Under the pieces are notes generated by a model, which did no database searches, was not told the DNA's origin, and saw only the letters and a program-made list of their open reading frames with translations. From positions 1 through 33,260 of the forward strand of contig JBFMCO010000062.1 of NCBI GenBank assembly GCA_040754495.1: a stretch of 33,260 bases of DNA, read 5' to 3'. Within the stretch, counting starts at the first letter, position 1; each line of letters opens with the position of its first letter. The stretch comes from Candidatus Micrarchaeota archaeon. Lineage in GTDB: Archaea > Micrarchaeota > Micrarchaeia > Anstonellales > Bilamarchaeaceae. Position numbers and translations under genes: made by a program. Positions 1-33,260 of this stretch are shown here, in pieces.

Positions 1-900
1 AGCGCCTGCGAAGGCAACATCGCCACTGTAAAATCAGGCTCCGCGCCGGTATCGGGCGCGAGGGTGCGCCTGAACGGCTCAACGATAGGCGACACTAACG
101 GGAGCGGCAAGCTCGCTTTCAGCGGGTGCGGCGGCGATGCGGAACTGAGGGCCACAAAGCCCGGCTATCTTGCAGGCGAGGAGACATTCGAGCTGATTTC
201 ATGCGCCCAATGCGCCCCTCCGGTGGAACCGCCCCAGCCTCCTGAATGCCTTTGCGGTGAAATCGTAGGAAATGCCTGCGTGGAATTCGAGTGCTGCTCT
301 GACCTCCACTGCGCCGAAGACGAATATTGCCAGATTCCCGGCGGCAAGACTGGCGGGCAGTGCAAGCCTGTCCTTGGCTGCGGAACAATCAGGAACCACG
401 GGCTCGAGCCCTTCGAATGCGGAGATGCGCCCGGCTGCCCGTCCTGCCCGCAGGACGAGCTGTGCATCGCGAACGCCTGCGTGAGCGGCGACCTCAGGGG
501 CCCTGAAACAGGGTTCGTGGGCGACAACGCGACCGTGAACGCGACCGAGGATGAAGGCCCCTGCGCATTGTGCGACGTGCGGGTGCGGACGCCTGCCGGA
601 TTAATCTCTGCTGGCAGGACCGATGGCTCAGGCCGCTTCACCCTCCCGCTTGAGCTGAAGGGCACCTACACGATAGAGCTCCTGAAGAACGGCACTGTTG
701 TCAAGGTCATAGAGGTAAAGGCCCTTCCCAAAGCCGAACCCCTGGAGCCGGAGAAGCCGGCAGAGGTGCCGAAAGAGGATTATTCAGCCCTCCTCTGGCT
801 TCTCCTGCTGGCTGCGGCCGCAGCCATCCTCTTCCTCTACTGGAAGCGGAGGAAAAAAGAGAAGGGGCGCCCCAAGGAGGTCGCGCCCAAGGCAGCCTAG
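1..900 (+). CDS. Cys-rich cell-surface protein with C-terminal membrane anchor (5'-truncated by window edge)
   Basis: Frame is open from base 1 (SACEGNIATV...) to TAG at 898-900. Contains Cys-rich repeats (CCSDLHCAEDEYC, CPQDELCIANAC), a beta-rich segment and a Pro-rich linker. Ends in a hydrophobic helix (LLWLLLLAAAAAILFLYW) followed by a basic tail (KRRKKEK). Confidence 0.8.
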   Translation, partial: SACEGNIATVKSGSAPVSGARVRLNGSTIGDTNGSGKLAFSGCGGDAELRATKPGYLAGEETFELISCAQCAPPVEPPQPPECLCGEIVGNACVEFECCSDLHCAEDEYCQIPGGKTGGQCKPVLGCGTIRNHGLEPFECGDAPGCPSCPQDELCIANACVSGDLRGPETGFVGDNATVNATEDEGPCALCDVRVRTPAGLISAGRTDGSGRFTLPLELKGTYTIELLKNGTVVKVIEVKALPKAEPLEPEKPAEVPKEDYSALLWLLLLAAAAAILFLYWKRRKKEKGRPKEVAPKAA

Positions 901-1427
901 TCATTGGCCACGGCGTTGAGGCAGTCCTGCTTCGTCAGCACGACGTTCTCGTCCTCCACCTTGTCGCAAACGCCTGGGTCGTCGAGCCACTGCGCCAGCT
1001 CCACATAGCACAGGTCCCGGTCGAATTCACTCTTTATCAGGCCGCATGGCGTGGCGTCGTCCTTCGCTTTAGCTACTGCCTCTGCGCATACGTTGTAGCC
1101 AATGGAGCTGTTCAGGATTTCGAAGTTCTTGTCGCATTTTGCCGGGTCAGTCGTCGCGACCGCATAGTCGTCCCAGCAGCTCACGATGCAGATTTTCGTA
1201 AGGTTGTCCTCCCCCGCCCCGCATATGTCGTTGATGCACTCGTTGAACTCCGCCTGGGCGTCCGTCGCCGCGCCGGTTGCTGGCTGCCCGCTGCCATCTG
1301 GAGGCTGCCCGCCTTGTGAAGGCGCCCCTGCGCCGGGAACAGTCTGCTGGCCCCCCTGCTGCGGTGCCTGCGAGCATCCTGCCAATACGATGGCCACCAA
1401 TCCGAAAATAATCAGGTAACCTCTCAT
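897..1427 (-). CDS. Secreted lipoprotein-like protein with Cys-rich repeats
   Basis: Signal peptide with lipobox-like LAGC, Gln/Gly/Pro linker, then repeated C-x(n)-CY/CW helical units (CIVSCW, YNVC, DLCYVELA, KQDC). Confidence 0.8.
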   Translation of the reverse strand: MRGYLIIFGLVAIVLAGCSQAPQQGGQQTVPGAGAPSQGGQPPDGSGQPATGAATDAQAEFNECINDICGAGEDNLTKICIVSCWDDYAVATTDPAKCDKNFEILNSSIGYNVCAEAVAKAKDDATPCGLIKSEFDRDLCYVELAQWLDDPGVCDKVEDENVVLTKQDCLNAVAND

Positions 1428-1460
1428 ACGGAGATAAAGAAAGCAACAATAAAAAAAGGA

Positions 1461-2021
1461 TTACTGGGAGCCTGCTGCGCAGACATAATAGTCGGTGATC
1501 CATCCGCCGAAGCAACTATCTGGCGAATTGATGTCTGCGCACACCGTCCCCTGCCTGCAGAACTTGCACCCTTCTCCAGTGAGGCAGTTGCCGCAGCCGA
1601 CCTGCTCGGCGCATGAAGAGCCCTGCGGGCTTGAGGGCGCCTGGCATTCCGCATCGGTTACCGCCCAGTCAGCATCCTGGCACTGTATGTCTCCTGCCGG
1701 CCCGTCCGCGTCGCCTGCAAAGCAGCCGTTGCTGCTCTTGCACCATCCGCAGCCCGCCTTCGCTATGCACGAGCCGCAGTTAGGCGTCAGCGTAGCGCAG
1801 TCTTCCTGCGCACCGGGCGGCGCTGTTCCGCCCGTCCCTCCGTTGCCCGTAGGGGGCACCTCAATAATCGTTCCATCGCCGGTCGGCTGGCTCGGCGGAG
1901 GCTGCTGCGCCGGAGGAGTTGCCTGGTTCTGGGCCGGCGGCGTCGCATTCTGGGGCGAAGCAGGCTGGCCAAGGCATCCGAGCGCGAGCATAGCTGCAAG
2001 CGCAATCATGAACATCCTCAT
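1461..2021 (-). CDS. Secreted lipoprotein-like protein with two PSI (plexin-repeat)-like Cys domains
   Basis: Signal peptide with LALGC, Pro/Gln linker, then CATLTPNCGSCIAKAGCGWCKSSNGC and CAEQVGCGNCLTGEGCKFCRQGTVC. GGAGG precedes the ATG at 2021. Confidence 0.8.
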   Translation of the reverse strand: MRMFMIALAAMLALGCLGQPASPQNATPPAQNQATPPAQQPPPSQPTGDGTIIEVPPTGNGGTGGTAPPGAQEDCATLTPNCGSCIAKAGCGWCKSSNGCFAGDADGPAGDIQCQDADWAVTDAECQAPSSPQGSSCAEQVGCGNCLTGEGCKFCRQGTVCADINSPDSCFGGWITDYYVCAAGSQ

Positions 2022-2022
2022 A

Positions 2023-3015
2023 TCATCCCTCCTTTATGGTGATATCCACCTCTTTCTTTCCGGAACTTATCCACACTCCTTTCTTGTCCGTTATGCTTCC
2101 TATGACGGAAGCCTCCACCCCGTGCTTCTTCGCGATGTTTATGACCGTGTCTGCCCGGTCTTCCGGAAGTATGATTGCCATGCCGATTCCCATGTTGAAG
2201 GTCCGGTGCATGTCTATTGGCTCGACCTTCTCGGCAAGGGCCTCGAATACCGGCTTCGGCTTGGGCAGCCGATCAAGCCTGTAGCCGACATCGCCTTTCA
2301 GCCGCGTCAGCTTGGAGAACCCGCCCCCGGTTATGTGCGCTATCCCATGGACGTCGCACGCGTCTATCAGCTCAAGGACCGTGCTGGCGTATATCCTTGT
2401 TGGAACCAGCATCTCCGCCCCCCATTTTCCGGCATCCAGCACCCGGCGTGCCAGCGTGTAGCCGTTGGAATGGAGCCCGGAGCTCTCGAGGCCGACGATG
2501 ACGTCACCCTTCGCTATCTCGTTGCCGAGGATGAGCTTCTTCACCCTGCCCACAACAGTGAATGTGAGGTCGAACGGCCTTTTCGTGCCCTTTATGATGT
2601 CGGGTATCACGGCGGTCTCCCCGCCGACTATGGCGCAGCTGCTTTCCTCGGCGCCCTTCACGAGCCCCTCCATCAGCTGCGCGACCAGCTCGGGGTCCTC
2701 CTTTGCCAGGGCGATATAGTCCACCCCGACGAGCGGCTCGGCGCCGACGCACAGGATGTCGTTCACGGACATGGCGATGGCGTCGATGCCGACCGTGTCG
2801 TATTTCTCCAGCTCCTGGGCGACAAGGAGCTTGGTGCCTACGCCGTCCGTGTGGATTACGAGCTGGGATTCCCCGGCCTTGAATATGCCGCCGTAATGCC
2901 CGAAAACCGGGACTGCCTCCCCGTATCCCTTCCTGAATGAGTATGTGGCTTTTATCTTGTCCCAGATGCCGGCCTGGATAGACTTGACCCTCCCGACATC
3001 GACCTGGTACTTCAT
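2023..3015 (-). CDS. purM: Phosphoribosylformylglycinamidine cyclo-ligase (AIR synthase)
   Basis: Motifs HTDGVGTK, DAIAMSVND, GAEPL, GGETA, SSGLHSNGY, AHITGGG, RTFNMGIG. Start placed at ATG 3015 (MKYQ), preceded by AGGAGG and a TTTAAA box. The longer ORF to 3597 is a shadow of plus-strand genes. Confidence 0.93.
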   Translation of the reverse strand: MKYQVDVGRVKSIQAGIWDKIKATYSFRKGYGEAVPVFGHYGGIFKAGESQLVIHTDGVGTKLLVAQELEKYDTVGIDAIAMSVNDILCVGAEPLVGVDYIALAKEDPELVAQLMEGLVKGAEESSCAIVGGETAVIPDIIKGTKRPFDLTFTVVGRVKKLILGNEIAKGDVIVGLESSGLHSNGYTLARRVLDAGKWGAEMLVPTRIYASTVLELIDACDVHGIAHITGGGFSKLTRLKGDVGYRLDRLPKPKPVFEALAEKVEPIDMHRTFNMGIGMAIILPEDRADTVINIAKKHGVEASVIGSITDKKGVWISSGKKEVDITIKEG

Positions 3016-3093
3016 GAGTTCCTTAGCCTCCTGAGGTTTAAATTGCTTGGCCTCCCCGTCTGCTTTATTAAGCTTATCCGCATTATCAACCCG

Positions 3094-3567
3094 ATGAGGT
3101 TCATCGGAGCGTTCTTCGAGTTCTCCAGGCGTGTCCTTGACGCAGCGAGAGCCGGAAACCTCCCGCAGAAGGACCTCAAGAAGCTCGACAACCTCTTGAC
3201 GCGCACCGGGAAGCGGAACACCGTCCTTGCAAAGGGCATACTCACGGCCCTCAGCGCAGGAGGGGCCGGGGAAAAGGACGTCCAGCGCTTCGGCGAGCTT
3301 CTCCAGACTGCCGAGCAGAGGATTATGGAGGACAAGGAGCCATTCACCGGCCCGGAGCGCAAGGAGGTATCGGACATATTCAAGAGGGCGTACATATCCG
3401 CGAAGACGGCAACCTGGTTCCAGGCGCAGATAGACGAGCTCCTTGCCGAGGAAATCGGCGAGTTCATATCCGGCTCGAGGCGCGTGGATATAGGCGTGCC
3501 TGCCAAGAAGACGGTCAAGTTCGAGCGGGAGAGCGAGGAAGAGAAGAAAAAGAAGATGAAAGCTTGA
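3094..3567 (+). CDS. Hypothetical helical protein
   Basis: Fills the gap between purM and the next gene. ATG 3094 lies ~25 nt after TTTATTAA (3064-3071). Charged helical composition; no family recognised. Confidence 0.65.
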   Translation: MRFIGAFFEFSRRVLDAARAGNLPQKDLKKLDNLLTRTGKRNTVLAKGILTALSAGGAGEKDVQRFGELLQTAEQRIMEDKEPFTGPERKEVSDIFKRAYISAKTATWFQAQIDELLAEEIGEFISGSRRVDIGVPAKKTVKFERESEEEKKKKMKA

Positions 3568-3595
3568 GTTCCGGCCCTGCCGGAATGTGGTTTCC

Positions 3596-4114
3596 ATGAA
3601 GATAAAGCTTACTCCGGAGCTCTCCTACGTCATCGGCCTCTGGCGCAAGGCCCGCTGCCCGGACGGGATAGGCGTCCGGGGCGGGAAGACCATCCTTGAG
3701 ATATTCTCCAAGGAGGCTCTCGACAAGCAGCTTACCACCTCGGACAAGCTCCTTGCCGGGGAGGACAAGGTGTATTTCTATCATACGGCATACAGGAAAT
3801 TCTTCCAGCAGATAGAGAAGGAGCAGCTGGAGCGCTTCAAGTACCTGAACGAATACGCGGCCAATTACCTTGCCGGCATGTTCGATGCATCCGGATATGT
3901 CGATGAGCGCGGGGTGGTTTCGCTCGGCCAGGCATCCAAGCAGGACGAGATGATGCTCCTGCGGCTCGGCTTCCAGACGAGGCGCAGGGCTGACAGGCTG
4001 ATAATAGAGAGGCCGGTCGTCTTCCTCACGTTCATCAAGAACTACGTGAAGGTGTTCAAGGACCACAAGGTTTTCGGCTACATCCGGGCCGTCCCGGCGG
4101 AAAAGGCGGCTTAG
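3596..4114 (+). CDS. Stand-alone LAGLIDADG-like protein, probably nuclease-inactive
   Basis: Two LAGLIDADG-like helices (LTPELSYVIGLW; YLAGMFDASG) about 80 aa apart. Start taken at ATG 3596. Confidence 0.65.
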   Translation: MKIKLTPELSYVIGLWRKARCPDGIGVRGGKTILEIFSKEALDKQLTTSDKLLAGEDKVYFYHTAYRKFFQQIEKEQLERFKYLNEYAANYLAGMFDASGYVDERGVVSLGQASKQDEMMLLRLGFQTRRRADRLIIERPVVFLTFIKNYVKVFKDHKVFGYIRAVPAEKAA

Positions 4115-4360
4115 TCACTTCTTCCTGAGGAACGGCAGCGATGATACGAAAGAGTTGAACTTCCCGAGCCCTGCGCACTTTTTCCAGTCGACGCCCTGCA
4201 TCCACCTGCCGGAGCGGACCATCCCCAGATTCGACACGAAATTGGAGCGGGAAAGGCCGTATTTCTTGCAGAAGTCCTCGACATGCGCCGGGGGCGCCGC
4301 AGCCTTCTCTGTGCCGGAAGCCTGCTCCTCCTCCGGCCTTCTCTCCAGCTTCGGTGCCAT
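4115..4360 (-). CDS. Small hypothetical protein (81 aa)
   Basis: Exactly fills the gap between two plus-strand genes. ATG lies ~22 nt from TTTATATA at 4382-4389. Confidence 0.55.
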   Translation of the reverse strand: MAPKLERRPEEEQASGTEKAAAPPAHVEDFCKKYGLSRSNFVSNLGMVRSGRWMQGVDWKKCAGLGKFNSFVSSLPFLRKK

Positions 4361-4381
4361 GGCTCCATATCCCCGCCATGA

Positions 4382-4389
4382 TTTATATA
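4382..4389. promoter_or_regulatory. TATA box centred between divergent genes
   Basis: TTTATATA whose centre (4385.5) is the exact midpoint of the starts at 4360(-) and 4411(+). Confidence 0.6.
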
Positions 4390-4410
4390 GTTAAGCGGCC
4401 AATCCAGTCC

Positions 4411-4905
4411 ATGGTGGAGTTCTCCAGGCCCGAGGCGTATTCCAAGCAGGTGTCCATCTACCTGAAGGAGTCGATGGACGAGAAGGCGCTGGAGCTCTGC
4501 AAGGACTTCGTGAAGATGTTCCCGGGCGAGCTGATGGCACACCTGCTCATGGCAGAATCCTGGTTCAGGCTCAACCGATTCTTCGAGTGCAAGGTCGAGG
4601 CCGGAAAGGCCCTCAGGCTGGCCCAGTCCGAGGACGACATACGCTTCTGCACCATGATATACTCGACAGCATGCTTCCAGCTCAAGGACTACATAGAAGG
4701 CTACAACGTGCTGAAAGGCGCCATGAAAGGCAAGTTCATCGCAGAGGTGGAAGAGGCGCTCCTGGTCTTCTCGCTCGCCATGGCCGACGAGCAGAAGGCC
4801 ATGCACCACATGAAGAACCTCATGGTGTTAAACCGCGACCGGGCCATCAACTTCGTAGGCTCCTACGCCGAGCGCCTGGACGCGGCCAAGGCTGGCTCAT
4901 CCTGA
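4411..4905 (+). CDS. TPR-like helical repeat protein
   Basis: TPR-like pattern (KALELCKDFVKMFPGELMAHLLMAESWFRLNRFFEC...AGKALRL). Start at ATG 4411, ~22 nt after TATA. Confidence 0.7.
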   Translation: MVEFSRPEAYSKQVSIYLKESMDEKALELCKDFVKMFPGELMAHLLMAESWFRLNRFFECKVEAGKALRLAQSEDDIRFCTMIYSTACFQLKDYIEGYNVLKGAMKGKFIAEVEEALLVFSLAMADEQKAMHHMKNLMVLNRDRAINFVGSYAERLDAAKAGSS

Positions 4906-4954
4906 GGAAAGCCTTTTAATCCGTGTTTGGGAATCATCCCAAGGAGGCAAAAAT

Positions 4955-6829
4955 ATGCGAATACTTACAGTGCATGCCGATTACATCGAGGTCGAGCCCA
5001 AGAAACAGGCCATCAAGGACGCCGAAGCGCTGAAAAGCCAGGACCCGCAGAGGTACGAGGAGGTGCTGGTCGTATTCACAGCGGTCGAGGAAGGCGACGA
5101 GGAGGACGTAATGGCCGGACGCCTCGCTGACGAGTCGGCCGCAGTCGCGGAACAGGTCAAGACGAAGAGCATACTCATATACCCCCTCGTGCATCTGACA
5201 TCCAAGCCTTCCAAGCCATCCGTAGCCCGGAACGTGGTCATGAAGGCGGAGCAGCTGCTCAACGGGCGCGGCTATTCCGGCGCGCACTCGCCCTTCGGAT
5301 GGTACAAGGGATACACCCTGAAATGCAAGGGGCACCCTCTCTCCGAGCTCTCCCGCGAGCTGCATGGCGCCGGGGCGGCGAAGGTGGATGTCAAGGCCGG
5401 CGAGGTCGAGGCAGTCTCGAAGAGCCTGCAGCAGGAGCACATGCTCAAAAGCCGCTTCTGCATCCTTGATTTGGACGGGAAGCTGCACGAAGTCGGAAGC
5501 TTCGATTTCTCGAAATACCCCGGCCTCGGGAAGCTCGCGACCTACGAGACCAAGAAGGTCCGCGCGTACGAGAAGGAGCCGCCGCACATCAAGATAATGA
5601 AGGAGCACTCGCTGATAGACTACGAGCCCGGCTCTGACTCGGGCAATTTCAGGCTCCTCCCGAAGGGAAGGCTCATCAAGAAAATCATGGAGCGGGCCAT
5701 CACGGACTGGTGCGTCGGCTACGGCGCCCTCGAAGTGGAAACTCCGCTCATGTATGATTACGAGCACCCGTCCCTCAAGAAATACCTGAACCGCTTCCCG
5801 GCAAGGCAGTACGTGGTGATAAGCGACGAGAAGAAGCTTTTCCTGCGCTTTGCCGCCTGCTTCGGCCAGTTCCTGATAGCGCACGACATGGTCTTCTCAC
5901 GCAGGCACCTCCCCATGAAGCTCTTCGAGCTGACAAGATACAGTTTCAGGAGGGAGCAGTCCGGCGAGCTCGCGGGCCTCAAGAGGTTGCGGGCATTCAC
6001 AATGCCGGATATGCACACGCTCGTGCCCGATGCGGAGATGGCGAGGAGCGAGTTCGAGCGCCAGTACGACATGGGCCTCGAATGGAACAAGATGATGGGG
6101 CTAGAGACAGAAGTGGCCTTCAGGATACAGGAGGACTTCTTCAACGAGAACAAGGACTGGTACCTCAACATGGTGCGGAAGGGCGGCAAGCCGATACTGG
6201 TCGAGCTGTTCAAGGAGCGCTACGCCTATTTCATAACCAAGTTCGAGTTCAACTTCGTTGACAGCATGGACAAGGCGAGCGCCCTCACGACCGTGCAGAT
6301 AGACGTGGAGAACGCGGACACATACGACATCAATTTCGTGGACCACGACGGGAGCAAGAAGCGCCCCCTCATCCTGCATGCCTCGATAAGCGGGAGCCTG
6401 GAGAGGGTGATATACGCCCTCCTCGAGGCCGAGGCCATGCGCATGGCGCAGGGGAAGAAGGCCATGCTGCCGATATGGCTCTCCCCCACCCAGGTGCGCG
6501 TGATACCTGTCGGTGACAAGCACAAAGAGCACGGGATGAAAGTGCTGCAGCGCCTCTCCAGCCGCATCGTCAGGGCGGACATCGACGACCGGGACGAGCC
6601 CCTCGGCAAGAAAATCAGGGATGCCCAGAAGGAATGGGTGCCGTACATAGTCGTCATAGGGGACAAGGAGGCAGAATCCGGCATGCTTGCCGTGGATTCG
6701 CGCGCAAGCGGCGAGAAGCGCGACATGTCGGCCGACGAGCTGGTCGCTGCCGTGGAGAAGGAGAACCACGGCAAGCCTTTCGAGCGCCTCTCGCTCCCCC
6801 AAGAGCTCTCGAAGCGGCCCATAATCTGA
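4955..6829 (+). CDS. thrS: Threonyl-tRNA synthetase, archaeal type with N-terminal editing domain
   Basis: MRILTVHADY N-terminus, PFGWYK editing motif, FAACFG, YSFRREQSGEL, RAFTMPDMH, HASISGSLER, and a C-terminal anticodon-binding domain. AGGAGG RBS. Confidence 0.97.
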   Translation: MRILTVHADYIEVEPKKQAIKDAEALKSQDPQRYEEVLVVFTAVEEGDEEDVMAGRLADESAAVAEQVKTKSILIYPLVHLTSKPSKPSVARNVVMKAEQLLNGRGYSGAHSPFGWYKGYTLKCKGHPLSELSRELHGAGAAKVDVKAGEVEAVSKSLQQEHMLKSRFCILDLDGKLHEVGSFDFSKYPGLGKLATYETKKVRAYEKEPPHIKIMKEHSLIDYEPGSDSGNFRLLPKGRLIKKIMERAITDWCVGYGALEVETPLMYDYEHPSLKKYLNRFPARQYVVISDEKKLFLRFAACFGQFLIAHDMVFSRRHLPMKLFELTRYSFRREQSGELAGLKRLRAFTMPDMHTLVPDAEMARSEFERQYDMGLEWNKMMGLETEVAFRIQEDFFNENKDWYLNMVRKGGKPILVELFKERYAYFITKFEFNFVDSMDKASALTTVQIDVENADTYDINFVDHDGSKKRPLILHASISGSLERVIYALLEAEAMRMAQGKKAMLPIWLSPTQVRVIPVGDKHKEHGMKVLQRLSSRIVRADIDDRDEPLGKKIRDAQKEWVPYIVVIGDKEAESGMLAVDSRASGEKRDMSADELVAAVEKENHGKPFERLSLPQELSKRPII

Positions 6830-6838
6830 GATGATTCC

Positions 6839-8533
6839 ATGGCTGGAAGCAGGATAAGCATAGGGCTGCACGACGGGTTCCGGATGGTGGAGCGGCGCCC
6901 TCTCTCCAATGACCTGCGCGAGCGCGACCTGCTTGAAGCGACCAAGTGCCATTTCGACACGAGAACCTCGCAGCACGAGCTCGGGGAGATGGTGAGGGAA
7001 ATCGGGGGGCTGAAAGCCGACCACGACAATAACGTCGGCTTCCAGGTATACGTCGCGCTCGAGAAGGCCGGCCGCGTGATACAGGTCGGCCTCCCCTGCA
7101 TAACCGACAGCGCGGGGCAGAAACGGTTCCTGGACGCGGCCAACATGAAGGCCGGCGACATGGATGCGATGCTCGACCACCTGCCTCCGGACGTCAATAT
7201 GATAGTCGTCTGGCGCCTTGACCGCGGGATGAGCCAGGACATAACGCTCAATGACCGCTCAATCATCGCCCCAATAGGGGGGCAGGACCAGGGGGCGGAT
7301 TATTCGGCCCTGGACAACAAGCCGTGCGTGAGCTGCGGCGCAGGCGCTGCAAAGAAGCTGGATGTCGTCGTGGGCCTCCTGCAAATCGAGATATTCGGAG
7401 GCGAGGCTGAGGACCCGATAAGGATGTCCACGCTGATGGCCGCCCCGCCAACCTGCTGGGACTGCCCTGCACCCGCAGTCGCGTTCCAACAGCCCCAATA
7501 CTCATCTTCCCCGGGGCAATTCGCGCTCCAGCAGACAGACTTCGCACTTCGCATCTCGTGGATAGACACGCTAAAGACAGCCGAGAACGCTGCTATCCCA
7601 GACTACCAGCCTCCGGGCGCCCCGCCCCGCGAGAATCCGGCCGAAGCCCTCCGGTGCGAGAAAAAACAGGATGCGCCGGCCGATGCCATAATCCTGATTG
7701 TCTTTAACGATGCGGCAGGAGGGCAGCCAACGGCAGCAAAGCCTCCCCCTGCTCCCGGCCAGGCGCCGCCGCTGAGGGCTTCGGAGCTGAGGCTCTGGAG
7801 GGAACTTTACAGCGATGGCATGCCGCCTCCGCCGGGATTCGGGATACGCATCCAGCCGCCCCGCCAGGCAGTCCCCATGGCGGCCGCGCCGGAAAGCATC
7901 CCCGTCCGAATCCGCATCTTCGAGCCGCGGAGGGAGGCGCTGATGGGCGAGCCGCTGGCCATAGCGCACTCAACACTGCCTCCAGCCATGGCGGTGCGGG
8001 GAAAGCCCCGCCTGGAGGCATCCCCCAGTCCGGTTTCCCCGGTGAAATCTCCGAAAAAGCTTCAAAATCCCTCCAGAGCCAAACCTGCCAGGGCGCCAGC
8101 CCCAATGAACGCGGCGGATAAGGCTCCGGCGAAGGGCAGGACGCGTGCACAGCTCTCTTCACAGCGCCAGAACCATGCCGCCCCCCGGGCCCCGAAGCCG
8201 CGGGCTGATGCGGCGGAGAAGAAGGAAAAACGCCCCCCGGTCCGCGAGAAGGCCCCGGTGCCGCAAAACGCAAGGGCAGGGAAAAGGAAACCTGCGACGG
8301 CGGAAACGCGGATAACGCCCAAGAAGGAAAACCGTGAGACAAGGCGCAGGGCGAGGGCCGCGGAGCGCATGCCCGCAGTGTCCGGCAAGAGCGCCCAACC
8401 CCGGAGGGAGCTCCCCCGGCGCATGGCCGAAAAGCCCCGGGCGCAGAAGCTGAGCCACTACTTCATGCTCGACATGCTCGGGCTTTATAGGAAAACGCTC
8501 ACTGGAAGAGCCTCGGCACGAAATTCAATATGA
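6839..8533 (+). CDS. Hypothetical protein: globular N-terminal part with two CxxC motifs and a long Pro/Ala/Lys/Arg-rich tail
   Basis: 564-codon ORF directly after thrS with CVSC and CWDC motifs. C-terminal half is low complexity; the 3' end overlaps the convergent M50 gene by 35 nt. Confidence 0.65.
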   Translation: MAGSRISIGLHDGFRMVERRPLSNDLRERDLLEATKCHFDTRTSQHELGEMVREIGGLKADHDNNVGFQVYVALEKAGRVIQVGLPCITDSAGQKRFLDAANMKAGDMDAMLDHLPPDVNMIVVWRLDRGMSQDITLNDRSIIAPIGGQDQGADYSALDNKPCVSCGAGAAKKLDVVVGLLQIEIFGGEAEDPIRMSTLMAAPPTCWDCPAPAVAFQQPQYSSSPGQFALQQTDFALRISWIDTLKTAENAAIPDYQPPGAPPRENPAEALRCEKKQDAPADAIILIVFNDAAGGQPTAAKPPPAPGQAPPLRASELRLWRELYSDGMPPPPGFGIRIQPPRQAVPMAAAPESIPVRIRIFEPRREALMGEPLAIAHSTLPPAMAVRGKPRLEASPSPVSPVKSPKKLQNPSRAKPARAPAPMNAADKAPAKGRTRAQLSSQRQNHAAPRAPKPRADAAEKKEKRPPVREKAPVPQNARAGKRKPATAETRITPKKENRETRRRARAAERMPAVSGKSAQPRRELPRRMAEKPRAQKLSHYFMLDMLGLYRKTLTGRASARNSI

Positions 8534-9890
8534 AGAAGGCCAGCGCGGTGTAGCTCAGGGCCTTGACGAGCAGCTTGTTCTTCACGTTCACGTCCACTAT
8601 GCGGTAGCCGTCGAAAAGCGGAATCGGCAGGATATTCACGGTGCCGACCACGAAATTCAGGGCGACGCCGAGGCCGAGGATTATGTAGATGAACTGGAGC
8701 GCCGGCTCCCCGTACCTCGAGAACATGGAAGTCCGGTCAATGGGGAGGAATGTGATGCCTATCTTCCCGTTGGCGTCCGTCATGCGCGTGACCTCTCCCC
8801 GGTTGGTGAGTATAGTTATGTTCGCATCAGGCTCGAGGCCGATATGGTACGGGTCGAGCGAATCCACGGGCGTCCCGCCGATTTCATAGATGACCGTACC
8901 CGGAGGGAGCGCGCTGAAATTCGAGCTTTCGTTCTGCACGACGAAATACGCCCCCTGCCTCATGTCCGTAGTGGCCATGAAGAACACGGTGAAGAGCACG
9001 AAGAACGCGAGGGAGGTCAGCATGTTCGCGGTCGGCCCGGCGACAAGAACCCTCGTCTGCTTCTTCTCATCGCTCTTCATGAGCTTTCCCTCGTCCGGCT
9101 CCACGAAGGCCCCTATTGGTATTATCCCGAAGAGGACTATGCCGGACGACAGGATGGGCACCTTCGCTATGCGCGCAAGGACGGCGTGCGCGCCCTCATG
9201 GACCACCATGACTATGGCGAGCGCGAGCACGCCCTCGAAGAACGGGAGGTTCACGCCGGGAAGCAGTATGTCGCCGCCGGCGCTCGTAGTAGCTATCGCG
9301 CCGGTCCCGAAGAAAATCGTCGTGACTAAGGCCTTGAAAATCACGAGGCCGTAATACACGATGCCGAAAAGTATGAGGAGGAACAGTCCCCCGAGGACGA
9401 GCAGGGCAGCAACGAAAAGGAGGCCGAGGTCGGCCCCTCCGGCAGAAACCACCCCGGATGATTTGGAGGCCGCCCCGATTCCGACTACATAAAGCAGGAA
9501 CCCGAGCGCGACCGGGGCGACGAACAGGGAGAGGACGGCAAGCAGCCCGAGCCCCAGCGCGAGGGTGGGCAGCGAGACGTTCCTTCTCATCATCTTGAGG
9601 CTGAGGAGGCCGTAGGACATCGCGGCGCCCACGTCGGCGATGAAATTGAACGCCTTCTCGCTCCGGGCGAGGGACTCTATCAGCTCTATCCCTTTCTTGC
9701 TCTTGAGCAGGATGAGGCCTATTTCGCTCGGCAGTTTGTAGCGCTTGATGAGAATCTGGTTGACCGCTATCATCTCGACCAGGACCAGGCCGAACTTCCA
9801 CGCTCCGGGCATGTCGAGCCTGAATACTATGACATAGAAGAGCGCCAAGGCTGCTGCTAGTATCAGCAGGAGGAACATCATGATTAGCAT
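8499..9890 (-). CDS. Site-2 protease (peptidase M50) family intramembrane metalloprotease
   Basis: HEGAH zinc motif, GAFVEP, AGPTAN, NILPIPLFDG and many TM helices. Start may be ATG 9890, 9881 or 9878. Confidence 0.92.
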   Translation of the reverse strand: MLIMMFLLLILAAALALFYVIVFRLDMPGAWKFGLVLVEMIAVNQILIKRYKLPSEIGLILLKSKKGIELIESLARSEKAFNFIADVGAAMSYGLLSLKMMRRNVSLPTLALGLGLLAVLSLFVAPVALGFLLYVVGIGAASKSSGVVSAGGADLGLLFVAALLVLGGLFLLILFGIVYYGLVIFKALVTTIFFGTGAIATTSAGGDILLPGVNLPFFEGVLALAIVMVVHEGAHAVLARIAKVPILSSGIVLFGIIPIGAFVEPDEGKLMKSDEKKQTRVLVAGPTANMLTSLAFFVLFTVFFMATTDMRQGAYFVVQNESSNFSALPPGTVIYEIGGTPVDSLDPYHIGLEPDANITILTNRGEVTRMTDANGKIGITFLPIDRTSMFSRYGEPALQFIYIILGLGVALNFVVGTVNILPIPLFDGYRIVDVNVKNKLLVKALSYTALAFFILNFVPRLFQ

Positions 9891-9932
9891 AAGTTGTCAG
9901 GGGTTTTTATAGCTATGGCGGGAAAAAACAGC

Positions 9933-10403
9933 ATGGCTGATCTTTATTGCGACATATGCGGCAAGGGTCCGGTCAGGGCGCAGATACTCGTCGAAGGGGC
10001 CAGGCTGCTAGCCTGCGGGGGCTGCATGAGGAGCGGAAAGGTCCTGCACAGGTTCGACGACGAGGGCATAGTCCAGCCCAGGGCCGCCCCGGCCTCGGTC
10101 GAGGCGACGGAGGAGATAACCGAGGGCTTCGGCAGGCTCATCAAGGGGGCGAGGGAGAAGATGGGGCTTCCGCTCGCGGTCGTCGCCGAGCGCATAAGGG
10201 AGAAGGAAAGCTACCTGCAGGCCCTCGAGCACGAGCGCTTCATGCCCACAGTGGAAGTGGCCCGGAAGCTGGAGAAGGAGCTGGGGATAAAGCTCGTGGA
10301 AAAGACCGCGAGCGTCGCCGGCCCCGCGGCATCAGGCCCGAAGAGCTTCACGCCGCCCACGCTGGCCGACATGGTAGAGGCGAAAAAGAAAAAGGGCAAA
10401 TAG
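9933..10403 (+). CDS. Archaeal multiprotein bridging factor (aMBF1): Zn-ribbon plus HTH
   Basis: CDICG...CGGC Zn ribbon, Cro-type HTH (IKGAREKMGLPLAVVAERIREKESYLQALE...P), KLEKELGIKL and TLAD tail. ATG 9933 lies ~22 nt after TTTTTATA. Confidence 0.9.
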   Translation: MADLYCDICGKGPVRAQILVEGARLLACGGCMRSGKVLHRFDDEGIVQPRAAPASVEATEEITEGFGRLIKGAREKMGLPLAVVAERIREKESYLQALEHERFMPTVEVARKLEKELGIKLVEKTASVAGPAASGPKSFTPPTLADMVEAKKKKGK

Positions 10404-10426
10404 ATGGCCTTCGCGGGGGACTACTG

Positions 10427-11467
10427 ATGGGGGTCGACTTGGGGGACCTTGCGGTCAAGCACACGATTTCGCTTCAGTCGCTCTCAGGCAGGATTGTCGC
10501 AATCGACGCGTTCAACATCCTCTACCAGTTCCTCTCCTCCATACGCCAGGAGGACGGCACGCCCCTGATGGATTTCAAGGGCAACGTCACCGCGCATCTT
10601 TCCGGCCTCTTCTACCGCAACTGCAAGCTTCTCGAGAGCGGCATGCGGCCGGCCTATGTCTTCGACGGCCCGGCGCACAAGCTGAAGGGCAGGGTGCAGG
10701 GCGAGCGCTCGGCGCTCAAGAAGAGGGCAGAGGAGAAGTGGAAAGAGGCGCTCGAGGCCGAGCGCTTCGAGGACGCGAAGAAGTTCGCGCAGGCAACCTC
10801 GCGACTCACGCCGGAGATGGTGAAGGAGAGCAAGAGGCTCCTGGATGCGATGGGCATACCCTGGGTGCAGGCCCCCTCGGACGGCGAAGCTGAAGCCGCC
10901 ATCATGGTCCGGCAGGGCCTTGCCCATGTCACGGCATCGCAGGATTATGACGCGCTCATGTTCGGCTCGCCACGCCTTGTGCGAAACCTTTCCATAACCG
11001 GGCGGAGGAAGGTCCCCCGCCAGGACAGGTACATCCTCGTGGAGCCCGAGCTCATCGAGCTTGAGGAGACCCTCTCGGCGCTCGGCATCGGCAGGGACGG
11101 CCTTGTTTTCATCGGCATCCTGCTCGGCACGGATTTCAACGAAGGCGTGAAACGCGTAGGGCCGAAGACCGCCCTCAAAATAGTGAAGGAGCATAAAAGC
11201 CTCGATGCCATAACCGCCTACGTCAAGGAGAAATACGATTACGAGTTCGAGGTCGATGCGGAGGAGGTGCTCCACCTGTTCCTGGACCCGCCGTATTCCG
11301 AGCCTGGCGAGCTCAAGTGGCGCGCCCCTGATGCAGACGCGGTGATGAAGATGCTTGTCGAGGAGCACGACTTCTCCGGGGAGCGCGTCGGGCACACCCT
11401 GGAGGAGCTCCTGAAAACGACTAAAGAGCGCTCGGCGCAGAGCAAGCTCGACCAGTGGTTAGGATGA
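10427..11467 (+). CDS. fen: Flap endonuclease 1
   Basis: MGVDLGDL, AIDAFNILYQFLSSIRQEDG, VFDG, APSDGEAEA, SQDYDALMFG, GTDFN, and C-terminal PIP box QSKLDQW. Confidence 0.97.
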   Translation: MGVDLGDLAVKHTISLQSLSGRIVAIDAFNILYQFLSSIRQEDGTPLMDFKGNVTAHLSGLFYRNCKLLESGMRPAYVFDGPAHKLKGRVQGERSALKKRAEEKWKEALEAERFEDAKKFAQATSRLTPEMVKESKRLLDAMGIPWVQAPSDGEAEAAIMVRQGLAHVTASQDYDALMFGSPRLVRNLSITGRRKVPRQDRYILVEPELIELEETLSALGIGRDGLVFIGILLGTDFNEGVKRVGPKTALKIVKEHKSLDAITAYVKEKYDYEFEVDAEEVLHLFLDPPYSEPGELKWRAPDADAVMKMLVEEHDFSGERVGHTLEELLKTTKERSAQSKLDQWLG

Positions 11468-12138
11468 GCCTGCCTGTAATGACGCCCTGGGCCCTCGCGG
11501 GAAAGCTATACTGGGCAGCCGTGTGCCTCTCCGCGGTTTTTTACGGCTTGGGCCTAAGCATCTTTCCCATAGAGGCCGTTTTAGTTTCGCTATTCACTTC
11601 CGCCCTGGCATATCCGCTCATATCGTTCACAAGCGGCTACAAGGAGGCAAACCGCGGCAGCGCCTTCATGCAGCTCGTTTTTTCGATGTTTGCCCTGGGG
11701 ACGCTCCTTGCCCTCCTTTTCACGCTCAGGCTTTTCGTCCTTGACGCCGCGTCTATTGCAACCGTGGCGCTGTTTTCCATCTCCCACTATTTCGTCAGAA
11801 AACAGGACGCGGATTTCGCAACGCTTTCCGATTCCTTCGCGGTCGCCTCGCTCTACCTCATCATACAGCAGCCGCCCTCATTCCTGACGAAGCCCGGGGA
11901 TGAGTGGAAAGCCGCCTTCTTCTACGTCCTTTCGTTCGGCTTCATGGGCGGCTCCTCTGCGTACAAGTTCCGCGGGCTGCTCGGGACGTGGCGGGCCATA
12001 ATGTGGGTAATCGCCCTGCCTGTGATATGGCTGGCCATCATATACGCCTATCCATATCTTGCCGGGCCGGTCGCGGTGCTTTATCTGGCCATCCCCCAGC
12101 TTCTGAAGGACGAATCAGCGCCCGGGCAGCTCGATTAG
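11464..12138 (+). CDS. Multi-pass membrane protein, unknown function
   Basis: ATGA overlap with the fen stop; about 7 hydrophobic segments. Confidence 0.75.
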   Translation: MSLPVMTPWALAGKLYWAAVCLSAVFYGLGLSIFPIEAVLVSLFTSALAYPLISFTSGYKEANRGSAFMQLVFSMFALGTLLALLFTLRLFVLDAASIATVALFSISHYFVRKQDADFATLSDSFAVASLYLIIQQPPSFLTKPGDEWKAAFFYVLSFGFMGGSSAYKFRGLLGTWRAIMWVIALPVIWLAIIYAYPYLAGPVAVLYLAIPQLLKDESAPGQLD

Positions 12139-12735
12139 GCTGATTTTGTCGCTCGCGCCCTCCCTCATCATCTTCCGCTCGACGAGGTCTATTATCACCG
12201 AGGGCGAGCGGTACTTGGTCGGGCCTCCGTCTATGACAAGGTCCACCGCATCCAGCACGCTCCGGTCTATGTCCGAGAGCTTGGTCGCAGGAAGGCGGGA
12301 CGTTACATTAGCGCTCGTAGAGACTATGGGCCGGCCGAATTCGGCGCACAGCGCCTGGCAGAAAGGATGGTCGGGCATGCGGATGCCGAGCCGGTCCGTG
12401 TTGGTCGCAGGCAATACCCGCCCCTTGTGCATCTTCAGTATGAACGTATATGGGCCGGGGAGGTATTTCTTGAGGATTACGTCCTCCCAGAGCCCGGTAT
12501 CGCAGTAATACTCTATCATGCCGAAATCAGGCATCATGACCGACATCGGCCTTCTTGCCATGATGCCCTTGATGCGGTGGATGCGCTCGACCGCGTTCTC
12601 GTTCGTGGCGTCGCAGCCGATGCCATAGACAGTGTCGGTCGGATAGACGAACACGCCCCCGGAGTGGAGCAGCGCGTGCGCGACGTCCACCGCGCTCTCG
12701 AAATCATCCTCGCTTACCTTCAGCGTCGTAACCAT
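12115..12735 (-). CDS. tsaC: L-threonylcarbamoyladenylate synthase, single-domain TsaC/YrdC type
   Basis: PTDTVYGIG, PGPYT, GIRMP, STSAN motifs. 206 aa with no C-terminal SUA5 domain. Confidence 0.85.
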   Translation of the reverse strand: MVTTLKVSEDDFESAVDVAHALLHSGGVFVYPTDTVYGIGCDATNENAVERIHRIKGIMARRPMSVMMPDFGMIEYYCDTGLWEDVILKKYLPGPYTFILKMHKGRVLPATNTDRLGIRMPDHPFCQALCAEFGRPIVSTSANVTSRLPATKLSDIDRSVLDAVDLVIDGGPTKYRSPSVIIDLVERKMMREGASDKISLIELPGR

Positions 12736-14256
12736 TCAGACACCCAGGTCCTTCTTCACGCGGGAAACCCCGAGGGCGGCTATCAGCTTGCCCATCCTCG
12801 GGCCGCGCTCCTTGCCTAGCAGCGCCTGGTACAGCTCCGAGAACAGTTTTTTCGGCTCCATGCCATTCGCCTTGGCCCAGTCGAAGACCGCGTTGTGTAT
12901 GGCAAGGGCGTCCATCCCGTCATTGAGCGTGGGGACGAACCTTCTCACGGCCTCGCCAGGCTGGGCGGCCCCGGGCTGGTATTTGAAGCGGTAGTCGTCG
13001 GGCATGAAATCCCTGGCGACCCATTCCTCGATATACGGGCGCAGGTATGCTACGCCTTCGGCGTCCCCGGTCAGTTTCGCGACCTCGGCCCAGTCATGGT
13101 AAATCTGGTAATAGAGGAGCACGTCGAGGAACGGCACCCTCCAGTTCAGCTTTTCCGCCGAGAGCCCGAAAGCGATTGCCATCTTGCGCTCGTGCCGGTT
13201 GAGGCCATCCAGCCCCTTCCCGGCAAGCTCCGCGGCCTTCTGGAAGTCCTCCATGGTCCTGAGCATGCTTTCCGCGGTCGGGTTTATGTCCACGTTCTCC
13301 TCCAGGTCCGGCTTGAGGAGGATGTACTTGATTATCTCGGGCGGGACCAGCCTCACCAGCTCGGACACGCCCATCCCTATCCCCTTGGACTTGGAGTATT
13401 TCTTCCCCTGGAACAGGATGAACCCGTATTTGAACGGGATGTGGTAGTCCGCCTTCATGAGGCCGTTTGTGACCTCGCGGCACGTGTCCTCGCTCCCGCC
13501 CTTCGTGTGGTGGTCCATCCCCGCGCCCTCTATGCTTGTGCCGAAAATCTGCTTCCATGCGGGCCAGTGCAGCCTCCACGTTATCTTGTATCTGTGGTCG
13601 GCTATCCTGCCACTGCCCCGGTGATTGCAGCCCTTCGTGTATTTCACGTCCTTGTCGCATACGTACTCGTAGGCATCAGAATCGTGCGAAACAACCCTCG
13701 TCGTGGCTATCCTGCCGCATTTTTCGCAAATCGGCATGATGGGCGACCAGTCCTTTTTTTCCTGCTTGCCGCTCGTCTCCTCGACGAGTCGCCTCGCTTC
13801 GGCCTCGTGCTGCAGGTAGAATCTCGCCCATTCGTCGAACTTCCCCTCGGCATATAGGTCGCTCATCCGCAGGACCGTGGCCTTGACCCCGAAGAGCGCC
13901 ATCAGGCCGCGCACTTCGCTAAGGAAATGGTCGCCGAAGCTCTTTGCCTTCCCGGCCGGGTCGGGGACCTCGGAGAGCGGCTTTCCCAGGTGCGGCTCCA
14001 GCTCTTTTGCGTATCCCTCCATGGCGACCGGGACCGAGTCGAATGCGTCGAGGATGTCGGCAAGGAAATAGAACGTCACCTTCTTCCCCCTCGCCTCGAG
14101 CTGCTTCCTTATGGCATCGGGAAAGAGGAACTCGCAGAGCGTGCCGAGATGGGCCGGTCCGGACGTGGTGATGCCGCTGGTTATGACGTATGGCTCCTTC
14201 TTCTCGGCGATGACGCGCTCGGCGAGCCATTCCGACCAGTGCTTGTGCTCTGACAT
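12736..14256 (-). CDS. lysS: Lysyl-tRNA synthetase, class I
   Basis: SGITTSGPAHLG (HIGH-like), CEKCG and C...C Zn sites, WRLHWPAWK, GMDH, KYSKSKG (KMSKS-like), GPRMG anticodon domain. Confidence 0.96.
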   Translation of the reverse strand: MSEHKHWSEWLAERVIAEKKEPYVITSGITTSGPAHLGTLCEFLFPDAIRKQLEARGKKVTFYFLADILDAFDSVPVAMEGYAKELEPHLGKPLSEVPDPAGKAKSFGDHFLSEVRGLMALFGVKATVLRMSDLYAEGKFDEWARFYLQHEAEARRLVEETSGKQEKKDWSPIMPICEKCGRIATTRVVSHDSDAYEYVCDKDVKYTKGCNHRGSGRIADHRYKITWRLHWPAWKQIFGTSIEGAGMDHHTKGGSEDTCREVTNGLMKADYHIPFKYGFILFQGKKYSKSKGIGMGVSELVRLVPPEIIKYILLKPDLEENVDINPTAESMLRTMEDFQKAAELAGKGLDGLNRHERKMAIAFGLSAEKLNWRVPFLDVLLYYQIYHDWAEVAKLTGDAEGVAYLRPYIEEWVARDFMPDDYRFKYQPGAAQPGEAVRRFVPTLNDGMDALAIHNAVFDWAKANGMEPKKLFSELYQALLGKERGPRMGKLIAALGVSRVKKDLGV

Positions 14257-14310
14257 AAGAGCCGTTGTGCCAGAGAAGAATTTTAATCTGTTCCACCGCT
14301 TTTAGGTTGC

Positions 14311-15363
14311 ATGAAGGCACACCCGCTCATGCTTTCGCTCCTGCTTCTTGGCTGCATCCAGGGCGCACAGCCTCCGGATGGCGGGGGAACCAGCCGGCCG
14401 GAGACAGTTGCCAGCGGCCTTGAGGTCCCGTGGGCCATGGATTTCCTGCCTGGCGGCGATATCATATTCACGGAGAGGCCCGGGAGGATACGCCTCATCA
14501 GGAACGGGACGCTCCTTGAGGAGCCTGCGGCCGTGCTCGATGTCGCCGCGGTCGGCGAGAGCGGCCTCCTCGGCATCGCGGCAGACCCTGACTTCAATTC
14601 GAGCCGGGCCATATTCGTCTATTACACCTACTTCGAAAACAGGAGCGGCAAAATGCAAAACCGCATCTCGCGCCTCACGCTGGATGGCGATGAGGCCGGA
14701 GGGGAGAAGGTGCTGCTTGACGGCATTCCGGGCGGCAGGGGCGACCAGGGCTTCCACAACGGCGGGAGGCTCAGGTTCGGCCCGGACGGCCTGCTCTATG
14801 CGGCCACCGGCGACGGCGGGGTGCCGGGAAGCGCCCAGGACCTCAATTCGCTGGGAGGCAAAATCCTCAGGCTCAGCAAGGACGGCTCGATACCGCCGGA
14901 CAACCCCTTCCCCGGCTCGCCGGTCTATTCATACGGCCACAGGAACCCGCAGGGACTGGCGTGGCATGCGGCATCCGGCGGCCTGTTCGCGACCGAGCAC
15001 GGCCCGATAGGCAACGACGAGCTGAACCTCATTGAAGCCGGGAGGAACTACTCCTGGCCGGACCTCCAGTGCACTGCTGACCCGGCGGTCCTGTGCTTCA
15101 GCGAGACGATAGCCCCTTCCGGTGCAGCATTCCACGGGAACGACCTTTATGTCGCGGCCCTGAGAGGCACCCAGATACGCAAAATCCGGTTCGACGATTC
15201 CGGGAAGGTCCTGTCGCAGGAAATTTTCCTGACGGGCTACGGGAGGATGAGGGACGTGGCGGTAAAGGACGGATATCTCTACGCGCTGACAAGCAACAGG
15301 GACGGGCGGGCAGTCCTCACCGGCCCGCAGGACGACCTCATGCTCCGGGTCAAGCTAACGTGA
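14311..15363 (+). CDS. PQQ-dependent soluble aldose sugar dehydrogenase (GSDH family), lipoprotein-like
   Basis: Signal with LLLGC; VASGLEVPWAM, FTERPG, GESGLLG, HNGGRLRFGPDG, GHRNPQG, EHGP, GRMRDV beta-propeller motifs. Confidence 0.9.
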   Translation: MKAHPLMLSLLLLGCIQGAQPPDGGGTSRPETVASGLEVPWAMDFLPGGDIIFTERPGRIRLIRNGTLLEEPAAVLDVAAVGESGLLGIAADPDFNSSRAIFVYYTYFENRSGKMQNRISRLTLDGDEAGGEKVLLDGIPGGRGDQGFHNGGRLRFGPDGLLYAATGDGGVPGSAQDLNSLGGKILRLSKDGSIPPDNPFPGSPVYSYGHRNPQGLAWHAASGGLFATEHGPIGNDELNLIEAGRNYSWPDLQCTADPAVLCFSETIAPSGAAFHGNDLYVAALRGTQIRKIRFDDSGKVLSQEIFLTGYGRMRDVAVKDGYLYALTSNRDGRAVLTGPQDDLMLRVKLT

Positions 15364-16179
15364 TACCTTCTTCCAGAAGAAGTATATCGGAGGCACGGTC
15401 AGGAGGGCGATGACCACGCTCTGCACGAAGGATATGGCGAGCGAGGCCAGGACGCCGGCGGCCATCGACGCAAGGTCGCCCGAAGACACCATGATGGCGT
15501 TCGCGAACCCCTGCGCGATGCTGAACATGAGCCCGGTCCCTATCACGACTATGAGGAGGACGATATCGAACACTATCACAGCCCAGATATTGCCCGCGAC
15601 AGTGTTCCAAGACCTCCTGATGCCATCCACCGGCCCGGCTCCCCTTAGGGCAATCTCCGGCACGGAGAACTGGGTTACGAAGACGAATGCCGCCAATATC
15701 ACGAGCAGGACGAGCACGCCCAGGACCGATACGAGGGGGCCGAGGCTGCCTGCTGCGCCGGTCATCACGAAGAACGCCACCAGCATGGCGAGCATGACGC
15801 CCCAGATTATCAGGGTGTATTTTCCGATGGGTACGAGAAGCTCCCTTGCCTTCGCGAGTATCCCGATGCCCTTCCCCTTGGTCATCTCCTGCACCAATGG
15901 GTATGCGGTGGCGCTAATCGCCGCGCCGAGCACGGTGAATGCGAGGAAGAGCAGGAGGGCCAGCGCAATCGCCGCCATGCCCATCGCCCCTCCGCCATCG
16001 ATTGAGCCGGCGCCGCCCGCCATGAGGATGGCGAAGAGGCCCGCGAAGAAAAGGATTTGGACAAGCATGCTCAGCGCCGACAGCTTCAGGAACTCCACCG
16101 TGAGCCTCGACGCGTTCTTCATGAAGAAGTCGAGGGCTTCCTTCAAGGGTTCCAGTGCTGTCTCTATGGCGCCTCCCAT
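15355..16179 (-). CDS. Multi-pass membrane protein, unknown function
   Basis: About 6 TM helices with a central loop (GPVDGIRRSWNTV). ATG 16179 lies ~23 nt from the TATA at 16202-16207. Confidence 0.75.
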   Translation of the reverse strand: MGGAIETALEPLKEALDFFMKNASRLTVEFLKLSALSMLVQILFFAGLFAILMAGGAGSIDGGGAMGMAAIALALLLFLAFTVLGAAISATAYPLVQEMTKGKGIGILAKARELLVPIGKYTLIIWGVMLAMLVAFFVMTGAAGSLGPLVSVLGVLVLLVILAAFVFVTQFSVPEIALRGAGPVDGIRRSWNTVAGNIWAVIVFDIVLLIVVIGTGLMFSIAQGFANAIMVSSGDLASMAAGVLASLAISFVQSVVIALLTVPPIYFFWKKVSR

Positions 16180-16201
16180 GCGCACTTATCCATTAGTAAA
16201 A

Positions 16202-16209
16202 TTTAAAAA
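16202..16209 (+). promoter_or_regulatory. TATA box for 5S rRNA (possibly shared with the divergent membrane-protein gene)
   Basis: TTTAAAAA about 22-29 nt upstream of the 5S 5' end. Confidence 0.6.
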
Positions 16210-16230
16210 GACCTCAGGACACAATACACT

Positions 16231-16346
16231 TGTCAGCGGTCACAGGGAGGGGGCAACACCTGATCCCATTCCGAACTCAGAAGTTAAGCCCCTCCACGGT
16301 GTTTTGAGTACTGCTCTTCGAGCGGGAAAATACACTGCTGCTGACA
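16231..16346 (+). rRNA. rrf: 5S ribosomal RNA
   Basis: Helix I TGTCAGC(16231)/GCTGACA(16346); diagnostic CCTGATCCCATTCCGAACTCAGAAGTTAAGC; length 116 nt. Confidence 0.96.
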
Positions 16347-16375
16347 CTTATATTTCTCCCCGCTACTTCTGGAAC

Positions 16376-16390
16376 TTCTGTTTTCTTTTA
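16376..16390 (+). terminator. Pyrimidine/T-rich putative terminator after 5S rRNA
   Basis: CTTCTGTTTTCTTTT tract ~30 nt downstream of the 5S 3' end; archaeal termination uses oligo-T tracts. Confidence 0.4.
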
Positions 16391-16586
16391 GCGGAGTCTA
16401 TGCATAGTCCCGCCGGGCCCATAGTATTGACTCAGGGGCCCTCCGGGGGCAGAAACGGCAGGTTACCGTCGCGCCCATAGTTCTAACTCATGGGCGCTTC
16501 GGGGGTAGCCGGTTTCCAGTTTTCGGTTTCGTCGTGTTCGGAACAGGGAACTGGAAACCGGAAACCGCCACCCAGCCCTCCGGGCC
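16391..16586. ncRNA. Candidate structured non-coding element (unassigned; strand uncertain)
   Basis: No plausible ORF. Five hairpins, including two homologous modules (16416-16452, 16471-16508) with compensatory GC/CG swaps and a 13-bp perfect stem (16509-16521/16549-16561). Confidence 0.45.
16512..16565. repeat. Inverted pair of heptamer triplets (GTTYYNN units)
   Basis: GTTTCCA GTTTTCG GTTTCGT at 16512-16532 and, on the minus strand, GTTTCCG GTTTCCA GTTCCCT at 16565-16545. Confidence 0.6.
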
Positions 16587-16634
16587 GAATCGGCGCATGG
16601 CCACTCTTTTATACCCCGCGCTCCAAATCCACTC

Positions 16635-17150
16635 ATGGAATTCTACGACGTCCTCCGGAACAGGCATTCGGTGAGGAAATTCCAGGACAAGGACATGGAC
16701 AAGGCCAAGGTGCGGGACATCGTGGAGGCCGGCATCAAGGCCCCTTCAGCCGGCAACCTCCAGTCCTACCGCATCTGCATAGTGCGCTCGAAAAGCGTGA
16801 GGGAAGCGCTCGTGCCGGCCTGCGAATATCAGGATTTCATCGCGGAAGCTCCTCTCCTCCTGGTTTTCTGCGCGGACCTGAAGCGCTCGGAATCCAGATA
16901 CGGGCAGAGGGGCTTCGAGCTCTTCGCCACCCAGGATGCGACGATAGCGGCAGCCTACTGCCAGCTTGCCGCCACGGCAGAGGGGCTCTCATCTGTCTGG
17001 GTGGGCTCGCTTGACCAGCTCGAGGTGTCGCGGGTGCTGCACCTCATGTCGTTCGAGGTGCCTGTTGCCATGCTTGCCATAGGCCATCCGGCGGAGGCGG
17101 CGGGCATCACCGAAAGGCGGCCTGCCAAGGAAATCGTGAGGGAATACTGA
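16635..17150 (+). CDS. Nitroreductase family flavoprotein
   Basis: RHSVRKF, APSAGNLQ, QDATIAAAY, GLSSVWVG, AIGHP motifs. TTTTATA ~23 nt upstream. Confidence 0.92.
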   Translation: MEFYDVLRNRHSVRKFQDKDMDKAKVRDIVEAGIKAPSAGNLQSYRICIVRSKSVREALVPACEYQDFIAEAPLLLVFCADLKRSESRYGQRGFELFATQDATIAAAYCQLAATAEGLSSVWVGSLDQLEVSRVLHLMSFEVPVAMLAIGHPAEAAGITERRPAKEIVREY

Positions 17151-17398
17151 TGGACGAGAAGGAGCGCGCGAAGAAGGATTTGGAGAAGCTGGAGCGCATA
17201 ATCTCGGTGTTTCGCTCATACGGCTTCGACAGGAAATACCCGTCCGTATTCGAGTACGCTGAAAATTACGCATCAGACGCGCAGCACTACTTCGAGAAGG
17301 GCGACTATTTCACGTCCTTCGGCTCCGCCAACTACGCCTACGGGTTCATCGACGCCGTCCTTGTAATCGAGGGGAAGAAAGATGAGCACATCCTCTAG
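17150..17398 (+). CDS. DUF357-like small helical protein
   Basis: YASDAQHYFEKGDYFTSFGSANYAYGFIDA matches my recollection of the archaeal DUF357 pattern. Start overlaps the nitroreductase stop. Confidence 0.75.
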   Translation: MDEKERAKKDLEKLERIISVFRSYGFDRKYPSVFEYAENYASDAQHYFEKGDYFTSFGSANYAYGFIDAVLVIEGKKDEHIL

Positions 17399-18218
17399 GC
17401 GCAGCCGGCAAACGGCATCCGGCAGCCAGCCGCGGGTCTCCCGTTCCGCGTACGGGGTGCCGGGAACGGGAGACTGGAAACGGAAGAAATCCCTCGGCCA
17501 GCATTTCCTCGAGGACAGGAACATCCTCGCGCTGGAGGCCAAACTCGCAAACCCTGAACACAAAACAGTCCTCGAAATCGGGCCCGGGGACGGCAGGCTC
17601 ACCGAGCAGCTCCTCCTGCTGAAGCCGGAAAAGCTCATCGCGGTCGAGAAGGACGCCCGTTTCGCGGCCCTCCTTAAGCAGAAGTTCGCGGGCCGCGCTG
17701 ATGTGGAGATTGTCGAAGCGGACTTCCTGGAGTTCGAGCCGCCGAAGTTCGACGTGGCCGTCGGGAACATCCCCTACTACATCTCCTCGGACATCGTCTT
17801 CAGGCTCGCCGGCATGAAGTTTTCCCATGCGGTTCTGATGGTGCAGAAGGAGTTCGCCCAGAAGATGGCCGCACGGCCCGGGGAGAAGAACTACGGCCGC
17901 CTCAGCGTAACGTCGCAGCTTGCCTTCCGGGTAACTCTCGAGCGCACGGTGCTCCGGCACCTCTTCAGGCCGGTGCCCGAGGTCGATTCCGCAATAATAA
18001 TCCTAAGCCCGACCGGCCTCCGCCCGAGCCAATTCCAGGAGAACGTCATCCGCTGGCTTTTCCAGCACAAGAACAAGACGGTCCGGAACGCCCTGACGCA
18101 TTCGAAGATGTTCGACGCTGCGGAACTGGAGAAGCTGGGGGGCATGGCCGGCCGGCGGGTGAGGACGCTTTCCAAGGAGGAGTGCCTGGCAATAGCCCGG
18201 GCGCTCGAGAAAATTTAA
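17382..18218 (+). CDS. rsmA: 16S rRNA m6,6A dimethyltransferase (KsgA/Dim1)
   Basis: KKSLGQHFL, VLEIGPGDG, VEKD, GNIPYYISS, LMVQKEFA, YGRLSV, PEVDSA. Start may be ATG 17382 or GTG 17457. Confidence 0.95.
   Translation: MSTSSRRSRQTASGSQPRVSRSAYGVPGTGDWKRKKSLGQHFLEDRNILALEAKLANPEHKTVLEIGPGDGRLTEQLLLLKPEKLIAVEKDARFAALLKQKFAGRADVEIVEADFLEFEPPKFDVAVGNIPYYISSDIVFRLAGMKFSHAVLMVQKEFAQKMAARPGEKNYGRLSVTSQLAFRVTLERTVLRHLFRPVPEVDSAIIILSPTGLRPSQFQENVIRWLFQHKNKTVRNALTHSKMFDAAELEKLGGMAGRRVRTLSKEECLAIARALEKI
17436..17474. repeat. 12-bp perfect inverted repeat built from heptamer units
   Basis: GTCTCCCGTTCC (17436-17447) / GGAACGGGAGAC (17463-17474). Confidence 0.7.
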
Positions 18219-18252
18219 AAATTCATGAGGATAAGCATTAGGAGGTGATGGA

Positions 18253-18585
18253 ATGGTTAAGACGATAGCCGAATTCCGGGACGAGATGCGCGCTCTCCGG
18301 GACGAGATGTTCGAGAGTTCCGAGAGGGCGGACCTCAAGCTGGTCGCGAGCTGGGTGGACCGCCTGGCGATGTCGCTCGAAGGGCTGAGCGAGACGCTCG
18401 ACATGCACGACCGGGAGATAGAGACCCTCTCCGAGTCAGAGGCTGCCCCGGAGGCCCCGAAGATGGGCGAGGAGTGCGCGTGCCCGTGCTGCTGCGAGCC
18501 CATGGAGGCCCCGAAGAAAGCCAAGCCCAAGAAGGCGAAGAAGGCCAAGAAGGCAAAGCCGGCTAAAAAGAAGAAGAGGCGCTGA
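18253..18585 (+). CDS. Small coiled-coil protein with CACPCCC cluster and Lys/Ala/Pro-rich tail
   Basis: Strong RBS GGAGGTGA 4 nt before the ATG and an upstream TTTAAAAA. Stop abuts the next ATG. Confidence 0.75.
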   Translation: MVKTIAEFRDEMRALRDEMFESSERADLKLVASWVDRLAMSLEGLSETLDMHDREIETLSESEAAPEAPKMGEECACPCCCEPMEAPKKAKPKKAKKAKKAKPAKKKKRR

Positions 18586-19431
18586 ATGAACCGCGCCTTC
18601 GTCCTTTTTTCCATTGTTTTGCTCATTGTCGGATGCACCCAGCAAGCCGGCACCGCGCCCCCGTCTGGCGTGCCTTCGCAGCCGAGCCAGCCGTCAGCGC
18701 CGTCCGCGCCCAGCCAGCCGACGCAGCCGGCCGAGCCGGCACAACCGGCCCAGCCGGCTGAACCCGCCTCATCCCTCAAGTCGAGCGAGGTTTCCTACAA
18801 CGCCGGGGCATGGAAGATATATGGCACCCTCTACGAGAGCGAAAGCAAGACGCCGAAGAAGGCCATCGTGCTCGTTCCCGGCCTCGGCGAGACGAGGGAC
18901 GGCTATCCGCAGAGCTTCATCGCAAAGCTCCATGACGAGTTCCCGGACGCGCTGGTGCTCGCCATAGACCCGCGCGGCCACGGAAAAAGCACGAACATCG
19001 GCTCCTGGCAGGACTTCGACACCTCGGAGTTCAAGGACATGAAGACCGACATCCTGAGCATCAAGGCATACCTGACGCCTTCATACCCGGCCATCACGGA
19101 ATTGTACGTGGTTGGGGCGAGCATGGGCTCGACATCCTCAATACTCGCAGCTGCGCAGGACAAGTCCATTACCAAGGTGGTGATGCTCTCCCCAGGCATG
19201 GATTACAACGGCGTAAGCATAGAGCGGTCTGTGGATGACTATGCCCATCCGCTCCTCGCGGTCGCGTCATCCGGGGACAGCTACTCCGTCGAGGCCGTAA
19301 ACGAGATGAAGAGCCTGACGTCCGAATCCCAGCTCAAGACGAGGATATTCCCGGGCTCGGCGCACGGCACCGACATTTTCGAGAGCCAGGGCGAAACGCT
19401 CGAGGACCTGGCAATAGACTTCCTCAAGTGA
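18586..19431 (+). CDS. Alpha/beta hydrolase, lipoprotein-like
   Basis: LIVGC lipobox-like signal, QP(S/A) repeats, LVPG oxyanion region, DPRGHGKS, GASMG nucleophile elbow, GDS and AHG triad candidates. Confidence 0.88.
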   Translation: MNRAFVLFSIVLLIVGCTQQAGTAPPSGVPSQPSQPSAPSAPSQPTQPAEPAQPAQPAEPASSLKSSEVSYNAGAWKIYGTLYESESKTPKKAIVLVPGLGETRDGYPQSFIAKLHDEFPDALVLAIDPRGHGKSTNIGSWQDFDTSEFKDMKTDILSIKAYLTPSYPAITELYVVGASMGSTSSILAAAQDKSITKVVMLSPGMDYNGVSIERSVDDYAHPLLAVASSGDSYSVEAVNEMKSLTSESQLKTRIFPGSAHGTDIFESQGETLEDLAIDFLK

Positions 19432-19433
19432 AA

Positions 19434-20558
19434 TCAGAATACGCCGAAAAACCCCTTTTTCTTCCCGTCCTCTTTTTCGAACTCCTCTAGCAGCTCCTTC
19501 TGCCTTTTGCTCAGCTTTTTCGGGACGTCAATGACCACCCGCACCATCTGGTCCCCCCTGCCGCTCCGGTTCAGCCTCGGCATCCCCTCCCCCCTCAGCC
19601 TGAAGACCGTGTGCGAGGGCGTGCCCGGAGGTATGTGCAGCTTCGCCTTCCCGGAAAGCGTCGGCACCTCGATTTCGCCGCCGAGGGCGGCGCGCGCAAA
19701 GCCTATGGCCGCCTCCATGCCCAAATCATCGCCGTTGCGCTCGAACACCGGGTGCGGCTGCACCTCTACCCTTACGAAAAGGTCGCCGGGCGAATCGCGC
19801 CCGAATTCGCCCATCTCCTCAAGGCGCAGCCTCATGCCGCTGTGTATCCCGGCAGGTATGCCGACCTTGATGTGCTCGTTCGAGCTGGCCTTGCCCGAGC
19901 CCCCGCAGCTTTTGCACGGCTTCTCGACCACCGTGCCTTCGCCCCTGCATCGCGCGCAGGTGGTGACGCTGTAGAACTCCATCGGCCCTGCCCTTCTCGT
20001 CTGCCGGACCTCGCCTCTGCCCCCGCATGCGCTGCACGTGCCCCTCGAGCTTCCGGGCTCGCTGCCGCTCCCGCTGCACCTTGCGCACGCCTTGCTCCGG
20101 TGATAGCTGATGTCCTTCTTGGCGCCTTTCGCGGCTTCCTCGAGGCTTATCTGGACTACGGTCTCGAGGTCGGCGCCATACTCCCTCGCCCGCCCGCCGC
20201 GCCTGCCGAAGCCTGCGCGGAAGGCCGGGCCGAATATGTCCCCGAAAGGCCCCCCGAAGCCGAACGCCTCGAACATGTCGGCGAAATCAGAGAAATCCGC
20301 GCTCCTGAAGATGTCCTCCTGGCTGTACATCCGGTCGAAGCCGGCATGTCCGTACTGGTCGTACTGAGCGCGCTTGTTGTCGTCGGATAAGACTGCGTAG
20401 GCCTCGCTGATTTCCTTGAACCTCGCTTCCGCTTCCTTGTCCTTGTTGCGGTCAGGGTGGTACTGCAGGGCCAGCTTCCTGTAAGCCTGCTTTATCTGGT
20501 CCTTGGTGGCGCCCCTTGGCACCCCGAGAACCTCGTAATAGTCTTTTTTCTCTGCCAT
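19434..20558 (-). CDS. dnaJ: Chaperone DnaJ (class A)
   Basis: J domain with HPD, G/F-rich region, four CxxCxGxG repeats, C-terminal domain. Confidence 0.97.
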
Positions 20559-20567
20559 CGTATCAGC

Positions 20568-20870
20568 TTAGCGGTACATGTTATTGTGCCTTTGCTCCTC
20601 CAGCTCCTGCCAGATGTTCAGCACCTCGGATGCCCAGTCCACGACCTCCCTGCCGCTGCGCCTGCCCCTCGGGCTCGCTACCGCCTGCGGCACGGGCTCC
20701 TTCCCGGTGAGGATGGCGTAGGCCTCGCTGATTTCCTTGAACCTCTCCTCCGCGCCATCGTCCTTGTTCCGGTCCGGATGGTAGAGGAGCGCGAGCTTCC
20801 GGTAAGCCCGTTTTATCTCATCGGAAGAGGCGTCCTTCCTGACGCCGAGCACCTTGTGGTAGTCCTTCAT
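20568..20870 (-). CDS. Small J-domain-only protein (100 aa)
   Basis: DYHKVLGV...[14 protein letters not shown]...RFKEISEAY; no Zn finger or C-terminal domain. ATGA overlap with the dnaK stop. Confidence 0.88.
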
Positions 20871-22801
20871 TTCTTATCGTCCACCTTCTCGTACTCGCCT
20901 TCCACGACGTCCTCTCCGGAGCCGCCTTTTTTCCTGCCTTTCTTCACCTGCTCGTAGCCTTTCCCCGAGGTTTCCTGTTCCCGGTTTCCGGCATCCGGCC
21001 CTGACCCGCCGCCCATGTTGGGGCCTCCTGCACCGGGCCCCCCGCCTCCGGCACCCTGCTGGCCGTACATGGAGCCGCCGACCTCCTCGAGGGCCTTCTT
21101 CAGGCTCTCGGTCTCTGCCCTGATGCGGGCCGCATCGCTCCCGGACATCGCGCCCTCGAGCTTCTTCTGCGCCGCTGCAATCCTGTCGAACTGCTCCTTG
21201 GACATCTTGTCCTTGAAGTCCTCGACCGTCTTCTTGGCCACGTATATCATGCCCTCGGCCTCGTTCCTCGCGGTCGCAAGCTCGAGCGCGGCCTTGTCGG
21301 CTTCGGCGAACTTGTCGGCTTCGGACATCTTCTGCTTTATCTCCTCGTCGCGCATCTTCAGCGGCGCAGTCACCCGCATGCTCTGCTCCTTGTTCGTCGC
21401 CTTGTCCTTCGCGCTCACATGCAGGATGCCGTTCGCGTCTATGTCGAATGTAACCTCGACCTGCGGCACGCCCCTCACGGCAGGCGGAATCCCGACAAGC
21501 GAGAACTTGCCGAGCTCTATGTTGTCCTTAGACATGGGCCTCTCCCCCTGCAGGATGTGTATGTCCACAGCGGTCTGCATGTCGCTCGCTGTCGTGAAGG
21601 TCTGGCTCTTCTTGGTCGGTATGGTCGTGTTCCTCTCGATGAGCCTTGTCATGACGCCGCCGAGCGTCTCGAGCCCGAGCGAGAGCGGCGTAACGTCGAG
21701 AAGGAGGATGTCGCGCACCTCGCCCGAGAGCACGCCGCCCTGGATGGCCGCGCCCATCGCGACGCACTCCATCGGGTCCACGCCGCGCTCCACCTTCTTG
21801 CCTATCGTGTCCTCCACGAACTTCTGCACTATCGGCATCCGTGTCGGCCCGCCGACAAGGATTATCCTGTCTATGTCGTTCGGGGTGAGCTTCGCGTCCC
21901 TCATCGCCTGCTCCAGGGGCCCCCGGCATCTTTCTATCACGGGCCGGACGAGGTCCTCGAGCTTGGCTTTCGTGAGCTTGTGCACGAAGTGCTTGGGCTG
22001 GTTTCCTTCCGATGCAAGGAACGGCAGGTTCACTTCGCTCTCGAGCGTGGTCGAAAGCTCGATTTTCGCCTTCTCCGCGGCCTCGAGAATCCTCTGCTGG
22101 GCCTGCCTGTCCTTGGTAACGTCAACGCCGCTCTCCTTCCTGAACTGGTCGGTCAGGTATTCCGCGATTATGCGGTCCATGTCGGTCCCGCCGAGCTGGG
22201 TGTCCCCGCTCGTGGATTTCACCTCGAAGACGCCGCCGCCGAAGTCCATGATGGTAACATCGAGAGTCCCCCCGCCCAGGTCGAAGACCAGTATCTTCAT
22301 CTCTTTTCCGGCCTTGTCAAGGCCGTAGGCCAGGCAGGCCGCCGTCGGCTCGTTGACCAGGCGCACGACCTCAAGGCCGGCAATCGAGCCCGCGTCCTTG
22401 GTCGCCTGCCTCTGGTTGTCGTTGAAATACGCCGGGACCGTGATTACCGCCTTGTCCACCTTCTCCCCGAGGAACTCCTCGGCGTCCTTCTTTATCTTCT
22501 GGAGCAGGAAGGCCGAAAGCTCCTGCGGGCGGTATTCCTTCCCGAGGATGCTGAATTTGTAATCCGTCCCCATCTTCCTCTTGAACGCGGTGATCGTTCC
22601 CTCCGGGTTCGTTACCGCCTGCCTTCTTGCCGGCTCGCCTATTATCCTCTGCCCGTCACGCGTGAATGCCACGTAGCTCGGGAACGCCTTCCCGTACTGC
22701 GTTATGCCCTCCGTGCTAGGGATTATCTTCGGCCTCCCGCCTTCGAGGAATGCCGCTGCCGAATTGCTCGTTCCAAGGTCGATTCCTATGATTTTTCCCA
22801 T
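20867..22801 (-). CDS. dnaK: Chaperone DnaK (Hsp70)
   Basis: [50 protein letters not shown] 22801 preceded by GAGGTGG. Confidence 0.98.
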
Positions 22802-22817
22802 TCTCTCCACCTCTGAA

Positions 22818-22937
22818 TCATGACGCTATTCCGACCGGAACCTGCCTGCGCAGGCTCCTTATTAAAGCTGCCCGCTTAGCCGCCTCTTCAATATCATCCC
22901 TGCCGTCCTTCACTCCCATCCTTCCGTCCTCAGCCAT
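22818..22937 (-). CDS. Candidate 39-aa microprotein between grpE and dnaK
   Basis: [42 protein letters not shown] overlaps the grpE end, GGAGG lies 6 nt upstream, and the ORF fills the gap. Below the ORF-track length cut-off. Confidence 0.45.
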
Positions 22938-23385
22938 CCTTTCCCTCCTTTCCTTTTCCGACGGCCACCTTCGCGTGCCGCAGGACCTTTCCCCTGAACG
23001 TGTATCCCTTCTGTATGACCTCGACTACCCTCCCATCATCGCCCTCGGCCTGCCTGAGCGCGTCGTGCTTGTAGGGGTCGAAGCTCTCGCCGAGGCATTT
23101 CATCTCCTGCACGCCCTCCTTTTTGAGGAGCTCGAGCAGCTTGACGTAAATCAGCTCGATGCCGTGCCTGAAATCCCTGTGCGGGGAGCGGTCCATGTGG
23201 GCTATTGCCATGTCGAAATCGTCCACGACCGGCAGCAGCCGCATCAGGACGTCGGCCGAGGCGTTCTCGCGAAGGGCCTCGTTCTCGCGCGCGGCCCGCT
23301 TCTTGTAGTTCTCGAACTCGGCCTGCAGCCTGAGCAGGCGCTCCTCGAGCTCCTTCTCCCTCGCCTTCCCGCCCCCGAGCATCAC
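22930..23385 (-). CDS. grpE: Nucleotide exchange factor GrpE (true start possibly ACG at 23475)
   Basis: RLQAEFENYKKR, LLPVVDDF, GESFDPYKHDA, QKGYTFRGKVLRHAKVAV. The frame stays open upstream to 23496 with no ATG/GTG/TTG. Confidence 0.93.
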   Translation of the reverse strand: MMLGGGKAREKELEERLLRLQAEFENYKKRAARENEALRENASADVLMRLLPVVDDFDMAIAHMDRSPHRDFRHGIELIYVKLLELLKKEGVQEMKCLGESFDPYKHDALRQAEGDDGRVVEVIQKGYTFRGKVLRHAKVAVGKGKEGKDG

Positions 23386-23491
23386 CTTCTCTTCATGGCC
23401 GATGCGTTTTTCCTCGGCTGGCTGGGCCAGTTCGGTTTTCTCGCCGCTTATCTCAGCCGTTTTCTTGTCGTCCGTGAAATCACCGCTTTTG

Positions 23492-23536
23492 AAATTTTAA
23501 CAAATCGTTTAATATTACGAAATATTTTTAAAATTT
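23492..23536. promoter_or_regulatory. AT-rich divergent promoter with inverted repeat (putative operator)
   Basis: AAATTTTAA (23492-23500) / TTAAAATTT (23528-23536), enclosing two AATATT palindromes at 23511 and 23521. Confidence 0.5.
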
Positions 23537-23555
23537 TGCATGCCCTAATTAACAC

Positions 23556-23960
23556 ATGACGCAGCGGAGGTATTACCGGCAGATAATAATCCGCTATGTC
23601 GCCGTGCCTTCCCGGGAAGAAGACCCGGATGCTGAACTCGATTATATCTACGCGTGCCTGGGCTTGGGCGACGAGCGCGACCATGTGGGCCGGGCCGTGT
23701 TCCGCGCGCTTGTCCGGGCAAGCACGCGGGGCGAAGGCATCTCGTCAAGGGACATCATGCACCTATCTGAGGTGAGCCAGGCGGCGGTCATATACCACCT
23801 GAACCTTTTCCAGCGCACCGGCCTCGCTATAAAAGAAGGCAGGAACTACTACCTGCGCGCACACACCCTCTCGGAGACCCTGGAGGAGATGGAGAGCGAC
23901 ATCTCCCGCCGCTTCTCCCACCTGAAAGAAATGGCAAGAAAAATAGAAGAAAAGAAATAA
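23556..23960 (+). CDS. Winged-helix (ArsR-like) transcriptional regulator
   Basis: GISSRDIMHLSEVSQAAVIYHLNLFQRTGLAIKEGRNYYLR wHTH pattern, with an N-terminal extension and C-terminal helix. Confidence 0.82.
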   Translation: MTQRRYYRQIIIRYVAVPSREEDPDAELDYIYACLGLGDERDHVGRAVFRALVRASTRGEGISSRDIMHLSEVSQAAVIYHLNLFQRTGLAIKEGRNYYLRAHTLSETLEEMESDISRRFSHLKEMARKIEEKK

Positions 23961-24869
23961 CTAATTCCCGCTAGTCAGGACGATGGTGTATTCCCTGTCG
24001 TACGAGAGAGGCACCCACTGCGTCTCGGAGGCCTGGCCGGTCTTCGGGTCCACATCAAGCATCATCTGCCTGGTGTAGTCGTTGCCCGGAGACTGCTTGT
24101 CTATGGCGACATAGTGGATGTTTATAGAGTCGCTCACTACGCTGATGGACTCGGTCTGGTCTATCCTGAGGACGACCCAGTACCTGCCAGGCTGGAGCGT
24201 CGGCTTCTCCGCGAAGTCGAAGTTCAGCCAGTTGTCGCTGAGCGTGGTCGCGTTGATTGGGCGCTTCACCGACCCGACGACATCGCCGGGATTGCCGTTA
24301 TCGTCGTCCCTTATCTCGACGACAATTTCCGTTCCGGGCTGCGTCCTGAAATCTATCCTCTTGAGGAACAGGCGCACGCGGGCCGGGGTGATGATAGAAT
24401 CAACGTCGACGGCCATGGCGCGCCACTCCTTGAACGACACGGCGTCGTTCTCAAGGCCCTTAGTATCATCGCTGCCGAGGGGCCGGACGTTCCAGTCGCG
24501 GGAGAACACGGTCTCGCCATCGGACTCCACGGTGAGTTTCAGAGTCCCGTCCTTGGGCGTGCCGAAGTCGAACTGCACCGGCTGGGTCGCGTTGGTGGCG
24601 GGCGTCTGGCTTATCACCTCGACGCCGTCAAGCTTGACCGCCATCCTCTTTCCTGCCGCGCATGTTACGGTCGCGATAAGGTTCGCATTGCCGCCCAGTG
24701 TGCCGTCCTGCATCTCTGAGAACGAATACGACGGCGAGCAAGCCGCTGCCGGGGGCTGCGTCCCGGGCAGGCCCGGGCCAGGCTGCCCACCTGATGGCGC
24801 CTGCGGGCCGGTGCAGCCGAATACCAGCAGCCCGGCTAGAATCAACAGTACGAAATTTTTCATGTACAT
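23961..24869 (-). CDS. Secreted lipoprotein-like beta-rich protein
   Basis: Signal with LVFGC, Pro/Gly linker, beta-rich domains. GGAGGT RBS. Confidence 0.8.
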   Translation of the reverse strand: MYMKNFVLLILAGLLVFGCTGPQAPSGGQPGPGLPGTQPPAAACSPSYSFSEMQDGTLGGNANLIATVTCAAGKRMAVKLDGVEVISQTPATNATQPVQFDFGTPKDGTLKLTVESDGETVFSRDWNVRPLGSDDTKGLENDAVSFKEWRAMAVDVDSIITPARVRLFLKRIDFRTQPGTEIVVEIRDDDNGNPGDVVGSVKRPINATTLSDNWLNFDFAEKPTLQPGRYWVVLRIDQTESISVVSDSINIHYVAIDKQSPGNDYTRQMMLDVDPKTGQASETQWVPLSYDREYTIVLTSGN

Positions 24870-24936
24870 ACCTCCCTTTCTGAGGTATAAGGGAGGAAAA
24901 ATTAAATAAGCTAGTTATGAGCCGCCTAAACGCCGC

Positions 24937-25218
24937 TCAGTACCTTTTGACGACTTCCCTTACGCCCTCTAACCAGCCTTTGAGATATGACGTCCATTCG
25001 AGCGGCGTCTCGCTCCGCAGTAGCCTGAACTGGCGCTCCTCCTGGTGCGGCAGGATAAGGTCGTCGAACTCCCCGGCTTCCTGCTCGCTCCACTCCCTCA
25101 TCTCGAAATAATCAGCATGGTCCTCTGCCCAGATGCGGCCCCGCTCAAGCCCGATGAGATATGACTTGGCGTCGCTGGAGCTTTTGTCGCGCAGCAGCCT
25201 TTCAAGCACTTCGCTCAT
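24937..25218 (-). CDS. Small hypothetical protein (93 aa)
   Basis: Start placed at ATG 25218 (GAGGGTGGG RBS); the GTG-25308 extension runs through AT-rich promoter DNA. Repeated YxxG(L/W)xxG motifs. Confidence 0.6.
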   Translation of the reverse strand: MSEVLERLLRDKSSSDAKSYLIGLERGRIWAEDHADYFEMREWSEQEAGEFDDLILPHQEERQFRLLRSETPLEWTSYLKGWLEGVREVVKRY

Positions 25219-25370
25219 CTGGAACCCCACCCTCTCGCTCGTTTTTTCTTTAAAATGATTATGGCAGGAAGTGTTTAAAAATATATCCAAAATACCATTT
25301 TTTGACACTAAACGGCCTTACAGCCGGCTCATGCAGTCGTCTATAAAAACATTATCCGAGGAATCATTGC

Positions 25371-25853
25371 ATGGCAGGTCCGTCTGGAAGGCGCAACCGG
25401 GGAGGCTCGGACAAGGAAGACGACAGCGGCAGGGATATCCTCCGCTTCCCGGCCCGCCGTGGCGCCGAGACCGTGGGCAGGAAGGAAGCCCTGGACGAAG
25501 CCGAGAAGGCAGGCTTCCCCATCAAGACCGAAGTCCAGCGGATGCTCAGGCTCCCCTCGCGCCTGGTCCGCGGCATAATCGGGAAGCTGGAGTTCTACGA
25601 CGAGCTGAGCGTGCAGCCGTTCCCGCACCGGAACGAGGATTCGCCTTCATTCTGCTTCGACAACGGCCTTCCGGCCCCGGCATGGATAGAGCGCCGCTAC
25701 CTGGCGTTCGAAGAGAAAGAGGGCAGGAAGTTCATCACCTTCGTGGATGCGTCGAGGGGCGTCTTCGTGAAGGGCGAACTCGCCGAGCAGGAGCAGCTTG
25801 CCGCGAAAATATACGACCGGCTTATAGGCGCGGCTGAAGGCGCAGGCCGCTGA
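25371..25853 (+). CDS. Hypothetical protein
   Basis: 160-codon ORF with CTATAAAAA ~25 nt upstream; no family recognised. Confidence 0.65.
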   Translation: MAGPSGRRNRGGSDKEDDSGRDILRFPARRGAETVGRKEALDEAEKAGFPIKTEVQRMLRLPSRLVRGIIGKLEFYDELSVQPFPHRNEDSPSFCFDNGLPAPAWIERRYLAFEEKEGRKFITFVDASRGVFVKGELAEQEQLAAKIYDRLIGAAEGAGR

Positions 25854-25854
25854 T

Positions 25855-26910
25855 TCATTCGCTGGGCTGGGCATCGGCCCTCGCTACCTTGAGCTGGAGG
25901 ACCTTCTTCTGCTGGCTGCTTATGTATCCCGGGCCGCGCCTCGGGTGGAATGCATGCGCCTCCGGCCTCCCGTTTCCCGCATCATGCCCCGCCATTGCCA
26001 TCCCGCCGCATCCCGCATCCGGACTCCAGGTAACCGGCACCGGGCTTCCTGAAGCACGGCTGGCCGTTTCCGGCCCTGGGCGGCGGATTGATGGTTCGCG
26101 GTTTTGATGCGGGCGGGGTTCATCAGCAGCCGTGTCCTCGTCCCTTGCGCGCGCAGGAAGCATTCCAGTGACGACGGCAATCCCGCTTCCGAGCGCGTTG
26201 CAAATGAGCGCCATCATGGCTGCGACCGGCTCCCTCGTGCCATCATCCTCTGCCGGCGAATCATGCTGCGGCCCGCCTGCATTGTCGTTGGAAGGCGCAC
26301 CCGCGATTAAAAGAGCGAATCCCTGCCCCGTAACGATGGCGGGAGCGGGTGCCTGCAATGCCCTGCTGGTTCCATGCACCTGCTCTTCCGTTACAGCATG
26401 CGGAGCCTGGAAGGATTGAGAACCAGCAGCATCCTGCCCGTGGTGCCAAGGCTCAAATTCGCATGCCTCTCCGGAGCTCAGGGGAAGATTCACGGGCGTG
26501 CGCTCCCGATGCACCGGGGCTTCAGCATGCGCTGGCTGCGCCCGGACATCCGCAGTGGCGACATTCCGGACAAAGCCATGGGGCGCCAATGCCTCCCTCC
26601 GACGTGATTTTGATGCCTCCGCGTGCGATTCAATCGCCCCCGAGAGCGGAGGGGCCCTGTGCTCCTCATGCATCGCGAAGAACGGTGTCCCCCTTCCTGA
26701 AGACATGTAATGGTTCCAGCGCATGCCTTCCGTGACCTGGCTAGCGCGGTTCCATTTCCCTACCGCGCCCTTCGCGTACCAGTATCCCCTCCACATGGAC
26801 CGGGATGACAAGTACGGCTTGAGAGCCTTGAAGACCTGCCTCTCCCTCTCGCGCCTGTGCATCCTCTCCTCCCGCGCCAGAGAGCTAGCCCTGAAACTGA
26901 GCTTTCTCAT
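25855..26910 (-). CDS. Hypothetical low-complexity protein
   Basis: Long ORF filling the gap. ATG 26910 lies ~24 nt after TTTAAAAG on the minus strand. Basic/aromatic N-terminus, Ala/Pro-rich remainder. Confidence 0.55.
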   Translation of the reverse strand: MRKLSFRASSLAREERMHRRERERQVFKALKPYLSSRSMWRGYWYAKGAVGKWNRASQVTEGMRWNHYMSSGRGTPFFAMHEEHRAPPLSGAIESHAEASKSRRREALAPHGFVRNVATADVRAQPAHAEAPVHRERTPVNLPLSSGEACEFEPWHHGQDAAGSQSFQAPHAVTEEQVHGTSRALQAPAPAIVTGQGFALLIAGAPSNDNAGGPQHDSPAEDDGTREPVAAMMALICNALGSGIAVVTGMLPARARDEDTAADEPRPHQNREPSIRRPGPETASRASGSPVPVTWSPDAGCGGMAMAGHDAGNGRPEAHAFHPRRGPGYISSQQKKVLQLKVARADAQPSE

Positions 26911-26978
26911 TGAATCCGTCAATGCCGGGCATGCTTTTAAACCTTGCCCCGACCCCTACGGTCAATGACGTAAATGCT

Positions 26979-27024
26979 CCGGGAACGGCGGGCGGCAGAG
27001 GGGTTTCGGGTTTCCGGTTCCCGG
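26979..27024. repeat. Heptamer triplet within a hairpin downstream of the recJ-like gene
   Basis: GTTTCGG GTTTCCG GTTCCCG at 27003-27023; CCGGGAAC (26979-26986) / GTTCCCGG (27017-27024) inverted repeat. Confidence 0.5.
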
Positions 27025-27041
27025 CAGGGTTCTGTAACCGG

Positions 27042-28394
27042 CTATCTTTTTCCGCCCAGATAATCCCCCGCGAATAGAAGGAACTCGTTGAGCTTTTCCT
27101 GCGGGATGGACGCGCCGGCCGCGACCTTGTGCCCGCCGCCGGCCCCGCCAAGGCTTGCCGTGGCTTCCTTCATGAGAAGGCCGAGGTTGGTCCCCTTTTC
27201 GATGAGGGCCCTCGCCGCCCTTCCTGAGACCTTTATCGTCCCATTGTCGCCCGAGGCCATGCCGATTATCGGCTTCTTCCAGCCCTGCTGCTGGACCATC
27301 CCGCACACCACGCCTATGATGCCCTCGTCTATGACGCCCCGCCCGTCGAGGAAATAGAACTTCCCGAAATCCTGCACGTGAGGGGCGGCGAAAGCGATGC
27401 CCTCGCGGAGCATCCTGCGGTGGTGCTGGAGCAGGCTTTGCGCCTCGGCCGCGGCCTCAGCGTCGCCAAGGCACACCCTTACCCCGACATCCGGCTTGCC
27501 GTGCCTGCCGCATGCGTTCAGGAGCGTGCTGAACTCGTTCGCCTCGTACGTCTCGTCCCTGGGCCTTTTGGGGAACACGTAGCTCTCGCCTATCAGGTCC
27601 TTCGCGGAATCAAGCCTGTTCGTGGAGATGAGAATCCTTGCAAGGGCGCTTATGAGCGAGCGCTTCTCATCGTCGCTAAGCTCGGAATAGGAGCGGAAGC
27701 CGCCCGTCCGGTCTCCCTTCCCGGATTCCGCGTCGGCCCTCTCCGTCTTTATTCCAACCTCCGCCAGCATTTCCCGTGCCCTGTCCTCGCGGTAGGATAT
27801 CCCGGGGATGTACGGGTCGTCGGAATACGCCAAAAACTGCACGAGCGGCCTGCAGTGCCTTCCGTAGAATCTGAGGTCCTCCTCGACCAGCACGTCACCG
27901 CTCTTCTCCCCCTCGCCCAGCACCCACCGGTTCATCCCGGACAGGGGATGCTGCATGTCGCCCACCGCCCCCACGACCGCCAGATCCGGATACTCCCTGA
28001 ATACGCAGTAGGCGGTCCCTGACGCGCTCAGCTCGCTTCCCCCGTCGATGCCGTGCAGGAGCGGATTGGCCTGCGGCTTCTCAATGCCTTCCGTCTGGTG
28101 GTGGTCTATGACGAGCGCGTCCTTGAGCTCGTTCACGCGCTTGTTCCCGCCGCCGAGGTCCACGAAGATGAGCTCCTTCTCGTGCAGGCAGCGCTCTATG
28201 GCCGTATCATCGAGCTTCTTGATGCACTCGCGCCGGAATTTTTTGTTCTGCCGCATGAACGAGCCTGCCACGATGGCGCCGGAGCTGAGGCCGTCGGCAT
28301 CGTAATGGTGCACAATCAGGGGGTCGCAAAACGAGAGCGCCACCTTCCTAATCTCGGCGCAGCTATCGAGGAACCCCTGCTCGTCGCGGCTCAT
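27042..28394 (-). CDS. DHH-family RecJ-like exonuclease (GAN/Cdc45-like) with DHHA1 domain
   Basis: HHYDADG, FVDLGGG, IDHH, ELSASG, VGAVGD, LLNACGR, SGRA and GGGHKVAAGA motifs. Confidence 0.92.
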   Translation of the reverse strand: MSRDEQGFLDSCAEIRKVALSFCDPLIVHHYDADGLSSGAIVAGSFMRQNKKFRRECIKKLDDTAIERCLHEKELIFVDLGGGNKRVNELKDALVIDHHQTEGIEKPQANPLLHGIDGGSELSASGTAYCVFREYPDLAVVGAVGDMQHPLSGMNRWVLGEGEKSGDVLVEEDLRFYGRHCRPLVQFLAYSDDPYIPGISYREDRAREMLAEVGIKTERADAESGKGDRTGGFRSYSELSDDEKRSLISALARILISTNRLDSAKDLIGESYVFPKRPRDETYEANEFSTLLNACGRHGKPDVGVRVCLGDAEAAAEAQSLLQHHRRMLREGIAFAAPHVQDFGKFYFLDGRGVIDEGIIGVVCGMVQQQGWKKPIIGMASGDNGTIKVSGRAARALIEKGTNLGLLMKEATASLGGAGGGHKVAAGASIPQEKLNEFLLFAGDYLGGKR

Positions 28395-28455
28395 GGCAGG
28401 ATACTTGTCCAGTAGTGCTTATGTGGTTTTCAGTTCGGAGTTCCGGGTCCTGTCA

Positions 28456-28546
28456 AGCCTGATTTCGCCACCTGAGCCGCGTCTTCTCTCGTCCCTGACC
28501 GCGGCTTCTGCTTCCGGCGCTCTGACGCAAGTGGCGAAGTCAGGCT
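28456..28546. repeat. Long intergenic inverted repeat / stem-loop
   Basis: AGCCTGATTTCGCCAC (28456-28471) / GTGGCGAAGTCAGGCT (28531-28546), 15 of 16 Watson-Crick plus one G-T. Inner stem AGCCGCG/CGCGGCT. Confidence 0.7.
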
Positions 28547-28585
28547 CAAGAACATTTAAAACTGATTTCATTCAATCCTTCACTG

Positions 28586-29104
28586 ATGGTACGGGAACAA
28601 CTCATCGAGCTCGCGCTCGAGATGGGCAAGGTGCTCGCAGCGATGGTCCTCTCGGCAGGTGCCCTCTACAGCGGCATGGGCGCCCTTGACCGGCTCACCT
28701 CCGGCATAGACGAGTGGAAGGAGGTAAAGAAGGGCAATCTGGCCATCGGCGCGGTCCTGGTGTCAGTCATGGCCGCCACCCTGCTCCTCGTGGAGCCGCG
28801 CGTCCGGGAGTTGGTGTTCGCGGTCAGCCTCGACCTCCCCGCCCTTTTCGTGCTCAAGCTCCTCATAGTATCCCTGCTCAACTACGTGCTCGGCCTGCTC
28901 GCCGCCATCTTCGTGGTCTTCCTGACGATAAACCTCGTAGACAGGCTGACCCGTGACATCGACGAGTTTTCCGAGCTCAAGAAGGGCAACCTGGCAGTGG
29001 GGCTCATACTTGCAGCGTCCATACTGCTCGTGGCGTTCGCGGTCAAGCCCTCTTTCGAATCGGCCTTCGAGGCATTGCAGGCTCTGGAGTCGCTTCTGGT
29101 ATGA
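28586..29104 (+). CDS. DUF350-like membrane protein (two internal repeats)
   Basis: Two repeats of DRLT..IDE..E.KKGNLA.G. TTTAAAA ~25 nt upstream. ATGA overlap with proS. Confidence 0.8.
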   Translation: MVREQLIELALEMGKVLAAMVLSAGALYSGMGALDRLTSGIDEWKEVKKGNLAIGAVLVSVMAATLLLVEPRVRELVFAVSLDLPALFVLKLLIVSLLNYVLGLLAAIFVVFLTINLVDRLTRDIDEFSELKKGNLAVGLILAASILLVAFAVKPSFESAFEALQALESLLV

Positions 29105-30537
29105 AACTGGACAAGTCGGATTTCTCGGGCTGGTACAACACCATTACCAAGGAGGCCCAGCTCTGCGACCTCCGCTACGGCATAAAGGGCTTCGTCGTCT
29201 TCATGCCGTGGGCCGTCCTGACCATGAACCGCATGTACGCCATGTACGAAGAAGCGGTGGAAGCCCGCGGCCATGTGCCTGCCCTCTTCCCCGCGCTGAT
29301 TCCGGAGACCTATTTCACCCGCGAGAGCGACCATGTCAAGGGGTTCGTGCCCGAGGTCTTCTGGGTTACGCACGCCGGAGCGCACCAGACCGAGGAGCGC
29401 TACGCCATGAGGCCGACCAGCGAGACGGCCATGTACTCCATGTACGCCCTGTGGATTCACGGGACGCGCGACCTGCCTCTCAAGATTTACCAGCGCTGCC
29501 AGGTGTGGAGGCACGAGACGAAGGCCACGAAGCCCTTCATCCGGAGCAGGGAGTTCCACTGGCTCGAGGCGCACGACTGCTTCGCCACGCGCGAGGAGGC
29601 GATGGCGCAGGTCAGGCAGGACATGGAGATGGCCGAGGAGGTCATACACGGCTGGTTCGGCGTGCCCTTCCTATTCTTCCAGAGGCCGCAGTGGGACAAG
29701 TTCGCCGGAGCCGAGGACACATACGCCGCGGACACGCTGATGCCCGACGGGCGCGCGCTCCAGCTCCCCTCGACCCACATGCTCGGCCAGCACTTCTCGA
29801 AGGCGTTCGGGATAAAATACACCGATGAGCGGGGGCAGGAGCAGTACGTCTGGCAGACCTGCTACGGCCCCTGCATATCCAGGATTTACGCGGCCGTGAT
29901 AGCTACTCACGGAGATGACAAGGGGCTGATGTTCCCGGTCCGGCTCGCGCCGGTGCAGGTCGTCATAGTGCCGATAATAAAGGAGGACACGCGCGAGAAG
30001 GTCCTCGAGGCGTGCCGCGAGGTCGGGAAGCGCATCGGCTGCTGCTTCGTGGTCAAGATTGACGATTCGGACCGCACGCCCGGCTTCAAGTTCAACGAAT
30101 GGGAGATGAAGGGCGTCCCGTTCAGGATTGAAATCGGGATGCGCGACATCCAGGACGGCTCCGTTATCGTGGCCCGCCGCGACACCGGCGAGAAGCTCAA
30201 GGTGAAGATGGAGGAGCTTGATTCGTTGCTTGGCGAGCTCGCCCGCTCGCACGACGACAACCTCCGGGTGAAGGCTGACAAGTGGTTCTCGGACAAGCTC
30301 TCTTTCGCAGACGGCCTGGACGAGCTGGGGAAGAAGCTCGACCTCCACGGGTTCGTGAGGGTGCCCTTCTGCAGCGACCGCATGGAAAGCGAGAACTGCG
30401 CAGGCGTCGTGAAGGAAAAGCACCAGGCGAACATCCGCGGCTCGCTTTTCGGCTCGGACGCGAAGCCTGAGGGCAAGAAATGCATCGCCTGCGGCGCGCC
30501 GGCAACGATATACGTCTATGCGGCGAGGCAGTATTAG
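29101..30537 (+). CDS. proS: Prolyl-tRNA synthetase, archaeal/eukaryotic type
   Basis: FSGWY, RPTSET, WRHE, FIRSREF, QTCYG, anticodon domain, C-terminal Zn-binding Cys (C...C, CIAC) and terminal ARQY. Confidence 0.97.
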   Translation: MKLDKSDFSGWYNTITKEAQLCDLRYGIKGFVVFMPWAVLTMNRMYAMYEEAVEARGHVPALFPALIPETYFTRESDHVKGFVPEVFWVTHAGAHQTEERYAMRPTSETAMYSMYALWIHGTRDLPLKIYQRCQVWRHETKATKPFIRSREFHWLEAHDCFATREEAMAQVRQDMEMAEEVIHGWFGVPFLFFQRPQWDKFAGAEDTYAADTLMPDGRALQLPSTHMLGQHFSKAFGIKYTDERGQEQYVWQTCYGPCISRIYAAVIATHGDDKGLMFPVRLAPVQVVIVPIIKEDTREKVLEACREVGKRIGCCFVVKIDDSDRTPGFKFNEWEMKGVPFRIEIGMRDIQDGSVIVARRDTGEKLKVKMEELDSLLGELARSHDDNLRVKADKWFSDKLSFADGLDELGKKLDLHGFVRVPFCSDRMESENCAGVVKEKHQANIRGSLFGSDAKPEGKKCIACGAPATIYVYAARQY

Positions 30538-30547
30538 CTTGCCTCGC

Positions 30548-30736
30548 TTATCGTTCGGCCCGGACAACCTCGCTCCTGCCCTTTTCATCGTCGTTGCCGC
30601 GCACTGATGACTGGACCGTCCTCCCCTGCTCAATCCTGTCCGGAGCCGGCTCCTCCAGTTTGAACCTTCCCGTGTTGGCCGGGCGCACGTTTCCCCGGTT
30701 CATCACCCTGCTGCACGCTGGCTCTTCAAATCTCAT
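30548..30736 (-). CDS. Small hypothetical protein (62 aa)
   Basis: Fills the gap after proS. ATG lies ~24 nt from TTTAAAA (30761-30767) read on the minus strand. Confidence 0.4.
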   Translation of the reverse strand: MRFEEPACSRVMNRGNVRPANTGRFKLEEPAPDRIEQGRTVQSSVRGNDDEKGRSEVVRAER

Positions 30737-30800
30737 GTCCGGTTATGGCCCCGGATGGGTTTAAAATTCTCCTCTGCCATCAGGAAGACCGGTGGATTGG

Positions 30801-31415
30801 ATGTTCGTTGATTTCTTCAAGGAATACCTGGCTGCGGTGAAAGCCGGGGACATGGGGTTCATCAGGGACGTTTATTCCGACTGGTTCGCTTCTGCCGGCG
30901 TGCCCGGCAATCTTGACGATTTCCTGAAAGCCGGCATGCCGGACCTGAAGAAGGCCGCGGAAGGCGCGCTCGCGAAGGAGGAGTGCTTCGGGCCCTTCTG
31001 CATCGCGCACATGAAGGACGACTCAGGCGAGTACTCGCTCACGTTCAGGAAGAAGGGGGACTCGTGGATTTTCTACAACGAGCGCACGAACTTCTCGAAA
31101 TTCGGCAACGTCTATGCGATTTCCTATTCCGTGAAGGGCAGCGGCAGGCTCAGGATTTATTTCAACGGGAAGCGCTCGCCATTCGTGGCGGACATCCAGC
31201 CCGGGCACGAGGGGTTCGTTTCTCTCATAAACTCCGCGCTTGCCATCGGGGAGAACGAGCTTACGCTCGATTCCCTGGACCGCGTCCCGCTCGAGGTTTC
31301 AATCAGGGTAAGCAGCGCAAAGCCGGGCGGCGTCATTGACAGCGCTCAGGGCGACGTGCTGGCATGGGAAGGGAAAGTCGAGGACCCGGTCAGGGTCTCC
31401 TTCAAGGCCGGATGA
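30801..31415 (+). CDS. Hypothetical protein (helical N-terminal region plus beta-rich domain)
   Basis: ORF of ~204 codons. ATG 30801 is preceded by GGTGGA; GTG 30792 is an alternative start. Confidence 0.7.
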   Translation: MFVDFFKEYLAAVKAGDMGFIRDVYSDWFASAGVPGNLDDFLKAGMPDLKKAAEGALAKEECFGPFCIAHMKDDSGEYSLTFRKKGDSWIFYNERTNFSKFGNVYAISYSVKGSGRLRIYFNGKRSPFVADIQPGHEGFVSLINSALAIGENELTLDSLDRVPLEVSIRVSSAKPGGVIDSAQGDVLAWEGKVEDPVRVSFKAG

Positions 31416-31494
31416 ACTCGCAGATGGGCCGGCCCACATGCCCCAGGCCGCAAAATATTAATACGCCCGCCGTCCCCCGGTGTCCGGGGATGAT

Positions 31495-32175
31495 ATGGGG
31501 GGTCTTGCACTTCTGCTTTTGTTGGGCCTCGGCTTCGCCCAGGTCGTCGAGGCTGATATTGTTGAAGAGAAGGATACGGGTGCGGAAGCCGCACCCGCGC
31601 TTGTTGCCGCGCTCTGGCTCGACTGCGAAAGCGGAAACGCAACGCTGACCCTGAGCTCGAACGGCTCGCGCGTCGAAGGCGCGACCGTGTTCCTGTTCCG
31701 CGCGGATTCGGCCTACAAGCTGCTTGCGCGCTCATCGACCGACGAGGAAGGCGTTTCGACCGTCCGGCCCCAGGGCAAAACCCCGTACCTGAACGACCTT
31801 TACATACTGCGGATTGAGAAAAGCGGGTTCAGGACGAAGGAAATCGAATTCACGTTCTGGAACTGCGGGGACGTCGTCCGCGAGTTTTCCGAGTATTCCC
31901 TGCCGGAGGAACAGCCGGAGCACTCGGCCGCATTTGCCAACGAGACTGCCCCGGCTCCCATCAACGGACTTCCCGCGCCGCAGGAAAACGCCGTTGCGGA
32001 GGTCTCCGGCCCATTCCCCGAGCCGGCGCCCGGGCCCGGCGTTGCCGAGCCTGCTCCTTCCTCGACCTGCATAGCCCTGCCGGCCATGCTGCTGGCGGCG
32101 TTTGGTTACGTTAATAAACCTAAGTATACTAAAAAATACTTATGTATACTACAATCAAAGTCTCCGAAGAGCTAA
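31495..32175 (+). CDS. Secreted/surface protein with C-terminal hydrophobic anchor
   Basis: Signal peptide (MGGLALLLLLGLGFAQ), beta-sandwich-like region (ATVFLF...STDEEG...YILRIEKSGF), Pro/Ala linker, CIALPAMLLAAFG. The 3' end overlaps the antitoxin promoter and start. Confidence 0.72.
   Translation: MGGLALLLLLGLGFAQVVEADIVEEKDTGAEAAPALVAALWLDCESGNATLTLSSNGSRVEGATVFLFRADSAYKLLARSSTDEEGVSTVRPQGKTPYLNDLYILRIEKSGFRTKEIEFTFWNCGDVVREFSEYSLPEEQPEHSAAFANETAPAPINGLPAPQENAVAEVSGPFPEPAPGPGVAEPAPSSTCIALPAMLLAAFGYVNKPKYTKKYLCILQSKSPKS
32123..32150. promoter_or_regulatory. Putative TA autoregulation operator
   Basis: Perfect palindrome AGTATACT (32123-32130) and near copy TGTATACT (32143-32150) spaced 20 bp, flanking the antitoxin ATG. 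Confidence 0.5.
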
Positions 32176-32363
32176 AGAGGAAGCTTGACGACATGAAAAT
32201 ACTCGATAGTGAAACCTACGAGGAGGTAATAGAGGACCTTATAGAAGACCATCTCAGTCTCAACCCTAAATTTGCCGAATCCGTGGAGCAGGCAAGGAAA
32301 GAAATCAAGGAGGGGAAGTCCATAACACTGGCGCAACTCAAGGGACGGATGAAGCATGTATAA
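32142..32363 (+). CDS. Type II antitoxin, ribbon-helix-helix (RelB-like)
   Basis: MYTTIKVSEELKRKL RHH start and acidic C-terminal ...EIKEGKSITL. Overlaps the toxin start. Confidence 0.82.
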   Translation: MYTTIKVSEELKRKLDDMKILDSETYEEVIEDLIEDHLSLNPKFAESVEQARKEIKEGKSITLAQLKGRMKHV

Positions 32364-32607
32364 CGTGTTGTTCTCGAAGTCAGCCGAGAGGGATTTCTTT
32401 GCCCAGACAACCGAGGTGCAGGGCCGTGTGGCGGGTGTTCTGGAAAGGATATCCATCCAGCCATACCGGTATGTACGGAAACTGTCTGGGACGGACGTCT
32501 ACCGCCTCCGTGTAGGGAAATTCCGGATAATCCTTGATATAAACGAGGAATCGAAAACTATCGAAGTTCTCCGAATTGGGAAAAGGGACGAAATCTATCT
32601 TTTTTAG
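32356..32607 (+). CDS. relE: RelE/ParE-family type II toxin
   Basis: YNVLFSKSAERDF...VRKLSGTDVYRLRVGKFRIILDI...IEVLRIGKRDEIY. Confidence 0.9.
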   Translation: MYNVLFSKSAERDFFAQTTEVQGRVAGVLERISIQPYRYVRKLSGTDVYRLRVGKFRIILDINEESKTIEVLRIGKRDEIYLF

Positions 32608-33146
32608 CGCTTGACGCTCATCGCTATCCCGTCGCTGATGGGCACAATCGTGCTCTCCGCCTTTTCGTAGCCCTGCAGGAACCTGCGGAACTCCCTGAGC
32701 TCTTTTGTGCCCCAGAGGGCGTTGTCGGTAAGGACCACGCCGTTTTTCCTGAGCAGGCGGATGCAGTCGTCGAAGACCCCCTTATACTCGTCCTTCTCGA
32801 TGTCGAGGAGAACGAGGTCGAACCTCTGCTTCCCCGCGACGAGTTTTTTGAGCACGTTGCGTGCATCCCCTTCTATCAGCGTTATGTTTTTGGCCCCGGC
32901 TTTTTTGAAGTTCCGCCTTGCCTCAGCGGCAAGTTCCGGGTCGCGCTCCACGGTAACGACTTTCCCCCCGCTCCCTACGGCCCTGGAGAACGTGAGCGCT
33001 GAATAGCCGACAAGCGTCCCGAGGTCAAGGACTTTTTTGGCCCCGATGGCCCTTGCGACAAGGTAGTCGAATTTGCCCTTGTGCGGGCCGACTATGGGAA
33101 GGAAACGCGCGCCTTTCGCGGCCTCTTTTTCTATTTCATAGTCTAG
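32604..33146 (-). pseudogene. Class I SAM-dependent O-methyltransferase, 5' end missing
   Basis: In-frame upstream of the GTG-32951 ORF reads YEIEKEAAKGARFLPIVGPHKGK...AKKVLDLGTLVGYSA (motif I), then VERD, DLVLLDIEK, LTDNALW. No ATG/GTG/TTG in frame between 32952 and the in-frame stop at 33191-33189. Similarity ends near CTAG at 33143-33146. Confidence 0.75.
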
Positions 33147-33260
33147 GACAAAATTAGACGAACTTTTATAAATTGTCCTCCGTAGATACTATCTATGGTC
33201 TGGCATCTACCAAAAGGAGATGAATTCCTCCCCAAAATATCCGTTGAAGAGTTAAGGCAA
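33145..33260 (+). mobile_element. Left end of a probable IS630-family insertion sequence
   Basis: AT-rich segment starting at a TA within CTAG, with internal IR AGGACAA/TTGTCCT, a TATA (CTTTTATAAA) and the start of a transposase-like ORF. The right end is outside the window. Confidence 0.55.
33195..33260 (+). CDS. Transposase N-terminus (IS630-like), 3'-truncated by window edge
   Basis: MVWHLPKGDEFLPKISVEELRQ resembles, from memory, N-termini of archaeal IS630-like wHTH transposases. Only 22 codons are visible. Confidence 0.55.
   Translation, partial: MVWHLPKGDEFLPKISVEELRQ

Follow-up and report, generated by a model that had tools for sequence, protein, structure and literature searches.

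Two dispersed repeat families, one of them a candidate gene-end module, in the folded spacer behind a 5S rRNA gene of a Candidatus Micrarchaeota archaeon

Does the strongly folded DNA that separates the 5S rRNA gene from a nitroreductase-like gene in this archaeon encode a small structured RNA of its own, or did it arrive there in some other way? The window that we analyzed, a stretch of 33,260 nucleotides, is contig C62 of a genome (G000) of 1.63 Mb in 72 contigs, with 59.5% G+C and 80% completeness, and the spacer between the two genes, 288 nt in length, holds the whole of the folded stretch. The first-pass annotation, which was made from the sequence alone and from which the name nitroreductase-like is taken, had regarded 196 nt of this spacer as a single undescribed RNA gene beside the 5S gene, with tandem protein-binding hairpins, and had offered an element resembling bacterial REP sequences as its fallback. 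The single gene specific to the 5S locus did not survive the analysis: the long hairpin of the spacer is one copy of a repeat found throughout the genome, and the duplicated modules next to it belong to a second dispersed family.

On the plus strand, positions 16385 to 16590 fold with a minimum free energy of -103 kcal/mol (z, -6.05), a stability equaled by none of 200 shuffled sequences; the minus strand of the same stretch gives a z of -4.4 and, followed from 16585, contains no T4 tract before the antisense of the 5S gene. All of the stems listed in the first-pass annotation are present in this plus-strand fold, which comprises a small hairpin (16391-16413), the two modules M1 and M2, a short hairpin between them (16455-16469), a long hairpin (16 bp plus 6 bp), and a closing helix (16442-16450/16575-16584). 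The long hairpin, with a z of -4.86 by itself, accounts for much of this excess stability; the left half of the structure with both modules (16388-16500) reaches a z of only -2.15 on the plus strand and -2.61 on the minus strand. The modules constitute a 43-nt direct repeat (16410-16452 and 16466-16508) with 79% identity and a spacing of 56 nt, close to the 28 matches in 38 positions from which a duplication had been proposed. In M1, an outer stem (16409-12/16444-47) is followed by a 2-by-2 internal loop, an inner stem (16415-20/16436-41), a loop of 15 nt, and a 3' tail GGCAG; M2 has a stem at 16466-76/16492-16502 and the tail GGTAG, and its z when folded alone is -4.54. Compensatory stem changes between the two modules had also been claimed, and exactly one pair bears this out (G-C to C-G, columns 18/42), but there is no run of such pairs. 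The features of the locus are collected in the table.

Table. Features of the 5S locus in the window, with the observation on which each rests
Feature	Position	Strand	Basis
5S rRNA gene	16232-16346	+	Rfam RF00001, 77.4 bits, full length
Native 5S trailer CTTATATTTCTC, 12 nt	16347-16358	+	Same or close variant after the 5S gene in the loci of 19 relatives
Lineage-specific inserted block, ~248 nt	16359-16606	+	Comparison of the 5S locus with relatives; limits accurate to +/- ~3 nt, CTC being present at both flanks
Pyrimidine-rich leader of the gene-end element, with two terminal U4 tracts (TTTT-C-TTTT, 16381-16389)	16364-16390	+	Near-identical in G010
Hairpin 0, small and variable, between leader and core	16391-16413	+	Minimum-free-energy fold
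Core hairpin copy M1	16399-16458	+	R1, 71.5 bits; R2, 59.2 bits; row of alignments A2 and A4
Short spacer hairpin ACGG/CCGT, M1-M2 interval	16455-16469	+	Minimum-free-energy fold only; comparative support none
Core hairpin copy M2, tandem duplicate	16458-16514	+	R1, 49.4 bits; R2, 46 bits; 79% identity with M1
Heptamer-periodic palindrome	16509-16567		T-type arm 16509-16531, loop, A-type arm 16539-16567
Second copy of GCCCTCCGGG (the 3' arm of M1)	16575-16584	+	Exact 10-nt direct repeat
TATA-like box TTTTATAC, putative promoter element of the nitroreductase-like gene	16607-16614	+	Read from the sequence; ATG at 16635
Nitroreductase-like gene, 171 aa	16635-17150	+	ORF list; syntenic 5S neighbor in part of the genus

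The closing helix, and with it the four-way junction of the first-pass annotation, is present in the minimum-free-energy fold but is not conserved, and it is missing in the partial homologue of the relative G010. It occupies 16444-16447, bases that pair with 16409-12 in the repeat family, and thus competes with the family outer stem of M1. The helix rests on the second of two exact copies of GCCCTCCGGG (16438-16447 is the first), which is probably a partial duplicate of the 3' arm of the module; an analogous repeat can be read in the sequence around the heptamer tract of G010.

No known RNA family accounts for the region. A search of the window against Rfam returned nothing besides the 5S rRNA at gathering thresholds, and allowing E values up to 10 added two chance matches to miRNA models at ~15 bits; the G010 homologue and two other copies of the family were likewise without a match. 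The earlier failure to find RNase P, SRP, tRNA, C/D, or H/ACA signatures was borne out in this search. A tRNA, split tRNA, or intron-bearing tRNA was rejected, as ARAGORN with default settings found none and the Rfam tRNA model gave none at E values up to 10, and relaxed ARAGORN settings, with and without deletion of the heptamer hairpin as a mock intron, produced implausible calls only. A group II intron domain V and a bulge-helix-bulge motif were dismissed by eye on account of an unfitting pairing pattern.

The modules had appeared to be unique in the genome when short-word BLAST was used, an impression that was overturned by a motif search and then by covariance models. A search with the module tail CTCCGGGGGCAG led to two look-alikes on contigs C60 and C64 of the same genome, which align nearly gap-free with M1, M2, and the G010 homologue (alignment A2). 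A covariance model constructed from five copies (R1) recovered the C64 copy, M1, the C60 copy, M2, and C5:20588 from its own genome at E <= 1e-8, plus weak matches, and gave matches in 9 of the 40 genomes of the genus; this count includes two that we judged to be false (G005, L285; G053, L287) and that probably are so, being situated inside a long minus-strand ORF without a pyrimidine leader. With a second model (R2), derived from a curated, gap-free alignment of 21 rows (A4), matches were obtained in 6 genomes of a 151-genome sample of the order, from two genera of one family, with 10 matches in G048 and seven near-identical units of ~117 nt in G087, a member of the other genus. The two models together place the family in at least nine genomes of two genera; the copies found by covariance model range from 1 to 10 per genome, with 4 to 10 in the richest. 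These copies are scattered, on separate contigs or 6 to 19 kb apart, and an integron attC identity was rejected on the same grounds, there being no cassette arrays. The G087 units (L305, L309, L310, L312, and L315) consist of T5CTTCT motifs, the hairpin, and further T5CTTCT motifs, and they occur as tandem pairs at two loci. Neither this family nor the heptamer family described below was found in the literature or has an Rfam model, and a search of metagenome and genome contigs with the 16-mer CTTCTGGAACTTCTGT yielded chance matches only, with no examined locus matching the spacer.

Covariation across the dispersed copies shows that pairing, rather than sequence, has been maintained. In A4, the paired cells of a 12-pair helix amount to 81.8%, against 67.8% after shuffling, and 7 of the 12 pairs vary on both sides, as in columns 11/49 (11 C-G, 8 G-C), 18/42 (16 C-G, 5 G-C), and 15/45 (5 G-C, 4 A-U). 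The covariation score of 0.303, compared with 0.088 +/- 0.019 in shuffled alignments, was reached by none of 500 shuffles, and partners slid by 1 to 3 columns gave 0.072 at most, although all of these shuffle statistics are inflated by the relatedness of the 21 rows. RNAalifold independently recovered the outer stem and part of the inner stem. Compensatory differences are also seen at apparently orthologous loci, in one set behind a small gene ending in CEFC (G000 C64, G051, and G047) and in another beside a conserved convergent gene (G000 C5, G011, and G048); the nitroreductase proteins of these species are only ~51 to 67% identical, so that pairing has been kept over substantial divergence. 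The claim of a structured element with maintained pairing is therefore upheld, for a family that recurs in several genomes. The core loop, of ~15 to 18 nt, is partly conserved, as are the flanks, 5' CAG-T and 3' GGCAG; we dropped the notion that the loop is a TATA box because an A/T-rich loop is missing in many copies. Wobble pairs were uninformative for strand assignment (G-U to A-C, 12:12), and the U-G closing pair seen in 14 of the 21 rows leans toward the sense strand.

The long hairpin has a separate origin. It is a member of the commonest repeat of the host genome, a (GGTTTCC)n-loop-(GGAAACC)n palindrome, and it begins 1 nt beyond the GGTAG tail of M2. The sequence AACCGGAAAC with its complement is the most frequent 10-mer of the genome (106 copies versus 3 for the reversed control), and BLAST of 16500-16572 against the genome produced short matches on more than 40 contigs. 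There are 25 clusters with at least three motifs, most of which consist of GGTTTCC-like units, a loop, and GGAAACC-like units, and the polarity is strongly biased, with the T-type arm leading in 41 clusters and trailing in 6. Heptamer units are ~3-fold enriched within 80 nt downstream of crude ORF ends, and some species of the genus carry the motif in expanded numbers (106 copies in G000, 58 in G010, and 43 in G044). Direct repeats flanking 24 heptamer hairpins were no more frequent than at random positions, giving no sign of target-site duplication, and a literature search retrieved neither the heptamer dimer nor a link between Micrarchaeota and such repeats.

The two families are nevertheless associated with one another. 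In 5 of 24 copies of the gene-end hairpin (M2 of the window, three in G010, and one in G048), a T-type heptamer array lies no more than ~12 nt from the hairpin tail, compared with a base rate of 1.9% at random intergenic positions; a sixth array, on C33 of the host genome, starts ~40 nt past the tail.

Other settings of the heptamer repeat were observed along the way. The possibility that ATGGCAG forms inverted repeats at the termini of heptamer elements was rejected, since this sequence is the start-codon region (ATG GCA G..) of similar ORFs behind some arrays. Hairpins in the host genome at C22:87333-87440, C22:87476-87580, C40:17823-17950, and C51:55460-55510 end 5 to 8 nt before the ATGGCAG of MAVYVWE..-like ORFs, and by their sequence the repeats at these ORFs look like parts of the 5' leader of an apparent paralogous gene family. 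ARAGORN, run with introns allowed, predicts long introns in most tRNA genes of this genome, and GGTTTCC/GGAAACC hairpins are situated inside several of the predicted introns (C31:48520-48679, C14:25165-25407, and C22:56228-56398). A second module recurs in predicted tRNA introns, gccttttgggaaaaggcgg..ccaaaacc..ctgatgaaaa (C14:25165, C56 near 40600, C59:8528, C28:24611, and C9:25249), which, having TGATGA and CTGA, may resemble a C/D box RNA.

Comparison with the 5S loci of 19 relatives delimits what is particular to the window. In 11 of them, the 5S gene is followed by a homologue of the nitroreductase-like gene, with 51 to 67% amino acid identity, and in 8 of these 11 the spacer is ~33 to 75 nt long, the trailer CTTATATTTCTC running directly into a TATA-like box; a comparable A/T box stands at equal distance from the ATG in relatives. 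The arrangement is well illustrated by G022 and G017, where a spacer of ~42 nt leads straight from the trailer to the TATA box and where the extra sequence of G000 and G010 has no counterpart. A DNA search of the genus with the window spacer found G010 only (1 of 39 genomes), and R2 with its filters off detected a copy in G010 alone among the 19 loci. G010 has the leader and one module in common with the window, together with a diverged hairpin 0, and continues with a degenerate, one-armed heptamer tract; the 93-nt stretch concerned has a z of -0.30; hairpin 0 itself is not conserved there, and other copies of the family have between none and two unrelated small hairpins at this place. Because G010 has a single module, the M1/M2 duplication is specific to the window, and the palindromic heptamer hairpin and the closing helix are likewise local features of the block, which extends over ~16359 to 16606. 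Filled and empty 5S sites differ by no duplication beyond a trivial CTC, and the ends of the gene-end element are not sharply defined. An exceptional spacer of ~235 nt in G006 (L013) carries an insertion of another kind, in which the 24-mer GGGAGATTAAAAAAGAACCGTAGG is exactly duplicated; a short-stem hairpin there, behind CTTCTCTTCTACAG, resembles G000 C5:30465 by eye and was not detected by R2 at E values up to 5.

Most copies of the module family are positioned behind genes. The end of a same-strand gene (an ORF stop, a tRNA, or the 5S gene) lies 24 to 58 nt upstream of the model match, mostly at 45 to 53 nt, in at least 18 of 28 copies. The genes in question include the 5S gene of both G000 and G010, eleven ORFs of 250 to 490 codons, several small ORFs, and a tRNA in G087; the distance is 52 nt from the 5S end in both genomes and 52 nt from the tRNA, which Rfam confirms. 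Two other G087 copies lie behind sequences that bear tRNA T-arm signatures and were left uncalled by the models. The rule has exceptions: a few copies have no same-strand gene ahead of them, as at the locus shared by C5, G011, and G048, which lies between two minus-strand genes. A related pyrimidine-rich leader, with a typical ending ..TTTTCTTTCCTTCTCAG, precedes every copy, and TTTT occurs in the upstream 70 nt of 20 of the 28 copies (AAAA, in 2 of 28). Its exact motif occurs only twice in the host genome, and the 3' flanks of genes in general show an enrichment in plain T runs; hence, this leader is not the generic terminator of the genome, and the element as a whole cannot be a general terminator, because only ~5 to 10 genes per genome carry one. 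In Methanococcus maripaludis, transcript ends are preceded by U4 tracts; termination is most efficient where there are two or more of these, and aCPSF1 binds them (PMC8716108). The tracts in the window lie 35 to 43 nt downstream of the 5S gene, and the predicted leader agrees in this respect with the U4-tract definition of archaeal terminators (PMC8716108). As delineated by comparison of the copies, the putative gene-end element thus consists of a leader with U4 tracts, 0 to 2 variable hairpins, a GC-rich core hairpin, and a GGCAG tail.

Several of these properties are what a purely selfish, nonautonomous mobile element of the MITE, REP, or PATE type would be expected to leave behind, one for which the hairpin would be the target of a transposase acting in trans and the 3' flanks of genes would merely tolerate insertion. 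The distribution is patchy, no more than 9 of the 40 genomes in the genus having the element and a second genus contributing a single genome; there are near-identical copies and tandem pairs in G087, the element is present or absent at the 5S locus among relatives, and its build is modular, with variable extra hairpins. The REP-like fallback of the first-pass annotation came near the mark to the extent that both components are dispersed repeats, but there is no GTAG flank and no Y1/RAYT gene in the copy-rich genomes. A search for the RAYT/HUH transposase that such an element would need found no Y1/IS200-type domain (PF01797) in G000 (80% complete), G010 (93%), G048 (90%), G011, or G051, a set drawn from the genus of G000 that contains its three genomes with most copies; 9 other genomes in this genus contain PF01797, and only 2 of them have the hairpin. 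Terminal inverted repeats and target-site duplications were not seen at the loosely defined ends of the element, and the orientation and distance relative to the upstream gene are strongly constrained. Copies at orthologous loci persist between species whose proteins are only ~50 to 67% identical, with pairing kept by compensation, and this argues for selection on the side of the host. We accordingly regard an exclusively selfish origin as unlikely, although it deserves to be taken seriously.

The original proposal, recast as a small structured RNA with tandem protein-binding hairpins that would be transcribed independently, on one strand or the other, from a promoter of its own next to the 5S gene, draws on the stable fold, the covarying stem, and the partly conserved loop. 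Candidate promoters can also be read from the sequence: a TATA-like CTTATATTT lies ~30 nt upstream of the U tracts, and the nitroreductase TATA read backwards (16603-16620, minus strand) gives a G-rich stretch plus TATAAAA, from which a start near 16585 would be plausible. The CTTATATTT box, however, follows the 5S gene in every relative irrespective of the sequence beyond it, and no consistent promoter-like box stands ahead of the copies. The 196-nt architecture is not conserved, G010 having one module, no palindromic heptamer hairpin, no closing helix, and a z of -0.30; apart from that of G010, none of the 19 5S loci of relatives gives a copy with R2, and each of the two components is found at many places elsewhere, immediately downstream of unrelated genes. 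These observations make a dedicated RNA gene a doubtful proposition, and we consider a DNA-level role to be more improbable still. Under the latter, the palindrome, as duplex or cruciform, would be a protein-binding operator, roadblock, or recombination site with no part played by RNA, in agreement with wobble counts that favor neither strand and with the conserved sequence in the loop and flanks; eukaryotic Pol I terminators, in which a T-rich release element is followed by a protein roadblock, provide a precedent. Yet the stem varies freely in sequence and retains its pairing, unlike the sites of sequence-specific duplex binders, and the conserved part is in the loop, which is unpaired only in a hairpin or cruciform.

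The region is an assembly of two dispersed repeat families in a block of ~248 nt, and we lean toward the interpretation that the hairpin family is a duplicative gene-end, or terminator-flank, module. We suggest that the U4 tracts would act as the archaeal termination signal of the upstream gene and that the stable hairpin just past them would form in read-through RNA or in unwound DNA and reinforce the boundary, as a structure protecting the 3' end, a pause site, or a site for binding of a factor. In the window, the element may shield the promoter of the nitroreductase-like gene from the transcription unit of the 5S gene. The family would spread by duplication or insertion into the 3' flanks of genes and then be retained by selection. 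Further considerations weigh against a gene-end function, besides the exceptions and the small number of genes noted above: efficient termination at the U tracts would mean that the downstream hairpin is seldom transcribed, and the near-identical copies in G087 look like the recent spread of a selfish element. A bolder version seems to us a speculative, rather unlikely possibility: the hairpin would be a cis-acting signal dedicated to forming 3' ends or to termination, a factor would recognize it, and it could be carried about as a cassette, with the heptamer palindromes a linked second module growing from its 3' side.

The consequences differ according to which of these proves correct. The published archaeal termination signal comprises U tracts and aCPSF1 without conserved structure (PMC8716108), which would make the family a candidate for a structured signal at gene ends of DPANN archaea, and one that can be tested; if the hairpin is indeed a dedicated cis-signal, it would be the first structure-specific element of the terminator type to be described in Archaea. 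If it is only a selfish repeat, it would show that compact symbiont genomes gather modular hairpin repeats, in this case two families, one of which is also found in tRNA introns. In addition, the locus serves as a warning that well-folding intergenic DNA in this lineage should not be taken to represent single ncRNA genes.

Among known systems, the module family resembles the bacterial REP/BIME elements, short, GC-rich, imperfect palindromes that are intergenic, lie mostly just behind genes, and keep their pairing while their sequence drifts. REP elements have been reported to stabilize 3' ends or to aid termination. Unlike REP/BIME, which number tens to hundreds of copies, the family has ~1 to 10 model-detectable copies per genome, includes a long pyrimidine/U-tract leader within the unit, lacks a 5' GTAG, resides in an archaeal host, and is unaccompanied by a Y1/RAYT gene in the copy-rich genomes searched. 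With archaeal U-tract terminators and their factor aCPSF1/FttA (PMC8716108, PMC7515710), it shares the one or two sense-strand U4 tracts behind gene ends, including those of stable-RNA genes. The published archaeal terminators, however, have U4 tracts before the transcript end and no conserved structure behind them (PMC8716108), whereas here a leader and a covarying hairpin are combined at a handful of genes. A GC-rich hairpin with T runs at gene ends also recalls bacterial intrinsic terminators, and in G087 a T5 run follows ~12 nt past the hairpin, but in the window and in most copies the order is reversed, with the U tracts first and nothing T-rich after.

Cyanobacterial STRR sequences are dispersed arrays of tandem 7-nt units in noncoding DNA. 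The long hairpin is like them in consisting of dispersed tandem 7-nt units in noncoding DNA and differs in being palindromic, in its fixed polarity (41 versus 6), in its presence in tRNA introns, and in its archaeal host. Dispersed extragenic palindromes are already known; what looks new in the module family is the lack of a RAYT partner in combination with a U-tract leader, a covarying hairpin, a fixed distance from the upstream gene, and an archaeal host.
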